The notes beneath the pieces are model-generated. The model did no database searches. It was not told where the DNA came from and worked only from the letters and a program-made list of their open reading frames with translations. This document shows, piece after piece, positions 1 to 64,000 of a stretch of DNA of 64,000 bases (its first letter is position 1; each line of letters begins with the position of its first letter). The DNA lies in NCBI GenBank assembly GCA_965221955.1, contig CBDCTA010000029.1, positions 495,852 to 559,851 of the forward strand. Direction: 5' to 3'. The DNA is from Gammaproteobacteria bacterium. GTDB taxonomy: Bacteria > Pseudomonadota > Gammaproteobacteria > UBA4575. The position numbers were made by a program, and so were the translations under genes.

Positions 1-73
1 CGCTTCCTCGATATTTTTTTGCCTCGTCTGAGTCGTAAATTTAGTAATATGTCACTAATAAATCAGAGCTTTC
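1..73 (+). repeat. Intergenic repeat family, copy A (3' part, truncated by window edge), upstream of panB
   Basis: Aligns with the 3' half of the 100-140 bp repeat (tcgatatttttttgcctcgtct...aaatcagagctttc). It ends about 13 bp before the panB ATG. Confidence 0.6.
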
Positions 74-86
74 TAATTTAAATAAG

Positions 87-884
87 ATGAGCATTCATAA
101 ACCACATAAAAATATAACGCTTAGTCGTTTGCAAGAGATGAAGGCGAATAATGAAAAGATTGCTTGCTTGACGGCTTACGATGCAAGTTTTGCAGCTATT
201 CTTGATCAAGTTGGAATGGATGTCATCCTTGTGGGAGATTCACTCGGCATGGTTGTGCAGGGACAAGACAGTACTGTATCTGTGACGATGGAAGATATGA
301 TTTATCACAGCCAATGTGTAAGTGCTGCTGTAAAGCAGGCCTTTGTGATTGCGGATATGCCGTTTATGTCTTATACCAATGTTGAACAAGCGTTAGCGAA
401 TGCCACGGATTTAATTCAGTTAGGTGGTGCGCAAATGGTGAAGCTTGAAGCTTCTAGTAGACAGGTAAGTATTGTGCAAGAGCTAAGCGAATGCGGAATT
501 CCTATTTGTGCGCATTTGGGTTTGCGCCCACAATACATTCATAAGCTTGGTGGCTATGCCATGCAAGGCAAAGATGAAGCCAGTGCTAAAGAACTAACTC
601 AAAGTGCACAAAGTCTGCAAGCAGCAGGTGCTGATATGTTGTTACTGGAATGTGTGCCGGATGCGTTAGCGAAAAAGATTACACAAAAATCAGCTATACC
701 TGTGATAGGGATAGGTGCAGGTAAAGAATGTGACGGACAAATTCTTGTATTGCATGATGTTATTGGAATTACCCATGGCGTAACACCAAAGTTTGCAAAA
801 AACTTTCTTGTTGAGGCTGATGATATTCCATCTGCTATTGGTCAATACGTTAAAGATGTGAAAAATCTTACCTTCCCATCTTAA
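87..884 (+). CDS. panB: 3-methyl-2-oxobutanoate hydroxymethyltransferase
   Basis: 265 aa ORF with a PanB-like sequence throughout (TAYDASFA, VGDSLGMV motifs). It is followed by panC. Confidence 0.9.
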   Translation: MSIHKPHKNITLSRLQEMKANNEKIACLTAYDASFAAILDQVGMDVILVGDSLGMVVQGQDSTVSVTMEDMIYHSQCVSAAVKQAFVIADMPFMSYTNVEQALANATDLIQLGGAQMVKLEASSRQVSIVQELSECGIPICAHLGLRPQYIHKLGGYAMQGKDEASAKELTQSAQSLQAAGADMLLLECVPDALAKKITQKSAIPVIGIGAGKECDGQILVLHDVIGITHGVTPKFAKNFLVEADDIPSAIGQYVKDVKNLTFPS

Positions 885-885
885 A

Positions 886-1007
886 GAAGCTCTGATTGAA
901 CTTAATACTTCGTTAAAAAAATAATCTCAAATTCGCTCATGTATATATCAATACACTTCGCTCTTTTCGATATTTTTTGCCTCGTCTTAAAGTAAATCAA
1001 AACTTCC
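886..1007 (+). repeat. Intergenic repeat family, copy B, between panB and panC
   Basis: Full-length copy: gaagctctgattgaacttaata-cttcgttaaaaaaataatctcaaattcgctcatgtatatatcaatacacttcgctcttttcgatattttttgcctcgtcttaaagtaaatcaaaacttcc. Confidence 0.7.
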
Positions 1008-1017
1008 TACACTCCGC

Positions 1018-1869
1018 ATGTTTACGGTAAATACTGTTGCAGAACTACGCAAGAAAATAAGCGCTTGGAAATCTCAAGGTAAAAAAATCGTATTCGTTCC
1101 CACGATGGGAAACTTACATATTGGGCATATGGCATTGGTTAAACATGCGCATCGCTGTGGAGATAAAGTTGTTTGTAGTATTTTCGTCAACGCACTGCAG
1201 TTTGATCGCAATGAAGATTTAAATGCTTACCCACGCACGCCAGATCAAGATCTTGCTGCATTAGAAAATGAAAATGTAGACTTAGTTTTTATGCCTACGC
1301 ATGAAGAAGTATATGCAGAAGAAAACAAGCCGAAAAAAGTAATTCCAAAGCATCCGCTCAACCAAGAGCTATGTGGCGAATATCGTCCAGGTTTTTTTGA
1401 TGGCATCGTTGAAGTGGTTGCAAGATTATTTAATATGGTTACACCTGATGTGGCGGTGTTTGGTGAGAAGGATTATCAACAGTTAATCATTATTAAATTA
1501 TTAGTTGCGAATTTAGGCTTGCCTATAAAAATTGAATCCGTTGCAACTCAAAGAGAAGAAGATGGATTGGCATATAGCTCACGGAATTCATATTTGAGTG
1601 CAGAAGAAAGAGCAAAAGCTAAGCATTTGCATGCAGCATTAATGAGTGTAAAGACTCAAATTAAATCCGGTTTTAAAAACTTTGAGGCATTGGAAGATCA
1701 AGCGATGGGACAGCTTTCTTTGGCCGGATTTCGGCCTGATTATGTAGCTATTCGGGATGCTGAAGATCTTGCTAATCCTGCATATGCTACTGATTCTATT
1801 GTAATTTTAGCAGCTGCGTGGCTAGGGAAAGCGCGCTTGATCGACAACCTACTGTTACAAATGCGCTAA
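1018..1869 (+). CDS. panC: Pantoate--beta-alanine ligase
   Basis: 283 aa with the PanC HIGH-type motif (PTMGNLHIGH). It immediately follows panB. Confidence 0.9.
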   Translation: MFTVNTVAELRKKISAWKSQGKKIVFVPTMGNLHIGHMALVKHAHRCGDKVVCSIFVNALQFDRNEDLNAYPRTPDQDLAALENENVDLVFMPTHEEVYAEENKPKKVIPKHPLNQELCGEYRPGFFDGIVEVVARLFNMVTPDVAVFGEKDYQQLIIIKLLVANLGLPIKIESVATQREEDGLAYSSRNSYLSAEERAKAKHLHAALMSVKTQIKSGFKNFEALEDQAMGQLSLAGFRPDYVAIRDAEDLANPAYATDSIVILAAAWLGKARLIDNLLLQMR

Positions 1870-1923
1870 ATCAGTATACTTTACTTATACAGATTCTATG
1901 CGATTTTAAATTAGGAGTTAATT

Positions 1924-2022
1924 ATGTGGATGTTGGTTGTTTTATGTGTTGTATTAACAGTAGCAATAAACCTTGCAGCACAATTGAATTTATTCAGTCA
2001 TCTTAAGAATGGTACTTATTAA
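1924..2022 (+). CDS. Putative small hydrophobic peptide (32 aa, MWMLVVLCVVLTVAINLAAQLNLFSHLKNGTY)
   Basis: ATG preceded by a strong SD (ttAGGAGttaattATG, 5 nt spacing). A single predicted TM helix. A terminator follows directly. The ORF is too short for the ORF track. Confidence 0.35.
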   Translation: MWMLVVLCVVLTVAINLAAQLNLFSHLKNGTY

Positions 2023-2058
2023 TAGTTGCTAATTCTTTTAAGGAAATTGAGAATTCTA

Positions 2059-2087
2059 GGGGCGCATGTTGCGCCCTTATTTTTTTG
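2059..2087 (+). terminator. Rho-independent terminator after panC/small ORF
   Basis: Stem gggcgca-tgt-tgcgccc followed by ttatttttttg. Confidence 0.6.
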
Positions 2088-2090
2088 TCC

Positions 2091-2215
2091 TGAAGAAGCA
2101 TTGATTTGTTCTGGCTACTTCGTTAAAAATCATTTCTATTTCATTAATGTATAGATCAATACACATCACTCATTTCAATGATTTTTGTCTCGTCTCAAAA
2201 TAAATCAATGTTTCT
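2091..2215 (+). repeat. Intergenic repeat family, copy C, upstream of pgi
   Basis: gaagaagcattgatttgttctggcta-cttcgttaaaaatcatttctatttcattaatgtatagatcaatacacatcactcatttcaatgatttttgtctcgtctcaaaataaatcaatgtttcttt. It ends 8 bp before the pgi ATG. Confidence 0.7.
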
Positions 2216-2222
2216 TTGAGAT

Positions 2223-3785
2223 ATGGGTAGATCATTAACAAAGTTATCTTCTTACCAAGCGCTCGCTTCACACTTTGACGAAATAAAATCGCAAACTTTG
2301 CGCCAAATGTTTGCGCAAGATGTAAATCGTTTTTCTAATTTTTCTGTGCAGCTCAATGGCTTGCTGTTTGACTACTCAAAAAATCGCATTACACAAGATA
2401 CCATCAAAGAGCTCGTTACTTTGTTTGATGAATGTGATGTTTCTATGTGGCGAGACAAAATGTTTGCTGGTGAAAAGATTAATTCAACAGAAAATCGAGC
2501 AGTACAGCATGTGGCTTTGCGTGATTTGGAGAATAAAGATTCTGATATTGCAAGTAAGCAACTAGATGTATTAGAAAAAATTGAATCTTTTGTTTCTAAT
2601 TTGTATGCATCAAATATAACAGATGTCGTGAATATTGGTATTGGCGGCTCACATCTTGGCCCACAGTTTGTGTGTGATGCATTGCAAGAGTTTTCAAAGC
2701 CAAATATTAATATTCATTTTGTATCAAACGTGGACGCGGAAGAAAGTAAACGCGTGTTACAAAAGCTTAAACCAGAAACTACCATATTTATTGTTACTTC
2801 CAAGAGTTTTACCACGCAAGAAACGCTTACTAATGCTTTGGCTGCAAGAATTTGGTTAGCAGATGGCCAGAACTTAAAAAACCAAGATCATTTTGTTGCG
2901 GTCACTGCAAATGTAGACAAAGCCATTGAGTTCGGCATTACAAAAGATAATATTTTCCCGATGTGGGATGAAATTGGAGGGCGTTATTCGCTTTGGTCGG
3001 CTGTAGGCTTATCGATTGTAATAGCGATAGGTATGGATGCGTTTAAAGAATTACTTGAAGGCGCGCATACGATGGATGAGCATTTTGTTTCTACGCCCGC
3101 GAATAAAAACATTCCTGTGTTAATGGCATTGTTAGATATTTGGAATCAACATTTTATCGGTGCTACTGCACACGCTATTTTGCCTTACGATGTACGCTTA
3201 ACGTATTTGCCTGCTTATTTACAGCAATTAGTAATGGAGAGTAATGGTAAATCGGTTGATCGTGAAGGGCAGCTGTTAGCAGTACCAAGTTCTGCAGTTT
3301 TATTTGGTGATGTAGGTACAAATGCGCAACATAGTTTTTTCCAATTACTGCATCAAGGTACACAAGAAGTTTGTTGTGATTTCATTGGAGTAGTAAAACC
3401 TGCTCACAAAAATAAAGAGCAGCATGATATTTTATTAGCTAATATGATTGGTCAAACTCAAGCTTTGATGATGGGGCAAACACTTGAAGAGGTTGGGGCT
3501 AATGAATTTGCAGAGCATAAAGTGTTTTCCGGCAATCGAGTCAGCAATACAATTTTTTTAAACGAACTAACGCCTCACTCGTTAGGGATGCTACTTGCCA
3601 TGTATGAACATAAAACGTTTGCACACGGTGTATTGCTCAATATTAATTCCTTTGATCAGATGGGGGTTGAGTTAGGTAAAAAACTAGCTAATAACTTACT
3701 CGACAAAATTAAAAGCACGAATGCTGTGGAGGATGAAGACTCATCAACTAATGCATTGATAAATTTTTATAAGAAATTTAAATAA
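2223..3785 (+). CDS. pgi: Glucose-6-phosphate isomerase
   Basis: 520 aa with PGI family motifs (GIGGSHLGP, the SKSFTTQET region, C-terminal GVLLNINSFDQMGVELGK). Confidence 0.9.
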   Translation: MGRSLTKLSSYQALASHFDEIKSQTLRQMFAQDVNRFSNFSVQLNGLLFDYSKNRITQDTIKELVTLFDECDVSMWRDKMFAGEKINSTENRAVQHVALRDLENKDSDIASKQLDVLEKIESFVSNLYASNITDVVNIGIGGSHLGPQFVCDALQEFSKPNINIHFVSNVDAEESKRVLQKLKPETTIFIVTSKSFTTQETLTNALAARIWLADGQNLKNQDHFVAVTANVDKAIEFGITKDNIFPMWDEIGGRYSLWSAVGLSIVIAIGMDAFKELLEGAHTMDEHFVSTPANKNIPVLMALLDIWNQHFIGATAHAILPYDVRLTYLPAYLQQLVMESNGKSVDREGQLLAVPSSAVLFGDVGTNAQHSFFQLLHQGTQEVCCDFIGVVKPAHKNKEQHDILLANMIGQTQALMMGQTLEEVGANEFAEHKVFSGNRVSNTIFLNELTPHSLGMLLAMYEHKTFAHGVLLNINSFDQMGVELGKKLANNLLDKIKSTNAVEDEDSSTNALINFYKKFK

Positions 3786-4859
3786 CTAGTTTAGTGTATG
3801 TTGTTGTAATGCCCATGCAACATGTTCTCTGACTAATTCGCTTGCATGGTTTCGTTTTTCTTGTAATGCGCGAAGTATTTTCGGTGAGCTGGATGCATTG
3901 CCTAGTGCTACCGCAATATTCCTCAGCCAGCATTCGTAGCCAACTCGCCTTATGGCAGAGCCTTCAGTATTTTTTAGGAAATCCTCTTCGCTCCAATTAA
4001 ATAAATCAATTAACTGCGGTGCATCTAAATTATTACGCACAGCAAAATCTGCCAGCTCACTTTTTTGTTCAAAGCGATTCCAGGGGCAATATAGTTGGCA
4101 GTCATCACAGCCATAGATGCGGTTACCCATCGCTTTTCTAAATTCAACAGGAATGGAGGTTTTTAATTCAATCGTGTGGTAAGAAATGCAACGTCGTGCA
4201 TCAAGTTTATACGGTGCAATGATTGCCTGAGTTGGACAAACTTCTATGCAGGTTTGACAGGTTCCGCAATGATTTTCGACACGCGAATCTATAGGTAATG
4301 GTAAATCGGTATATAGCTCACCAAGAAAAAACCATGAACCACATTCTTTGTTAATTAAATTGGTGTGTTTGCCTATCCAACCGAGACCGGCTTTTTCTGC
4401 TAAGGCTTTCTCAAGCACGGGGGCGCTATCGGTAAATGCTCGATAACCAAATGGCCCTACTGTATTCGCTATTTTATCTGCAAGTTTTTGTAAGCGTTTG
4501 CGAATCACTTTGTGATAGTCGCGCCCTAATGCATAGCGAGAAATATAAGCTTGTTCATAATTAGCTAATACTTCTTCTTCGCTTACTGCGTCTGGAGTTT
4601 GATAGTTAATACGTGTGGAGATGATACGAATAGTTCCAGGCACGAGTTTTTCTGGACGTGTGCGCTTCGTACCATGCTCACCCATGTAATACATTTCTCC
4701 GTGATAACCTGCATCTAGCCAATTCATTAAATGCGTTTCATGATCATTTAATTCAGTATTGCTGATACCGATTTCATCAAAGCCTAATTCTTTTCCCCAG
4801 TCTTTTATATCTTGAGCAAGCTTTGAAAAATCTATAGTTGGGTTATTCATTGCTAACAT
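3786..4859 (-). CDS. queG: tRNA epoxyqueuosine(34) reductase
   Basis: 357 aa with 4Fe-4S ferredoxin-type Cys motifs (CGTCQTCIEVCP, CDDCQLYCP) and a QueG-like C-terminus. It is divergent from nnr, as queG(yjeS)/nnr(yjeF) are in E. coli. Confidence 0.85.
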   Translation of the reverse strand: MLAMNNPTIDFSKLAQDIKDWGKELGFDEIGISNTELNDHETHLMNWLDAGYHGEMYYMGEHGTKRTRPEKLVPGTIRIISTRINYQTPDAVSEEEVLANYEQAYISRYALGRDYHKVIRKRLQKLADKIANTVGPFGYRAFTDSAPVLEKALAEKAGLGWIGKHTNLINKECGSWFFLGELYTDLPLPIDSRVENHCGTCQTCIEVCPTQAIIAPYKLDARRCISYHTIELKTSIPVEFRKAMGNRIYGCDDCQLYCPWNRFEQKSELADFAVRNNLDAPQLIDLFNWSEEDFLKNTEGSAIRRVGYECWLRNIAVALGNASSSPKILRALQEKRNHASELVREHVAWALQQHTLN

Positions 4860-4867
4860 ATAATAAA

Positions 4868-5010
4868 GGAAACTTTGATTTATACTGTCATGTTAATTTT
4901 TATGGTCGTTAAATTGATTACTTAAAATGCTCATGTATAGTTAATACACTCCGCTTTCTCGTAATCAATTTGCCTCATCTCAATCATTTCATTAGTAAAT
5001 CAAAGCTTCC
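4868..5010 (+). repeat. Intergenic repeat family, copy D (variant subfamily with tatggtcgttaaa start), upstream of nnr
   Basis: aggaaactttgatttatactgtc...tatggtcgttaaattgattacttaaaatgctcatgtatagttaatacactccgctttctcgtaatcaatttgcctcatctcaatcatttcattagtaaatcaaagcttcc. It ends 8 bp before the nnr ATG. Confidence 0.65.
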
Positions 5011-5018
5011 TTTAAGTT

Positions 5019-6494
5019 ATGAGTGAATTAGCGAATCAAATTTACTTAGCACATCAAGTACGCGAGCTTGATCGTATTGCCATAGAAGAATTTAACATAC
5101 CCAGTTTTACTTTAATGCAACGTGCTGCAGAAGCAGCATTTAAAGAAATACAGCAATCATGGCCGAATGTTAGTCGTATTATCGTATTGGTGGGTACGGG
5201 CAACAATGGTGGAGATGGCTATGTGATTGCAAGTCTTGCTTTGACTGCAAATATTGCGACCCAAGTCATTCAGGTGGGTGATCATACGAAATTGCAAGGT
5301 GATGCGAAAAAAGCCCACGACTTATTTGTTGAGAAGGGTGGAAAATGTGAGGTTTTTGACGACCTTGCATATTCAGATTGTGATGTGATTGTAGATGCTT
5401 TATTGGGTACTGGTTTGACACGAATGGTTGAAGGCAATTATGCAAAAGCAATTGGTAGAGCCAATCAGCATTCAGCGCCAATATTAAGTGTTGATATTCC
5501 ATCAGGCCTTAATGCCGACAATGGTCTTGCAATGGGTATTGCAGCGGTTGCTCAGGTGACAGTGACCTTTGTAGGTATGAAGCTTGGTTTATTAACTGCA
5601 GCGGGGCGTGAGTATTCAGGTAAAATCATTTTTAATCATTTGGAAATTTCAGAAAAAGTTTATCAATCCATGCCAGCTACTTGTCAATCGATTCAATTAA
5701 GTGATTTTCAAACCTTGCTTGGTGCACGTAAAGCAGATGCGCATAAAGGTGATTTTGGTCATGTGTTGATTATTGGTGGCAATGCAGGCATGGCAGGTTC
5801 CGTGATGTTAAGTGCTGAAGCTGCGGCTAGAACGGGTGCAGGTTTGGTTTCTGTTGCTACCATTCCGCAACATGCAACAGCTGCATTGTCTTCATGTAGA
5901 GAAATCATGGTGCATGGAATAGAAGGAGTTTCACAATTAAATACCTTACTGCAACAATGTAGCGTCGTAGCAGTGGGCCCTGGGCTTGGGAAAGATGATT
6001 GGGCGAAAACTTTATTTGCTCGGGTGATGGAGTTTGAAATTCCCATGGTTGTGGATGCGGATGGGTTAAATCTTTTAGCTGGTGAGCCAATGCAAAAACC
6101 ATCGTGGGTGATTACACCGCATCCTGGTGAAGCAGCACGCTTGTTAGATTGCTCAACAAAACAAGTACAAGAAGATCGTTTGCAATCCGTGCAGGCATTA
6201 CAAAAAAAATTTGGTGGAGTAAGTGTATTGAAAGGAAGTGGAACTTTAGTAGCATCTGAAACCGATGTTTCAATTTGCACTGCAGGTAATCCGGGAATGG
6301 CAAGTGGTGGTATGGGGGATGTACTAACCGGAATTATTGCTGGTTTGTTAGCACAAGGCTTGAATATCTATGATGCTGCTCGTTTTGGTGTGCAGTTGCA
6401 TGCACAAAGTGCAGATCTTGCTGCGAAAGAGGGTATGCGTGGCATGATTGCCAGTGATTTATTTATACCACTGCGAAATTTAGTCAACGCTTAA
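5019..6494 (+). CDS. nnr: Bifunctional NAD(P)H-hydrate repair enzyme (epimerase/dehydratase, YjeF family)
   Basis: 491 aa. N-terminal YjeF_N (GTGNNGGDG) and C-terminal carbohydrate-kinase-like domain (GPGLG, GDVLTG). Confidence 0.85.
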   Translation: MSELANQIYLAHQVRELDRIAIEEFNIPSFTLMQRAAEAAFKEIQQSWPNVSRIIVLVGTGNNGGDGYVIASLALTANIATQVIQVGDHTKLQGDAKKAHDLFVEKGGKCEVFDDLAYSDCDVIVDALLGTGLTRMVEGNYAKAIGRANQHSAPILSVDIPSGLNADNGLAMGIAAVAQVTVTFVGMKLGLLTAAGREYSGKIIFNHLEISEKVYQSMPATCQSIQLSDFQTLLGARKADAHKGDFGHVLIIGGNAGMAGSVMLSAEAAARTGAGLVSVATIPQHATAALSSCREIMVHGIEGVSQLNTLLQQCSVVAVGPGLGKDDWAKTLFARVMEFEIPMVVDADGLNLLAGEPMQKPSWVITPHPGEAARLLDCSTKQVQEDRLQSVQALQKKFGGVSVLKGSGTLVASETDVSICTAGNPGMASGGMGDVLTGIIAGLLAQGLNIYDAARFGVQLHAQSADLAAKEGMRGMIASDLFIPLRNLVNA

Positions 6495-6503
6495 AGATTC
6501 CCT

Positions 6504-6950
6504 ATGACGACACTCGTAGGCGAATCTGCCACATTAGAGTTTTCTGCAAAATTTGCATCCTTATGTAAGCCACCATTAGTGATTTATTTGCAAGGTGATT
6601 TGGGTAGCGGCAAAACGACTTTTGCACGTGGATTGATCGGAGCCTTAGGGTATTGCGGCAATGTGAAGAGTCCAACATTCTCTCTAGTAGAAATCTATGA
6701 TTTTGAAGGGATGCGCCTTTACCATTTCGACCTATATCGTTTAAAAGATCCGCTTGAATTGGAGTACACCGGTATACGAGATTTGGTAGGAGAAGATGAA
6801 GTAGTGTGTCTAATCGAGTGGCCAGAGCGAGGTGGAGAAGAGTTACCGCCAGCAGATTTAGTCATAAAACTGGAATATCAAGGCGATGCTCGCAAAGTAG
6901 CTTGGCAGGCTGAATCAACAAAAGGTCAAGCGATTATCGATAAATTATGA
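6504..6950 (+). CDS. tsaE: tRNA threonylcarbamoyladenosine biosynthesis ATPase TsaE
   Basis: 148 aa with a Walker A motif GDLGSGKTTF. The position after nnr is conserved (yjeF-yjeE). Confidence 0.85.
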   Translation: MTTLVGESATLEFSAKFASLCKPPLVIYLQGDLGSGKTTFARGLIGALGYCGNVKSPTFSLVEIYDFEGMRLYHFDLYRLKDPLELEYTGIRDLVGEDEVVCLIEWPERGGEELPPADLVIKLEYQGDARKVAWQAESTKGQAIIDKL

Positions 6951-7068
6951 GATCAGGCTCTAATAAATTGGCATAGGCCATTAGTTTTAATAGAGTTTTT
7001 GCTTGCAATTTCGTTTATATTTGTCACACTTTAAGTCCGGTTTCATGTTGTAAGGACTACAGCCCCAC

Positions 7069-8508
7069 GTGCAGCAGCATTTTCATACTGGTAATCCGTT
7101 AAAAATACAGGCATCAAGATTAGCTCAAATTCTAATCTATTCCATTTCTGTGTTAGTAGGTTCAGTGTTTTTCATGCTGAGCACTTCCAGTTTTGCTGCC
7201 AACAATATTGCTCAAATCAGTGATCTTCGAATTGCCGATCGCAAGACAGAAACACGAATAGTTTTCGATTTAAACGCACCTGTAAAGCACAGTATTTTTG
7301 TACTAAAAAATCCAGACCGTGTAGTGTTGGATATCGGGCAATGCGATGCGAATGGCAAGCTCAAAGTGGGTCGCGTGGGTGGCACACTGGTTAAAGATTT
7401 GCGTTATGCACAAAAGACGAATGAAAAATTACGCGTCGTATTTGATTTAAATTCACCGGTATCCCCAAAAAGCTTTTTGTTGCCACCACAAAGTGGCAAG
7501 GCCTATCGATTAGTCATCGATCTGACTGCGACAACTGCGCTTACAACGGCTCCAAGTGAAACAAAAAAGCCGCACGCTGAACCTGTAGTAGCTATGAAAG
7601 ATGCACCTGTAAGCCGTCGTGATGTCGTCATCGCAATTGATGCAGGTCATGGAGGTAAAGACCCGGGTGCAATTGGTCGTGGAGGCACGCGTGAAAAAGA
7701 TATTGTGCTTTCTATTTCTAAAAGACTTAAAAATCTAATTGATAAAGAACCTGGAATGAAAGCAGTGTTAATTCGAGATCGTGATACTTTTGTTCCGTTA
7801 AGAGGAAGAATTAAAAAAGCCAGCAAGTTAAATGCTGATATTTTTCTTTCTATTCATGCGGATGCTGCAGTAAATCGTCGTGCTAAGGGTTCTTCGGTAT
7901 ATGTGCTATCGCAACATGGTGCAACCAGTGAGGCCGCGCGTATCTTAGCGCAACGCGAAAATGCGTCAGATAAAATTGGTGGGGTTAGCCTAGAAGACAA
8001 AGATGATGTGTTGAAATCGGTATTGGTCGATTTATCACAAACCGCGACCATTGATGCCAGTATCGACTTAGCAGAAGACATTCTTAACGAGCTCGCTAAA
8101 GTTGGAAATATATTACGAGACGAAGTAGAACAAGCGGGTTTTGCAGTGTTGAAATCGCCCGACATTCCATCTGTTTTAGTTGAGACTGCATTTATTTCAA
8201 ACCCTGCAGAAGAAAAGCGTTTAAAAACAACAACGCATCAACAAAAACTTGCTACCGCAATTCTTAAGGGTTTACGTCGTTATGCAAAAGATCATGCTCC
8301 TGCAAATGCAATTTTGGCGAGTGCTCCGACTCCTACACCACTGACTAGATACACCATAAAACGTGGCGATACCTTGTCTGGCATTGCGGTACGTTACAAA
8401 GTCAGCATTAGAGATTTACGCAAAGCGAATGGATTGCGTTCAGATGTACTTAAAGTAGGGCAAGTATTAACCATTCCAACATCACCTATGGTTACTGCTG
8501 GCGCGTAA
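7069..8508 (+). CDS. amiB: N-acetylmuramoyl-L-alanine amidase (AMIN domain + Amidase_3 + C-terminal LysM)
   Basis: 479 aa with a signal/TM N-terminus and an amidase_3 core (AIDAGHGGKDPGA, SIHADA). The C-terminal LysM reads YTIKRGDTLSGIAVRY. The name amiB is assigned by synteny (nnr-tsaE-amiB-mutL); it could equally be called amiC. Confidence 0.85.
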   Translation: MQQHFHTGNPLKIQASRLAQILIYSISVLVGSVFFMLSTSSFAANNIAQISDLRIADRKTETRIVFDLNAPVKHSIFVLKNPDRVVLDIGQCDANGKLKVGRVGGTLVKDLRYAQKTNEKLRVVFDLNSPVSPKSFLLPPQSGKAYRLVIDLTATTALTTAPSETKKPHAEPVVAMKDAPVSRRDVVIAIDAGHGGKDPGAIGRGGTREKDIVLSISKRLKNLIDKEPGMKAVLIRDRDTFVPLRGRIKKASKLNADIFLSIHADAAVNRRAKGSSVYVLSQHGATSEAARILAQRENASDKIGGVSLEDKDDVLKSVLVDLSQTATIDASIDLAEDILNELAKVGNILRDEVEQAGFAVLKSPDIPSVLVETAFISNPAEEKRLKTTTHQQKLATAILKGLRRYAKDHAPANAILASAPTPTPLTRYTIKRGDTLSGIAVRYKVSIRDLRKANGLRSDVLKVGQVLTIPTSPMVTAGA

Positions 8509-8538
8509 TTTAAAAAGTTTGATTTGAAGGGAGAGCTG

Positions 8539-8561
8539 CGCACGGATGCGCAATTATATTG
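8539..8561 (+). terminator. Possible weak terminator after amiB
   Basis: gcgca-cgga-tgcgc hairpin followed by aattatatt. The stem is only 5 bp. Confidence 0.3.
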
Positions 8562-8719
8562 TGAGTCTAGGGGTATGCGAATATGATTCGCAGAGAGGGC
8601 GACCTACAGAGATGTTGGAAGTGCTAGAAAGCAGGATGCAGTTTCTAGTGAGACGCAACTGATTAAAGTCCAGTGATTTTAATTAAGCGCAGGTTGGGGA
8701 GCTCAAAGCATATTTTCAA

Positions 8720-8749
8720 AAAGTCAGCTTTCGGTCAATAGCAGACATT
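8720..8749. promoter_or_regulatory. 30-bp imperfect palindrome motif, copy 1 (aaagtcagc-tttcggtcaata-gcagacatt), 3' of the ECF sigma gene
   Basis: Shares arms (AATGTC/GACATT) and a central core with the copies at 9820 and 10779. In minus orientation it is followed by TTTTT, so it may act as the terminator of the sigma gene. Confidence 0.45.
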
Positions 8750-8763
8750 CAATGTATCACTTA

Positions 8764-9330
8764 CTAGCAACATTGATCCTTATTTAAGCTGTTTTTTTGC
8801 TTATACTCGATCACCTTTCCAAAACGATCCTTTTCAATTTCACAACAAGCTAGAAGTTCTTCTTTTAATTTAATGCGTCCTCGCTGTATACGTGACTTCA
8901 TTCCTGAAACCGAAATACCTATTCGCTCTGCGGCATCAGCTTGCTTAATTTCATTGAAGTCTGCTAATAGCAGAGCTTCCTTGTATTTCGGTTCCAGCTT
9001 GTTTGTAAGTGGTCTCAAACATTTGGCAAATTCACTATCTACGTTGTCAGGCATACTTTCATAATCAGCTATTGTAGTTTCAAGGTCATTAACATCATTT
9101 GATGCATTTATATTCGAGTGTTTTCGGTAATAGTCTGTAATTCTATTTTTGGCAACGATGTAAATCCATGCAAGTGGATTTTCAGCATCAGTTAACGCGC
9201 CCTCATTTTGTAGTACGCTTAAGAGAATGTCGTGTACTAAATCCTCAGATACATCGACATCCACTTTGGTACGAATATACTTGGTTAATAAGGATCGCAA
9301 CTCATCCCAAGTTGTATTTAATTCGGACAT
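8764..9330 (-). CDS. ECF (sigma-70 family, group 4) RNA polymerase sigma factor with a short Cys-pair C-terminal extension
   Basis: 188 aa. Region 2 reads DLVHDILLSV...WIYIVAKNRITDYYRK and the region 4 HTH reads ADFNEIKQADAAERIGISVSGMKSRIQRGR. The roughly 35 aa tail contains two CC pairs (LLACCEI...KDQCC). Confidence 0.8.
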   Translation of the reverse strand: MSELNTTWDELRSLLTKYIRTKVDVDVSEDLVHDILLSVLQNEGALTDAENPLAWIYIVAKNRITDYYRKHSNINASNDVNDLETTIADYESMPDNVDSEFAKCLRPLTNKLEPKYKEALLLADFNEIKQADAAERIGISVSGMKSRIQRGRIKLKEELLACCEIEKDRFGKVIEYKQKNSLNKDQCC

Positions 9331-9735
9331 TTATGCACAACACGCACTTGATTTTGAGGCATTGGCTTCATCGGGATTATCGTTGGTTATGGTGTACCAC
9401 TCCCAATTTAGTCCTTGCGGCTCGGTTGACCACACTTTGTCTTGTGTCGCAAAGCAGCATGTTGTTTGATCTTCAATTTTGTTTGCGATGTCATCACGTT
9501 CGAGTCGCTTTATTACCTCACCCAAATCATCATTTTGATCTACTTCCACTCCAAGATGATTGATTCTGTCATTCGCATTGGGATCTTCAATCAGAACCAG
9601 CTTCAATGGTGGATTATCAATCACAAAGTTTGCGTATCCCTTTCTTCGTTTATGTGGCTTAGTATCGAAGAGTTTTGTGTAATAGCTTACAGCTTCGTCA
9701 ATATTCCTTACGTTTAAGGCTAATTGTAGTCTCAT
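9331..9735 (-). CDS. VOC-family metalloenzyme, ArsI/CadI-like (candidate C-As lyase / metal-induced dioxygenase)
   Basis: 134 aa. The N-terminus MRLQLALNV..LFDTKP.KRRKGYANFVIDNPPLKLVLIE...NHLGVEV matches the ArsI/CadI signature. It has a vicinal Cys pair TTCCFATQDKVW and a C-terminal SACCA. Its stop abuts the sigma start codon (TAA-ATG). Confidence 0.6.
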   Translation of the reverse strand: MRLQLALNVRNIDEAVSYYTKLFDTKPHKRRKGYANFVIDNPPLKLVLIEDPNANDRINHLGVEVDQNDDLGEVIKRLERDDIANKIEDQTTCCFATQDKVWSTEPQGLNWEWYTITNDNPDEANASKSSACCA

Positions 9736-9819
9736 AGTACTTGCTCCAAATTCATTAATTGAGTTAGTAGTAAAAGACGTTTCAAAAAGGAAAAGGACGC
9801 AAAAATTAGTTAACTGGGG

Positions 9820-9849
9820 AATGCCCGCTTTGGGTCGTTAGCGGACATT
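9820..9849. promoter_or_regulatory. 30-bp imperfect palindrome motif, copy 2 (aatgcccgc-tttgggtcgtta-gcggacatt), upstream of the VOC-sigma operon
   Basis: It lies 85 bp upstream of the VOC gene start on the minus strand. Loop/core tttgggtcgtta is identical to copy 3. Confidence 0.5.
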
Positions 9850-9991
9850 TTAAGATTGTAAATTACTGATTCCAACACATTGCGTCCCATAATTTGTCTG
9901 CATTCGGCTCAGAAGTGTCCATTTGCTCGTATCTTGATTGAGTGCTTGTTAGCGACTGTATAACTTATTCAATAATACAATGAGCAATTTC

Positions 9992-10183
9992 TTAGCGTTC
10001 GATTCGAACCTCATCCATCTTGGACATCCTTCTTTTAAGTTCTTTCTCAAGGATATTTCTTGCATACGGTTTCATTCTCTTCCATTTCTCACATTCCTGT
10101 TCAGTTCGACCGCAACCCAGGCACCAGCCTTTGGGTCCTTTGAACTGACACACATCGATACAAGGACTTTTTTGCCGTTTCAC
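9992..10183 (-). CDS. DUF1289 family Cys-rich small protein (putative Fe-S/metal-binding)
   Basis: 63 aa. SPCIDVCQFKG..GWCLGCGRTEQECEKWKRM matches the DUF1289 (YdhL-like) pattern. It has a GTG start. Confidence 0.6.
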   Translation of the reverse strand: MKRQKSPCIDVCQFKGPKGWCLGCGRTEQECEKWKRMKPYARNILEKELKRRMSKMDEVRIER

Positions 10184-10229
10184 TGTTTATTGCACCATTT
10201 AAACGCTTGTGCTTTTTTATCAACTCAAG

Positions 10230-10706
10230 CTAGGTTTGCACTAGACTCAGTGCTTGTTCTATACCTTTTTCCAGCTGTCGAAGTCTGTTGAACTCTTCGA
10301 GTAGCCGTTGTTCCAAATTCTTAAAATTGAGAGGGAGCGTTCTTTTACAAATGCTGTATCCTTCACCGATCTGATAACCCTTCCAATTTTTTATACGATC
10401 GCTTTCTAGGGCTAGAAATTCTTGAATGAATTCCTGCTGTGAAGGGCAATCTTCTTCTGCATGCATACAGATTGGGAAGGCTTTTTGTTTAATTTCTCTG
10501 GCTTCTATGAAAGTTTCAAAATGTATTCCTCCTTGATTATGATTGTGCCAGTTATATTTGTAGAGTTGCAGATAAACACCGCGGTTGTAAATTTCCCAAC
10601 CACTATCAAACCAACTTGATTGATTAATTTTTCTTTCAAGGTTTCGAAAAACTTTTTTTATATCTTTCATGTTTAGGATATTTCTTAATTTAAAGTCGGT
10701 AGACAA
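10230..10706 (-). CDS. Hypothetical protein (158 aa), no recognisable domain
   Basis: Long ORF immediately upstream of the DUF1289 gene on the same strand (46 bp gap). No domain recognised by eye. Confidence 0.45.
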   Translation of the reverse strand: MSTDFKLRNILNMKDIKKVFRNLERKINQSSWFDSGWEIYNRGVYLQLYKYNWHNHNQGGIHFETFIEAREIKQKAFPICMHAEEDCPSQQEFIQEFLALESDRIKNWKGYQIGEGYSICKRTLPLNFKNLEQRLLEEFNRLRQLEKGIEQALSLVQT

Positions 10707-10778
10707 AAGCTAATAGTTACGAAACTTTGATGAAATATGGAAAAGTGCAAATACGAATCTTATTATCATAAATTAATT

Positions 10779-10808
10779 AATGTCTGCTTTGGGTCGTTAG
10801 CGGCCATT
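10779..10808. promoter_or_regulatory. 30-bp imperfect palindrome motif, copy 3 (aatgtctgc-tttgggtcgtta-gcggccatt), between sohB 3' end and the orphan ORF start
   Basis: Same core as copy 2. It overlaps the sohB stop region and lies about 70 bp upstream of the 10706 start. Confidence 0.5.
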
Positions 10809-11833
10809 CAATTAAACAATTTCGAGTCTTGTTCTTTTTGCCACCAAGAAAAAAATAATTTATCTATGGTCATCTGCATGGAGGTTGCAAAACGTTCGCT
10901 GATGGTTTTAGGCACTTCATATTTAATTTCATAAATGTCTGCCTCGTTGCTCGCGTTTAATAAGTAATCGTCACTGGTAATCAGTTCATCTACGAGTTTG
11001 AGCTCAAGTCCGCGTGTGGCAAGCCAATGTTCACCTGTAGCGACTTTATCGATTTCAAGAATAGGACGATTCTCTTTTACAAACTCTTTGAATAAGTCGT
11101 GAGTGTCTTCTAATTGCTCGTTAAAATGCGCACGATCTTCATCGGTGTTTTTACCAAACATGGTGACTGTGCGCTTGAGCTCACCTGCCTTCATCAATTC
11201 AAAGTCCACACCATGCTTATCTAGAAAGCGATTGAAGTTTGGTAATTGTGCTAGTACGCCAATGGAGCCAACGATGGCAAAAGGAGCAGCAATAATTTTG
11301 TCGGCTACGCATGCCATCATATAGCCACCGCTTGCGGCTACCTTGTCGACTGCAACAGTGAGTGGAATACCTTTTTGTTTTATGCGTAAAAGTTGCGAAG
11401 AAGCGAAACCATGTTCATGTACTAATCCGCCAGCATTTTCTAAACAAACCACCACCTCATCTGAGCTATCCGCTACTGATAAAATTGCTGTGATCTCTTT
11501 TCTGAGATGGCGTACAGCAGAAGCTTTTATGTTGCCTAAGAAATTAAGTACAAAAATACGTTTTTTATCTGTATCAGGATGTTTCTTTTCTTTTTTACGT
11601 TCTTTCTTATTTTCTTTTTTTACCTTTTTTAAATCTTTTTTAGATAACAAAGCAAAACGTAGTCGATCAGACATATTCTTATACTTTTTATTTAGATGAG
11701 TGATCTCAAAATGATCATGGCTACGTGCTTTTTTCGAAAAGGAAAATGCCAGCATCATAAGTACCCAAATAAAAATCAGGGCGGTGATTGCCTTGGCAAA
11801 AAATAATCCGTATTCGGTTAAAAATTCGATCAT
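10808..11833 (-). CDS. sohB: Inner-membrane protease SohB (peptidase S49 family)
   Basis: 341 aa. N-terminal TM segment, then a Lys-rich linker and an S49/ClpP-fold region (GGLVHEHG, ASGGYMMAC). Confidence 0.8.
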   Translation of the reverse strand: MIEFLTEYGLFFAKAITALIFIWVLMMLAFSFSKKARSHDHFEITHLNKKYKNMSDRLRFALLSKKDLKKVKKENKKERKKEKKHPDTDKKRIFVLNFLGNIKASAVRHLRKEITAILSVADSSDEVVVCLENAGGLVHEHGFASSQLLRIKQKGIPLTVAVDKVAASGGYMMACVADKIIAAPFAIVGSIGVLAQLPNFNRFLDKHGVDFELMKAGELKRTVTMFGKNTDEDRAHFNEQLEDTHDLFKEFVKENRPILEIDKVATGEHWLATRGLELKLVDELITSDDYLLNASNEADIYEIKYEVPKTISERFATSMQMTIDKLFFSWWQKEQDSKLFN

Positions 11834-11857
11834 GGGCTGATTTCCTAGTTTATTTTG

Positions 11858-12694
11858 TTATTCCTGATATAGGCATTCGTAGCTGCTGAAGAATTGTCCA
11901 TGTGCATTCTCTGAGGAATCATCGTAGAACAACGACTTCAATTGTAATCGGGGTGTGTTTAGAATAGATCCGTCAATAATGGTTCTGAAGATTTCGCTGC
12001 CTAACAATTGATGTGAAGTACTTAAGTAAATTTTGCTGAGTTGTTGATCTTCAACCATGGTATGCAGCATTTTAGGTCCAGCGATTAAATAAAAATGTTT
12101 ATAGTTTTTACGAATAAGTGCATCTATTAAAGGTTTGCCTTCTACCAAACTAGATTCTCCCGTGATGAGCACTTCAAATCCTTCTTCTTGCCACTGCTTA
12201 ATTTTATTTTCATCGGCGTTTTGTCCAGTAGCAATATAAACTTGTTGAGTATTTTCTTTCAGTGATGGATGCATGGGAAAATCGAGGCTAGCGCTTGCAA
12301 TAACCAAGGCTGGATGTGGCGACAATCCTTGTAGCGTTCGCCAGTTATATAAATCTTCACAGTCTCTTTCATCAGGTAGTTGTAGGATATTACCTAGTTT
12401 TTTTTCAGCTAAAGCGCGCATATAACCACCGTGGGTGATTAAACAATCTGCTTGCGCGTGGAGTTCTAAAAATAATCGAAAATCTTCATCACTCGTAAGT
12501 GATTTGGGGAGTTCAGCAGCTTGGATGTTGCTTGAGCTTATGGCGATGCGCCCATCAAGACTGCTTAGAAAATTAGCAACTACAGTAGCTTGTTCTGAGT
12601 TGGATGAATACCAGCCATGTTTGTATAGATATAGATTTTTTAATTCAATTGTTTCAGAGGACTGAGGATAAAGTTGTAAAAGCTTCTTAGCCAT
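11858..12694 (-). CDS. RibD C-terminal-domain-like reductase family protein (dihydrofolate-reductase-like fold)
   Basis: 278 aa. The N-terminal ...VVANFLSSLDGRIA... is typical of RibD_C/YwjB-like reductases. The assignment is moderate. Confidence 0.55.
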   Translation of the reverse strand: MAKKLLQLYPQSSETIELKNLYLYKHGWYSSNSEQATVVANFLSSLDGRIAISSSNIQAAELPKSLTSDEDFRLFLELHAQADCLITHGGYMRALAEKKLGNILQLPDERDCEDLYNWRTLQGLSPHPALVIASASLDFPMHPSLKENTQQVYIATGQNADENKIKQWQEEGFEVLITGESSLVEGKPLIDALIRKNYKHFYLIAGPKMLHTMVEDQQLSKIYLSTSHQLLGSEIFRTIIDGSILNTPRLQLKSLFYDDSSENAHGQFFSSYECLYQE

Positions 12695-12773
12695 AACAGC
12701 TGGATTAAAAATTCTGGGTTATAGGATTGTTATGATTATCATTGGATAATTTTGCATTATCCTAGCACGACCT

Positions 12774-13154
12774 TTGTATAAATTTATGCAAAAACCAAAC
12801 ATTTCCATCGCAATTCCAAAGCAGCGCTATAAGTTTGGCGCATATACGATTGTTGTACTTGAAGAAATTGAATCTAAGGGTGAAATTGAATTCCTCTATT
12901 TGCTTGCAGGTATTAAAGACGGGCACAATGAGCCTGAAATTTACATCACATGTGAAAAAGCACAGCCAGATTCAATTGAAAAAGGCTCTCACATTATTAG
13001 AGTATTTGCCCAACAATTAGACTCCGAGCAATCGGGTAGTGTTATCGATCAATCCAATTCATGGAGCGATCGAGACGCTTTTGTTTCCTATGGTCTTTCG
13101 GGTTTTAAACAGATGTTGGGTTTAGAAGATGAAGAGCCTTATTTATTAGTGTAG
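12774..13154 (+). CDS. Hypothetical protein (126 aa)
   Basis: ORF with no clear SD and no recognisable domain. It is divergent from the reductase gene. Confidence 0.35.
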   Translation: MYKFMQKPNISIAIPKQRYKFGAYTIVVLEEIESKGEIEFLYLLAGIKDGHNEPEIYITCEKAQPDSIEKGSHIIRVFAQQLDSEQSGSVIDQSNSWSDRDAFVSYGLSGFKQMLGLEDEEPYLLV

Positions 13155-13163
13155 CCAACTATT

Positions 13164-14975
13164 ATGAATTCTATTCAACAGCTTCCTCCACAGTTAGTAA
13201 ATCAAATTGCAGCCGGTGAAGTGATCGAACGGCCTGCTTCAGTTTTAAAAGAGTTACTGGAAAATGCTTTGGATGCAGGTGCGACAAAAATTATTATTGA
13301 ATTGGAACAAGGGGGTATGCAATCTATTCGAGTAAGTGATAACGGTCTAGGTATCCCTAAAGATGAAATTCATATGGCGGTACAACGCCATGCGACCAGC
13401 AAAATTGCTTCCATGGATGATCTTGAGCACATCGCTACCTTGGGATTTCGAGGTGAAGCCTTACCAAGCATCGCATCGGTTTCAAAGTTTAGTTTAGCTT
13501 CTAATAATAGTGAAGAAGGCAATGCAGGTTGGGTAATCAGTTCAGACGGTAGAGAATTCAACGAAGAAGTTATGCCGGTGCGACAAACACGTGGCACGAC
13601 AGTTGAGGTAAAAGATTTATTTTTTAACGTGCCCGCGAGAAAAAAATTCTTACGCACTGAGAAAACTGAGCTTAAGCACTGTGACAATGTATTACGTAAA
13701 ATCGCATTAAGTCGCTTTGATGTAACCGTGATCGCGAAACACAATGGGCGCAATGTGTTTGAGGTAAGTGCATGCGACTTTTTTGAAAAGGGCTCGGATC
13801 GAGTAGGTCAAATCAGTGGTAAGCAATTTGCCGAGCAAAGCATTTACTTAGAAAACGCTGCTCAAGATATTCAAATACAAGGTTGGATTAGCTTACCTAC
13901 TTTTTCTCGTAGCCAAGCTGACTTGCAATATTTTTATGTAAACGGACGTGTGATTCGAGACAAAGTGATTTCGCATGCTATCAAACAAGCGTATCAAGAT
14001 GTGTTGTATCACGGTCGTTTCCCCGCGTTTGTATTGTTTTTAGAAATGGATCCGGTACAGGTAGATGTAAATGCGCACCCAACCAAGCACGAGGTTCGGT
14101 TTCGCCAAAGTCGTTATGTACACGACTTTATTCGACACACGGTGGGTAAAGCGATTGCAGAAACAATGCCCAAGCAAGAACAACAAGGGGCAGAACAATA
14201 CCGAGAAATTGTTGATGATTATATTCGTGCGGCACAAAGCCAAAGTGCAGTAAAAGATCATTCTTATTCACATGCGAGCTCAACCTCGCAGCATGTGCGT
14301 GAACCTGTGCATAGTTATGCTACGCAAACCGCTAATGAATATGATTTGTTGTTAAGAATGCCCCCTGAAGAAGCGCATACTACAGAAGAAGCGCCACCTC
14401 TAGGTTATGCCATTGAACAATTACACGGTATTTATATCTTGGCTCAAAACGCAAAGGGATTGGTGATTGTAGACATGCACGCAGCACATGAACGCATTGT
14501 GTATGAAAAGCTAAAAACTTCTTATCAACAAGGTGAGCTTGCTACACAACCATTACTGATGCCGTTAACCATCAATGTAAGTCCGCAAGAAGCAGTATTG
14601 GCCGAACAACATAGTGAAGCGTTTTTAAAATTTGGTTTTCATATAGAGCGTTTTGGTGAAGATAGTATTGTGGTGCGAGAAATTCCTTCTTTGCTGCAGC
14701 AAGCAGATGTCAATACATTGGTGCTAGATGTGCTAGCCGATTTAAATATGTTTGGTAGTTCAGAAAAATTAGAGCAAGCGAATAATGAATTATTGTCAAC
14801 GATGGCATGCTACGGTTCGGTACGTGCACACAGAAAACTTACGCTTGCAGAAATGAATGCCTTGTTACGTGAAATGGAAGCCACAGAAAGAAGTTCGCAA
14901 TGCAATCATGGAAGGCCAACTTGGGTGCAATTGAGTATTGATCAGCTCGATAAACTCTTCAAGCGCGGCCAATAG
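13164..14975 (+). CDS. mutL: DNA mismatch repair protein MutL
   Basis: 603 aa. N-terminal GHKL ATPase (NQIAAGEVIERPASVLKELLENALDAGAT) and a C-terminal dimerisation domain. Confidence 0.9.
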   Translation: MNSIQQLPPQLVNQIAAGEVIERPASVLKELLENALDAGATKIIIELEQGGMQSIRVSDNGLGIPKDEIHMAVQRHATSKIASMDDLEHIATLGFRGEALPSIASVSKFSLASNNSEEGNAGWVISSDGREFNEEVMPVRQTRGTTVEVKDLFFNVPARKKFLRTEKTELKHCDNVLRKIALSRFDVTVIAKHNGRNVFEVSACDFFEKGSDRVGQISGKQFAEQSIYLENAAQDIQIQGWISLPTFSRSQADLQYFYVNGRVIRDKVISHAIKQAYQDVLYHGRFPAFVLFLEMDPVQVDVNAHPTKHEVRFRQSRYVHDFIRHTVGKAIAETMPKQEQQGAEQYREIVDDYIRAAQSQSAVKDHSYSHASSTSQHVREPVHSYATQTANEYDLLLRMPPEEAHTTEEAPPLGYAIEQLHGIYILAQNAKGLVIVDMHAAHERIVYEKLKTSYQQGELATQPLLMPLTINVSPQEAVLAEQHSEAFLKFGFHIERFGEDSIVVREIPSLLQQADVNTLVLDVLADLNMFGSSEKLEQANNELLSTMACYGSVRAHRKLTLAEMNALLREMEATERSSQCNHGRPTWVQLSIDQLDKLFKRGQ

Positions 14976-15099
14976 AAGCCCCTGAATTTGTTTTCTGCTT
15001 CGTTAAAAAAATGATCTCAATAGTGCTCATGTATTAGCATATACACTTCGCTTATTTCGACATTTTTTTGCCTCACATAAAATCAAATCAGAGCCTTCT
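14976..15099 (+). repeat. Intergenic repeat family, copy E, between mutL and miaA
   Basis: aagcccctgaatttgttttctg-cttcgttaaaaaaatgatctcaatagtgctcatgtattagcatatacacttcgcttatttcgacatttttttgcctcacataaaatcaaatcagagccttc. It ends 10 bp before the miaA GTG. Confidence 0.7.
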
Positions 15100-15109
15100 A
15101 TAAATTGAA

Positions 15110-16039
15110 GTGAATACCTCTCCTGTTATTTGTGTGATGGGTCCTACCGCTAGTGGTAAGACAGATCTTGCGCTTGCCATTGCAGATGAATTTCCGTGTG
15201 AAATTATTAGTGTAGATTCGGTGATGGTGTACCGGGATTTGAATATCGGATCTGCTAAACCAAATCAAAAAGTTTTACAACGATATCCGCATCAATTGGT
15301 GGATATTATAAATCCCGAAGAAAGTTATTCGGTTGCCAATTTTTGTAGTGATGCTTTGCGATGCATTGAGCAGGCACATAGTAATCATAAAGTTCCATTG
15401 TTAGTGGGTGGCACCATGCTGTATTTCAATGCCTTGCTACATGGATTGTCCGATATGCCAAGTGCGGATGAAGGGGTAAGAAAAAAGATTACCGAACTTG
15501 CAGAAGAAAAGAGCTGGGAGTTTGTGCATGCGCAACTCGCAAAAGTAGATCCACAAGCCGCAAAGCGTATCCACCCAAATGATCCGCAGCGCATTCAGCG
15601 CGCTTTGGAAGTTTATGAGCTAACCGGAACACCTCTTAGCGAATGGCATGCAGATACGGAACCTACTCAGTTTCCTTTTAAAGTTTTAAAGCTAGCATTA
15701 ATTCCTGAAGATCGTGGGCTTTTGCATAAGCGAATCGAAAATAGATTCGATCAAATGCTGCAAACAGGTTTCATGGATGAGATGCGGCAACTTTATCAAC
15801 GTGATTCTCTACACGAAAATCTACCTTCGATGCGTTCGGTTGGTTACCGGCAGGCTTGGAAATTTTTAGCGGGTGAATATGATGAAATCATGATGCGCGA
15901 AAAAGCAATTATCGCCACTAGGCAGTTCGCAAAACGCCAGCTTACCTGGCTGCGCAGTGAGTCATCTTTATGCGTTATTCCTGCTGAAAAGCATGATATT
16001 CATGATGTTCGTCAACAAATTCACAGTCATTTGGCATAG
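15110..16039 (+). CDS. miaA: tRNA dimethylallyltransferase
   Basis: 309 aa with a P-loop GPTASGKT, a MiaA-like sequence and a GTG start. Confidence 0.9.
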   Translation: MNTSPVICVMGPTASGKTDLALAIADEFPCEIISVDSVMVYRDLNIGSAKPNQKVLQRYPHQLVDIINPEESYSVANFCSDALRCIEQAHSNHKVPLLVGGTMLYFNALLHGLSDMPSADEGVRKKITELAEEKSWEFVHAQLAKVDPQAAKRIHPNDPQRIQRALEVYELTGTPLSEWHADTEPTQFPFKVLKLALIPEDRGLLHKRIENRFDQMLQTGFMDEMRQLYQRDSLHENLPSMRSVGYRQAWKFLAGEYDEIMMREKAIIATRQFAKRQLTWLRSESSLCVIPAEKHDIHDVRQQIHSHLA

Positions 16040-16143
16040 CTGAAAGGGTGTTGAAACTGCTACACTATAGATATGGTGGGAGTCAAGCTTTCTTGAATGC
16101 CCACTAGATAATAACAATAACAAAAACTAGAGGTGTTATAGCA

Positions 16144-16380
16144 ATGTCAAAAGGTCAAACTTTACAAGAACCCTTTCTAAATGCTTTGCGAAAAGAAAAA
16201 GTCCCCGTATCAATTTATTTAGTTAATGGAATCAAATTACAAGGCCAAGTTGATTCATTTGATCAATTCGTTGTGCTACTAAAAAATAGTGTCAATCAGA
16301 TGGTGTACAAACATGCCATTTCTACTATTGTACCTTCACGTATGGTGAAGATGCCGATGAGTGATGAGCAGCCTGAATAA
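16144..16380 (+). CDS. hfq: RNA chaperone Hfq
   Basis: 78 aa with the Sm motif [25 protein letters not shown] and [10 protein letters not shown]. Confidence 0.95.
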
Positions 16381-16418
16381 TTTGCAGTATCCTATAACCA
16401 TTCATTTAGGATTTTCTT

Positions 16419-17705
16419 TTGTTTGAGCGTCCAGACATAGGTCAACGCGCTATACTTGTGCATGTAAAGTTTAATGGGGCAGCAAATAATCAAGACTTAG
16501 GTGAATTTAAAGATCTGGTACGATCGACTGGTGCAGAAATTGCCACAGTTGTAACCGTGCAACGTAGTACACCTGATGCAAAACTATTAATTGGCAGTGG
16601 CAAGGTTGAAGAGATTGGTGTGCTTGCTTATTCGCTTGAAGCCGATATTGTAATTTTTAATTATTCTTTATCTCCGAGTCAGGAGCGCAACTTAGAAAAG
16701 ATTTGTAAAAAACGTGTTCTGGATCGAACTGGTTTAATCTTAGACATTTTTGCGCAACGCGCGCGCTCCTACGAAGGTAAGTTACAAGTAGAGCTTGCGC
16801 AATTAAAGTATTTATCCACACGCTTGGTGCGTGGTTGGAGTCATTTGGAGCGTCAGAAAGGTGGTATTGGTTTACGCGGTCCGGGTGAGAAACAATTAGA
16901 ATCTGATAGACGCTTGTTACGTGCACGAATTAAACAAATTTCTAAGCGTTTAGATAAATTACGCCAACAGCGAGATCAAGGCAGAGCAGCACGCAGAAAA
17001 ACGACTACACCTACGGTTGCATTAGTGGGTTATACCAACGCAGGTAAGTCGACCTTATTTAATCGTTTAACGGATGCTACGGTATATTCTGCAGATAAGT
17101 TATTTGCAACGTTAGACCCAACGCTACGGCGTATGCAGATTTCTAAGGGTCAGCATATTGTGTTGGCGGATACAGTTGGGTTCATTCAAGATTTGCCGCA
17201 CGATCTAATCGAAGCATTTCATGCCACATTACAAGAAACGCAAGAGGCAGATCTACTTTTACACATTGTTGATGCGAGTGATCCAAACCGCGACAACAAT
17301 ATTGAACAGGTTCAGCTTGTTCTGGAGCAAATCGATGCTTTGGAAGTTCCGCAGATCATGGTGTTTAACAAAATAGATCAAATTGACATGTTGCCGAATG
17401 TTGATCTAGATGCACATGGGAGAATTCAACATGTTTGGATGTCTGCTCAGAGTGGAGAAGGTAAAGAGCTTTTGGTTCAAGCGCTGAAACAGTATTTTGA
17501 ACAACAAGTTGAGCGTATGTGGCTGCATTTACCTCCGGCCAAAGGTGGGTTGCGTAGTGAGCTATATAAGCATAGTGAAGTGTTGCAAGAGTCTGTTGAT
17601 GATCAAGGATTCTGGTTGATCGAGGCTGAAATTCCTTTGAATATACTCAAAAAGTTTGCGGAATATAAAATTCCTGAAGAATCTGTACAGCAGGCAAGCT
17701 TATAA
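16419..17705 (+). CDS. hflX: GTPase HflX
   Basis: 428 aa. G-domain motifs GYTNAGKST and DTVGF. It sits in the hfq-hflX-hflK-hflC order. Confidence 0.9.
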   Translation: MFERPDIGQRAILVHVKFNGAANNQDLGEFKDLVRSTGAEIATVVTVQRSTPDAKLLIGSGKVEEIGVLAYSLEADIVIFNYSLSPSQERNLEKICKKRVLDRTGLILDIFAQRARSYEGKLQVELAQLKYLSTRLVRGWSHLERQKGGIGLRGPGEKQLESDRRLLRARIKQISKRLDKLRQQRDQGRAARRKTTTPTVALVGYTNAGKSTLFNRLTDATVYSADKLFATLDPTLRRMQISKGQHIVLADTVGFIQDLPHDLIEAFHATLQETQEADLLLHIVDASDPNRDNNIEQVQLVLEQIDALEVPQIMVFNKIDQIDMLPNVDLDAHGRIQHVWMSAQSGEGKELLVQALKQYFEQQVERMWLHLPPAKGGLRSELYKHSEVLQESVDDQGFWLIEAEIPLNILKKFAEYKIPEESVQQASL

Positions 17706-17786
17706 GCTGACTTTTTCTATTGTCTTGATAGAATGTGTCATTCGTGTCGAATAAAAATTAACCCATAACCATTTCTGGAGTGAACT

Positions 17787-18929
17787 ATGCCTTGGAACAG
17801 CCCAGGCGACGATAATAAAGATAAAGACCCTTGGGGTCGGAACTCGGGCAATCAAGGCCCCCCTGATCTTGACGAAGTATTTCGCAACTTAACCAAAAAA
17901 TTCGGTGGAATTTTTGGCGGTAGTTCGTCTGGTGGTTCTGGAGGAGATGGTAAACCTTTCGTTTTGTTCGCACTGATAGCGGCGTTGGCGTTATGGGGCA
18001 TCTACGATAGATTTGGTTTCTATGTAGTCAAGCAAGCTGAAAGAGGGGTGGAGTTACGTTTTGGTGAGTTTCAGGAAATGACCAGCGCTGGTTTGAATTG
18101 GCATTTACCCTTCCCAATTGAAACGGTTGAGATTGTAAACGTGGATGAAGTTCGTGAGGTTACAAATAAAACCTCCATGTTGACCCAGGATGAAAACATT
18201 GTAGAAGTCTCTCTCGAAGCTCAATATAAAATTGGCGATGCGAAGGAGTATGTTTTTAATGTAAGAGACCCCGATCAAACGGTTAAAGATGCAATGGAAA
18301 GTGCAGTACGCGAAATCGTTGGTAAGAGCACTATTGATTTTGTACTCTTTGAAGGTCGTGCGCAAATCTCAAGTGTTACCCGAGAATTATTGCAAGAGAT
18401 TCTTGATAGTTACAAGTCAGGCATTTTTATTCAAAAAGTAAACCTTGAGCGATCGGTTCCTCCGAACGAAGTAAAGGCAGCATTCGATGACGCGATAAAA
18501 TCACGTGAGGACTATAACCGTTATATAAAAGAGGCTGAGGCCTATGCAAATAGCATTCTTCCACAAGCGCGCGGTGAAGCTGCAAGGCAGTTACAAGAAG
18601 CGGATGCATATCGAGATCGTGTCATTGCCAATTCTGAAGGTGAAGCAAAGCGATTTTTAAAGCTTTTAGCAGAATACGAAAAAGCACCAGAAGTTACGCG
18701 TGAACGTTTATACATTGAAGCTGTAGAGTCGGTTTATACTCATAGCAATAAAGTTATGATGGATGTTGAGGGCGGTAACAACCTTTTATACTTGCCTCTT
18801 GATCAAATTATGAAACAACGGTCGATGATAGGTAATCAGAACGTAACGAGTGAAAGGTTTAATAGTGAAAATTTTGGCTTAAATAATCAGCCGATTACAT
18901 CCGATAACACTGGTCGCGAGGGACGTTAA
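17787..18929 (+). CDS. hflK: FtsH protease modulator HflK (SPFH/band 7)
   Basis: 380 aa. Gly-rich N-terminal region, a TM segment, then an SPFH domain. hflC follows. Confidence 0.85.
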   Translation: MPWNSPGDDNKDKDPWGRNSGNQGPPDLDEVFRNLTKKFGGIFGGSSSGGSGGDGKPFVLFALIAALALWGIYDRFGFYVVKQAERGVELRFGEFQEMTSAGLNWHLPFPIETVEIVNVDEVREVTNKTSMLTQDENIVEVSLEAQYKIGDAKEYVFNVRDPDQTVKDAMESAVREIVGKSTIDFVLFEGRAQISSVTRELLQEILDSYKSGIFIQKVNLERSVPPNEVKAAFDDAIKSREDYNRYIKEAEAYANSILPQARGEAARQLQEADAYRDRVIANSEGEAKRFLKLLAEYEKAPEVTRERLYIEAVESVYTHSNKVMMDVEGGNNLLYLPLDQIMKQRSMIGNQNVTSERFNSENFGLNNQPITSDNTGREGR

Positions 18930-18931
18930 TC

Positions 18932-19795
18932 ATGAATAGTAAAATCGTACTTGCAATCATAGCTTTGTTAATTGTTGGTTTTTTTAGTTTTACTTTTCAG
19001 GTAGATCAGCGCCAAACAGCGATTAAATTAAAATTTGGAAAAGTAGATCAAGCCAACATAGAGCCTGGCTTGCATTTTAAGATCCCCATTATGAACACGA
19101 TTGAAAAATACGATAACCGTATTTTGACATTGGATGCTCCGCCAACGGAGTTCCCTACTAATGAAAAGAAATATGTAATTGTAGATTTCTTTGCCAAGTG
19201 GCGAATATCCGATGTGGAAAAGTATTACTTGGCTACTAGCGGTGTCGAGTCAAGGGCGAATCAACGTCTAGAGCTTATTTTGGTTGATGGTTTAAAAAAT
19301 GAGTTTGGCACACGTACTATTCAGGAAGTGGTTTCAGGGGAGCGTGCTGAGATAATGGATGTAATTCAGGTGCAATCCAATAATGAAGCAAAAAATTTCG
19401 GAATTACAGTTGTTGATGTTCGCGTAAGTAAGATCGATTTACCAGAATCTGTGAGTGACTCTGTATTTAAAAATATGCGTGCTGAGCGTGACCGCGTTGC
19501 TAAAGATTTTCGTGCACGCGGTAGAGAACAAGCAGAAGTGATTCGAGCTACTGCAGATAAAGAGCGCACTGTGATTTTGGCGAATGCGTATAAAGAAGCC
19601 GAACAAATTCGTGGTGATGGTGATGCGAAGTCTGCTGAAATCTATGCAAATGCGTTTTCAAAAAACGAAGAATTTTATAGTTTTACGCGTAGTTTAAAGG
19701 CTTATACCAATACCTTTAATAGTAATAATGATGTTTTGATTATGGAGCCAGATTCTGAGTTTTTCCGCTACTTCAAAAAATCTGAACAAAATTAA
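18932..19795 (+). CDS. hflC: FtsH protease modulator HflC
   Basis: 287 aa with an N-terminal TM segment and an SPFH domain. Confidence 0.9.
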   Translation: MNSKIVLAIIALLIVGFFSFTFQVDQRQTAIKLKFGKVDQANIEPGLHFKIPIMNTIEKYDNRILTLDAPPTEFPTNEKKYVIVDFFAKWRISDVEKYYLATSGVESRANQRLELILVDGLKNEFGTRTIQEVVSGERAEIMDVIQVQSNNEAKNFGITVVDVRVSKIDLPESVSDSVFKNMRAERDRVAKDFRARGREQAEVIRATADKERTVILANAYKEAEQIRGDGDAKSAEIYANAFSKNEEFYSFTRSLKAYTNTFNSNNDVLIMEPDSEFFRYFKKSEQN

Positions 19796-19828
19796 TTAGT
19801 TCTAGTTTCCCTTAATTAAGCTAAATAT

Positions 19829-20023
19829 ATGTGGAATGAGTTACTGGTTGCGATTGCGCTGGTTTTGGTTTTCGAGGGCATTATTCCATTTTTAGCACCA
19901 GAAAAATTTCGCCAAGCACTTATTCAGCTTGTGAATATGCCGGACCAAATGTTACGCATGATAGGTCTGGCGAGTATGACGCTAGGAATTATTTTTCTAT
20001 ATATCTTAAAGTTAATTGATTAA
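19829..20023 (+). CDS. DUF2065 small membrane protein (YjeT-like)
   Basis: 64 aa with two TM segments. The position after hflC is conserved (E. coli yjeT). Confidence 0.6.
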   Translation: MWNELLVAIALVLVFEGIIPFLAPEKFRQALIQLVNMPDQMLRMIGLASMTLGIIFLYILKLID

Positions 20024-20034
20024 TTAAACCCATA

Positions 20035-21216
20035 ATGAGTCAAGATCGCTGGTTGTTACCTGAAGGTATTGAAGAGTCGTTGCCGGATGAATCGGAATGG
20101 CTGGAAAAAAATCGTCGTGAGTTAGTCGATATGTTTTCAACGTGGGGCTATGAATTAGTCATGCCGCCACTGATTGAGTATCTGGACTCACTGCTGATTG
20201 GCCCAAGTGATGATTTGGATTTGCAAACCTTTAAGTTAACCGATCAATTAACCGGGAAAATGATGGGTGTACGTGCAGATATGACTTCTCAAGTTGCACG
20301 GATTGATGCACGTATGTTGAAACGTGATGCGCCTACACGATTTTGTTATTTAGGTTCAGTGTTGCACACTCGGCCAGGGGGGCGTGATTTAACGCGCAGC
20401 CCATTGCAAGTAGGCGCAGAGTTATACGGCCATAAAGGGTTGGATAGTGATGTAGAAGTCATTTGTTTAATGCTTCAAGCATTAAGTTTAGTTGGGATTG
20501 AAGATATTCTGCTTGATCTAAGTCACGTTGGAATTTTATCTAAACTCGTAGAGCAAGCGGGATTCACTGAGGTCCAACAGAAACAACTGCAAACATTACT
20601 ACAACAAAAAGCACTGCCTGAATATGAGCAATTTCTTATTACTTGTTCGCTAGAAGATAAATGGCAAACAGTATTTACTTCTTTAATTGATTTAAATGGT
20701 GAGGAAGAAATCATTGCTACAACTAAAGAGTTATTAAAAGATTGTGGCGCTGAAGTGATTGAATATATTCGATATGTAGAAGAACTTGCAGCGCGAGTGA
20801 CAAAATATTATCCAAATATTCAGTTGCATTATGACTTTGCTGCGTTGAGTGGATATCGGTATCAAAATGGAGCTGTATTTGCTGCATATGTTTCAGGTCA
20901 AGGAGGGGAGATTGCGCGTGGGGGTCGTTATGACATGATAGGTGAGGTGTTTGGTCGTTCACGCCCTGCCACGGGATTTAGTATGGATCTAAAAGCCTTG
21001 GCAAAAATTTCACTGAAGTCGAGCCAATCCGTGCTTGGTATTTACGCGCCAAATGATGATGATTCGGAGTTGCAGAAAAAAATAAAACAATTACGTGCTC
21101 AAGGTGAACGAGTTATTTGTGAATTAGCAGGTCAAAAAGGCGACGCTCAAGATTTAAATTGTAATCGTGTAATCGTTAAACAAAACCAACAGTGGATAGT
21201 TAAGGATATCCAATAA
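20035..21216 (+). CDS. hisZ: ATP phosphoribosyltransferase regulatory subunit (HisRS paralogue)
   Basis: 393 aa with a class II aaRS-like core and no anticodon-binding domain. Its position directly upstream of purA is typical of hisZ. Confidence 0.75.
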   Translation: MSQDRWLLPEGIEESLPDESEWLEKNRRELVDMFSTWGYELVMPPLIEYLDSLLIGPSDDLDLQTFKLTDQLTGKMMGVRADMTSQVARIDARMLKRDAPTRFCYLGSVLHTRPGGRDLTRSPLQVGAELYGHKGLDSDVEVICLMLQALSLVGIEDILLDLSHVGILSKLVEQAGFTEVQQKQLQTLLQQKALPEYEQFLITCSLEDKWQTVFTSLIDLNGEEEIIATTKELLKDCGAEVIEYIRYVEELAARVTKYYPNIQLHYDFAALSGYRYQNGAVFAAYVSGQGGEIARGGRYDMIGEVFGRSRPATGFSMDLKALAKISLKSSQSVLGIYAPNDDDSELQKKIKQLRAQGERVICELAGQKGDAQDLNCNRVIVKQNQQWIVKDIQ

Positions 21217-21228
21217 AAATTAATCTAA

Positions 21229-22530
<1,302 letters not shown>

Positions 22531-22601
22531 TTAGTATTTAATTATTAGCGTTTAGCTAACCAGTTCACTCATAAATTGCATAGTTGTTTGATTATTAAGC
22601 T

Positions 22602-23594
22602 ATGAGTCTTAATGGTAAAACGTTCTTAATCGTTGGTGGAGCAGGTTACATCGGGTCACACATGACTTTGATGCTATTTGAGCTGGGATATCAAGTTTTA
22701 GTTCTAGATAATTTATCTACTGGCTTTGAAGATGCTGTGATCGGAGCACAGCTTATACAAGGCGATATTCATGATTCGGCAAAACTCGACGAAGTATTTA
22801 AGCGAAATAAAGTCGATGTAGTAATGCACTTTGCAGCACATCTTGATGTAGGTGAATCTGTGCGTGATCCATTTAAGTATTACCAAAATAATGTAGTCGG
22901 TACTCAAACACTACTAGAAAAAATGGTCTCGCATAGGGTAAACAATTTTATATTCTCATCGACAGCAGCCATTTTTGGCGAACCCGAATATGTGCCAATT
23001 GATGAAGTACATGATAAAAAACCTATTAATCCGTATGGTCACAGTAAGCTGATGGTAGAACAGATGCTGGAAAATTATGATCAAGCCTACGGGTTAAAAT
23101 CCATTTGTTTGCGCTACTTCAATGCAGCTGGTGCGGATCCACAAGCCAGAATAGGTGAAAGGCATGATCCTGAAACGCATCTTATTCCGTTGGTATTGCA
23201 AGCTGCAACAGGACGTCGCGAGAGCATTAATGTTTTTGGTGACGATTACGACACTGAGGATGGAACTTGTATACGCGATTACATCCATATTGTAGATTTG
23301 TGTACGGCACACCTGATTTCAACAGAGTATTTGTTATCCGAAGCACAAAGCAGGCAATTTAATCTTGGTAATGGAAATGGCTACACGGTTCAACAAGTAA
23401 TTGATAGTGCTAAGAAGATCACCAATAAACCAATCAAAATAAATCAAGCGGAGCGGAGGGCAGGGGATCCTGCAAGATTGGTCGCGGATGCAACGTTGGC
23501 AAAAAAAATACTAAATTGGGTACCGAAATATACGGATTTAAATGAAATCATAGAACATGCCTGGAAATGGGAAGTTCGGCAGAATAATAAATAA
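22602..23594 (+). CDS. galE: UDP-glucose 4-epimerase
   Basis: 330 aa. NAD Rossmann motif GGAGYIGSH, the YFNAAGAD stretch, and the GDPA..VAD signature. Confidence 0.85.
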   Translation: MSLNGKTFLIVGGAGYIGSHMTLMLFELGYQVLVLDNLSTGFEDAVIGAQLIQGDIHDSAKLDEVFKRNKVDVVMHFAAHLDVGESVRDPFKYYQNNVVGTQTLLEKMVSHRVNNFIFSSTAAIFGEPEYVPIDEVHDKKPINPYGHSKLMVEQMLENYDQAYGLKSICLRYFNAAGADPQARIGERHDPETHLIPLVLQAATGRRESINVFGDDYDTEDGTCIRDYIHIVDLCTAHLISTEYLLSEAQSRQFNLGNGNGYTVQQVIDSAKKITNKPIKINQAERRAGDPARLVADATLAKKILNWVPKYTDLNEIIEHAWKWEVRQNNK

Positions 23595-23809
23595 GCAGTT
23601 TTAACTACGTATTTTTAAAATTCTTTATAGCTAACAAGTACTTAGTATAGCTATTATTGAATAAAGTCCTCTGTCCCCGCTCATCGTTCATGAACCTTTT
23701 TGTCTCTACCCGTGTCTTACACGCATATATGTGGGTTGCGCGTGTCAACCAAAATCTTGGTGAAACGTTGTAGTCAATACGAAGTACTCAAAAACAAAAG
23801 AGGTTAACC

Positions 23810-24292
23810 ATGTATAAGCATTTCATACTTTCGATGATTCTAGTGTTAAGTTTTTCTTTAAGCGCCTGCGCTACTAATCCTTATGGAGGATACAGCGCGC
23901 CCAGTAAACAAACTCAAGGCGCAGTAGCTGGCGGTGTTATTGGCGGGCTTTTGGGTTCTACCGTGGGAGATGGAAGGGGCACAGTATGGGCAGCAGCAGC
24001 AGGAACATTAATAGGTGCTTTGGCAGGAGCGCATGTAGGTCGTCAGCTGGATGAACTAGATCGTTATCGTACGGGACAAACTTTAGAGACAGCGCCTACT
24101 GGAGCTACTAAAGAGTGGGTGAACCCAGACTCAGGTACGGCTTATTCCGTTACGCCGACACGCACTTATGATTCTGGATATGGAACACCTTGCCGTGAAT
24201 TTACTATGGATGCAGAAATTGGTGGTCAAACTGAACAAGTATATGGCACTGCATGTAGACAAGCGGACGGAAGTTGGAAGATGTCTGCTTAA
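23810..24292 (+). CDS. Lipoprotein, glycine-zipper / 17 kDa surface antigen family
   Basis: 160 aa. Lipobox LSAC. Gly-zipper GGVIGGLLGSTVGDG...AGTLIGALAGAHVG. C-terminal surface-antigen-like Cys-containing domain. Confidence 0.7.
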   Translation: MYKHFILSMILVLSFSLSACATNPYGGYSAPSKQTQGAVAGGVIGGLLGSTVGDGRGTVWAAAAGTLIGALAGAHVGRQLDELDRYRTGQTLETAPTGATKEWVNPDSGTAYSVTPTRTYDSGYGTPCREFTMDAEIGGQTEQVYGTACRQADGSWKMSA

Positions 24293-24356
24293 TAATTTAT
24301 TAAATTTAAGGAAGAACTAGAACTGAAAAGTAACAAGGAATGTTAAAAAAATAAAA

Positions 24357-24382
24357 AGCCCTGCATTAGCGGGGCTTTTTTA
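24357..24382. terminator. Bidirectional rho-independent terminator between convergent genes
   Basis: agccctgc-atta-gcggggct hairpin flanked by aaaaa on the left and ttttttat on the right. Confidence 0.6.
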
Positions 24383-24411
24383 TATCTTGATGGATTAAGT
24401 GCTGGTATGGA

Positions 24412-24972
24412 TTATCGAGACTTAATCGTATCTTGTTTCATGTTTTGGGCGAGCCATGCTTTGATTGTCCAAGGAAAAACGTTTTCTGATTCTGATATGT
24501 CTTCCCATCCTTGTTGAACGTAACATTGATATGCATCTGCGCCAAAAATATTTTGTACGCGCATGGGTTTGCTTTCATTGGCAGAATCACCATTAATTTC
24601 TTCATCTCTAAATGCATATAGAGTAGGTTCGTCTTCAAACTGCTCATCCATTTTTAAAATGGTGATATATGCGCATTCAACACCCTCTCGATACAACACT
24701 TGGTAATCCACAATACCTAAATTTTCGTTGGCTTTTACTTTTTCAGTAACCTCTTCAGGTTCATCTTTTTGAAACTGCTTAAAAACTTCATCAAACTCAT
24801 CGTCATCGATATCGGCAGTAGAAATTTCTAAACCTTGCGTTCTTCGACGATCGCCGAATACACGTCGATTCTCTTCAACAATTTCATTGTTATTGTCGCG
24901 CATTGGGAACGATTCCTTATTTTTATTTGTTCTACGATCCTTGCCAGATCTACGATCGTATATAGTTTTCAT
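24412..24972 (-). CDS. Hypothetical acidic protein with N-terminal Arg-rich DRR repeats
   Basis: 186 aa. N-terminal YDRRSGKDRRTNK...RRVFGDRRRTQG, then a highly acidic region. It has an SD-like sequence and its own terminator. Confidence 0.5.
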   Translation of the reverse strand: MKTIYDRRSGKDRRTNKNKESFPMRDNNNEIVEENRRVFGDRRRTQGLEISTADIDDDEFDEVFKQFQKDEPEEVTEKVKANENLGIVDYQVLYREGVECAYITILKMDEQFEDEPTLYAFRDEEINGDSANESKPMRVQNIFGADAYQCYVQQGWEDISESENVFPWTIKAWLAQNMKQDTIKSR

Positions 24973-25210
24973 ATGCTTTCCCTTTGCGTATTCCCCGAAA
25001 TATAAAGGTATGCAAAATTGTGTAAAACGATACCAGGCGTGTGATCTTCAGGTGTGATGCAGTTCACAGCAAGTCTTCCACTTAGCAAGGTAATTCACCC
25101 ATCTAGCGTAATTTCATGAATGCAGCATATGATTGGGTTGCTGGTAGAAATTAATCGTTATTTTTCAAAGATTTCGCATTTGACGACTAAGGTAGTAGAG
25201 TGCGTCACAC

Positions 25211-27475
25211 ATGGCGCGTAAAAAGAAAAAAAAGTTAGTGGATCCCTATGCTAAGCGTGAGGCATCTAAATATGAGCGACCAATTGCTAGCCGTGAACTT
25301 ATTCTGCAAGTTCTAGAAGAAAGTGACGGGCCACTTGCACTAGGTGCGCTGCATGAAGCGCTTGACGTAGATTCCGAGAAAGTGGTGGATGCATTAGCGA
25401 GACGTTTAGGCGCGATGGAGCGTGATGGTCAACTTATCCGCAATCGTCAAAATCACTATTTACCGATTTCTAAAGTTGATTTAATGCGCGGTCGCGTAAT
25501 GGGGCATCCGGATGGCTTCGGCTTCTTAATTCCTGATGAAGGTGGAGAGGACTTATTTCTTTCTCCATTTGAGATGCGTACCTTAATGCACGGGGATCGT
25601 GCCATTGTGCGTCCCGCTGGGAAATCCAAACGCGGTAAATTGCAAGGCAAGCTTGTTGAAATCATTGAGCGCAATAATAAACAGATTGTAGGTCGTTACT
25701 ATAAAGAATCAGGCATTGGGTTTGTGGTGCCAGATAACAAACGTCTCAATCAAGACATCATGATTCCCGCAGAAAATGCGATGCAAACTAAAAACGGCCA
25801 GTTTGTTGTCGCTACCATACTTGAACAACCAAATAAGTTCCGCCAGCCAATTGGAAAAATAATTGAAGTCATTGGTGATCATTTAGCACCAGGGATGGAA
25901 ATAGATGTTGCCATTCGTTCTTACGATTTGCCTTATAAATGGTCTGATCAAGTGCTACAGCAAGTTGAGCAATTTAGTGAAAAAGATATTCAACAACAGC
26001 TAAAGCACCGTAAAGATTTACGCGAATTTAATTTCGTCACCATAGATGGTAGTGATGCCAAAGATTTTGACGATGCAGTATATTGTGAGCCGCGTGAAAA
26101 CGGTTGGCGTTTATGGGTAGCGATTGCCGATGTTTCACACTATGTTGAAACTGATACGGCGTTAGATTATGAAGCTCGAAATCGTGGCACGTCGGTGTAC
26201 TTTCCCGAGCGTGTTATTCCGATGTTGCCGGAAAATCTTTCCAATGAATTGTGTTCATTAAAACCAGAAGTCGATCGCCTTTGTATGGTTTGCGAAATGT
26301 TCATCTCACATGGCGGTGAATTAAAGAGCCATAAGTTTTATGACGCGGTAATGTGCTCCTCAGCACGACTGACGTACGATGAGGTGCAAAAGATTCTTTA
26401 TGATAAAAACAAACAAGTACGCGAACAGTGCGAACATTTGCTAAGTGATTTAGAAAATTTACAAGGTGTATACAATGCACTACGCAAACAGCGTAAAAAA
26501 CGTGGTGCAATTGATTTTGATACCAAAGAGACTATTTTTGAGTTTGATGAAGATAAAAAAATAAAAGCCATTCTTCCGCGCGAACGGTTTCAAGCGCATA
26601 TGATCATCGAAGAATGCATGATTAGCGCCAATGTAGCTGCTGCAAAATTCATCACGAGTAAAAAATTACCAACTTTATATCGTGTGCATGAAGAGCCTAC
26701 ATTTGAAAAATTACGCGACATGCGTGAATTTCTTGAATCACTAGGTGTTGGTTTTCGTAAGGCAGAAAAGCCTAAACCGAGTGATTACATGGCGGTGATT
26801 AAAAAGATCGCGCATCGTAAAGATAAACAAATTATTGAAATGGTATTACTCAGGTCCATGGCGCAAGCGGTTTACAGTCCAGATAGTACCGGTCATTTTG
26901 GTTTAGCCTTACCTTTGTACGCTCACTTTACTTCTCCGATTCGACGTTATCCTGATCTAGTTGTACACCGTACGATTCGACATTTGCTGGCTAAGGAAAA
27001 TAAAGCGTCTTTCCCTTTGTCGCAAAATGATTTACTACTCCTAGGTGAACATTGCTCTATGTGCGAACGGCGTGCAGATGATGCAACGCGAGATGTGGAT
27101 GCATGGCTTAAGTGTGAGTTTATGCAAGATAAGTTAGGCCAGGAATTTGCTGGTGTGATTACTTCAGTCACTGCATTTGGTTTTTTTGTCATGCTGAATG
27201 ATTTCTTCGTTGAAGGTTTAGTGCATGTAACTACTTTGAAGAGTGATTACTACCATTTTGATGAACAATCACATTGCTTGTTTGGTGAGCGCAGCAAGAA
27301 ACGTTACGCCTTAGGAGACGAAGTAAAAATTATCGTCGCAAGAGTAAGTTTGGATGAACGCAAAATGGACTTTTCGCTAGCTCAGGTTGATAAGGAACAT
27401 AAGACGAAAAGACCAAAGCCAAGTAATAAATATAAGGCTAAAAAATCAAAAAAGAAAAGAAAAAAGTTTAAGTAG
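25211..27475 (+). CDS. rnr: Ribonuclease R
   Basis: 754 aa. Cold-shock/OB folds, the RNB catalytic domain, a C-terminal S1 domain and a Lys-rich tail. It is followed by rlmB, as in E. coli. Confidence 0.9.
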   Translation: MARKKKKKLVDPYAKREASKYERPIASRELILQVLEESDGPLALGALHEALDVDSEKVVDALARRLGAMERDGQLIRNRQNHYLPISKVDLMRGRVMGHPDGFGFLIPDEGGEDLFLSPFEMRTLMHGDRAIVRPAGKSKRGKLQGKLVEIIERNNKQIVGRYYKESGIGFVVPDNKRLNQDIMIPAENAMQTKNGQFVVATILEQPNKFRQPIGKIIEVIGDHLAPGMEIDVAIRSYDLPYKWSDQVLQQVEQFSEKDIQQQLKHRKDLREFNFVTIDGSDAKDFDDAVYCEPRENGWRLWVAIADVSHYVETDTALDYEARNRGTSVYFPERVIPMLPENLSNELCSLKPEVDRLCMVCEMFISHGGELKSHKFYDAVMCSSARLTYDEVQKILYDKNKQVREQCEHLLSDLENLQGVYNALRKQRKKRGAIDFDTKETIFEFDEDKKIKAILPRERFQAHMIIEECMISANVAAAKFITSKKLPTLYRVHEEPTFEKLRDMREFLESLGVGFRKAEKPKPSDYMAVIKKIAHRKDKQIIEMVLLRSMAQAVYSPDSTGHFGLALPLYAHFTSPIRRYPDLVVHRTIRHLLAKENKASFPLSQNDLLLLGEHCSMCERRADDATRDVDAWLKCEFMQDKLGQEFAGVITSVTAFGFFVMLNDFFVEGLVHVTTLKSDYYHFDEQSHCLFGERSKKRYALGDEVKIIVARVSLDERKMDFSLAQVDKEHKTKRPKPSNKYKAKKSKKKRKKFK

Positions 27476-27477
27476 TT

Positions 27478-28224
27478 TTGGGTGTGAAAAATATTTCGTT
27501 TGGTTTATACAGTTGTATGGCTGCAATACAGCAACGATCATTTCATATACAAGAAGTATGTTTGCTAGATAGCAGAAACGATAAGCGTATGCAGGAAATT
27601 AAAGATGCGCTAGTTGCAAATAATATTTCGCATCGTTCTGTGAATAAAAAAGAACTAGAACAGCTATGCGGTGAAGTGAATCACCAAGGTGTGGTGGTAG
27701 TATATAAAGAGCAACAAACCAATAATGAAGCCACTTTGCTAGAGTATTGTGCGCAAGCCACTGAGCCATTGCTGTTGTTGGTGCTGGATCAAATTGTCGA
27801 TCCACATAACTTAGGTGCTTGTTTGCGTACTGCAGAAGCAGCAGGGGCAAATGCGGTGATCAGTTCAACGCGTAACTCTGCGCCTTTGACACCCACAGTG
27901 CGTAAAGTTGCGTGTGGAGCTGCCGAACGGGTTCCCCTTATTTTTGCTAAAAATCTTGCGCGTTTTTTAGATGAGCTTAAACAACTCGGCGTTTGGGTGT
28001 ATGGCACACAACCCACAGCGACAAAATTAATCTATGAAGCGGATTTTAGTCGTTCAACTGCACTCGTGATTGGTGCCGAAGGCTCAGGGATGCGTAGATT
28101 AGTCAGTGAGAAATGTGACGAATTATTACGCTTGCCCATGTCAGGAGAAATGGCCAGCCTTAATGCTTCTGTCGCCACGGGTATTGGATTATTTGAAGCG
28201 GTGAGACAACGGTTAGAGGCCTGA
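27478..28224 (+). CDS. rlmB: 23S rRNA (guanosine2251-2'-O)-methyltransferase
   Basis: 248 aa SpoU/TrmH methyltransferase. Its position after rnr is conserved. Confidence 0.85.
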   Translation: MGVKNISFGLYSCMAAIQQRSFHIQEVCLLDSRNDKRMQEIKDALVANNISHRSVNKKELEQLCGEVNHQGVVVVYKEQQTNNEATLLEYCAQATEPLLLLVLDQIVDPHNLGACLRTAEAAGANAVISSTRNSAPLTPTVRKVACGAAERVPLIFAKNLARFLDELKQLGVWVYGTQPTATKLIYEADFSRSTALVIGAEGSGMRRLVSEKCDELLRLPMSGEMASLNASVATGIGLFEAVRQRLEA

Positions 28225-28383
28225 GCCGTGCGATATCCACTCATCTGTTTAGGGTAATTTTCAAGTGTCTTGCCTACTAAGAGGGCATCACGTACACTTC
28301 GCGGCTCAAAATTCAGTAACTCCTTGCTTCACCGGGCCATACCTATGGTTACTGGGAGGCTTTAACCCATAGGGAGCATATAT

Positions 28384-28866
28384 ATGCGTCACTACGAAAT
28401 AGTGTTTCTGGTGCATCCTGACCAGAGCGACCAAGTCCCTGCGATGACAGAGCGTTATCGTTCTATTATCGATCAGGGTAATGGCAAAGTTCACCGCCTA
28501 GAAGATTGGGGACGTTTGCAACTTGCCTATCCGATTCAAAAGATTCATAAAGCACATTATGTGTTAATGAATATCGAGTGTAATCAAGAAGTCTTAGATG
28601 AGCTCACCAGTTCGTTTCGTTTTAACGATGCAGTGATTCGTAACATGGTGATTTCTGCGAAAAGAGCAGAGACTGAAAAGTCTGCAATGCTAAAAATGAT
28701 TGAGCAAGAAGAAGCGGATAGTGGCAAAAAAACTGCCACTCAATCTAGCTCTGACTACTCGCAAGAACGCTCAACTGATGAGCCTGCTATAGAAGAAAGT
28801 CAGGCAGAAGCCCCGGCTGAAGCTGAACAAACTGAAGAAGCCGTTGCAGAGACATCTGAAAGTTAA
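28384..28866 (+). CDS. rpsF: 30S ribosomal protein S6 (with acidic C-terminal tail)
   Basis: 160 aa. [14 protein letters not shown] is the canonical S6 N-terminus. Confidence 0.9.
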
Positions 28867-28890
28867 CGAATAGAATTAAAGGAAAATATC

Positions 28891-29115
28891 ATGGCACATT
28901 ATTTTCGTAGAAGAAGGTATTGCCGCTTCACAGAAGAAGGCATTGAAGAAGTTGATTACAAAGACATTGCAATCTTAAAAGATTTCATTACGGAAACCGG
29001 TAAGATTGTGCCCAGTCGAGTAACCGGTACTAAGGCTAAATACCAACGCCAGTTATCTACCGCGATTAAACGGGCAAGATACATAGCGCTATTACCTTAC
29101 AGCGATCGCCACTAA
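28891..29115 (+). CDS. rpsR: 30S ribosomal protein S18
   Basis: 74 aa with a canonical S18 sequence (RRRYCRFT...DYKD..LK.FI...GKI). Confidence 0.95.
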
Positions 29116-29234
29116 GTATCTCCAGTAAGATCTAAGTAAATCTGCTATCTGGGTTAATTCTACAAAAAGTGGTTAATTTATAAGCGATTACGCTACTCAA
29201 TTTTTATTATAATGGTTTATACAAAGAGAACGTT

Positions 29235-29684
29235 ATGGAAGTCATTTTACTAACTAAAGTCGATAATCTTGGTGACTTAGGTGACAAGGTTAAAGTGCGC
29301 CCTGGTTATGCGCGCAATTTTTTAATTCCCAGTGGTAAAGCAAAATTTGCAACGGCTGAGAATTTAGCGGAGTTTGAAGCGCGTCGTGTGGAGTTAGAAA
29401 AACTTGCTGCTGAAGCATTGGCAAGTGCTGAAGCGCGTAAAGCTGAATTAGATGGCGCTAAGATTAGTATCACTGCAAAAGAAGTTGGCGAAGGCAAGTT
29501 GTTTGGTTCGGTTGGAATGGTCGATATCGTTAATGCTTTAAATGAAGCAGGTAAGAAGGTAGAAAAGAAAGAAGTACGCTTACCCGATGGTTCTTTCCAT
29601 CATGTCGGGGAGTATCAAGTGGATATTCATTTACACTCTGATGTGAATGCAACGATTAACTTAGAGATTATTGGCGAAGAATAG
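29235..29684 (+). CDS. rplI: 50S ribosomal protein L9
   Basis: 149 aa. MEVILL..V..LG..G..V.V..GYARNFL.P is the L9 N-terminus. Confidence 0.9.
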   Translation: MEVILLTKVDNLGDLGDKVKVRPGYARNFLIPSGKAKFATAENLAEFEARRVELEKLAAEALASAEARKAELDGAKISITAKEVGEGKLFGSVGMVDIVNALNEAGKKVEKKEVRLPDGSFHHVGEYQVDIHLHSDVNATINLEIIGEE

Positions 29685-29720
29685 TCGTTACGCCATGCGT
29701 CACCATGTTAATATAATATT

Positions 29721-31262
29721 GTGGCTGAATTAACTACGATTGGCACGGAGTTTGGGGCCACAAATACTGAAAGCCTACGCACGCTTCCTTATTCATTGGA
29801 GGCAGAACAAGCCGTAATCGGCGGACTCATTCTAGATAACTCCACTTGGGACCAGGTGGCGGATCGCATTAATGAAAACGATTTTCATTTATTTGATCAT
29901 CGACTGATCTTTAGAACCATTGATGAGTTAGTAGAAAAGCAACAGCCGTTTGATGTGCTTACGCTTTCTGACTTATTGCGTCAGAAAGCTGAAATTTCCG
30001 ATACTAATATTCTTGCCTACCTTGGTACACTTGCGAATGACACCCCCAGTGCAGCCAATATTCGTGCTTATGCGGATATTGTTCGTGAAAAATCAATTCT
30101 TAGACAGCTAGTAACTACCGGCAATGAAATTGCTTCGAGTGGGTTATCTCCTGAGGGGCGGGATGTAAATGAATTATTAGATGAAGCTGAACAAAAAGTT
30201 TTTCAGATTTCTGATCACAGCGTACATACCAGCCAAGGTTTTCAAAATATAAAATCGCTACTCAAAACTACAGTTGAACAAATTGATGAATTGTTTGAAC
30301 GCGGTGATCACATTACAGGTTTGCCGAGTGGCTATGATGAATTCGATGAGAAAACCGCAGGTTTGCAGAACGGCGAACTCATTATTGTCGCGGGTCGCCC
30401 GTCAATGGGTAAAACTAGTTTTGCAATGAACATTGTTGAATATGCTGCCTTGCGTAGTAATGCATCCGTTGCGATTTTTAGTATGGAAATGCCGGGGCGT
30501 TCGTTAACCATGAGAATGTTATCTTCTATGGGACGGATTGATGCGCAACGCATACGTACAGGTAAGTTAACCGATGATGATTGGCCGCGTCTTACTAGTG
30601 CGGTTTCGATGTTGTCCGAGTCTAATTTATTTATTGATGATACGGCAGCGCTTTCACCAACTGAATTACGCGCGCGTGCTAGACGTTTGAAACGTGAGCA
30701 TGGCTTATCTTTAATCATAGTGGATTATTTGCAGTTGATGCAGGTTAGCGGTACTACAGAAAATCGTGCAACTGAAATATCTGAAATCTCGCGTTCTTTA
30801 AAAGCCTTAGCAAAAGAATTAGATCTGCCTATTATTGCTTTGTCGCAATTAAATCGTAGTTTAGAACAACGCACAGATAAGCGCCCTGTGATGTCTGATT
30901 TACGTGAATCAGGAGCGATAGAGCAAGATGCAGATTTGATTGTATTTATCTATCGAGATGAAGTGTATAACGAAGACTCTCCTGATCAAGGTACCGCGGA
31001 AATCATTGTGGCAAAACAACGTAATGGTCCTATTTTTAAAACGAGACTGACGTTCTTAGGTCAATACACGCGTTTTGAAAACTATGTGCCAGAGATTTAT
31101 GTAGGAGGTCCGATGACTGGAGAAAGCTTTTCCAGTTCGAATATGACTAATCCAAGCAGTCCTTCACCGGACCCTGGTTTTACAGAACAAAAGTTTTCTG
31201 ATAAAAGTTTTCCTGCTAATGATTTTCCTAATGATATCCCTGATGACATTGATGATGATTAA
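29721..31262 (+). CDS. dnaB: Replicative DNA helicase DnaB
   Basis: 513 aa. The N-terminal domain reads AEQAVIGGLILDN. The RecA-like domain has GRPSMGKT and the IIVDYLQLM stretch. Confidence 0.9.
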   Translation: MAELTTIGTEFGATNTESLRTLPYSLEAEQAVIGGLILDNSTWDQVADRINENDFHLFDHRLIFRTIDELVEKQQPFDVLTLSDLLRQKAEISDTNILAYLGTLANDTPSAANIRAYADIVREKSILRQLVTTGNEIASSGLSPEGRDVNELLDEAEQKVFQISDHSVHTSQGFQNIKSLLKTTVEQIDELFERGDHITGLPSGYDEFDEKTAGLQNGELIIVAGRPSMGKTSFAMNIVEYAALRSNASVAIFSMEMPGRSLTMRMLSSMGRIDAQRIRTGKLTDDDWPRLTSAVSMLSESNLFIDDTAALSPTELRARARRLKREHGLSLIIVDYLQLMQVSGTTENRATEISEISRSLKALAKELDLPIIALSQLNRSLEQRTDKRPVMSDLRESGAIEQDADLIVFIYRDEVYNEDSPDQGTAEIIVAKQRNGPIFKTRLTFLGQYTRFENYVPEIYVGGPMTGESFSSSNMTNPSSPSPDPGFTEQKFSDKSFPANDFPNDIPDDIDDD

Positions 31263-31301
31263 TGAAATGCTATGTCGAAAAACTCACCATGAGTTGTCTG
31301 C

Positions 31302-32381
31302 ATGAAGCGGGCTGCATTTGCGCGCATTAATTTAGCCCACCTAAAACATAATCTTGCTGCCGTACGAAAAGTAGCAAATCAATCAAAAATCATGGCGGTG
31401 GTCAAGGCAGATGCTTATGGTCATGGCATGCTAAAAGTGTGTAACAGTTTACAAGATGTAGATGCCTTTTCAGTCGCTTATGTAAATGAAGCGCTAGAAT
31501 TACGCGAAAGTGGTATTCAACAACCCATCGTGGCTTTACAAGGATTTAGTAGTGTTGAGGATTTGCAAAATGCAGTTAAGCAAAACATTCAAGTAGTGAT
31601 TCATCATCAAGAACAATTAAATATTCTACAAAGATTTCCCGCTCCTACTAAATTGGATGTGTTCGTAAAGCTTGATACCGGTATGCATCGTTTGGGTTTT
31701 GTGCCCAGTGAATTTTCAACAGTATTGGGTCAAGTGCAATTACTGTTATCCAATGAATCAAAAATAAGTTTTATGACACATTTAGCGTGTGCGGATGAGG
31801 TTGATAATCCCGCGACTCGAGCACAACTTCAACAATTTGATCTCGCGGTTGAAGATAAAAGTGGAGAGCAAACGATTGCGAATTCAGCGGGTATCATAGC
31901 TTGGCCGGAGTGTCATCGAGACTGGGTGCGCCCAGGTCTTGTCCTATACGGTGTTAACCCCATCGAACAACAAGCAGCATCAACATCTATAGATTTACGA
32001 GCAGTGATGAGCCTGTATGCACCGCTTATCTCGGTTAAAAACTGTAAAAAAGGTGAAAAAATTGGCTATGGTGGCGATTTTAGTTGCCCTAGTGATATGG
32101 TCATAGGCATCATAGCAATAGGTTATGCGGATGGTTATCCACGTCATTTGAAACACGCACCTGATGTGTCAGTTGGTGGAAGACGAGTAACGGTAGTGGG
32201 TCGAGTTTCGATGGATATGATCGCGGTAGATCTAACCAGTACTGAGGCGCGAATAGGAGAAATCGTGGAGCTATGGGGTGAAACTGTTTCCGTAGCAGAA
32301 GTAGCAAAGCATGCTGAGACCATAAGTTATGAGCTGTTGTGTGCTGCAGGTAATGCAGTAGAAAAAAAATACATTCAATGA
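31302..32381 (+). CDS. alr: Alanine racemase
   Basis: 359 aa with the PLP site VVKADAYGHG. The dnaB-alr adjacency is conserved. Confidence 0.85.
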   Translation: MKRAAFARINLAHLKHNLAAVRKVANQSKIMAVVKADAYGHGMLKVCNSLQDVDAFSVAYVNEALELRESGIQQPIVALQGFSSVEDLQNAVKQNIQVVIHHQEQLNILQRFPAPTKLDVFVKLDTGMHRLGFVPSEFSTVLGQVQLLLSNESKISFMTHLACADEVDNPATRAQLQQFDLAVEDKSGEQTIANSAGIIAWPECHRDWVRPGLVLYGVNPIEQQAASTSIDLRAVMSLYAPLISVKNCKKGEKIGYGGDFSCPSDMVIGIIAIGYADGYPRHLKHAPDVSVGGRRVTVVGRVSMDMIAVDLTSTEARIGEIVELWGETVSVAEVAKHAETISYELLCAAGNAVEKKYIQ

Positions 32382-32393
32382 TGGCGGTGTAAT

Positions 32394-34058
32394 ATGGAAA
32401 AAGTTTGGTTAAAAAGCTATCCAGAAGGTGTTCCTGAATTTGCAGAGTTGGGTAAGTATAAATCGTTGGCACATATGTTTGACGAATGTGCAGAGCGGCA
32501 TAGTCATCTGCCAGCATTCTCCAACATGGGTGCGTCGATTAGTTTTTCTGAACTTAATATCGAGAGCTACAATTTTGCAGCTTATCTACAAACTGAACTA
32601 GGTTGTAAAAAAGGTGATCGTGTCGCGATCATGCTACCTAATTTATTGCAATTCCCTGTCGCTTTGTATGGTGTGTTACGTTCGGGTTGTGTTGCGGTTG
32701 ACGTTAACCCACTTTATACCTCGCGCGAACTTGGTCACTACTTAAAAGACTCTGGTGCAAAAGTAATTGTAATATTGGAAAACTTTGCAGATGTACTTGC
32801 TGAAATTATTCATGACACAGATGTTGAGCATGTAATTCTCACAAGAGTGGGCGATATGCTTGGTTTTCCAAAGTCGTTGCTGGTTAATTTTGTCCTTAAA
32901 TATGTACAGAAAAAAATTCCTAAATACTCTATTGATAAAATTATTCCTTTCAATGAAGTCCTCGCAGTTGGGCAACAAAGGCAACTTGTAAAGCCAGAGC
33001 TGACTCAAGATGATTTAGCTTTTTTGCAATTTACTGGTGGAACAACAGGTTTAGCCAAGGGTGCAATGTTGTCGCACGGCAATTTGCTTGCCAATGTGGC
33101 GCAAGCCGGAGCTTTTTTTGGCCCAATTTTAGAAGAAGGTAAAGAAATCGTAATTACGGCCTTACCGCTGTACCACATATTTTCTTTAACTGCGAATTGT
33201 TTCTTGTTCACCAAAATTGGTGGGTTAAATTATTTAATTACTAACCCACGCGATATGAAAGGCTTTGTAAAAGAGTTAGGCAAAGTGAAGTTTTCAGTGA
33301 TCACTGGTGTAAATACTTTATTTAATGGTTTATTAAATACAGATGGCTTTTCCGATTTGGATTTCTCTCACCTTAAAGTTACTCTGGGTGGTGGTATGGC
33401 AGTGCAAGAATCTGTAGCAACAGAATGGCACGAAACCACGGGTTGTGTGTTAGCTGAGGCTTATGGTTTAACCGAAGCTTCTCCTGCGGTAACAATGAAT
33501 CCTTATGATCTAAAAGAATATAACGGCACGATAGGTTTACCCATTCCGAATACGGAAATCTCAATTCAAGATGATGAAGGGAATCATCTTGGAATAGAAG
33601 AAGCTGGAGAGCTATGTGTACGCGGGCCGCAAGTGATGCAAGGTTATTGGAACCGTCCTGAAGAAACTAAAAATACAATCGATGAAGAGGGTTGGTTGAA
33701 AACCGGTGATATTGCAATGGTGTCAGAGGATGGCTTTGTGCGTATTGTCGATCGTAAAAAAGATATGATTCTTGTTTCAGGTTTTAATGTCTATCCAAAT
33801 GAAATTGAAAATGTAGTGCAGTCTCATGCTGGAGTATTAGAAGTGGCAGCCGTTGGTGTGGGTGATGAAGAGTCTGGCGAGGTAGTAAAGCTTTTCATTG
33901 TTAAGAAAGACCCTGCGTTGACTAAAGAAGATGTGTTAGAGCATTGCAAAGACCGGCTAACGCGTTATAAATGGCCTAAACATATTGAGTTTAGAGATGA
34001 GCTGCCTAAGACCAATGTTGGCAAAATCTTGCGTCGCGCACTTAGGGATGAGGAATAG
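32394..34058 (+). CDS. fadD: Long-chain-fatty-acid--CoA ligase (AMP-binding family)
   Basis: 554 aa with the AMP-binding motif TGGTTGLAKG and the FadD-like C-terminal KWPK...LP.T.VGKILRR. Confidence 0.8.
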   Translation: MEKVWLKSYPEGVPEFAELGKYKSLAHMFDECAERHSHLPAFSNMGASISFSELNIESYNFAAYLQTELGCKKGDRVAIMLPNLLQFPVALYGVLRSGCVAVDVNPLYTSRELGHYLKDSGAKVIVILENFADVLAEIIHDTDVEHVILTRVGDMLGFPKSLLVNFVLKYVQKKIPKYSIDKIIPFNEVLAVGQQRQLVKPELTQDDLAFLQFTGGTTGLAKGAMLSHGNLLANVAQAGAFFGPILEEGKEIVITALPLYHIFSLTANCFLFTKIGGLNYLITNPRDMKGFVKELGKVKFSVITGVNTLFNGLLNTDGFSDLDFSHLKVTLGGGMAVQESVATEWHETTGCVLAEAYGLTEASPAVTMNPYDLKEYNGTIGLPIPNTEISIQDDEGNHLGIEEAGELCVRGPQVMQGYWNRPEETKNTIDEEGWLKTGDIAMVSEDGFVRIVDRKKDMILVSGFNVYPNEIENVVQSHAGVLEVAAVGVGDEESGEVVKLFIVKKDPALTKEDVLEHCKDRLTRYKWPKHIEFRDELPKTNVGKILRRALRDEE

Positions 34059-34276
34059 AAAATTAATGTAATCGTGTTCAATAAGCTTCTGCTTGGAGGT
34101 GGTATTTTCTTAAAATAGGATGTATTTCAAAGAGTTAAAATCCCATAAAAAAATATGGAATTTGTAGAAAATGTGACGTAATTCCGTTGATCAAATGACG
34201 AAATTTCGTGACTATAGGTACTCTTAATCTTGTTTATAAGTCGTGCTAGAAGGCGTGACTCCGGAGTTGGTAATCA

Positions 34277-34774
34277 GTGAAGTCATACGAACAATCTGAA
34301 GATGCGATAAGTGATGCTCAGTTAGCGCTAGAGCGTCGTGATCGTCGTGATCGTCGCACACCTTCCTTGAAGGGATTTGTCTATGGCTTGTTTTTGGCCA
34401 GGCGTCGTGGCCCTCGACGTGCAGAAAATTTATATCAATATAGTGATTGGTACGATGTTAAGTTATTAGTGCTATCGCTTAGCTTATTATTGTTGTCGTG
34501 CTTAGATGCTGCGATGACAATGAAGTTGTTATCTTTGGGTGCGGTGGAACTAAACCCAATCATGAACGAGTTGATCAATCAGGGCACACGTTATTTTATT
34601 TGGATTAAAATTGCTATTACTGCGTTGTGTGTCATCGTGCTCGTTGCTCACAATCGTTTTAAGCTGTTTAATTTTTTACGTGTCGACGTAATTCTCATTA
34701 CCGCAGTATTTATTTATCTAGGTTTGGTGACTTACGAGTTTTATCTGTATACCTTGGGTATACCTGCAGTTTAA
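34277..34774 (+). CDS. Membrane protein (DUF5658-like, 4 TM) with N-terminal Arg-rich DRR repeats
   Basis: 165 aa with a GTG start. N-terminal RRDRRDRRTPSLKG...RRRGPRR, followed by four hydrophobic helices. Confidence 0.5.
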   Translation: MKSYEQSEDAISDAQLALERRDRRDRRTPSLKGFVYGLFLARRRGPRRAENLYQYSDWYDVKLLVLSLSLLLLSCLDAAMTMKLLSLGAVELNPIMNELINQGTRYFIWIKIAITALCVIVLVAHNRFKLFNFLRVDVILITAVFIYLGLVTYEFYLYTLGIPAV

Positions 34775-35127
34775 TTAAGCGATCCAATTAAGCTTTCATT
34801 TGGGTCTTGACGGATCTTTTTTAATTCTCTTTTCCAGAGTTTTATATTTTTAGGGCTTACGCCTTTTTCTACACTGTCTAGCCATTGGTCATGGCAGTTC
34901 ATGACGAGTTCTAATCCTTCGTCAGTGAAATCTGAAACCTTTATTTCTAGTGAATGCCAGTCTTCGACTGCTTTGGGTAGTTTGTTTTTATATAAGCTAC
35001 TTTCAAGTAAAAAACCTAATAATGGCTCATATCTTGATTTGAACTTTTCAATCGCATCCAGCTTGGAAGCGTCATCCATTTCTTCGTATATGTACCATTT
35101 GCACGCATCAATCGTGAATTCTTTCAT
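34771..35127 (-). CDS. Hypothetical protein (118 aa)
   Basis: ATG start with aagga SD about 7 nt upstream. No recognisable domain. Lies in the very AT-rich block. Confidence 0.4.
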   Translation of the reverse strand: MKEFTIDACKWYIYEEMDDASKLDAIEKFKSRYEPLLGFLLESSLYKNKLPKAVEDWHSLEIKVSDFTDEGLELVMNCHDQWLDSVEKGVSPKNIKLWKRELKKIRQDPNESLIGSLN

Positions 35128-35283
35128 TGAGCATCCTTTGGTTTAGAGTTCCATTATTATATTTCTAAAAAACGTATTGTTATTTAATATATCTTTTGCA
35201 TACAAATGTTATGTAAGCATGTCATCTGGATTTATTTACCATTTATCCTAATTGTTAATATTATTTGGTTTGTATTTAATTTT

Positions 35284-35982
35284 TTACACTTTAACGATCA
35301 CAGCATTAAAGTATTGTGCATATACCTCAAGCGCACGATCTTTTGCTAAACCTAAATGATCGGCGAGTGCTAAATCCATGCCGCGAAAGTTAATGTCATA
35401 ATCTTTTGTATTAGATTCACTTTTGACAAATAAGGGCGACTCTTTGTTATGCAGCAAAAATATTTTCGCAATAGATTGTTCGATAGGTATATCTAGTGAT
35501 ATGTGTCGTAAATCTGAATAATGCTGTTTCGTATGTTCTCTTGCAGCAATAGAGATATCATCAAAACGCGCAGCCAATGCATAAGCTTGTTTGCTATCTA
35601 ACCAAGTTTCTATGTGTTTGCTTTGGAGTTCTAAAATTCTTTCTGCATGCACACTACCTAATTCGCTGATGGCGTAGACGAAAAAAATGTAAAGCTGATA
35701 AAGCTTTATTGCATTTGTGAAAGCAGGAACAAAAGATTTAGGTGTTTCGTGATCTTCTTGTACGGAGTAATTAAATGGGGTGATGTTTTTAAGTAATAAA
35801 TCGAGTGGGTAAAATGCTACGCTTTCAATCGTTCTTACTTCGCTATCAACATCAACGTTTTGATCAATGTGATATTCCTGTAGGCACAGGCGTGCACTAG
35901 ATTTCCGATTCGCGACCTCATTAGCGGTGAGCCCCCAGAGGTCTGGAAAATCGGTTGAATCGATGGGTAGTGATTGCCCCAA
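35284..35982 (-). CDS. Hypothetical protein (232 aa), TTG start
   Basis: There is no in-frame Met in the first 200 aa. The TTG at 35980 is preceded by AGGAG at 6 nt spacing. No recognisable domain. Confidence 0.45.
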   Translation of the reverse strand: MGQSLPIDSTDFPDLWGLTANEVANRKSSARLCLQEYHIDQNVDVDSEVRTIESVAFYPLDLLLKNITPFNYSVQEDHETPKSFVPAFTNAIKLYQLYIFFVYAISELGSVHAERILELQSKHIETWLDSKQAYALAARFDDISIAAREHTKQHYSDLRHISLDIPIEQSIAKIFLLHNKESPLFVKSESNTKDYDINFRGMDLALADHLGLAKDRALEVYAQYFNAVIVKV

Positions 35983-36269
35983 TGGGTGCTCCTAGCGTAA
36001 AGATTAGATACAAATACCTATCTTAAGGGGGCTTTCTAAAGGGGCTCTACAAACTTGAGATCGCCCGTTGTAAAGCAACGATAGAAGGATATTTGCCTAA
36101 TCTAAACCACTGACTTTTTAGTGATAATCCAATATTTTTAGTTAATATCGATTCAAATTGCTAGTAATAAAAATGTGATCTGGTTCGCAATTCGCTTTTG
36201 TGTGTACAATAGCCATAATATTTAGCACGAGTAGTGCTGAACGACTAAGCCACAATAAGTAAAATAAAG

Positions 36270-36818
36270 ATGGGCGAATCAAAACAAATCATTTCTGCAG
36301 CGTTGCAAACTAATGCTAGTCAAGCATCAATGGCAAAAATAAAAAATGGCAAAAATGCTGATGAGCAATTAGCGGATGAAGTTAAAAAGCTAGACCAAAT
36401 CCGTGACATGCTTTTTGGCGAACACGTCGCAGCTTTGCAAGACAAATATCAAACACTAGATAAAAATCTTGATCAAAGCATATCTGTTTTGCGCGAAGAG
36501 CTTAATACCTCAATTGCAGACTTAAAAAAGCAGGTTGATAAGAGATTTGATCAATTGCAAAAGAATTTTCAGGCTGAACAAGTCGATCGTGAGTCACAAC
36601 ATGAAGAGCTAAGCTCTAATCTCGCGTCAATTAATTCAGATATCCTCACAAAGATCGATTTGGAAGCAAAAAGAATCGATCAAGCATTCGATGAACAGCA
36701 GCAGGAATCCACTCGACAAATGAATGAGATGGTTGATTCATTACAAAATGCAAAAGTGGATCGTAAGTCTTTAGCTGCAATATTTAGCCAATTTGCTAAG
36801 GAGCTTGAAGGCTCGTAA
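36270..36818 (+). CDS. Coiled-coil protein (182 aa)
   Basis: Heptad-rich, hydrophilic sequence. It is the first gene of a tightly spaced three-gene + strand cluster. Confidence 0.5.
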   Translation: MGESKQIISAALQTNASQASMAKIKNGKNADEQLADEVKKLDQIRDMLFGEHVAALQDKYQTLDKNLDQSISVLREELNTSIADLKKQVDKRFDQLQKNFQAEQVDRESQHEELSSNLASINSDILTKIDLEAKRIDQAFDEQQQESTRQMNEMVDSLQNAKVDRKSLAAIFSQFAKELEGS

Positions 36819-36830
36819 GCGAGGTTGTAA

Positions 36831-38636
36831 ATGCCTTCGCATATGGCGAAAGTCATGTTGCATCAAAACGAAATTGACGGTGAAGTGAGTCTTGGATCAA
36901 GTATTGGTTCTGCAGATGATCCCAGTGATCTTGAGCAATTACGCAAATTATTATTAGGAAGCGAATATCAAGATCTCTTGAAGCTACAACGTGAATTTTC
37001 TGATCATTCACATGCCAGTGAAAAAATCTCGCAAGTTATTTCAGAAGCGATAGCAATTCGCTCAAAACAAGATGATTCAATATCAAATGCATTGGTTCCA
37101 TCATTAGAAACAGCGATACGTGTTTCTGCAAAGCGTAACCCTAAGCGTTTAGCGAATGCACTGTTCCCTGTGATGGGTCCAGCCATACGTGAATCCGTTG
37201 CAGAAACGGTTGGTGCGATGATGCAGCAAGTGAATCAATTGTTAGAAAATAGTCTAAGCGCACGTTCGATTAAGTGGCGTATTAACGCATTGCGCACCAA
37301 TCGCTCTTTTGCGGAGGTGATGCTTTCTGAAACAGTGCTCTACCAAGTAGAGCAGGTGTTTTTAATTCACCGCGAAACAAGTTTACTCATCAATCACCTT
37401 ACTTCTGCCAATGCAATTGTCAAAGATCCGGATATGGTGTCAAGTATGCTTACTGCTGTAACGGATTTTGTGAAAGATTCATTTGTAGTGGATAAGCAAC
37501 AAAGTGTTAAGTCGATAAAATTTGGACAGCTGAATTTGCTATTCGAGGCTGGACCACACGCAATCATAGTTGCTGCAGTTCGAGGTTTGATTCCATCTGA
37601 CTTGCAAATCACTTTGCGCGAGCAGGTGGAAGAGTTGCATCGTTTATATGGTAGTCAATTAGAAGATTATGATGGGAATACTGAGCAGTTTCCTGATACG
37701 CATGAACAATTAGATAAATGTTTACTAAGTAAGAAAAAAGATGATGCGATCAGATCGGTGAGTGAGAATAAAATACCATGGGCAGCCATAATAGCCTTGA
37801 CTCTGTTAATTCTTTTGCCATTTGTTTGGTGGATATTGAATAAAATTGAACAAAATAAATGGAATGAAATTGTTAATCAGTTACAGGCAGAATCTGGAAT
37901 CGTCATACTGAGTCACCATAAACAGGATGGAGAGTACATTGTTAATGGTTTGCTTGACCCCTTAGCAAAAGACCCAATGGAGATTATTGCTGCTAAAGAA
38001 GATTTTACCAAGGCAGTGCAGCTACAAATGCAATCTTATTATTCTAATGAGGTGAAGATTGTAAATAAGCGTTTGCATAAAGTATTGAATCCACCCAGCA
38101 CGGTAAGAACAATTTTTGCCAATGGCCTATTAACAATAGAAGGTGAAGCCAATCCATCTTGGGTTGCAAGTTTGCCCAATAAACTACCGTTTATCTGGGG
38201 AGTAGATCGTGTAGATACGAGCAAATTACGTAAAATTGAGGATATTCAGCAGAAAATACTGCAACTCATCGGTTCAATTGAGGGCGTTGTAATAGAATAT
38301 TCCTCAAACTCCACAGCCTTGGCTACGAATGATTTAATATCTATCTCAAATATGTTGGATGATATTAATGCGCTTCAGGTGTATACCGCTCAAGCAGGGC
38401 ATGCGTTCAAACTTGGTATATTAGGATTTGCTGATAAATCAGGATCTGATGCAGTAAACAATGAAATTAGTGAGCAGCGTGCAAGAGTAGTGCATGCCGA
38501 ACTCGTAAAGCGAGGAGTAGCGGAAGATAGCTTGTTGGCTAAAGGTCTAGGGCGTTATATCAAGCAGGCTGATCAAAATAGAACGCACAACTGTATTACA
38601 CAACGATGTGTCATATTTGAGGTCTATATAAATTAA
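36831..38636 (+). CDS. Membrane protein with cytoplasmic N-terminal domain, single TM and C-terminal OmpA-like peptidoglycan-binding domain
   Basis: 601 aa. TM segment IPWAAIIALTLLILLPFVWWIL near residue 315. C-terminal LGFADKSGSDAVNNEISEQRARVVHAELVKRG fits the OmpA_C motif. It starts 13 bp after the coiled-coil gene and ends 21 bp before the GGDEF-EAL gene. Confidence 0.55.
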   Translation: MPSHMAKVMLHQNEIDGEVSLGSSIGSADDPSDLEQLRKLLLGSEYQDLLKLQREFSDHSHASEKISQVISEAIAIRSKQDDSISNALVPSLETAIRVSAKRNPKRLANALFPVMGPAIRESVAETVGAMMQQVNQLLENSLSARSIKWRINALRTNRSFAEVMLSETVLYQVEQVFLIHRETSLLINHLTSANAIVKDPDMVSSMLTAVTDFVKDSFVVDKQQSVKSIKFGQLNLLFEAGPHAIIVAAVRGLIPSDLQITLREQVEELHRLYGSQLEDYDGNTEQFPDTHEQLDKCLLSKKKDDAIRSVSENKIPWAAIIALTLLILLPFVWWILNKIEQNKWNEIVNQLQAESGIVILSHHKQDGEYIVNGLLDPLAKDPMEIIAAKEDFTKAVQLQMQSYYSNEVKIVNKRLHKVLNPPSTVRTIFANGLLTIEGEANPSWVASLPNKLPFIWGVDRVDTSKLRKIEDIQQKILQLIGSIEGVVIEYSSNSTALATNDLISISNMLDDINALQVYTAQAGHAFKLGILGFADKSGSDAVNNEISEQRARVVHAELVKRGVAEDSLLAKGLGRYIKQADQNRTHNCITQRCVIFEVYIN

Positions 38637-38656
38637 GTTTTATCAAATTACTTTGT

Positions 38657-40510
38657 ATGAGCAATTCTAATTTCGAAACATTAGTCTCTTTATACCGAAG
38701 ACTTGGGATCGTTGTGTTCGAGCAACGACAAGATAAAAGTTTTTGGTTGATCTCATCGAAACCCGAATGGTTTTCCATGTTAGCTGATTTGAGTAAAGAT
38801 TCTAATCAGGGTCAAGTAAGTGCAATTAAATCTAATGCTCTGAATTCTTTTATTGAAGAAGATGTTCAAAAGATGTGGTCAACTGGGAAAGAGCGAAAAG
38901 TTTCTTCCATTTGGATTGAGGCAGATTCGAGCGAAAATAGTATGCCATTTCAAGCTACGGCTTTGCGCCAAGTAGATAGCATGTTGGTTATTGTTGAACA
39001 TGTACCTAATGCATATGAGGCGAAACAGTCTCAAGCAAAGCAAATGCGTGAAAATGATATATTGAAAGGCTTATTAGAAGATAAAAAAGCAGAACAAGCA
39101 CAAAAAATTGCATCCAGAGAGACCGAGCTTGAACAAGAAATTAGTGAACGTCGCGCCTTAGAGAAACAGTTAACTCATTTAGCCTTTCACGATTCCTTGA
39201 CGGGCTTGCCGAATAGATCCTTGTTTACTGATCGATTGCAAAGAGCGATCGCAGAAGCAGAACGAAAAAAAGAATCAGTGGTGGTAATGTTCGTTGACCT
39301 GGATGATTTCAAAAAAGTGAATGATTCCTTCGGGCATCATGTGGGTGACAAAGTGATTCAGGGTGCTGCTTTGCGTTTAAAGAAATGTTTGCGTGATATT
39401 GACTCCATTGCGCGCTTGGGTGGTGATGAATTTACGTTGTTAGTTCCACATATTGGTGAGCGTGAAGATATTGAAGTAATTGCGAGAAGGTTGATTGAAT
39501 CTTTAGATGAGCCTATTGTTGCCGAGGGCAATGAGTTTCGTATGTCGATCAGTATCGGTATTTCGGTATACCCCAATGACGCGAATAATGAAGACAGCTT
39601 GCTACGTAATGCTGATACTGCAATGTATTTTGCTAAACACACACGTGGGCCTAGTTTTAAATTTTATGAACAGGATATGGGCACATCGCCTTCAAAACGT
39701 TTGGCGTTGGTGTCTGATATTGAGCTCGCTTTACAGCAAAAAGAATTCTTCTTGGTATATCAGCCAATTATTGATGTTAGAAAAATGGAAGTTACAGGTG
39801 CGGAAGCCTTATTGCGTTGGCGCCGTTCTGATGGAGAAATTTTTGAGCCGGATAGATTTATACCCCTTGCATGTGAGTCCGATTTAATTATTAAAATTGG
39901 ATTATGGGTGATTGAACAAAGTTGTACTCAACTTAGAAACTGGCGTGGCATCTATGGTGATAAATTTAGAATGAATATTAATTTATCTGTGCGTGAACTA
40001 GAGTCTAATATATGTAAAGAAAAGTTGCATACGACCATGGATGCATTGAATTTACCTCCAGGGTCTTTAGAGGTTGAAATTACAGACACAGTACCCATCG
40101 AAAATTCGAATATTATGCAAACCAATGTAGAGTTTCTAAAGAGCTTGCATGTTTCTGCTGCAATTGATCGATTTGGAGAACGTCAAACTTCCTTAAAATC
40201 AATTAAAATACTTGGATTGAATGCTATAAAAATTGATCGCTACTTTGTAAATGGCATTGAGTCTGATCAAGATAGCCATGATGTTTTTAATGGTATTGTT
40301 CAATTAAGTTTGAGTTTATCTAAAAATGTTTTAGTTGAAGGCATAGAAACAAAAGAGCAGTTAGATGTCATCCAAAGTATGGATGTAGATGAAGCGCAAG
40401 GCTTTTTCTTTACTCAACCTTTAGAGTCACACTTTTTTGATCAGTGGATGAAAGAGTTTGATAAGAAACAGAAGACCCAGTTAAAAATCGTCAAGCAGAA
40501 GAAAGCTTAA
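38657..40510 (+). CDS. GGDEF-EAL domain protein (diguanylate cyclase/phosphodiesterase) with unknown N-terminal domain
   Basis: 617 aa. Intact GGDEF motif (RLGGDEF). EAL motif reads EALLRW, with downstream DRF and QGF residues. Confidence 0.85.
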   Translation: MSNSNFETLVSLYRRLGIVVFEQRQDKSFWLISSKPEWFSMLADLSKDSNQGQVSAIKSNALNSFIEEDVQKMWSTGKERKVSSIWIEADSSENSMPFQATALRQVDSMLVIVEHVPNAYEAKQSQAKQMRENDILKGLLEDKKAEQAQKIASRETELEQEISERRALEKQLTHLAFHDSLTGLPNRSLFTDRLQRAIAEAERKKESVVVMFVDLDDFKKVNDSFGHHVGDKVIQGAALRLKKCLRDIDSIARLGGDEFTLLVPHIGEREDIEVIARRLIESLDEPIVAEGNEFRMSISIGISVYPNDANNEDSLLRNADTAMYFAKHTRGPSFKFYEQDMGTSPSKRLALVSDIELALQQKEFFLVYQPIIDVRKMEVTGAEALLRWRRSDGEIFEPDRFIPLACESDLIIKIGLWVIEQSCTQLRNWRGIYGDKFRMNINLSVRELESNICKEKLHTTMDALNLPPGSLEVEITDTVPIENSNIMQTNVEFLKSLHVSAAIDRFGERQTSLKSIKILGLNAIKIDRYFVNGIESDQDSHDVFNGIVQLSLSLSKNVLVEGIETKEQLDVIQSMDVDEAQGFFFTQPLESHFFDQWMKEFDKKQKTQLKIVKQKKA

Positions 40511-40521
40511 GTAATAATGAA

Positions 40522-41745
40522 TTATGCCGTTGTGTAACGTTCGGCAACGTATTCTTGAAGGATTGATTTAAATTCTTCTGCAATTTTTTCGCCTTTTAAA
40601 GTAGTAAATTTACTACCATCCACATATACAGGTGCAATAGGCGATTCTCCAGTTCCGGGTAAGCTTATGCCGATATTGGCATGTTTGCTTTCGCCAGGAC
40701 CATTGACTACACAGCCCATCACCGCTACTTTCATTTCTTCAACACCACTATATTGTTGTTTCCAAATTGGCATTTGGTTCTTTAAAAAATTTTCGATATC
40801 AGCAGCTAAGTGTTGGAAATATTCGCTGGTAGTCCGGCCACAACCTGGACATGAGGTGACTTGAGGAGTAAACGAACGTAGCTCCATCATTTGTAATATT
40901 TGCTGTGCGACGATTACTTCTTGGGTGCGGTTGCCGCCCGGTTCTGGTGTGAGTGAAATGCGAATCGTATCGCCGATGCCTTCTTGTAATAAAATTGAAA
41001 GTGCGGCAGTAGAGGCGACAATACCTTTGCTACCCATGCCTGCTTCGGTAAGACCAAGGTGTAGCGCATAATCACATCTTTTGGCTAAATCACGATAGAC
41101 ACGTATCAGCGCTTGTACTTCACTTAACTTGCAAGAAAGAATTATTTTATTGTGGTCTAGACCAATTTTTTCAGCTAAAGCAGCACTTTCTAGTGCTGAG
41201 GCAATAATCGCATCATGCATCACTTCCTGTAGTGTTTTGGGTTGTGTGGATGTAGAGTTTTCATCTAGCATTCTGGCTAATAAGTCTTGATCAAGACTTC
41301 CCCAGTTCACACCTATGCGAACCGGCTTATCATAGTTGCAAGCAATTTCAATAATTTCAGAAAATTGTTTGTCATGTAACTCGCCACGGCCAACATTGCC
41401 AGGGTTAATGCGATATTTGTCTAAAGCTGTTGCGCACTCGGTATATTTAGAAAGTAAACGTCCACCGTTAAAGTGAAAATCACCAACGATAGGTATATCT
41501 ATATTTGCCTTATCAAGTTGTTCGCAAATTTTAGGCAGTGCTTGTGCGGAATCTTTGTTATTCACTGTAACGCGAACGATTTCTGAACCAGCATTTGCCA
41601 AGGCAGTAATTTGTTCTACCGTTTTGTTAACATCAGCTGTATCGGTATTAGTCATGGATTGCACTACAATGGGCGCATGTCCACCTACCATTACATTGCC
41701 CACCTGAACAGCAGTGCTATTACGACGAAAATTCATTGAACTCAT
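40522..41745 (-). CDS. ispG: 4-hydroxy-3-methylbut-2-en-1-yl diphosphate synthase
   Basis: 407 aa with a GcpE sequence (IVVQSMTNT, the C-terminal [15 protein letters not shown] cluster). Confidence 0.9.
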
Positions 41746-41868
41746 AGTTCAGTACTACATTAAAGTAGTAATTTATTAAAATGATGCAGAATAGTAACTC
41801 ATTCAGATCCGGTTGCGGGTAGAATCAGATCAATAAGCGTTAAATAACCATATATTTTTTATTAGTAC

Positions 41869-42285
41869 ATGTATTGGCAAGACAAGCTCACTGTGCGGTC
41901 CTCAGGTCGAGGTGCATATGAAGTCACACAGAACATTGAACGGATGATTCGTGACTCAGGAGTGCAACAGGGTTTGTGCCATTTGTTTATTCAGCATACC
42001 AGTGCTTCACTAATTATTAGTGAAAATGCTGATCCCGCTGTGCATAAAGATCTGGAAACATTTATGTCCAAGCTCAGCCCAGATGGAGATCCTATGTTCA
42101 CACATCGTGCAGAGGGTGATGATGATATGCCCGCGCATGTTCGTTCAGTACTGACGCAAACAGAATTAAATGTACCTATTGCTAAAGGTTCTTCTGGTTT
42201 AGGCACTTGGCAGGGGATTTATTTATGGGAGCACCGAACTTCACCTCATCAAAGGCAAATTATTGTTACTATTCACGGACAATAA
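41869..42285 (+). CDS. yjbQ: YjbQ family protein (secondary thiamine-phosphate synthase-like)
   Basis: 138 aa. The HTSASL...DMPAH...GTWQGIYL.E.R motifs are typical of UPF0047/YjbQ. Confidence 0.8.
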   Translation: MYWQDKLTVRSSGRGAYEVTQNIERMIRDSGVQQGLCHLFIQHTSASLIISENADPAVHKDLETFMSKLSPDGDPMFTHRAEGDDDMPAHVRSVLTQTELNVPIAKGSSGLGTWQGIYLWEHRTSPHQRQIIVTIHGQ

Positions 42286-42330
42286 GTTTGGTCGAAACTT
42301 GATCTAAATTTACTAGCTTAAAATTTTATT

Positions 42331-43038
42331 ATGAGTGTATTCGCGGATATACGTTGCGTGACTTTCGATTTGGATGACACCTTGTGGCCATGCAAGCCGA
42401 CTATGATCAATGCAGAGATAGCATTGTATGAATGGTTATCTGAAAATTATTCCAAAATCACTGACCAGTATTCACTGGATGATTTGAGAGAACATCGAAA
42501 AGACTTTGCGCAAAAAAATTTACATTTAGCGCATGATGTAACCTCTCTACGTAGAGAATCATTAGCTGAACTTGCAAATCAATTTCAATATCCACTGCAC
42601 ATGGCAGATAAGGGTTTAGCTCTGTTTAGAAAACATAGAAATCAGATCAATTTTTTTGACGATGCATTGCCCACCATTCGTATTCTTGCAAAACATTTTA
42701 AAATTGGTGCGATTACAAATGGCAATGCAGATTTAGAAGCAATTGGTGTCAGAGAACATTTTGATTATGTAGTGACAGCACAAGAAGCTGGTGTTGCCAA
42801 GCCAGATAAAAAAATATTTGAATATGCGCAAGAAAAAATTAGTTTTTCGAGCCATGAATTAGTGTATGTGGGCGATCACCCGACCATTGATATGTTGGGC
42901 TCAATTCATAGTGGTTGGAGATCACTTTGGTTTAACCCTGATAAGCAATCATGGCCAGAAAGTGAATTACACAAAGATGTTCGACCTGATGCAGAGATAC
43001 AGGCGCTGAGTCAATTGCCAGAATTATTATGTAATTAA
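42331..43038 (+). CDS. HAD-superfamily hydrolase (YigB-like phosphatase)
   Basis: 235 aa. HAD motif I reads VTFDLDDTLW and motif IV reads VGD. Confidence 0.7.
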   Translation: MSVFADIRCVTFDLDDTLWPCKPTMINAEIALYEWLSENYSKITDQYSLDDLREHRKDFAQKNLHLAHDVTSLRRESLAELANQFQYPLHMADKGLALFRKHRNQINFFDDALPTIRILAKHFKIGAITNGNADLEAIGVREHFDYVVTAQEAGVAKPDKKIFEYAQEKISFSSHELVYVGDHPTIDMLGSIHSGWRSLWFNPDKQSWPESELHKDVRPDAEIQALSQLPELLCN

Positions 43039-43063
43039 GAATTTTAAACATAAGGAGAAGGAA

Positions 43064-43399
43064 ATGTCAGAACATGCTCTAGATCTTGAGGAAAGAGTAA
43101 GAAAATTGGAACGGATTATGTTTACTGTGCGTATCGCAATTATCGTACTAGTTGGATTCATGATGTATGACGCATTAGCCCCAGATACCGGTTCAGACAT
43201 CATTTTTGCGGATAAAATCAAATCCAGGCAGTTTGTGTTGCTAGGGTCTGGTGATAAACCAGTTGGTTACTGGGATGTTAAAGATAACCATGGTTTTAAG
43301 ATGTACTCAAAACAGGGCGACCACGTCTTATTAGCGCCAGAGGCACTGACTTTTTATCAAGACAAACTGAATCCAGAAGTAAAATCTAAGTACGACTAG
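43064..43399 (+). CDS. Hypothetical membrane-anchored protein (111 aa)
   Basis: Strong SD (aAGGAGaaggaaATG). One TM helix followed by a soluble domain. Confidence 0.5.
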   Translation: MSEHALDLEERVRKLERIMFTVRIAIIVLVGFMMYDALAPDTGSDIIFADKIKSRQFVLLGSGDKPVGYWDVKDNHGFKMYSKQGDHVLLAPEALTFYQDKLNPEVKSKYD

Positions 43400-43437
43400 T
43401 TCGCCAAATAGTTCAAGTATCGGTTACTTAGATCTTT

Positions 43438-44925
43438 TCAGATCTTTTCGCCGTACTTCTGTTTATGTAATTTTTTAGATTGACTTACCCACTTATCTCG
43501 GTTGATACGATCAGGGAAGCTGCCCAGTGTTTCCGCTAACGCTGTGATGTCATCTTTTGTTAGGCGGCCTAACTGTTCATAGGAGTACACACCAAAGTCA
43601 TTTAGTTTGCCTTCCATTACAGGGCCGATACCTTTTACAACCTGTAAATCATCTTTTACTTTTGCAGCCGCAATTTTTAAGCCTTTTGCGGGTGCCTTTA
43701 ATCCTGCTGCAGGTTTGTTAACTGTTTTTGGTTTAGCTTTTTTTGCAACGGGTTTGGGTCGAGGAGACACCAGCTGAGTTTTAATTTTGTTTTTAAATGC
43801 CTCGATTGTATGTTCATGCTCACGCAACATTGATAAATCAAGCTTGGATGACTGAAGCTCGCTTTCTAAAGTAGACATTTTAGTTTTATATTCCTGTACT
43901 ACTGCAGCGCTTGAAGCTTGCGCGCGACTTTCAGCAGTGCGTAGTTGTTCACGTAAATCATCAATCACTGCGTCTTTTTCTTCACAAGTATCTACAAATA
44001 CACGTTCTTTTTCGCTGGCCTCAAGTTTTACTTCATTGATCTGTTTGTAAGTACGGCCTAAAACTGTATTTTTAGATGTGCCAATTAACCGTACTTTATC
44101 CATGAAACGGTTAAATTTAGTGTCTTGGCCTGGCTGGTCACCTTCTAATGGAGTTAGTTCATGCAAACGGTTACGAAGCTTGCCTAATTCATCCTGATTA
44201 CGTGAATTCTGCTCTGCTAAATCTTTGTTGCGTAACCTCTGCAATTCGTCAATTTCTGCTTGAGATTTATTTTGTAATGCATATAAATCAGCTTTTGCCG
44301 CGCCAAGTTGTTTTTCTAACTCAGGGTTCAAATGCATGCGGTCTTGTTTCCATTTGCTTTGGATTTGGCTGATCATGGCATATAGACTTTTTGTATCATT
44401 CTCTGATGTGGTGACCTTGTCATTTAGGCTTTGTACTTTTTCGATCATCTCATCGAGTCGATATTTATAAGACTCTTGATCCGTTACGTGCTTATTAAGA
44501 CGTTTAATTTTCAGGTTCGCATCAGCATGTAAATCTGAATAATGGCTAGCAAGATTTTCAAAATCATTACGTTCACTTAGTGTTTGTTGATACATGCTTT
44601 GAACTTTTTTAAGCCAAGTTTGATGCGCGGGTAATTGTTTAGCTTTTTCAAGTGAGGTTTGCCAGCGCGATGTCATCAACATTAGATCGCTACTTTGGCG
44701 GTCATATTTGGCTTGTATATCTCCACACTGAGTTTTGTAGGCAACGGTTTGTTCTTTGGAATCTTCTAATTCACGTGTCTGGAGATTAATTTTGTTTTCT
44801 AAATCTTCACGCAATGCATTCATATTACGATTACATGTCCAGCGGCTGACAAGCCATCCAACCAATATTCCTAGTGCTGCGGCACCTAATAGGTAAACGA
44901 GTAACTCATTTAATAAATAGCTCAT
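43438..44925 (-). CDS. Membrane-anchored long coiled-coil protein with C-terminal helix-hairpin-helix-like (DUF4332-like) domain
   Basis: 495 aa. N-terminal TM segment LLVYLLGAAALGILVGWLV. About 380 aa of coiled coil. C-terminal VVKGIGPVMEGKLNDFGVYSYEQL is an HhH-like motif. Confidence 0.5.
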   Translation of the reverse strand: MSYLLNELLVYLLGAAALGILVGWLVSRWTCNRNMNALREDLENKINLQTRELEDSKEQTVAYKTQCGDIQAKYDRQSSDLMLMTSRWQTSLEKAKQLPAHQTWLKKVQSMYQQTLSERNDFENLASHYSDLHADANLKIKRLNKHVTDQESYKYRLDEMIEKVQSLNDKVTTSENDTKSLYAMISQIQSKWKQDRMHLNPELEKQLGAAKADLYALQNKSQAEIDELQRLRNKDLAEQNSRNQDELGKLRNRLHELTPLEGDQPGQDTKFNRFMDKVRLIGTSKNTVLGRTYKQINEVKLEASEKERVFVDTCEEKDAVIDDLREQLRTAESRAQASSAAVVQEYKTKMSTLESELQSSKLDLSMLREHEHTIEAFKNKIKTQLVSPRPKPVAKKAKPKTVNKPAAGLKAPAKGLKIAAAKVKDDLQVVKGIGPVMEGKLNDFGVYSYEQLGRLTKDDITALAETLGSFPDRINRDKWVSQSKKLHKQKYGEKI

Positions 44926-44980
44926 AGTTATGGTCTCTTGTTGCTTGGGTTTAATTCCCGATCTTTATTAACGTTAAAAA

Positions 44981-45763
44981 TTAATTCTTTCGTGATACCG
45001 TGAACTCAATACGTCGGTTCAGGGCTCGCCCTTCGGCTGAATCATTAGCAGCAATCGGTGAAGATTCGCCAAATCCTGTGGCAGTGAGCCGTTCACTTTG
45101 AATGCCATTACTACTTAAGTAATTTAATACTGATTGTGCTCGCTGCTGACTTAGCAGCAGGTTTAACTCATCATCACCAACACTGTCCGTGTGTCCTTCT
45201 ATCGCGACATTAAATTCAAGATGCTTACTTAGCACGCTGACCACATCATCGAGAACTTGTTGACCTTTTGGAGTGATCTCATTGCTATCAAATAAAAAAG
45301 TAATGCCCGAGAGATCTAAGGTTTGTAGTAATTCTTCTACAACTTCTTCTTTCACTGTTTCAATTTCTGGTTCTGATTCTGGTTCAAATTCAGGAAGCGG
45401 TTCTACTTTGGGCGTCATAATAATTTTCGGTTCTGCTGGTACTTGTTCAACCTTAGTCACCACAAGTTGATTGGACACTACTCGAATGCCCGACATGCTT
45501 GCAATAATTTGTTCAATTTCATCGGAACGATTCTGGCTAGTAACCATGCCGGTTAACGTGGCATCACGTCCATCCATATTAACGATTACATTTCCAATTT
45601 GTTTGTCTTTTAATAGCTGATTACTTTTTAAGCTTAGATCGTTTTGAATATATTCAGCTTTGCTGTCTTTAGTAAACCAATACAAAGTGGGGAAGCCAAC
45701 CAAGACAAGAATGAGAGAAAGTAATATGCAAAGGGTACAATTATTTGTACGTTGATCAGTCAT
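44981..45763 (-). CDS. OmpA-family protein with N-terminal TM and BON domain (MotB/OsmY-like)
   Basis: 260 aa. C-terminal OmpA_C reads NVAIEGHTDSVGDDELNLLLSQQRAQSV...NRRIEF. A BON-like segment reads DATLTGMV...SGIRVVSNQLVV. Confidence 0.75.
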   Translation of the reverse strand: MTDQRTNNCTLCILLSLILVLVGFPTLYWFTKDSKAEYIQNDLSLKSNQLLKDKQIGNVIVNMDGRDATLTGMVTSQNRSDEIEQIIASMSGIRVVSNQLVVTKVEQVPAEPKIIMTPKVEPLPEFEPESEPEIETVKEEVVEELLQTLDLSGITFLFDSNEITPKGQQVLDDVVSVLSKHLEFNVAIEGHTDSVGDDELNLLLSQQRAQSVLNYLSSNGIQSERLTATGFGESSPIAANDSAEGRALNRRIEFTVSRKN

Positions 45764-45962
45764 GGTTACTATCTGTTTTTTATCGTTTTATAGACAGAGA
45801 AACTGGCATTTCTCGACTCAAGGTAAGTATTGCTTGAACATCAAAAATTCGCAAACAAATTTGCCAGAATTAAACGAATATTTTTAATAGAAATATAAGC
45901 ACATAAAGCATTATCCCTATAAAACTAAGGGGAATATTCTTGATATGTAAAGGTGAGTGCCT

Positions 45963-46418
45963 TTATCTAAATTCTTCAGGAATACTTTCGTTAAGTTTTT
46001 TAATCAAGCTAACAAACTGCTTGTTTTCAGAACCAGTAAAGTCTGAAAACATTTTTTTATATGCTTGGTCCATCATCTCTATGCCGTGTTGAGCAACTTT
46101 TTCACCCATTGAAGTGAGTTTGATATCTACGACTCTACGGTCCAATTGGTTGTGTGAACGTTCAATACAGCCGCGATCTTCTAGCTGATCCAAGTAACGA
46201 CTCACCGTAGCACGTTCAATCATTAGCTCATCAGCAAGTTTGGCCGGTGTGTAAATGGATTTGGAGGAAATTGCATGAATGAGACGCCATTGATTAAATT
46301 TTAAGCCATAATTGTTGAGCTCTTTGTTGAGAATTTTGCGCGCGAATGAATTCAGCTTATCGGCAAATGAGATCATCATTGGCAAAGCGGAATTATGATG
46401 ACTAGTATCTTCACTCAT
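45963..46418 (-). CDS. MarR family transcriptional regulator
   Basis: 151 aa with a winged-helix MarR pattern (LKFNQWRLIHAI...TPAKLADEL...ATVSRYLDQLEDRGCIER). Confidence 0.75.
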   Translation of the reverse strand: MSEDTSHHNSALPMMISFADKLNSFARKILNKELNNYGLKFNQWRLIHAISSKSIYTPAKLADELMIERATVSRYLDQLEDRGCIERSHNQLDRRVVDIKLTSMGEKVAQHGIEMMDQAYKKMFSDFTGSENKQFVSLIKKLNESIPEEFR

Positions 46419-46617
46419 GGCTGCGTGTATTAATGAATTTGAATCAGTAACTTATTATTAGCTTATTCTCGGTTCTAAGGCACTTATTTAACGGTTAAAA
46501 TTACGATTGTTCACAGTTTTAGTTCTCTACAATTTACGTTTGTTAACTATCAGTTAGAAATTTGTTGATGAATTAGATGTCGACAAAGTTTAATGATAGG
46601 GGGTCGTAGTTTAAAGA

Positions 46618-46694
46618 TGGCGCCCCGAGTAGGAGTCGAACCTACGACCTCTCCCTTAGGAGGGGAGCGCTCTATCCAGCTGAGCTATCGGGGC
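46618..46694 (-). tRNA. tRNA-Arg (anticodon CCT)
   Basis: 77 nt cloverleaf read by hand: GCCCCGA acceptor, anticodon loop CTCCTAA, T-arm GTAGGTTCGACTCCTAC, encoded CCA. Confidence 0.85.
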
Positions 46695-46924
46695 AAGTCA
46701 CATCCGCCGATCTTAGAGGAATGAAATAGTAACATGTGACCGACTATTTGTAGTTTGGTAAGAAATTAAGAAGAGTCGCTTCGCGACGATTAAATTTGTG
46801 TGGAATACCCTCACGCAAGAGATCATTTAAAGCTACAGATTTATGCTATTCACAGATAGTATGTATTTTTATTTGTGTGCCTAGCGGGACAGCTTGATTT
46901 GCGAGTAATACCCACTCGCAAGTG

Positions 46925-47011
46925 TGGTGCCGAGGGAGAGAATCGAACTCTCACTATGTTTCCATAACCGGATTTTGAATCCGGCGCGTCTACCAGTTCC
47001 GCCACCCCGGC
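46925..47011 (-). tRNA. tRNA-Leu (anticodon CAA)
   Basis: 87 nt class II tRNA: GCCGGGG acceptor, anticodon loop TTCAAAA, long variable arm, GTTCGATTC T-loop, encoded CCA. Confidence 0.85.
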
Positions 47012-47098
47012 AAAGTCTGTGCGAAATCGATGTCTAGTGTAGCGCAAATTGCTAAGCTAGCAACAACCTGCCAATAAAAATAAAACAATACTAAATAC

Positions 47099-49260
<2,162 letters not shown>

Positions 49261-49293
49261 TACGCCGCTTCTTATTGAGTCAGTATAAGTAAT

Positions 49294-49620
49294 ATGTTTT
49301 TGATATCAGATGCAATGGCTGAAGGCGGATCAGGGCCTGCAGGTGGTGGAATTGAATTATTTGTCATGATCGGCATTTTCTTTGCCATTATGTATTTCAT
49401 GATTATTCGTCCACAATCTAAGCGCCAAAAAGAACACCAAAAGCTTATTGGCTCACTTTCGAAAGGAGACGAAGTGGAAACAACAGGCGGTATGTTAGGG
49501 AAAATTACCAAAGTGGGAGACAATTCCCTGCAAATTGAAATCTCAGAAGGTGTAACAATCAAGTTACAAAAAAATTCAATCTCGAAAGTGTTGCCAAAAG
49601 GTTCGCTCAAACAAGATTGA
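49294..49620 (+). CDS. yajC: Preprotein translocase subunit YajC
   Basis: 108 aa with a YajC motif (FAIMYFMIIRPQ.KR.KEH..L...L.KGDEV.T.GG..G.I). Confidence 0.85.
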   Translation: MFLISDAMAEGGSGPAGGGIELFVMIGIFFAIMYFMIIRPQSKRQKEHQKLIGSLSKGDEVETTGGMLGKITKVGDNSLQIEISEGVTIKLQKNSISKVLPKGSLKQD

Positions 49621-49671
49621 ATATTTCATCACACAAGTAATTAATCATTTAGTAAGACAAAGTAAATAATT

Positions 49672-51540
49672 ATGGTTCCAATGAATCATTATCCGCTGTG
49701 GAAGTATCTGCTTATCATTATTATTGTAGCGGTAGCAGCTTTGTATGCCTTACCCAATTTGTATCCAAATGTCCCCGCAGTTCAAATTTCTCATGAGTCG
49801 GGAGAGCTAGCAGATACAACACTAGATGCCGTAAAAGAAGCACTCGCAAAAGATAACATTCAAATTCAAGGTGAAGACCAACAAGATGATCGTATTTTGT
49901 TGCGTTTTGAAAACACTGAACAACAACTTCAAGCTTCAGAGGCGATAAAAGATGCTTTGGATGGACAGCATGTCGTGGCATTAAATTTGGCGCCTGCCAC
50001 ACCAGCTTGGTTGAGGGCTTTAGGTGCTACCCCCATGAATCTTGGTTTAGATCTTCGTGGTGGCGTGCATTTTCTTTTGCAAGTCGACATGAAAGCCGCA
50101 AAAGAAAAAGCGATAAATAACTATGTTTCCTCATTCCGTACTACTTTGCGTGAAGCAGAACTGAGACGTTTTTCAGTATCGCAGAATAAAGGCGAGCTTA
50201 CAGTTAAGTTTAGAGATATTGAAAGTAGGGATGCAGGCTTAAAAGCATTGCAAAAAGAATATACAGATGAGTTAGTGTTTGATGAAAGTGATCAAGGTGG
50301 AGACTATTTTGTCACAGCGAAAGTCAGTGAAGATGCATTAAGAGAATTACAACGCTTAGCCATACAACAAAACATTCAAACCTTGCGTAATCGTGTGAAT
50401 GAATTGGGTGTAGCGGAACCGGTTATTCAACAACAAGGTGCCGAGCGGATAGTTGTGCAGTTGCCAGGTGTGCAAGATACTGCTCAAGCAAAAGAAATTT
50501 TAGGTGCTACGGCTACTATCGAATTTCGTTTAGTAGATGAGCAAAATGATCCATTTGCTGCGGCTGAAACCGGTCGGGTTCCTGTAGGCTCAGTACTTTA
50601 TTACGAGCGTGACAATAAAAACCCAATCCTCTTAAAACGCGAAGTCATGCTAACTGGTGATTCAATAATTGATGCCGTTTCTGGGTTTGATGAAACAGGA
50701 AGGCCTGCAGCCATTATCACTTTGGATGGCAAAGGAGCAAGTCGCTTTGCTGATGTTACAGGTGAAAACATCAAGAAGTTGATGGCGGTCGTGTTTATTG
50801 ATAATAAAGTAGTTACTGTTGAAAAAGATGGTGAAAAAGTAAGAAAAACCATTAAGACAGAAGAAGTAATTAATGTTGCCCGAATTCAAGAGCAGCTGAG
50901 TAAGCGTTTTCAAATTGAAGGTTTAGATTCAACCCATGAAGCATTAAAGCTTTCCTTGCTTTTGCGGGCAGGCGCGCTTGCGGCTCCAGTAGAAATAGTT
51001 GAAGAGCGAACAGTAGGTCCGAGTTTAGGTAAGCAGAATATTGAACTCGGTAAAAAATCAATTTTAATTGGTTTAGCTTTAGTGATGATTTTTATGCTGT
51101 TCTACTACCGCATGTTCGGGATTGCAGCAAACCTCGCGCTAGCCGCAAATCTAGTTTTGATTATTGGCATTATGTCGTTAATACCCGGTGCAACGTTAAC
51201 GCTTCCTGGTATTGCAGGGATTGTCCTCACGGTAGGTATGGCAGTGGATGCCAACGTACTGATCTTTGAGCGTATACGCGAAGAGTTAAAAAATGGTAAT
51301 TCCCCACAAGCGAGTATTCATGCCGGTTATGCTAAAGCACTTTCAACGATTGCAGACGCGAACATTACCACCTTGATTGCTGCTGTGGTGTTATTTGTTT
51401 TTGGTACCGGACCAATCAAAGGTTTTGCGGTAACGCTATCAATTGGAATTGTGTGTTCCATGTTCACTGCGATCATGGGAACACGCGCATTGGTAAATTG
51501 GTATTACGGTAGTAAAAAAACTCCATCATTGGCGATCTAA
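49672..51540 (+). CDS. secD: Protein translocase subunit SecD
   Basis: 622 aa. Large periplasmic domain plus a C-terminal six-TM RND-like bundle. secF follows. Confidence 0.9.
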   Translation: MVPMNHYPLWKYLLIIIIVAVAALYALPNLYPNVPAVQISHESGELADTTLDAVKEALAKDNIQIQGEDQQDDRILLRFENTEQQLQASEAIKDALDGQHVVALNLAPATPAWLRALGATPMNLGLDLRGGVHFLLQVDMKAAKEKAINNYVSSFRTTLREAELRRFSVSQNKGELTVKFRDIESRDAGLKALQKEYTDELVFDESDQGGDYFVTAKVSEDALRELQRLAIQQNIQTLRNRVNELGVAEPVIQQQGAERIVVQLPGVQDTAQAKEILGATATIEFRLVDEQNDPFAAAETGRVPVGSVLYYERDNKNPILLKREVMLTGDSIIDAVSGFDETGRPAAIITLDGKGASRFADVTGENIKKLMAVVFIDNKVVTVEKDGEKVRKTIKTEEVINVARIQEQLSKRFQIEGLDSTHEALKLSLLLRAGALAAPVEIVEERTVGPSLGKQNIELGKKSILIGLALVMIFMLFYYRMFGIAANLALAANLVLIIGIMSLIPGATLTLPGIAGIVLTVGMAVDANVLIFERIREELKNGNSPQASIHAGYAKALSTIADANITTLIAAVVLFVFGTGPIKGFAVTLSIGIVCSMFTAIMGTRALVNWYYGSKKTPSLAI

Positions 51541-51556
51541 GTGAATTAAGAAATCT

Positions 51557-52495
51557 ATGCAACTTTTAAAGGACAACTTAAATATTGACTTCATGGGCAA
51601 GCGAAAGCTGGCCTTGGTTTTGTCTCTAATTTTAATTGTTGTTTCAATTACTGCGATAGCAATGCGCGGGTTGAACTTAGGCATTGATTTTACTGGTGGA
51701 ACACTGGTGGAAGTAGGTTATAAAGACTCTGTTGAGCTTGAGCCGGTTAGAAAAGCGTTAGCTAGCAGTGGTTTTGATGATGTGATCGTGCAACATTTTG
51801 GTACCGCTAAAGATGTACTAATTCGTTTGCCGGTTGCTGAAAAGGATGAAGACAAATCGGCTTTGAGTAATCGAGTGTTGGATGCTTTAGCGACTACCGG
51901 TTCGCCCGAGATGCGCCGTGTAGAATTTGTAGGACCGCAAGTGGGTGATGAATTGCGGGATAAGGGTGGTTTAGCAATGTTATATGCATTAATAGGCATT
52001 CTTATTTACGTTGCATTGCGATTTGAGTGGCGTTTCTCACTAGGATCTGTGGCAGCCTTGGTCCATGATGTCATTTTAGTAGTTGGTTTCTTTGCGCTTA
52101 CTCAAGTTGAATTTGATTTAACCGTGCTAGCAGCGTTATTAGCTGTAATTGGTTATTCATTGAATGACACGATTGTGGTGTTTGATCGTATCCGTGAAAA
52201 CTTTCGGCGTTTACGTAAAGCAACGTCTGAAGGTGTAATCAATACTTCTATTAATCAGACTCTGTCCCGTACTTTGATGACATCGGTGACTACATTGTTA
52301 GTGCTTATCGCGCTATTTTTGTTTGGTGGCGAAGTCATTCATGCATTTTCCATTGCATTAATTGTAGGTGTAATTGTAGGTACCTATTCTTCTATTTATG
52401 TTGCAAGCTCATCACTGCTTGTATTAAATGTAAGTAAAGAAGATTTAATGCAGCCGGAGGTGGAGAATGCCAACGAAGACGGCAGCCAGGTATAA
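51557..52495 (+). CDS. secF: Protein translocase subunit SecF
   Basis: 312 aa with a SecF sequence (DFTGGTLVEV...). Confidence 0.9.
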   Translation: MQLLKDNLNIDFMGKRKLALVLSLILIVVSITAIAMRGLNLGIDFTGGTLVEVGYKDSVELEPVRKALASSGFDDVIVQHFGTAKDVLIRLPVAEKDEDKSALSNRVLDALATTGSPEMRRVEFVGPQVGDELRDKGGLAMLYALIGILIYVALRFEWRFSLGSVAALVHDVILVVGFFALTQVEFDLTVLAALLAVIGYSLNDTIVVFDRIRENFRRLRKATSEGVINTSINQTLSRTLMTSVTTLLVLIALFLFGGEVIHAFSIALIVGVIVGTYSSIYVASSSLLVLNVSKEDLMQPEVENANEDGSQV

Positions 52496-52497
52496 CA

Positions 52498-52626
52498 AAG
52501 AAGTCCTGATTTAAATTGATACTTCGTTAAAAATTATTCTCAATATCGTTCGTGTATGTATTAATACACGTCACTCATTTCGAAAATTTTTGTCTCGTCT
52601 CAAACTAAATCAAAACTTCTTTAGGT
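52498..52626 (+). repeat. Intergenic repeat family, copy F, between secF and suhB 3' ends
   Basis: aagaagtcctgatttaaattgata-cttcgttaaaaattattctcaatatcgttcgtgtatgtattaatacacgtcactcatttcgaaaatttttgtctcgtctcaaactaaatcaaaacttcttt. It contains a perfect 7-bp inverted repeat, cgtgtat/atacacg. Confidence 0.7.
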
Positions 52627-53481
52627 TTTGTTATTTAAGGTTTGTAAAATCAAACGAAACAATTTCGTATTTGCTGCCACTATATTTCCTGTTTCTAGGT
52701 GTGAATGACCGCCTTGCGTGTCCCCCACTAATCCACCCGCTTCTTGCACAATTAAACAGCCTGCCGCAACGTCCCAAGTGTTAAGGCCGTATTCCCAAAA
52801 TCCATCAACACGTCCTGCAGCCACATAAGCAAGATCAAGTGCTGCGGACCCGGCACGGCGTATTCCTGAAGTGTGCAACATCAATTCTTTGAGTGATGCT
52901 AAGTAACGGTCAATATTTTGATTTTCTCGAAATGGAAATCCAGTGGCGAGTAATGCGCCCTCAAAACTCGTTAATTTTGAAACTCTGATTTTACGATCAT
53001 TTAATGAAGCGCCGTTACCGCGCCCTGCACAAAATAATTCATCTTTGAAGGGGTCATAAATTACTGCAACTTCTAGTCGATCTTTATGTTTCAGAGCAAT
53101 TGAAACAGAATAGTGTGGAAAACCACGTAAAAAATTAGTTGTGCCATCAAGTGGGTCGATAATCCATTGGAATTCATCATTATTGCCACTGCAACGATTA
53201 CCACTTTCCTCGGCGAGAATGCTGTGTTGTGGGTATGCGCGGTGAATAACATTAATAATTTCTTGTTCCGCTTTGAAATCGACTTCGCTGACAAAGTCAT
53301 TTTTTTCTTTCGTTTGAATAGATAAAGAATGCACGCGTGACATATTGCGGAAAATAATTTTTCCCGCTTCACGAGCGGCTTCAATTGCAATGTTCAGAGT
53401 AGCTTGCATATAAACAGATATTATGAAATTGATCGCGCAGCATAGCATTGGCAAGTAAATTGCGTATACACTTATGTACAT
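52621..53481 (-). CDS. suhB: Inositol-1-monophosphatase
   Basis: 286 aa. IMPase motifs DPLDGT and WDVAAG. It is divergent from trmJ, as in E. coli. Confidence 0.85.
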   Translation of the reverse strand: MYISVYAIYLPMLCCAINFIISVYMQATLNIAIEAAREAGKIIFRNMSRVHSLSIQTKEKNDFVSEVDFKAEQEIINVIHRAYPQHSILAEESGNRCSGNNDEFQWIIDPLDGTTNFLRGFPHYSVSIALKHKDRLEVAVIYDPFKDELFCAGRGNGASLNDRKIRVSKLTSFEGALLATGFPFRENQNIDRYLASLKELMLHTSGIRRAGSAALDLAYVAAGRVDGFWEYGLNTWDVAAGCLIVQEAGGLVGDTQGGHSHLETGNIVAANTKLFRLILQTLNNKT

Positions 53482-53617
53482 GGAAGTACTGTATGCCGGT
53501 TTTGCACGACTGCATGGATGCAGGAGATAGAACGAAGCAGGATGCTAGAGTCGAGGAGCAAAAACCGGCGTTTTAAAAAAAGTATCTCTTCTAGCTAATT
53601 AGTAGCTACCCATAGTC

Positions 53618-54364
53618 GTGAATAAACCATATAAAATTAAAATCGTCTTGGTCGAACCATCACACCCTGGAAATATTGGGGCAGCTGCACGTGCAGCTAA
53701 GACAATGTGCATTGAAAATTTGGTGTTAGTGAAGCCAGCAGAATTTCCTAGTGGCCAAGCGCGAGCGAGAGCAACAGGTGCTTTAGATGTGCTAGAGCGT
53801 GCTGAGATATGTGATACGTTAAGTGCAGCAATTGCAGATTGCACTTTTGTGGTAGGTGCGAGTGCACGTGTTCGTGGATTACAATGTCCTGACATTGCTC
53901 CTGATGCATTGGGTGATAAAGTATGGAAAGAAGTAGAGCAGGGGAATGTAGCAATTGTGTTTGGACGAGAGAGCAGTGGGTTATCAAATGAAGAATTAGA
54001 TCAATGTCATTTCTTAACAACGATACCTGCAAACTGGGAGTTTAGTTCGCTCAATATTGCATCCGCTGTGCAAGTGATTTGTTATGAAATCTATAAGGCC
54101 TATCTAAATAAAAGTAATACTAAAAATGTTTCCGATATATCTGGTGATACGGATGAATTAGCAACCGCTGAAGAAGTTGAACACCTATTGGTACACATGC
54201 AGCAAGTATTGCAAGAGATCGAGTTTTTTGATCCTAAACAACCTAAATTGTTAATGCGCCGCTTACGACAACTTTACTGTCGTGCACGATTGTCGCGTGT
54301 AGAAACAAATATCTTGCGCGGCATTCTCAGTGCAACTCAAAAATACAAGCGTAATGCAGACTAA
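53618..54364 (+). CDS. trmJ: tRNA (cytidine/uridine-2'-O)-methyltransferase TrmJ
   Basis: 248 aa SpoU-class methyltransferase. Its position upstream of iscR is conserved. Confidence 0.8.
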   Translation: MNKPYKIKIVLVEPSHPGNIGAAARAAKTMCIENLVLVKPAEFPSGQARARATGALDVLERAEICDTLSAAIADCTFVVGASARVRGLQCPDIAPDALGDKVWKEVEQGNVAIVFGRESSGLSNEELDQCHFLTTIPANWEFSSLNIASAVQVICYEIYKAYLNKSNTKNVSDISGDTDELATAEEVEHLLVHMQQVLQEIEFFDPKQPKLLMRRLRQLYCRARLSRVETNILRGILSATQKYKRNAD

Positions 54365-54451
54365 TTTCCATATTTTTATAAAGGTTATCAATCCTGGTTT
54401 TTAAGCTCCCTACCCATGGGGATAGTGAAGCGAACAAACCGCCTATCTATA

Positions 54452-54476
54452 ATACCTGAGTAACTTACTGGGTTAT
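54452..54476 (+). promoter_or_regulatory. Putative type-1 IscR binding site upstream of iscR
   Basis: atacctgagtaacttactgggttat resembles the ATASYYGACTRwwwYAGTCRRSTAT type-1 IscR box. A second, related sequence lies at about 54481-54510. Confidence 0.4.
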
Positions 54477-54529
54477 TTGTTATACTTACAGTCTCGTAAC
54501 TGAGCGGATTTTGATAAAGGCGGTACTGT

Positions 54530-55000
54530 ATGAAACTGAGCACAAAAGGGCGTTATGCTGTGACAGCGATGTTTGATATTGCATTGCACAATCAAACGGG
54601 TCCGGTTTCCTTGTCAGATATAGCTGATCGACAAGGTATTTCATTGTCGTATTTAGAGCAATTGTTTACACGTTTACGACAGCAAGGACTGGTGAAAAGT
54701 ACACGAGGACCTGGTGGCGGCTATTCACTTGCCATCGATTCTGAACAAATTGCGATTTCAGATGTAATTGATGCCGTTGATGAAAACGTCGATGCGACAC
54801 GTTGCGGTGGTAAAGCCGATTGTCAAAACCATCAACGTTGTTTAACTCATGATTTATGGGAAAACTTGAGTGGTGAAATCAGAAGCTATCTCTCAAACAT
54901 TAGTCTAGCTCAAGCAGTGAGCGATTTAAGTGTTCGTAAAGTAGCGAGTCGTCAGGATCTGAGTAATAACCAACAAGTTCATCCTGTTGAGTTTAGTTAA
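54530..55000 (+). CDS. iscR: Fe-S cluster assembly transcriptional regulator IscR
   Basis: 156 aa. [19 protein letters not shown]... is the Rrf2 HTH. Cluster Cys residues are at about 92/98/104. Confidence 0.9.
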
Positions 55001-55039
55001 GGCGAGTTTAGTTAAAAAATTTATTGAAGGTAAAGCAAA

Positions 55040-56264
55040 GTGACAGATGTAAAACTACCCATCTATTTAGATTACAGTGCGACTACGCCAGTTGATGAGC
55101 GAGTGGCACAAGCGATGATGGATTGTTTAACCAAAGAAGGTAACTTCGGTAACCCCGCATCACGCAGTCATAGCTTTGGTTGGGATGCAGACAAGGCCGT
55201 TGAAGAAGCGCGAGCTAATGTTGCGGCACTCATTAATGCTAATCCTAAAGAAATTATTTGGACCAGTGGTGCAACAGAGTCTGATAATTTAGCCATTAAA
55301 GGTGCGGCGCATTTTTATCAAAAAAATGGTAAGCATTTAATCACCTGCAAAACCGAACATAAGGCAGTTTTAGATACTTGTCGTCAGCTTGAGCGAGAAG
55401 GATTTGAGGTTACCTATTTAGAGCCGCGTAATAATGGTTTGATTGATTTAGAAGATTTAAAAGCTGCAATTCGTGATGACACCATTTTGATTTCGATTAT
55501 GCATGTGAATAATGAAATCGGAGTGATTCAGGATATTAAAGGCATTGGTGAAATCACACGCGAACGCAAAATTATTTTTCATGTGGATGCGGCGCAAAGT
55601 CCCTGGGAAAGTACCAGTTGATGTGGAAGAAATGAATGTAGATTTAATGAGCCTATCTGCACATAAAGTATATGGCCCTAAAGGTATTGGAGCTTTATAT
55701 GTTCGCAGAAAACCACGTGTACGTATTGAAGCGCAGATTCATGGTGGTGGCCATGAGCGTGGTATGCGTTCTGGTACGTTGGCTACACATCAAATTGTAG
55801 GCATGGGCGAAGCATTTCGGATCGCTAAAGAAGAAATGGCTGCAGATAACGAACGAATTTTAATGTTGCGCAATCGTTTATTAAATGGCCTTAAAGATAT
55901 GGAAGAAATCTATATTAATGGTGACCTTGAACAGCGTATTCCGGGTAACCTAAATGTTAGTTTTAACTTCGTCGAAGGTGAAAGTTTAATTATGGCGCTG
56001 AAAGATATTGCAGTGTCTTCCGGGTCTGCATGTACAAGTGCATCACTTGAGCCAAGTTATGTATTGCGCGCATTAGGACGAGATGACGAACTTGCACATA
56101 GCTCAATTCGCTTCACTATTGGTCGTTTTACAACGGTCGAAGAAGTGGATTATGCGATTGAGTTAATTAGAAAAGCGGTGATTAAATTGCGCGATCTTTC
56201 ACCTCTGTGGGATATGTATAAAGAAGGGATCGATCTTAAATCGATCGAGTGGGCCGCGCATTAA
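55040..56264 (+). pseudogene. iscS: Cysteine desulfurase IscS, split by an apparent +1 frameshift near 55601-55604
   Basis: Two overlapping ORFs (55040-55621 and 55545-56264) in different frames together span full-length IscS. The join falls at ...FHVDAAQS|(P)[21 protein letters not shown]. The frame changes in the CCC run of agtccctggg. Confidence 0.8.
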
Positions 56265-56319
56265 TTATTTTGATTTTTGATTAGGAATAATAAGTAGGAA
56301 ATATTAGGAGACGATAACC

Positions 56320-56739
56320 ATGGCATATAGTGACAAAGTACTAGATCACTACGAAAATCCACGCAACGTAGGATCTTTTGAAAAAGATGATCCCAATGTG
56401 GGCACCGGTATGGTAGGTGCACCTGCATGTGGTGATGTGATGAAATTACAAATTAAAGTAGGTAATGACGGCATAATTGAAGACGCTAAATTTAAAACCT
56501 ACGGTTGTGGCTCTGCGATTGCTTCATCTAGCTTACTTACCGAATGGGTAAAAGGTAAAACGCTAGAACAAGCGAGTGAAATTAAAAATACCGATATCGC
56601 TGAAGAACTAGCACTTCCACCAGTTAAAATTCATTGTTCAGTTTTAGCAGAAGATGCAATCAAAGCTGCTATTACTGATCTTAAATCTAAAGCTGATGGC
56701 TCAGCAGAAGATAATCAACAACAGAAGAAAATTGCTTAA
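56320..56739 (+). CDS. iscU: Fe-S cluster scaffold IscU
   Basis: 139 aa. MAYSDKVLDHYENPRNVGSF...GAPACGDVMKLQIKV is canonical IscU. Confidence 0.95.
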   Translation: MAYSDKVLDHYENPRNVGSFEKDDPNVGTGMVGAPACGDVMKLQIKVGNDGIIEDAKFKTYGCGSAIASSSLLTEWVKGKTLEQASEIKNTDIAEELALPPVKIHCSVLAEDAIKAAITDLKSKADGSAEDNQQQKKIA

Positions 56740-56748
56740 TCATTAGTT

Positions 56749-57072
56749 ATGTCTATCTCGCTAACTGAAAGTGCAGCTACACACGTAAAAAGTTATCTTG
56801 AAAAAAGAGGTAAAGGTGTTGGTGTGCGGTTAGGAGTGAAAACCACGGGCTGTTCTGGTATGGCATACACCATAGAATTTGCAGACCAAATTGAAGATGA
56901 AGATCAAGTTTTTGAAGACAAAGGCGTTAAGGTTATCGTTGACCCTAAAAGCATGGTCTATCTTGGCGGCACAGAACTCGATTTTACTCGTGAAGGATTG
57001 AATGAGGGCTTTAAGTTTACAAATCCAAACGAGAAAGAGAGATGCGGGTGTGGAGAAAGCTTCAGTGTGTGA
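56749..57072 (+). CDS. iscA: Fe-S cluster insertion protein IscA
   Basis: 107 aa with C-terminal CGCGESF. Confidence 0.9.
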
Positions 57073-57210
57073 GGAAACTTTGAATTATTCTGCCTTAGTT
57101 TAATTGTTATGGTCGTTAAAAAATAATCACAAATCGTTCATGTATATTTAATACACATCACTCATTTCGATATTTTTTGCCTCGTCTCAACCGCTTCACT
57201 AATAAATCAA
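57072..57210 (+). repeat. Intergenic repeat family, copy G (variant subfamily, like copy D), between iscA and hscB
   Basis: aggaaactttgaattattctgcc...tatggtcgttaaaaaataatcacaaatcgttcatgtatatttaatacacatcactcatttcgatattttttgcctcgtctcaaccgcttcactaataaatcaaagttccttc. Confidence 0.7.
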
Positions 57211-57272
57211 AGTTCCTTCAGCAAAACTAAATTTTTTAGATAAGTTAGAAACTTCTTTAAGACCCTAAATAA

Positions 57273-57815
57273 ATGAATATTGATCTTACTCGAAGCTATT
57301 TCGAGCTATTCGGTTTTGATGAAGATTATTCAATTGATCAAGAACAGTTAGCAGAGAAATATCGAGCCTTGCAAAGCGAATTGCATCCTGATCGCTTTGC
57401 AAACGCAAGCGATCAAGAGCGTCGTGTTTCGGTACAAAATACAGCATATGTAAACGAGGCTTATGCAACATTAAAAAGTGATTTAAAACGTGCGCATTAT
57501 TTACTGCAATTGAGTGATATTGAATTCAACGCGGATGCTGAAACATCAAGTGATGCAGAATTTTTAATGCAAACAATGGAATTGCATGAAAAAGTAGATG
57601 AAGCAAGTAGTGCAGAACAACCATTACAGGTGCTCGATAAATTGTCTATACAGTTGAAGCAAGATCAACAAAATCTTATAGAGCAATTTGCTAGTCAATT
57701 TAAGGTGGATGATATGCCTGCTGCAAAAGATACTGCTCTTAAACTACAGTTCTATGAACGCTTGACTAATCAAGTGCGTAAGCTACAAGAAAAAATAGAA
57801 GAAGAGTTGTTGTAA
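57273..57815 (+). CDS. hscB: Co-chaperone HscB
   Basis: 180 aa. J-domain with HPD (LHPDRF) and a C-terminal helical domain. Confidence 0.85.
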   Translation: MNIDLTRSYFELFGFDEDYSIDQEQLAEKYRALQSELHPDRFANASDQERRVSVQNTAYVNEAYATLKSDLKRAHYLLQLSDIEFNADAETSSDAEFLMQTMELHEKVDEASSAEQPLQVLDKLSIQLKQDQQNLIEQFASQFKVDDMPAAKDTALKLQFYERLTNQVRKLQEKIEEELL

Positions 57816-59687
57816 ATGGCGCTTTTGCAAATATCAGAACCTGGTCAATCAACAGCCCCACATGAGCATCGATTGGCAGCTGGAATTGATCTTGGTACGA
57901 CAAATTCCTTGGTTGCAACGGTGCGCAGTGGTGTAGCCGAAACACTCGCAGATGAAAACGGCGAACACCTTTTGCCTTCAGTGGTGCGCTATATAAGTAA
58001 CGATGAAATCGAGGTTGGAAAAGCCGCAATCTCACAGGCTGCGGTAGACCCATTGAATACCTTGGCATCGGTTAAACGTATCATGGGGAGGTCGGTCAAA
58101 GATCTAGCTACATTAGAAGGCTATCTTCCCTATAAATTTAGTGATGATGTCAGCAATGTACCACGTATTGAAACGATTGCAGGGCCAGTTACACCAATTG
58201 AAGTTTCAGCTGAAATCTTAAAGACTTTGCGAGAACGTGCCGAAGCGAGCTTGGGCGGCGAGTTGAAAGGCATAGTGATTACCGTACCTGCCTATTTTGA
58301 TGATGCGCAGCGCCAAGCCACTAAAGATGCAGCAACGCTAGCCGGTTTAAATGTATTTCGTTTGTTAAATGAGCCTACTGCCGCTGCGGTTGCATATGGG
58401 CTCGATCAAAAAGCAGAAGGCATCACTGCTATTTATGATTTGGGTGGTGGCACTTTTGATATTTCCATTTTAAAGCTCACCAAAGGTGTGTTTGAAGTAC
58501 TTTCCACGGGTGGTGATACCGCTCTAGGTGGTGATGATTTTGACCGCGAGATTGCTGCTTGGGTTTTAACGCAAGCCAATCTTGATGCCAGTGATGATCA
58601 TCAAATGATGCGGCGCTTGATGAAAGAGGCACGTCGCGTTAAAGAAGAGTTAAGTAATGAAGAAGAAGTGCTTATCAGTGTGAAGTTAAATTTAGAGGAT
58701 AATTTCGAAACTATATTAACTCGCCAACAATTTGAAGAACTAATTGAAGCACATATTAATAAAACTATTGCTTGGTGTCGTAAAACTATTCGCGAAGCAG
58801 GTGTTGATGCTAGTGAAGTTCAGCATGTAGTGATGGTGGGTGGTTCAACGCGTACACCTTTTGTGCGCGAAAAAGTTGCTGAGTTTTTTGGTAATCCACC
58901 GTTAATTGATATTGATCCTGATAAAGTCGTCGCGATTGGTGCAGCACTGCAGGCTGATAAACTTGCAGGTAATAATCCTGATGAAGATATGCTGTTGTTA
59001 GATGTTCTACCTTTGTCATTAGGCATTGAAACAATGGGAGAATTGGTTGAAAAAATTATCGAGCGTAATACTGTTATTCCAGTTACCCGGGCACAAAAAT
59101 TTACGACTTTTAAAGATGGGCAAACGGCAATGCGTATACACGTATTGCAGGGTGAGCGCGAAAAAGTTTCAGACTGTCGCTCGCTTGCGACGTTTGATTT
59201 AACCGGTATTCCACCTATGGTAGCAGGTGCAGCTCATATTCAAGTTACTTTCCAAGTGGATGCCGACGGCCTTCTTAGTGTTAGCGCAGAGGAACTAAGC
59301 AGTGGAGTGCGCGCAAGTGTTGAAGTGAAACCTTCGTATGGTCTTAGTGATACCGAAATTGAGACAATGTTAAAAGCTTCTTTTGAGCATGCAGAAGAGG
59401 ATATGCGAATAAGAATGCTTGCTGAGCAACAAGTAGAGGCAGATCGAGTTTTAGAAGCATTACGATCCGCTTTAGCGAAAGATGGCTCATTATTAACCGA
59501 AGAAGAGTCCGCTAAAATACAGCGAGCTAAAAGTGTTTTATTGCAAGCACGTAATGGTAATGACGAAGAGAAAATTAAACAAGCGATTAAAGCGCTTGAA
59601 AGTGACAGCGAAGAATTTATTGCACGACGTATGAATCGTAGTGTGCAGCAAGTGATGAAAGGTCACAAGCTCGAAGAATTTGAATAA
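57816..59687 (+). CDS. hscA: Fe-S protein assembly chaperone HscA (Hsp70 family)
   Basis: 623 aa with Hsp70 motifs ([17 protein letters not shown]). Confidence 0.9.
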
Positions 59688-59714
59688 CAAGCATTGGTAC
59701 AAAGGAATTAAGCG

Positions 59715-60053
59715 GTGCCTAAAATTACATTTAAACCTCATGAAGAAATTTGCCCAGAAGGCAAAGTGATCGAGGTAGAATCTGGTATCAGTATTTGTGA
59801 TGCGGCTTTAAGTAATAAGATTGAAATAGAACATGCATGTGAGAAGTCGTGTGCGTGTACAACCTGTCATGTCTATGTGCGTGAAGGGTTAGATTCCTTA
59901 GCTGAGGCTGAAGAAAATGAGGAGGATTATCTTGATAAGGCTTGGGGTTTGGAGCCCGATTCTCGTTTGAGTTGTCAGGCGATTGTGGGTGAAGAAGATT
60001 TGGTGATTGAAATTCCAAAGTACACTATCAATATGGTTTCCGAAAACCACTGA
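59715..60053 (+). CDS. fdx: [2Fe-2S] ferredoxin (ISC system Fdx)
   Basis: 112 aa. The C....C..C...C pattern fits adrenodoxin-type Fdx. Confidence 0.9.
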   Translation: MPKITFKPHEEICPEGKVIEVESGISICDAALSNKIEIEHACEKSCACTTCHVYVREGLDSLAEAEENEEDYLDKAWGLEPDSRLSCQAIVGEEDLVIEIPKYTINMVSENH

Positions 60054-60221
60054 AAATGCGTATTTATGTCTCAATATGTCGTTGTTACAGTTTTTTCCAA
60101 TGCTCATTTACAATCTAGTAAACTGCGCTTCTCAAAAACTGTGCGCCTAATTTCGAGACAAAATCCACTATTTTCAGCGCCCTTGTTGTAACAAAGTCTC
60201 ATCATAGTCGAGGATGTAAAT

Positions 60222-60422
60222 ATGCAATTAAAATGGACGGATTCGTTGGATATAGCCATCGCTTTAGATGAAGCACACCCTGATGTGGACCCTCAATATG
60301 TGAGGTATACGGACTTACATGCCTGGATTTGTGCCCTTGAGGAATTTGATGATGAGCCTGAAGCTTCCAATGAAAAAATTCTCGAGGCGATTCAGATGGC
60401 CTGGTTGGATGAACGTGACTGA
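60222..60422 (+). CDS. iscX: Fe-S assembly protein IscX
   Basis: 66 aa. [30 protein letters not shown] is the canonical IscX/YfhJ sequence. Confidence 0.85.
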
Positions 60423-60612
60423 TTGGCTATTTAGCCCCTCAGATAACTGGCATTTTTGCCTTCCTTTGCGAACCGCTAAAACATTGCTTCCTGCTGCTTG
60501 CTGGGAGTAGAATTCACTGAAAAATATAAGGAAAATTACGGATAAATCAATCTGTAAGCCTTATAAGTTAGATTTCATATTAATTACAACAATTATCTAG
60601 GAACATATATTT

Positions 60613-61071
60613 ATGGCAATGGAACGCACACTGTCTATCATCAAACCAGATGCAGTACTTAATAATGTGATTGGAGATGTTCAAGCACGAATAGAAAGTG
60701 CAGGGTTATCCATCATCGCCGTAAAGATGACGCGCTTAAGTAAAAAACAAGCAGCCTCATTTTATGAAATACATGAAGGAAAAGATTTTTACGAATACTT
60801 AATTAAATTTATGACCTCAGGTCCTGTAATTGTACAAGTGCTCGAAGGTGAAAATGCAATTAAGAACTATCGCAAAGTAATGGGTGCGACGATGTTTGGA
60901 AATGCAGAAAAAGGAACAATTAGAGAAAAGTATGCTACTTCAAATGCGCACAATGCGGTACATGGTTCTGATTCACCTGAAAATGCCATACGTGAAATTG
61001 CTTTCTTTTTTCCTGAACGACAAATTTATCCAAGAAAAAATTATAAGTTAACTACAGACCCAAACGCATGA
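60613..61071 (+). CDS. ndk: Nucleoside-diphosphate kinase
   Basis: 152 aa. [12 protein letters not shown]...NAVHGSDS contains the active-site His. Confidence 0.9.
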
Positions 61072-62216
61072 ACTCTGTTGAAAAGAAATTTGTTAATCAA
61101 AACTTGATGGGTATGCCGCATCAAGATTTGGCACAATATTTTTCTGATCTGGGTGAAAAGTCATTTCGTGCCACGCAAATTATGAAGTGGACACATCAAC
61201 ACGGTATTACTGATTACGTGCAAATGACGAATCTTAGTAAGTCATTGCGTGATTGGTTAAGTGAAAATGCAATCATTCAACTACCTGAAATGTTGAATGA
61301 AGAAATTTCTACTGATGGTACGCGAAAATGGCTGCTACGTGTAAACGAAAAAAATGCTGTGGAGACGGTATACATTCCTGAAGAGGATAGAGCGACATTA
61401 TGTGTTTCCTCACAGGCGGGTTGCACGTTGGATTGCACATTTTGTGCTACCGCAAGACAGGGTTTTGCGGGAAATCTTACCTCAGCACAAATTATTGCCC
61501 AGCTTTGGTTTGCAGAGCATCGCTTACGTAAGCAACTGAATAAGCCAAGAGTCATCAGCAATATAGTATTTATGGGCATGGGCGAACCGTTGGCGAATTT
61601 TGATAATGTGGTGAAAGCCATAGATATCATGATGGATGACAACGCTTACGGGTTAGGAAAACGCAAAGTCACAGTGAGCACATCTGGTATCGTGCCTAAA
61701 ATGGATAAATTGCGTGAAGTGCTGGATGTTAGTTTAGCAGTATCATTACATGCGCCGAATGATGAAATTCGTAATCAGCTTGTGCCTTTAAACCGGCGTT
61801 ATCCAATAAAAGAATTAATTGCAGCTTGTCATCGTTTTCTAGAAGACAAAAACCGCAAACACAGCATTACTTTTGAATATGTCATGTTGGATCAAGTCAA
61901 TGATCAGCCTGAACATGCCAAGCAATTAATCAAAGTGATTAAGGGCTTATCGTCAAAAGTGAACTTAATTCCTTTTAATGCATTTGAAAATTCTGGTTAT
62001 CAACGTTCATCTGATCAAGCGATCGATACATTTAAAGAAATTTTACAAGCTGCAGATATAACTACGATTACACGTCGTCCCCGTGGCGAAGATATTGCAG
62101 CTGCTTGTGGGCAGTTAGCAGGAGATATTAAGGACCAAGTTAAACGCCAGCGTCATTATGAAAAACTATATGAAGCGGATCTTTTGAAACATAAGATCGA
62201 GGTCCAATACGTATGA
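61068..62216 (+). CDS. rlmN: Dual-specificity 23S rRNA/tRNA m2A methyltransferase RlmN (radical SAM)
   Basis: 382 aa with the CxxxCxxC radical-SAM motif ([10 protein letters not shown]). It follows ndk, as in E. coli. Confidence 0.9.
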
Positions 62217-62989
62217 CGCTGCATAAGTTAATTTTGTTGAGCGTAATAGTGCTGATTTTATCTGCATGTGCGACCACTTCTAGCACAGATGAACCTCTGG
62301 GACAAAACCAAAAAGCTGCAGCAATTAATGTGCAGTTAGGCGTGAATTATCTCGGCCAGGGCGAATTTGAGTTAGCAGATAAAAAATTACGTCGTGCTTT
62401 GAAACAAGATCCAAGTTCAGCAACTGCTCATTGGGTGTTTGCTTTGTTGCAGGAAAGACTGGGAGAAGAAGCTGTTGCAGAAAAACATTTTCGTAAAGCG
62501 ATCTCTTTAGACCCTAAAGATTCTAAGGCGCATAACAATTATGGCACGTTCTTATGTAAGCAAGATCGGGTTGAAGAAGCAGAAAAAGAATTTCTTCGCG
62601 CGATTGAAAATCCTTTATACGCTGATGCAGCTTCTGCCTACGCAAATGCGGGTATTTGTGTTTTGAAAGTTCCGGATAAGGTAAAAGCGGAAGAATATTT
62701 TCAAAAGTCATTAGGCTTAAATGCTTCGCATCGTTCTGCTTTGTACCAAATGGCATTGTTAACCTTTGAGCGTCAGGAGTTTGTGCAGACTTCATATTAT
62801 ATGCAGCGTTACGAGAGCGTAGCGAAACATAATTCCCAATCTCTGTGGGTCGCATATCAAACAGAGGCCAGTCTTGGTAACCAAGGTAAAGCAGACGACT
62901 ATGCGCATCAGTTGAAAAGATTATATCCAGCTTCTCAGGAAGCGAGATTGTTAGCAGAAAGTTATTGGAATGCAGGAAGAAAAAATTAA
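62213..62989 (+). CDS. pilF: Type IV pilus biogenesis/stability lipoprotein PilF/PilW (TPR repeats)
   Basis: 258 aa. Lipobox LSAC followed by TPR repeats. Confidence 0.7.
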   Translation: MTLHKLILLSVIVLILSACATTSSTDEPLGQNQKAAAINVQLGVNYLGQGEFELADKKLRRALKQDPSSATAHWVFALLQERLGEEAVAEKHFRKAISLDPKDSKAHNNYGTFLCKQDRVEEAEKEFLRAIENPLYADAASAYANAGICVLKVPDKVKAEEYFQKSLGLNASHRSALYQMALLTFERQEFVQTSYYMQRYESVAKHNSQSLWVAYQTEASLGNQGKADDYAHQLKRLYPASQEARLLAESYWNAGRKN

Positions 62990-63908
62990 TTTCGAGACAC
63001 AAGAGTCGGCTAAAAAGTCGATTGAAAAAAGCGTAAGTATCGGCGCTTTGCTCGTGAACGCGCGTAAAGCTGCTTCATTAAGTCAAGTCGATGTTGCTGA
63101 ACAAATAAATTTACCTTTGCGTATTGTAAAGGCGCTTGAAGCGGATGATTTTGATAACTTACCAGAAGCTACTTATATCCGTGGTTATTTGCGCAACTAT
63201 GCACGTATTGTTGGAATCAATGCAGATCTATTAATTAACACTTTTAAAGAACAGCATCATCAAGAGCCTGAGGTGATTACTCCAATACGCTCTAAACAAA
63301 GTTATGATCCTGCAATACTATGGAGCACGGCCGCAGTATTTACTATTCTTGTTGGTTTAGTGGTTACATGGTGGTTTGAATCTAATCCTGTAACTACACC
63401 GAGTGTTGAACTTGTTAGTAATGAAAGTACTGCGAAAACGAATACTGAGATGAAGCAGGATTTTAAGCACCCTCTCGGTAGTAAAGATGAGTCGGCAGTA
63501 GCTGAAGTCCATGATGAACTCCCAGTGCCGATGATTGATCACCAAACATCAGAAATGAATAATCCCAGCGTTGTTGATGTCATCACTGAAGATCAGCAAC
63601 AAGCGATGGAAGATGAATCACGTAACCCTAATCTGGTGAGTCTAAATGATGGTGCGCAGATGCTTACTGTCACCTATGTAGAAAAAAGTTGGACAGAAAT
63701 CAGAGATGCCGATGCAAATACCCTTATGCAAGGTTTGATTGAGCCCGGAGTCGTGAGAAACTTAAGAGGAAAGCCGCCTTTTGAGGTTTTTCTTGGTAAT
63801 GCACCCGGCGTAGTAATAGAAGTTAATGGGCTCTATTTTGATCATTCGCAATATAATAGAAGTAATCGCACAGCACGATTTCAGGTATCGAGCAGCTCAC
63901 CCAATTAA
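62970..63908 (+). CDS. rodZ: Cytoskeleton protein RodZ (XRE HTH + TM + periplasmic domain)
   Basis: 312 aa. HTH reads LSQVDVAEQINLPLRIVKALE. TM segment is near residue 115. The true start may be downstream of the ORF-track start, which overlaps pilF by 20 bp. Confidence 0.7.
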   Translation: MQEEKINFETQESAKKSIEKSVSIGALLVNARKAASLSQVDVAEQINLPLRIVKALEADDFDNLPEATYIRGYLRNYARIVGINADLLINTFKEQHHQEPEVITPIRSKQSYDPAILWSTAAVFTILVGLVVTWWFESNPVTTPSVELVSNESTAKTNTEMKQDFKHPLGSKDESAVAEVHDELPVPMIDHQTSEMNNPSVVDVITEDQQQAMEDESRNPNLVSLNDGAQMLTVTYVEKSWTEIRDADANTLMQGLIEPGVVRNLRGKPPFEVFLGNAPGVVIEVNGLYFDHSQYNRSNRTARFQVSSSSPN

Positions 63909-63919
63909 ATTATTCTTTG

Positions 63920-63950
63920 CAGAGCCACTCAAAGAGGCTCTGATTTATTA
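63920..63950 (+). terminator. Possible rho-independent terminator after rodZ
   Basis: cagagcc-actcaaaga-ggctctg hairpin followed by atttatta. Confidence 0.4.
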
Positions 63951-64000
63951 ATGCAATGGCTGATATTAGGCAAAAAATGTCGACAAATCTGCCAGGAGCA

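Follow-up and report, generated by a model that had tools for sequence, protein, structure and literature searches.

Three adjacent genes in a 64-kb stretch of DNA (hereafter the window) encode a coiled-coil protein (A), a membrane protein ending in an OmpA-like domain (B) and a GGDEF-EAL protein (C), which raises the question of what kind of system connects the cell envelope with c-di-GMP at this locus. The initial annotation proposed an envelope-tethered signalling complex of a kind not described before. An envelope-tethered module feeding c-di-GMP is a reasonable reading of the three genes. The claim of novelty did not hold, since the trio corresponds to the neighbourhood of the Group 1 Rup GTPases described in 2014 (Wuichet and Søgaard-Andersen 2014; PMC4316618). 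The most unusual feature of the locus, which lay beyond what the initial annotation could see, is the absence of the GTPase gene.

Gene order and conservation of the cassette

A, B and C are co-oriented open reading frames with gaps of 12 nt (A-B) and 20 nt (B-C), and the A-B-C order was found again in seven related genomes (Table 1). The three-gene operon and its short gaps were thus borne out, and only the spacings first given (13 and 21 bp) need correction. In the public annotation (P0001), B starts at 36843, which yields a protein of 597 aa and an A-B gap of 24 nt; a GAGG sequence lies 6 nt 5′ of the ATG at 36831. A consensus scan detected neither sigma-70-like nor terminator-like sites in the two intergenic gaps. 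Upstream of A, the −10-like hexamer TACAAT (36205-36210) of a candidate promoter element, TTTTGTGTGTACAATAG, is located 59 nt 5′ of the start codon. The element occurs once in the window, and a GTGTA.AATA core shows no variation when the sequences upstream of A from seven clade members are aligned; the consensus promoter scan did not pick it up, leaving it with candidate status only.

Table 1. Genes and predicted features of the locus, with positions in the window.
Feature	Position	Strand	Description
Candidate promoter element	36196..36212	+	−10-like hexamer upstream of A
Gene A	36270..36818	+	182 aa; cytoplasmic, all-helical coiled-coil protein
Gene B	36831..38636	+	601 aa; bitopic inner-membrane protein, "DUF + TM + OmpA" component of the Group 1 Rup neighbourhood
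B aa 30-165	36918..37325	+	Conserved cytoplasmic helical region; motifs LR.LLLG and ALFPVMGPAIR
B aa 169-295	37335..37715	+	Cytoplasmic longin-like α/β domain (predicted); β-β-α-β-β-β-α(-α)
B aa 315-336	37773..37838	+	Single transmembrane helix, N-terminus cytoplasmic (predicted)
B aa 354-470	37890..38240	+	Periplasmic; two β-β-α repeats, possibly BON-like
B aa 487-600	38289..38630	+	OmpA-like peptidoglycan-binding domain
Gene C	38657..40510	+	617 aa; soluble output enzyme: PAS-like input domain, signalling helix, GGDEF, EAL
C aa 1-116	38657..39004	+	Divergent PAS-like domain specific to the cassette; corresponds to the "N-term" region of Group 1 Rup outputs
C aa 117-175	39005..39181	+	Long helix or coiled-coil linker; K128 at the Gln column, then Q129 and R131
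C aa 176-329	39182..39643	+	GGDEF diguanylate-cyclase domain; Pfam E 2.4e-51, full-length match
C aa 354-588	39716..40420	+	EAL domain with partly non-canonical active site; Pfam E 1e-57

Protein A carries a conserved N-terminal D..R.ILFG and C-terminal K.DR..LA motif, contains neither a hydrophobic segment nor proline, and belongs to no Pfam family, matching only coiled-coil families such as apolipoprotein, and these weakly. A jackhmmer search seeded with A from the window recovered 75 homologues, nearly all encoded directly upstream of B homologues. Co-occurrence across genomes, suggested as a check of the initial annotation, was analysed in a six-frame HMM census of 87 sources, in which the A-B pair was conserved in several phyla. 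Because an A-like gene adjoined a B-like gene in 84 of 85 testable loci, and the N-terminal domain of C recurred in an output protein after A-B in 73 of 87, the three genes are very likely co-transcribed, as first proposed, and functionally coupled. In at least 80 species, spread over several phyla, genes for homologues of A, B and the C N-terminal domain are neighbours, and a Ras-like GTPase gene nearly always separates B from the output gene. The arrangement was ABGN in 62 sources, ABG- in nine and AB-N in eight; three more were AB-- and had a divergent Rup nearby. Pfam assigned 56 of the 80 genes called at position +1 to Ras/Roc/Arf; the +2 position was occupied by histidine kinases, HD-GYP proteins and others.

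This arrangement matches the conserved neighbourhood of Group 1 Rup, which was found computationally and comprises a coiled-coil protein, a protein with an unknown domain, a transmembrane segment and an OmpA domain, and an output protein, either a GGDEF/EAL fusion or a histidine kinase, whose N-terminal region is conserved (PMC4316618). According to the same study, Rup lacks the G3 glutamine, and an invariant Gln in the output N-terminal region was proposed as the catalytic residue acting in trans. Consistently, the G3 motif in our alignment of cassette GTPases was WDxxG[E] in 41 of 61 sequences, with Q in only 3 of 61. In HMM searches, the cassette's three components other than the GTPase proved homologous to A, B and the N-terminal ~135 aa of C.

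Domain architecture of B and C

More than 1,500 homologues of protein B were found, and among GTDB representatives at least 541 species encode one. Alignments with homologues encoded at loci that contain the GTPase cover 90-99% of B, and the 35 invariant columns fall mostly in the cytoplasmic domain. Pfam recognised only the OmpA domain (aa 527-585; score 32.5 bits, cut-off 27.2), and the first ~310 aa had no sequence match in Pfam, NCBIfam or the PDB. The single transmembrane helix and the C-terminal OmpA-like domain given in the initial annotation were borne out. In the AF2 model (pLDDT 72), aa 30-165 appear as helices at low confidence (pLDDT 44-66) without a fold assignment, and the alignment of this region has invariant P113, G116, P117, I119, R120, W149 and R150. 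The following region, aa 169-295, is modelled at moderate confidence (pLDDT 54-85) as the five-stranded antiparallel sheet with β-β-α-β-β-β-α-α topology that is typical of longins, suggesting a longin-like domain. A Pfam scan with 38 family members as queries at E ≤ 10 gave a single hit to Fuz_longin_1 from one member (E 0.057), and a profile search against PDB sequences returned nothing relevant. Neither a Robl_LC7 match nor the α-β-β-α-β-β-β fold of Roadblock/LC7 (MglB-like) proteins was found in B.

The transmembrane helix of B reaches a Kyte-Doolittle 19-residue maximum of 2.58, is preceded on its N-terminal side by the Lys-rich SKKKDDAIRSVSENK, and forms part of one long helix (317-353) in the model. 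An N-in topology is inferred because the OmpA-like domain must reach peptidoglycan. The periplasmic repeats, modelled with a pLDDT of about 85-92, may be BON-like, as Foldseek aligned 263 columns of B with Rv0899/ArfA (2l26, a BON + OmpA-like protein); this label is tentative because Pfam BON did not match B. In the OmpA-like domain, the PF00691 score is above the gathering threshold, and both the fold and the Asp and Arg that contact diaminopimelate are present.

Protein C has no transmembrane segment. Its N-terminal domain is predicted to form a five-stranded sheet flanked by helices and followed by a C-terminal signalling helix, as in PAS domains, and the model places a helix at 117-140. 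Iterated searches with aa 1-135 reached the N-termini of ~66 output proteins encoded next to B, with E values as low as 1e-49. The initial annotation considered both catalytic signatures of C intact. For the GGDEF domain this was confirmed: its sequence bears the diguanylate cyclase signature, with the GGDEF motif at 255 and an RxxD I-site (RDID) at 246. The EAL domain agreed only in part. It retains EAL at 383, N440, E471, K525, E561 and Q581, and deviates in having DRFG for DDFG (D504-R505), a degenerate loop 6 (GERQTS for GTGYSS) and EITD for ELTE, all kept in 7/7 clade members. EAL domains that deviate in part may or may not be active, class II being an example of functional ones (PMC12900916); that of C probably has reduced or purely regulatory activity.

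The missing GTPase and its explanation

From 61 cassette GTPases we built a Rup profile and ran it by six-frame hmmsearch (E ≤ 1e-3) against the 64 kb of this genome and ~10-18 kb of each relative (±5-8 kb around B). Neither the window nor the seven relatives (L001-3 and L007-10) gave a hit or a Rup-like ORF fragment in any frame, whereas the profile hit 77 other sources at E 1e-39 to 1e-78. The window and its seven closest relatives are thus the only loci among the 87 that have room for the gene and no GTPase. The output protein has changed in parallel, its N-terminal domain having 14 of 26 conserved columns left, against 86 of 95 in B. Column 128 of C is Q in 57 of 57 Rup-linked sequences and K, L and Q in five, one and one of the seven clade members, respectively (K128 in the window), a correlation with the absence of Rup that counts as a single evolutionary event and not as seven independent ones. 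In an NJ tree without support values, the clade falls inside the gammaproteobacterial ABGN/HD-GYP group. Most likely, this lineage lost the GTPase and its output is now a c-di-GMP enzyme.

The operon probably derives from the four-gene Group 1 Rup cassette by loss of the GTPase, with an A-B platform signalling directly to C. B would be held in the inner membrane by its one transmembrane helix and fixed to peptidoglycan by the periplasmic OmpA-like domain, next to the two possibly BON-like repeats, and together with the coiled-coil A it would present a cytoplasmic platform of helical and longin-like parts. In the ancestral system, this platform might have regulated Rup, by analogy with the longin and Roadblock platforms of small GTPases, and Rup in turn would have controlled the PAS-like domain of the output protein. 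If Rup was lost and the output swapped to GGDEF-EAL in this lineage, the platform would most likely contact the diverged PAS-like domain of C directly. A change in the envelope or peptidoglycan state sensed by B could then pass through the long helix of C to the GGDEF domain and alter c-di-GMP synthesis, with the I-site providing product feedback and the EAL domain probably contributing reduced or purely regulatory activity. The 2014 computational paper was the only literature found on the cassette, with no experimental study of any component, and we therefore infer all of these mechanistic steps.

Alternatively, Rup might have been relocated elsewhere in the chromosome, with A, B and C still working through it as a canonical four-component system. 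The search scope of 64 kb of the genome leaves room for this, and of the 95 columns that are conserved among homologues linked to Rup, B keeps 86, with the longin-like core complete; R131 and L135 are also kept beside the Gln column, and a Gln occurs one residue downstream in all seven clade members. However, Rup lies within ~1.5 kb of B in all 77 Rup-bearing loci, and it is missing from 8/8 clade loci, where just 12-47 nt separate B from C. Moreover, six of seven clade members have another residue in place of the otherwise invariant Gln (L010 retains it), and the SPFL motif of the C N-terminal domain no longer has its nearly invariant P60/F61, as would be anticipated after loss of the Rup partner. 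Relocation is therefore unlikely. The loss of 12 of the 26 conserved positions in the C N-terminal domain, and an EAL active site departing from the canonical form, would also suit a decaying remnant, non-functional after the loss of Rup, with C an ordinary stand-alone GGDEF-EAL enzyme. This is quite improbable, as the three reading frames are intact in eight genomes whose B proteins are only 55-86% identical, and the conserved columns of B are kept. In addition, the clade-specific N60, K128/Q129 and DRFG(D/E)R are themselves conserved in the clade, implying purifying selection on the new state.

The remaining explanations dispense with the Rup cassette. That the distinctive parts of all three proteins lack a curated family, C being a c-di-GMP enzyme and B peptidoglycan-anchored, might be taken to indicate a previously undescribed, self-contained complex unrelated to known systems. 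Yet all three distinctive parts are homologous to published Group 1 Rup components, and GGDEF/EAL outputs are explicitly named in PMC4316618, making this reading very improbable. A Zorya-like or other anti-phage defence module, with a peptidoglycan-anchored sensor and a coiled-coil tail, is hardly credible. The ZorAB pair (a MotA-like ZorA with transmembrane helices and a MotB-like ZorB) is not found, since the locus has no MotA/ExbB-like membrane protein and A has no transmembrane segment. PADLOC returned only weak hits (E ≥ 1.5e-4), all of them within the coiled-coil tail or the OmpA-like domain, and the locus is accompanied by housekeeping genes in conserved synteny (ispG, yjbQ, a HAD hydrolase and alr), with no nuclease or other effector genes.

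Comparison with known systems

Among proteins of solved structure, the best match to C (aa 175-595) is MorA of P. aeruginosa (PDB 4rnh, 313 bits). The GGDEF motif, the I-site and most EAL catalytic positions align, whereas MorA has the DDFG and GTGYSS that are altered in C, and its inputs are membrane and PAS sensors in place of the cassette-specific PAS-like domain. YfiBNR (TpbB) of Pseudomonas and E. coli resembles the locus in coupling an OmpA-like peptidoglycan-binding protein to a diguanylate cyclase, so that the envelope state controls c-di-GMP, and YfiB structures were among the OmpA-like structural hits. YfiB is an outer-membrane lipoprotein whose action on a membrane-bound PAS-HAMP-GGDEF cyclase goes through YfiR, a periplasmic repressor. 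In contrast, B is predicted to span the inner membrane with a large (~310-aa) cytoplasmic region and an internal transmembrane helix, without a lipoprotein signal; C is soluble, and the operon has no YfiR-like gene. NCBIfam YfiB scored only 28.7 bits on B against a cut-off of 128, placing the locus outside YfiBNR.

The longin-like region of B has 6-13% identity and no profile-level similarity to the eukaryotic and Asgard longin regulators (Mon1-Ccz1, TRAPP subunits, the N-domains of AP sigma/mu, and the longins of Sec22/Ykt6/VAMP7), leaving common descent without sequence support; the context of B is, moreover, bacterial, membrane-anchored and peptidoglycan-tethered. The concept is shared by MglA/MglB and the actinobacterial conservon (CvnA-D/Mfp), in which a small Ras-like GTPase is wired to a membrane-associated sensor by a Roadblock/longin-type α/β platform protein, with two-component-type outputs; this analogy was proposed by Wuichet and Søgaard-Andersen (PMC4316618). 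The nearest counterpart is Group 1 Rup itself, known as a conserved neighbourhood only. The locus shares with it the gene order, the upstream coiled-coil protein, the unknown domain-TM-OmpA protein and the output N-terminal region, and differs in the absence of a nearby Rup-type GTPase gene and in having Lys at the position of the proposed catalytic Gln. If our reading is true, the locus would be a variant of this neighbourhood in which a peptidoglycan-anchored platform signals to its output without a GTPase.

Organisation of the operon and its flanks

The three co-oriented open reading frames, here termed A (coiled-coil protein), B (membrane protein with an OmpA-like domain) and C (GGDEF-EAL protein), were found exactly where the initial annotation had placed them, and the gaps were as short as it had described, although they measured 12 nt (A-B) and 20 nt (B-C) instead of its 13 and 21 bp. 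No promoter-like or terminator-like site was found in either gap by a consensus scan, and the same type of scan of the region upstream of the genes yielded nothing useful. The start codon of B is preceded by GAGG 6 nt upstream. In contrast, the spacer before C (GTTTTATCAAATTACTTTGT) carries no Shine-Dalgarno-like sequence, and translation of C may require coupling to B or the AU-rich leader. The ispG gene is convergent with C, 11 nt from its 3′ end.

Coordinates of the operon, its internal features and neighbouring elements in the window
Feature	Position (nt)	Strand or orientation	Description
118-aa gene	34771-35127	-	Divergent from operon
232-aa gene	35284-35982	-	Divergent from operon
Conserved block	36047-36093		~45 nt, between the 232-aa gene and A
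A	36270-36818	Co-oriented with B and C	182-aa ORF
Helix motif of A	36375-36440		aa 36-57
B	36831-38636	Co-oriented with A and C	601-aa ORF
Helix motif of B	36918-36990		aa 30-53
Spacer before C	38637-38656		20 nt
C	38657-40510	Co-oriented with A and B	617-aa ORF
495-aa protein gene	43438-44925	-	N-terminal hydrophobic segment (weak LapA_dom match)

A family search with A gave weak coiled-coil noise and no other match, and no hydrophobic segment was found in this protein. The architecture proposed for the middle protein held: B has a single hydrophobic helix (aa 315-336), its Pfam match is confined to the last ~75 residues (OmpA, 32.5 bits; cut-off 27.2), and aa 1-310 could not be linked to a family by any sequence or profile method. 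Because the B homologues combine a large cytoplasmic domain, one transmembrane (TM) helix and a periplasmic OmpA-like domain, they are inner-membrane proteins and not porins. Several public sources label the family "OOP family OmpA-OmpF porin" or "outer membrane protein OmpA-like"; the name "OmpA/OmpF porin" is misleading and should be dropped.

C contains full-length GGDEF (E 2e-51) and EAL (E 1e-57) domains, with an RxxD I-site at residue 246, GGDEF at 255 and EAL at 383, and aligned to MorA (PDB 4rnh) with 313 bits. Both signatures had been considered intact, which applies to GGDEF and to the EAL motif itself but only in part to the EAL active site, where DDFG, loop 6 and ELTE all deviate. 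In the MorA alignment, the DDFGTGYSS of active enzymes is replaced in C by D504-R505-F-G-E-R-Q-T-S, and their ELTE by EITD. This deviation was kept in all seven close homologues.

The block upstream of A (CTTGAGATCG...CGATAGAAGGAT) was almost invariant in 6-7 genomes of the clade formed by the window and its seven closest relatives (L001-L003 and L007-L010), whereas the rest of the spacer differed widely. It contains an invariant inverted repeat, ATCG-N13-CGAT, and a search for RNA structure gave an invariant stem of only 5 bp. Since it showed no meaningful covariation and had no Rfam match, the block may be a protein-binding operator common to both divergent transcription units. The 118-aa and 232-aa genes had no Pfam or PADLOC match; their position was kept in L003 and L007-L010, they were absent from the cassette loci of other lineages, and their tie to the operon is one of general synteny. 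In the 495-aa protein, which was assigned to no family, the N-terminal segment is followed by a long coiled coil that a Lys/Ala/Pro-rich linker joins to a C-terminal helix-hairpin-helix-like motif (VKGIGPVMEGKLNDFG); the position of its gene was kept in L001-L003 and L008-L010.

The Group 1 Rup cassette and its distribution

The operon is a GTPase-less variant of the Group 1 Rup cassette with a GGDEF-EAL output, and not a new kind of system. "Group 1 Rup" GTPases were defined by Wuichet and Søgaard-Andersen (Genome Biol Evol 2014; PMC4316618), who reported their genes with three conserved genes; the neighbours include a cytoplasmic coiled-coil protein, a protein that combines a TM helix and an OmpA domain with a conserved but unknown domain, and an output module with an invariant Gln in its N-terminal region. 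Because these GTPases lack the catalytic Gln in G3, the authors speculated that the output-module Gln could be supplied in trans (PMC4316618). The G3 feature was reproduced in our Rup alignment, in which WDxxG was followed by E in 41 of 61 sequences and by Q in three. Thus, the architecture that the initial annotation had called "of a kind not described" corresponds to a described but uncharacterised neighbourhood (PMC4316618). The cassette is widespread, its GTPases are the bacterial ones reported as most similar to eukaryotic Rab/Ras/Rho/Ran, and the searchable literature contains no experimental work on the system.

More than 1,500 B homologues were present in the protein collection, and a pattern scan covering a single genome for each GTDB species revealed relatives in at least 541 of them, with taxa including Thiotrichales, other Gammaproteobacteria, Acidobacteriota, filamentous Cyanobacteria, Verrucomicrobiota, Armatimonadota and Desulfobacterales. 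For a census of gene order, 80 loci from the pattern scan and six from exact-protein look-ups were sampled, with 87 sources counted. Loci were annotated with profiles from the window proteins and a neighbouring GTPase on six-frame translations, so gene-calling errors in high-GC genomes had no effect. The pattern was very regular. The order A-B-G-N was found in 62 loci, where G is a Ras/Roc/Arf-type GTPase of ~165 aa (Pfam Ras, E down to 9e-35) and N a protein beginning with a homologue of C aa 1-135 (the N-domain). The GTPase was absent from eight loci with A-B-N; nine had A-B-G followed by a different output, three A-B, one B-G-N without a separate, possibly B-fused, A gene (L075), and four were cut off by a contig end. 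This co-occurrence across genomes supports the suggested functional coupling of the three genes.

The output proteins were hybrid histidine kinases in the majority of cases, but in Gammaproteobacteria most were HD-GYP proteins; PAS-only proteins, a GAF-kinase and a nucleotide cyclase were also found. The N-domain family is of moderate size (1,378 clusters among 1.84 billion representatives). A homologue search with C aa 1-174 gave three matches, and one with the N-domain alignment returned mostly short or truncated proteins; both served as an alignment for structure prediction and not for the output census. Many stand-alone cassette-specific PAS-like domains of ~128-130 aa and ~185 aa occurred, mostly in soil metagenomes and Vicinamibacterales (collection entries P0129-P0226), and the domain can thus act without a covalently attached output.

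Several loci departed from the common order. In the three Desulfobacterales A-B loci (L005, 2259-5008; L006, 235-2984; L085), Rup lies upstream, divergent from A-B, and shares an operon with a sigma-54 enhancer-binding protein, and B is followed by a convergent PAS histidine kinase instead of an N-domain output; here the cassette is wired in a third way, towards transcription. In six Pyrinomonadaceae loci (L027, L043, L050, L059, L078 and L080), Rup is followed by a gene for a ~290-aa protein that carries a canonical C-terminal Pfam PAS domain and in which the profile did not detect the N-domain. The output step may be differently organised there, or a highly diverged N-domain may make up the N-terminal ~170 aa. 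An 800-aa B homologue with an apparently fused A-like segment (L075, 7452-9740) and a 445-aa gene after B with an internal Rup-profile match (L064, 4648-5982) both come from crude ORF calls and could be artefacts; if real, these fusions would provide Rosetta-stone support for physical interaction.

Absence of the GTPase gene from the loci of the window clade

The eight A-B-N loci coincided exactly with the window plus its seven closest relatives, metagenome-assembled genomes labelled Thiotrichales or Gammaproteobacteria whose B proteins are 55%-86% identical to that of the window. The GGDEF-EAL gene lies 12-47 nt downstream of B in each of these loci. No Rup-like fragment was detected in any frame of the seven relative loci or the whole 64-kb window, whereas Rup was found at E 1e-39 to 1e-78 in all remaining loci that could accommodate the gene. 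In a neighbour-joining tree of B (midpoint-rooted, without support values), the clade was nested inside a gammaproteobacterial group including Thiothrix, Thiolinea, Thiofilum, Pseudohongiella and others, all with Rup and an HD-GYP output. Most simply, rup would have been deleted secondarily, together with a swap of HD-GYP for GGDEF-EAL, both of which act on c-di-GMP. The analysis itself shows the homologies, the gene order, the absence of rup from these loci, the residue patterns and the predicted folds; descent of the operon from a Rup cassette is highly probable.

The proteins left behind have changed unequally. Of 95 columns with at least 85% conservation among Rup-linked homologues, B retains 86, and the N-domain of C keeps only 14 of 26. 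The Gln column (K128 in the window C) holds Q in all 57 Rup-linked sequences; in the clade it holds K five times, L once and Q once, a Rup and Gln pattern that represents one evolutionary event. The SPFL motif has also lost its nearly invariant Pro-Phe, R131 and L135 near the Gln column are still conserved, and a Gln one residue downstream has become fixed. The comparison distinguishes positions linked to the GTPase (Gln128 and SPFL of the output domain) from those linked to the platform, B being almost unchanged.

Relocation of rup to another part of the genome is disfavoured by the losses of Gln and SPFL in C and by tight linkage, since rup, where present, always lies no more than about 1.5 kb from B. 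The residue pattern fits true loss better, and, judged from a search covering the 64-kb window and the fetched relative loci, rup is probably absent from the genome. Decay of the operon into a remnant is likewise disfavoured: eight diverged genomes all have intact reading frames, and clade members share the newly acquired residues.

Predicted folds, proposed mechanism and comparison with known systems

A template-free AlphaFold2 model of B, based on a 38-sequence alignment, had a mean pLDDT of 72 (~90 in the periplasmic part, 54-85 for aa 169-295 and < 60 for aa 1-165). It contains a long TM helix and, at aa 354-470, two beta-beta-alpha repeats that tentatively resemble the Rv0899 BON domain. 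The cytoplasmic domain is predicted to be longin-like, a term that denotes the modelled fold without implying homology, and the output N-domain is predicted to be PAS-like. Single-sequence and profile searches of the PDB with the cytoplasmic domain returned apolipoprotein-type noise only. Roadblock/LC7, a first guess from reading the B sequence, was not borne out, and weak Snf7/ESCRT-III matches (E 0.03-0.06 in 7 of 38 members) fell in low-confidence helices and were regarded as coiled-coil noise. A similar helix motif opens the conserved parts of A, L(D).IRD(I/M)LFG, and of B, L..LR.LLLG.EY, with (L/I)R.(I/L)L(F/L)G in common; it is conserved across each family. Local hhalign of A against the N-terminal helical region of B gave P 0.0026 with a probability of only 11% over 23 columns, and the motif could be a common interaction or dimerisation helix, or due to chance.

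The predicted longin-like and PAS-like folds turn an anonymous neighbourhood into a concrete model of platform, GTPase and effector. B would be an inner-membrane protein pinned to peptidoglycan that forms a cytoplasmic platform with A. In the ancestral cassette, the longin-like domain would regulate Rup, by analogy with the longin/Roadblock platforms for small GTPases in eukaryotes, archaea and Myxococcus, and Rup would control the PAS-like domain of the output protein, with the helix Gln possibly serving as a GAP-type residue. In the window lineage, with the GTPase step removed, the platform would most likely engage the remodelled PAS-like domain of C directly, although we propose this B-to-C coupling only tentatively. 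Periplasmic or peptidoglycan-linked changes sensed by B could then shift the register of the helix into GGDEF and alter c-di-GMP synthesis, with feedback from the I-site. The EAL domain, without the second metal-binding Asp and canonical loop 6, might work at a reduced rate or serve as a regulatory or binding domain. Because c-di-GMP is easily measured, the operon is suited to a first genetic and biochemical dissection of what a peptidoglycan-anchored sensor detects.

The most far-reaching reading, in which the B cytoplasmic domain is a genuine bacterial longin acting as the cognate GEF/GAP-type platform for Group 1 Rup, appears unlikely. If it were true, the longin-small GTPase pairing central to eukaryotic membrane traffic would already be bacterial, membrane-anchored and peptidoglycan-tethered. 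The window lineage would then amount to a natural deletion experiment on the GTPase, in which the correlated Gln loss would support action of the output Gln on the GTPase in trans and direct driving of a PAS-GGDEF-EAL enzyme would show that the longin platform can be rewired. Compared with the single paper that the searchable literature offers on this cassette, the new elements are the natural GTPase loss with correlated loss of the proposed trans-Gln, the predicted longin-like fold of the membrane protein and the predicted PAS-like fold of the output input-domain. A Zorya-like or other defence role was rejected, as coiled-coil and OmpA-like matches were weak and the MotA-like partner was absent. 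The window operon has none of the defining features of YfiBNR, which it resembles by analogy of function, in that a cyclase would be controlled by an OmpA-like protein.

Follow-up and report, generated by a model that had tools for sequence, protein, structure and literature searches.

A single extra C interrupts iscS in one assembly of an uncultured marine gammaproteobacterium and is probably an error of the consensus sequence

The iscS gene of an uncultured marine gammaproteobacterium is broken, in one assembly only, by a single base inserted in a run of C residues, and nothing else about the gene points to inactivation. At 55601-55603 of the window (the whole stretch of 64,000 nucleotides analysed here), the consensus sequence is probably wrong: when a long contig of metagenomic origin was sequenced or assembled, one C too many would have been called in a homopolymer, the organism's own iscS would be an ordinary uninterrupted gene for a 407-aa protein, and an intact iscRSUA-hscBA-fdx-iscX operon would have that protein as its first enzyme. 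What we infer, namely the absence of the base from the organism's DNA, rests on five things taken together: a full-length IscS is restored when the base is removed, the gene is unbroken in all of the relatives compared, it shows no decay, the operon around it is intact, and the sequence context of the lesion is error-prone.

As deposited, iscS consists of two overlapping open reading frames in different frames, 55040..55621 (193 aa) and 55545..56264. The junction (55595-55613) reads CAA AGT (55598-55600) CCC (55601-55603) T (55604) GGG (55605-55607) AAA GTA and is preceded by GCG GCG and followed by CCA GTT. The upstream frame runs through HVDAAQS into a tail, PWESTS, and ends at a TGA (55619-55621); the +1 frame past the junction continues to the normal iscS stop at 56262-56264. 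The window has the four bases CCCT at 55601-55604, in contrast to the single proline codon (CCN) of orthologues; the lesion would most parsimoniously be a one-base insertion that changed CC to CCC. The features of the break are these:

55040..55600, + strand: 5' part of iscS, codons 1-187, GTG start, ending HVDAAQS (NF010611)
55601..55604, + strand: junction CCCT, site of the one-base insertion
55602..55606, no strand assigned: CCTGG (CCWGG, a Dcm-type motif), overlapping the C-run
55619..55621, + strand: premature TGA, six codons past the insertion, after the tail PWESTS
55605..56264, + strand: 3' part of iscS, codons 189-407 plus stop, in the +1 frame (NF010611)

Membership in the IscS family was judged by the NCBIfam models NF010611 and TIGR02006 at their curated cut-offs. 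Each half by itself scores under the NF010611 cut-off, the N half covering profile positions 3-186 (E 2e-101, 339.9 bits) and the C half positions 188-406 (E 1.8e-126, 422.4 bits); thus, the junction costs the gene a single position of the profile. On the strength of these matches, chance resemblance is ruled out as an account of the IscS identity of either half. Deletion of one base of CCCT yields a 407-aa IscS that reads AAQSPGK across the junction and scores 779 bits against NF010611 (cut-off 548) and 767 bits against a second IscS model (cut-off 643); 404 of its residues align with E. coli IscS (PDB 3lvj, 1p3w) with zero gaps (E 2e-211). A preliminary description of this DNA had placed the frame switch at 55601-55604, which the two-frame ORFs and the NF010611 halves confirm, and had held that removal of one C restores a full-length cysteine desulfurase, as it does, although the product has 407 rather than about 404 residues. 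The same description had taken the two translated halves to be contiguous in IscS homologues: they do belong to one IscS gene, but a single residue, Pro188, lies between them, and it is the codon for this residue that holds the extra base.

The restored protein shares its PLP lysine, its catalytic cysteine and its operon context with E. coli IscS, the housekeeping cysteine desulfurase of the ISC system; it differs in that E. coli has Val185 where the window's lineage has Pro188, and in that the window's frame is interrupted as deposited. The PLP-contacting residues Asp183 and Gln186 (E. coli D180 and Q183) are encoded in the 5' part of the gene. The PLP lysine K209 (in SAHK; E. coli K206) and the catalytic cysteine C331 (in SSGSAC; E. 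coli C328) are both encoded 3' of the break, so the 193-aa product by itself cannot act as a desulfurase. With a frame change at 55601-55604 and a premature TGA at 55619, the deposited gene lacks the uninterrupted frame of an IscS.

The window carries a complete isc operon on the + strand, in the order iscR-iscS-iscU-iscA-hscB-hscA-fdx-iscX, which is also the order in three long syntenic contigs (L081-L083). Its genes other than iscS are:

54530..55000, + strand: iscR, intact, 156 aa (NF008110/TIGR02010)
56320..56739, + strand: iscU, intact, 139 aa (TIGR01999, 227.6 bits)
56749..57072, + strand: iscA, intact, 107 aa (TIGR02011/NF007049)
57273..57815, + strand: hscB, intact, 180 aa; length and order as in L081/L082
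57816..59687, + strand: hscA, intact, 623 aa; length and order as in L081/L082
59715..60053, + strand: fdx, intact, 112 aa; length as in syntenic relatives, exact sequence on the source contig
60222..60422, + strand: iscX, intact, 66 aa; length as in syntenic relatives, exact sequence on the source contig

The seven had been described beforehand as intact, and they are: iscR, iscU and iscA match their families, and hscB, hscA, fdx and iscX have the lengths found in relatives. Two details of the operon can be recorded here. IscU has 139 aa vs 134 aa in its closest full-length relatives; the difference appears to be C-terminal (the window's protein ends ...ADGSAEDNQQQKKIA), as judged without a protein alignment. 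The fdx-iscX spacer (60054-60221) measures 168 nt vs about 27-102 nt in L081-L083, and contains no ORF of note and no Rfam match.

The relatives speak with one voice about the break. The protein comparison set, consisting of the best 120 matches (uncultured marine Gammaproteobacteria, 88-96% identity), is full length throughout (404-425 aa, mostly 407), and all 120 proteins read AAQSPGK, as does the restored IscS. At the level of DNA, 163 loci were compared (80 from genomes, 80 from metagenomes and the three long syntenic contigs); tblastn with the restored IscS gives a single full-length HSP in 163 of 163, and the window alone splits. The codon at the site is CCA, CCT, CCG or CCC in relatives, GCN or ACN in more distant ones, and is followed by GGN. 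To judge from these alignments, the site in relatives is an ordinary sense codon with a freely variable third base, and the four-base junction, confined to this assembly, does not represent a conserved site of recoding. The nearest relative found at the nucleotide level (85% in iscS) is a contig from a sister assembly of the same clade, L164:1-6312 (ena:ERZ25074695:ctg327679_3x_l), which has AGT CCA GGT at the site; pairwise alignment with the window places a one-base gap in the window's C-run.

Sequence from the same species was sought in three ways: a scan of metagenome contigs by exact DNA pattern (CC or CCN at the site) returned 0 matches, a protein-guided metagenome scan reached at best 88% amino acid identity, and a scan of genome representatives at best 94%. 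By exact protein look-up in a collection of 15 billion proteins, the fragment products (the 193-aa protein and a 227-aa C fragment starting at ATG 55581) occur on one 668,600-bp contig only, which is present at both NCBI and ENA. The window's IscA and IscX are single-member clusters at 90%. Fragments confined to one contig, single-member clusters and the absence of same-species matches in these scans together imply that the species has been sampled once.

The possibility that iscS breaks recurrently at this site was considered for IscS fragments of the same 90% cluster and rejected: their breaks lie elsewhere. One fragment (P0122, on L164) breaks after QKNGK, a second (P0125, on L165) is broken by a deletion of about 120 nt, and two more (P0123 and P0124), whose ends lie in or close to the normal frame, may have been truncated by the contig end. 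The deletion in the second of these (L165:2480-2578; jgi:3300001278 BBAY75_10010087) removes what corresponds to window positions ~55511-55631, puts iscS out of frame and apparently lies between short AATGAAAT-like repeats; it could be real or a misassembly. On the same contig iscA is called at only 70 aa.

Nothing in the remainder of the gene suggests that it has been released from selection. The restored IscS has no residue that the 120 relatives lack, and it agrees with them at all 234 positions where they do not vary. Comparisons with five relatives, each at dS 0.84 or more, give a dN/dS of about 0.03 over codons 2-187 and of about 0.01 over codons 189-407, which means that the more conserved half of iscS is the one that the break leaves untranslated. 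A decaying pseudogene is rejected on these grounds, there being one lesion only, no unique residues, 0 of 234 invariant positions changed and dN/dS of 0.01-0.03. A single lesion with no other sign of inactivation must be evolutionarily instantaneous, or bypassed, or not real.

The probable answer is that it is not real. The junction CCCTGGG combines a C3 homopolymer with a CCTGG motif, and nanopore consensus errors are dominated by two classes, homopolymers and CCTGG-type motifs (PMC6591954). The lesion is thus a one-base change, in a run of three or more, in a known error context. The pseudogenization of genes by long-read errors is a recognised and documented problem (PMC12007338), and a 668,600-bp contig from an uncultured lineage suggests a long-read assembly. 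The iscS break has what gene-fragmenting homopolymer indels in long-read and metagenome assemblies have: one base is involved, an otherwise perfect housekeeping gene is split, and the split is seen in one assembly only. The nearest relative, L164, provides a clear example of error-driven gene fragmentation: in this low-coverage long-read sister contig, gene calling splits iscS into four pieces and suhB into three, and there are 9 gap positions relative to the window within iscS (its IscR, with 156 aa, is as in the window). Such artefacts therefore do occur in this gene and in this type of data.

Some facts weigh against a consensus error. The C-run is only three long, and most platforms call a C3 run correctly. 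The assembly, moreover, is generally accurate, since no second split gene was found in the 64-kb window and no indel in its other ~55 genes; an error at any given site is therefore rare a priori. Poorly polished assemblies, in contrast, carry many lesions, and the window has only one in 64 kb, in a short run. A check of 20 other tightly spaced genes gave 17 with complete coverage of their Pfam profiles and three without a Pfam match; the lengths and order of the 18 genes of the 45-64 kb segment match those of their orthologues in L081-L083. An adjacent minus-strand pair, 8764..9330 and 9331..9735, was examined as a candidate split gene and rejected, the two being unrelated genes (SigZ-like and ArsI/CadI). 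All the same, a homopolymer error had been put forward as the likeliest cause in the preliminary description, and the evidence agrees: the lesion lies in a C-run, the gene shows no decay, and 163 of 163 loci and 120 of 120 proteins are unbroken. If the extra base is an artefact, the consequence is purely practical: annotation should treat iscS as intact or mark the break as probably due to sequencing, and metabolic reconstructions should not count the organism among those without IscS.

An evolutionarily instantaneous lesion would be a genuine, very recent +1 insertion in the iscS of the sequenced population, making a 193-aa fragment; the cell would live on another desulfurase (e.g., SufS), on a trickle of IscS made by slippage, or on both. 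This reading is unlikely, although it is the main rival. The visible absence of other indel errors from the 64 kb speaks for it. So does the nature of the insertion, which creates CCC-U, a textbook +1-slippery proline quadruplet at which the slip yields Ser-Pro-Gly, the wild-type peptide (PMC7577736); a shift of tRNA-Pro from CCC to CCU would possibly make this a leaky, classical suppressible CCC-U frameshift. CCC-U sites are read by the sufA6 and sufB2 tRNA-Pro of Salmonella, and slippage at CCC-N is controlled by m1G37 and EF-P (PMC7577736, PMC4519876); even when the tRNA carries m1G37, unprogrammed +1 slippage at CCC-C in E. coli amounts to about 1% (PMC4519876). Mutants of E. coli that lack iscS are viable, with auxotrophies, because SufS compensates, and this tolerance of iscS loss in the presence of SUF makes a real mutation biologically possible (PMC8300815).

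Set against a recent insertion is the strong purifying selection on iscS in this lineage (dN/dS 0.01-0.03, with the gene intact in 163 of 163 loci). IscS also feeds tRNA thiolation and the synthesis of thiamine and Moco, and read-through of about 1% would be a large drop for such a hub enzyme. A fixed knock-out must be extremely young, since zero additional changes have accumulated; iscU, iscA, hscBA, fdx and iscX are all still intact. The likeness to the classical C-run +1 mutations is close in that an insertion in a proline codon run generates CCC-U and the slip restores the wild-type peptide; however, those are laboratory mutations that come with a suppressor or a hypomodified tRNA, and iscS shows no sign of a suppressor or of elevated slippage. 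If the base is real, this uncultured marine gammaproteobacterium would have a fresh knock-out or a leaky allele of its hub sulfur-mobilising enzyme, and a compensating desulfurase would be implied.

The usage of CCC in the window can be noted separately. In its ~57 major ORFs, the base after an in-frame CCC is A in 37 cases, G in 30, T in 8 and C in 6, against first-codon-base frequencies of 0.28 for A, 0.35 for G, 0.18 for T and 0.19 for C. CCC-Y quadruplets are thus depleted roughly two-fold, which could reflect either avoidance of shift-prone CCC-Y or a simple dinucleotide bias.

A bypassed lesion could be bypassed by design. In a programmed, possibly autoregulatory +1 frameshift, the P-site tRNA-Pro would move from CCC to CCU with the A-site UGG awaiting tRNA-Trp. 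The slip is codon-anticodon compatible, with re-pairing, and generates the conserved peptide (PMC7577736), and the zero-frame product ends six codons later in a manner that resembles prfB. Such programming is nevertheless highly improbable. None of the 163 loci and none of the 120 proteins has the shift, and the codon at the site varies freely. No Shine-Dalgarno-like stimulator is found in 55570-55600 (the best anti-SD duplex has -3.5 kcal/mol) and no RNA structure flanking the site beyond that of shuffled sequences (z +0.77 and +0.52). The A-site UGG, moreover, is a sense codon for Trp that accounts for 146 of the window's 18,034 codons, and does not qualify as a slow A site. Other genes of the window contain eight in-frame CCC_T sites; ribosomes evidently decode one of these, the CCC_TGG at 4085(-) of gene 3786..4859, in the zero frame, since a +1 slip there would lead to a stop after 18 codons.

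The comparison with prfB (RF2) is instructive on both sides: the +1 direction, the P-site codon that allows re-pairing and the short zero-frame product are shared, whereas the A-site stop, the Shine-Dalgarno stimulator 3 nt upstream and the bacteria-wide conservation of prfB are all three absent from the iscS site. A literature search for iscS frameshifts or pseudogenes returned only papers on genome decay in endosymbionts and a study of IscR, and no report of recoding. The preliminary description had judged programmed or phase-variable frameshifting to be remote and had proposed to look for conservation of the slippery site; the lack of stimulators and the complete lack of conservation in the 163 loci and 120 proteins bear out that judgment.

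A biochemical rationale for recoding can be constructed. The ms2i6A37 modification of tRNA-Trp requires the Fe-S enzyme MiaB and sulfur derived from IscS. A lineage-specific, prfB-like autoregulatory frameshift might therefore sense IscS through the decoding of UGG, though such a device is scarcely credible here. The loop that it would form, in which low IscS and Fe-S slow the decoding of UGG, slow decoding favors the CCC-to-CCU slip, and the slip makes more IscS, is just as doubtful. The sequence permits the slip; conservation, stimulators and anything else that might argue for an IscS-sensing frameshift are missing, and its chance of being correct is accordingly minute. The lesion would gain broad interest only through a demonstration of regulated recoding, and the evidence speaks against recoding.

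Two further ways of living with the lesion have been weighed. The first is a split enzyme, in which an N fragment (residues 1-187 plus 6 aa) and a re-initiated C fragment would associate non-covalently to form an active desulfurase. In-frame GTG (55623) and ATG (55632) codons do lie 2 and 11 nt past the premature TGA. They have no evident ribosome-binding site (anti-SD duplexes of -4.2 and -3.3 kcal/mol), although several genuine starts in the isc operon likewise have weak SD pairing. The cut, however, falls inside the PLP-binding domain, between D183/Q186 and K209, with the loss of 7-10 conserved residues (PGKVPVD...), and a split gene is found in 0 of 163 loci; a working two-piece IscS is thus hard to believe in. 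The second is transcriptional slippage, in which stuttering of RNA polymerase would restore the frame in some mRNAs. That the site is a homopolymer is in keeping with this but is not specific to it. Productive transcriptional slippage depends on a run of at least about 7, usually A/T, and the run at issue is three C followed by T, which makes the probability of this account vanishingly small.

Elsewhere in the window, tRNA-Arg(CCU) (46618-46694, minus strand) and tRNA-Leu(CAA) (46925-47011, minus strand) lie in the 681-nt gap between a MarR-like gene and queA; the tRNA-Arg(CCU) stretch is 93% identical to L083, and its flanks there are only about 70% identical. Three + strand ORFs, 12774-13154 (126 aa), 36270-36818 (182 aa) and 43064-43399 (111 aa), have no Pfam match at E 1e-6 or better; they tightly adjoin, respectively, mutL, the gene of an OmpA-domain protein and a HAD hydrolase gene.
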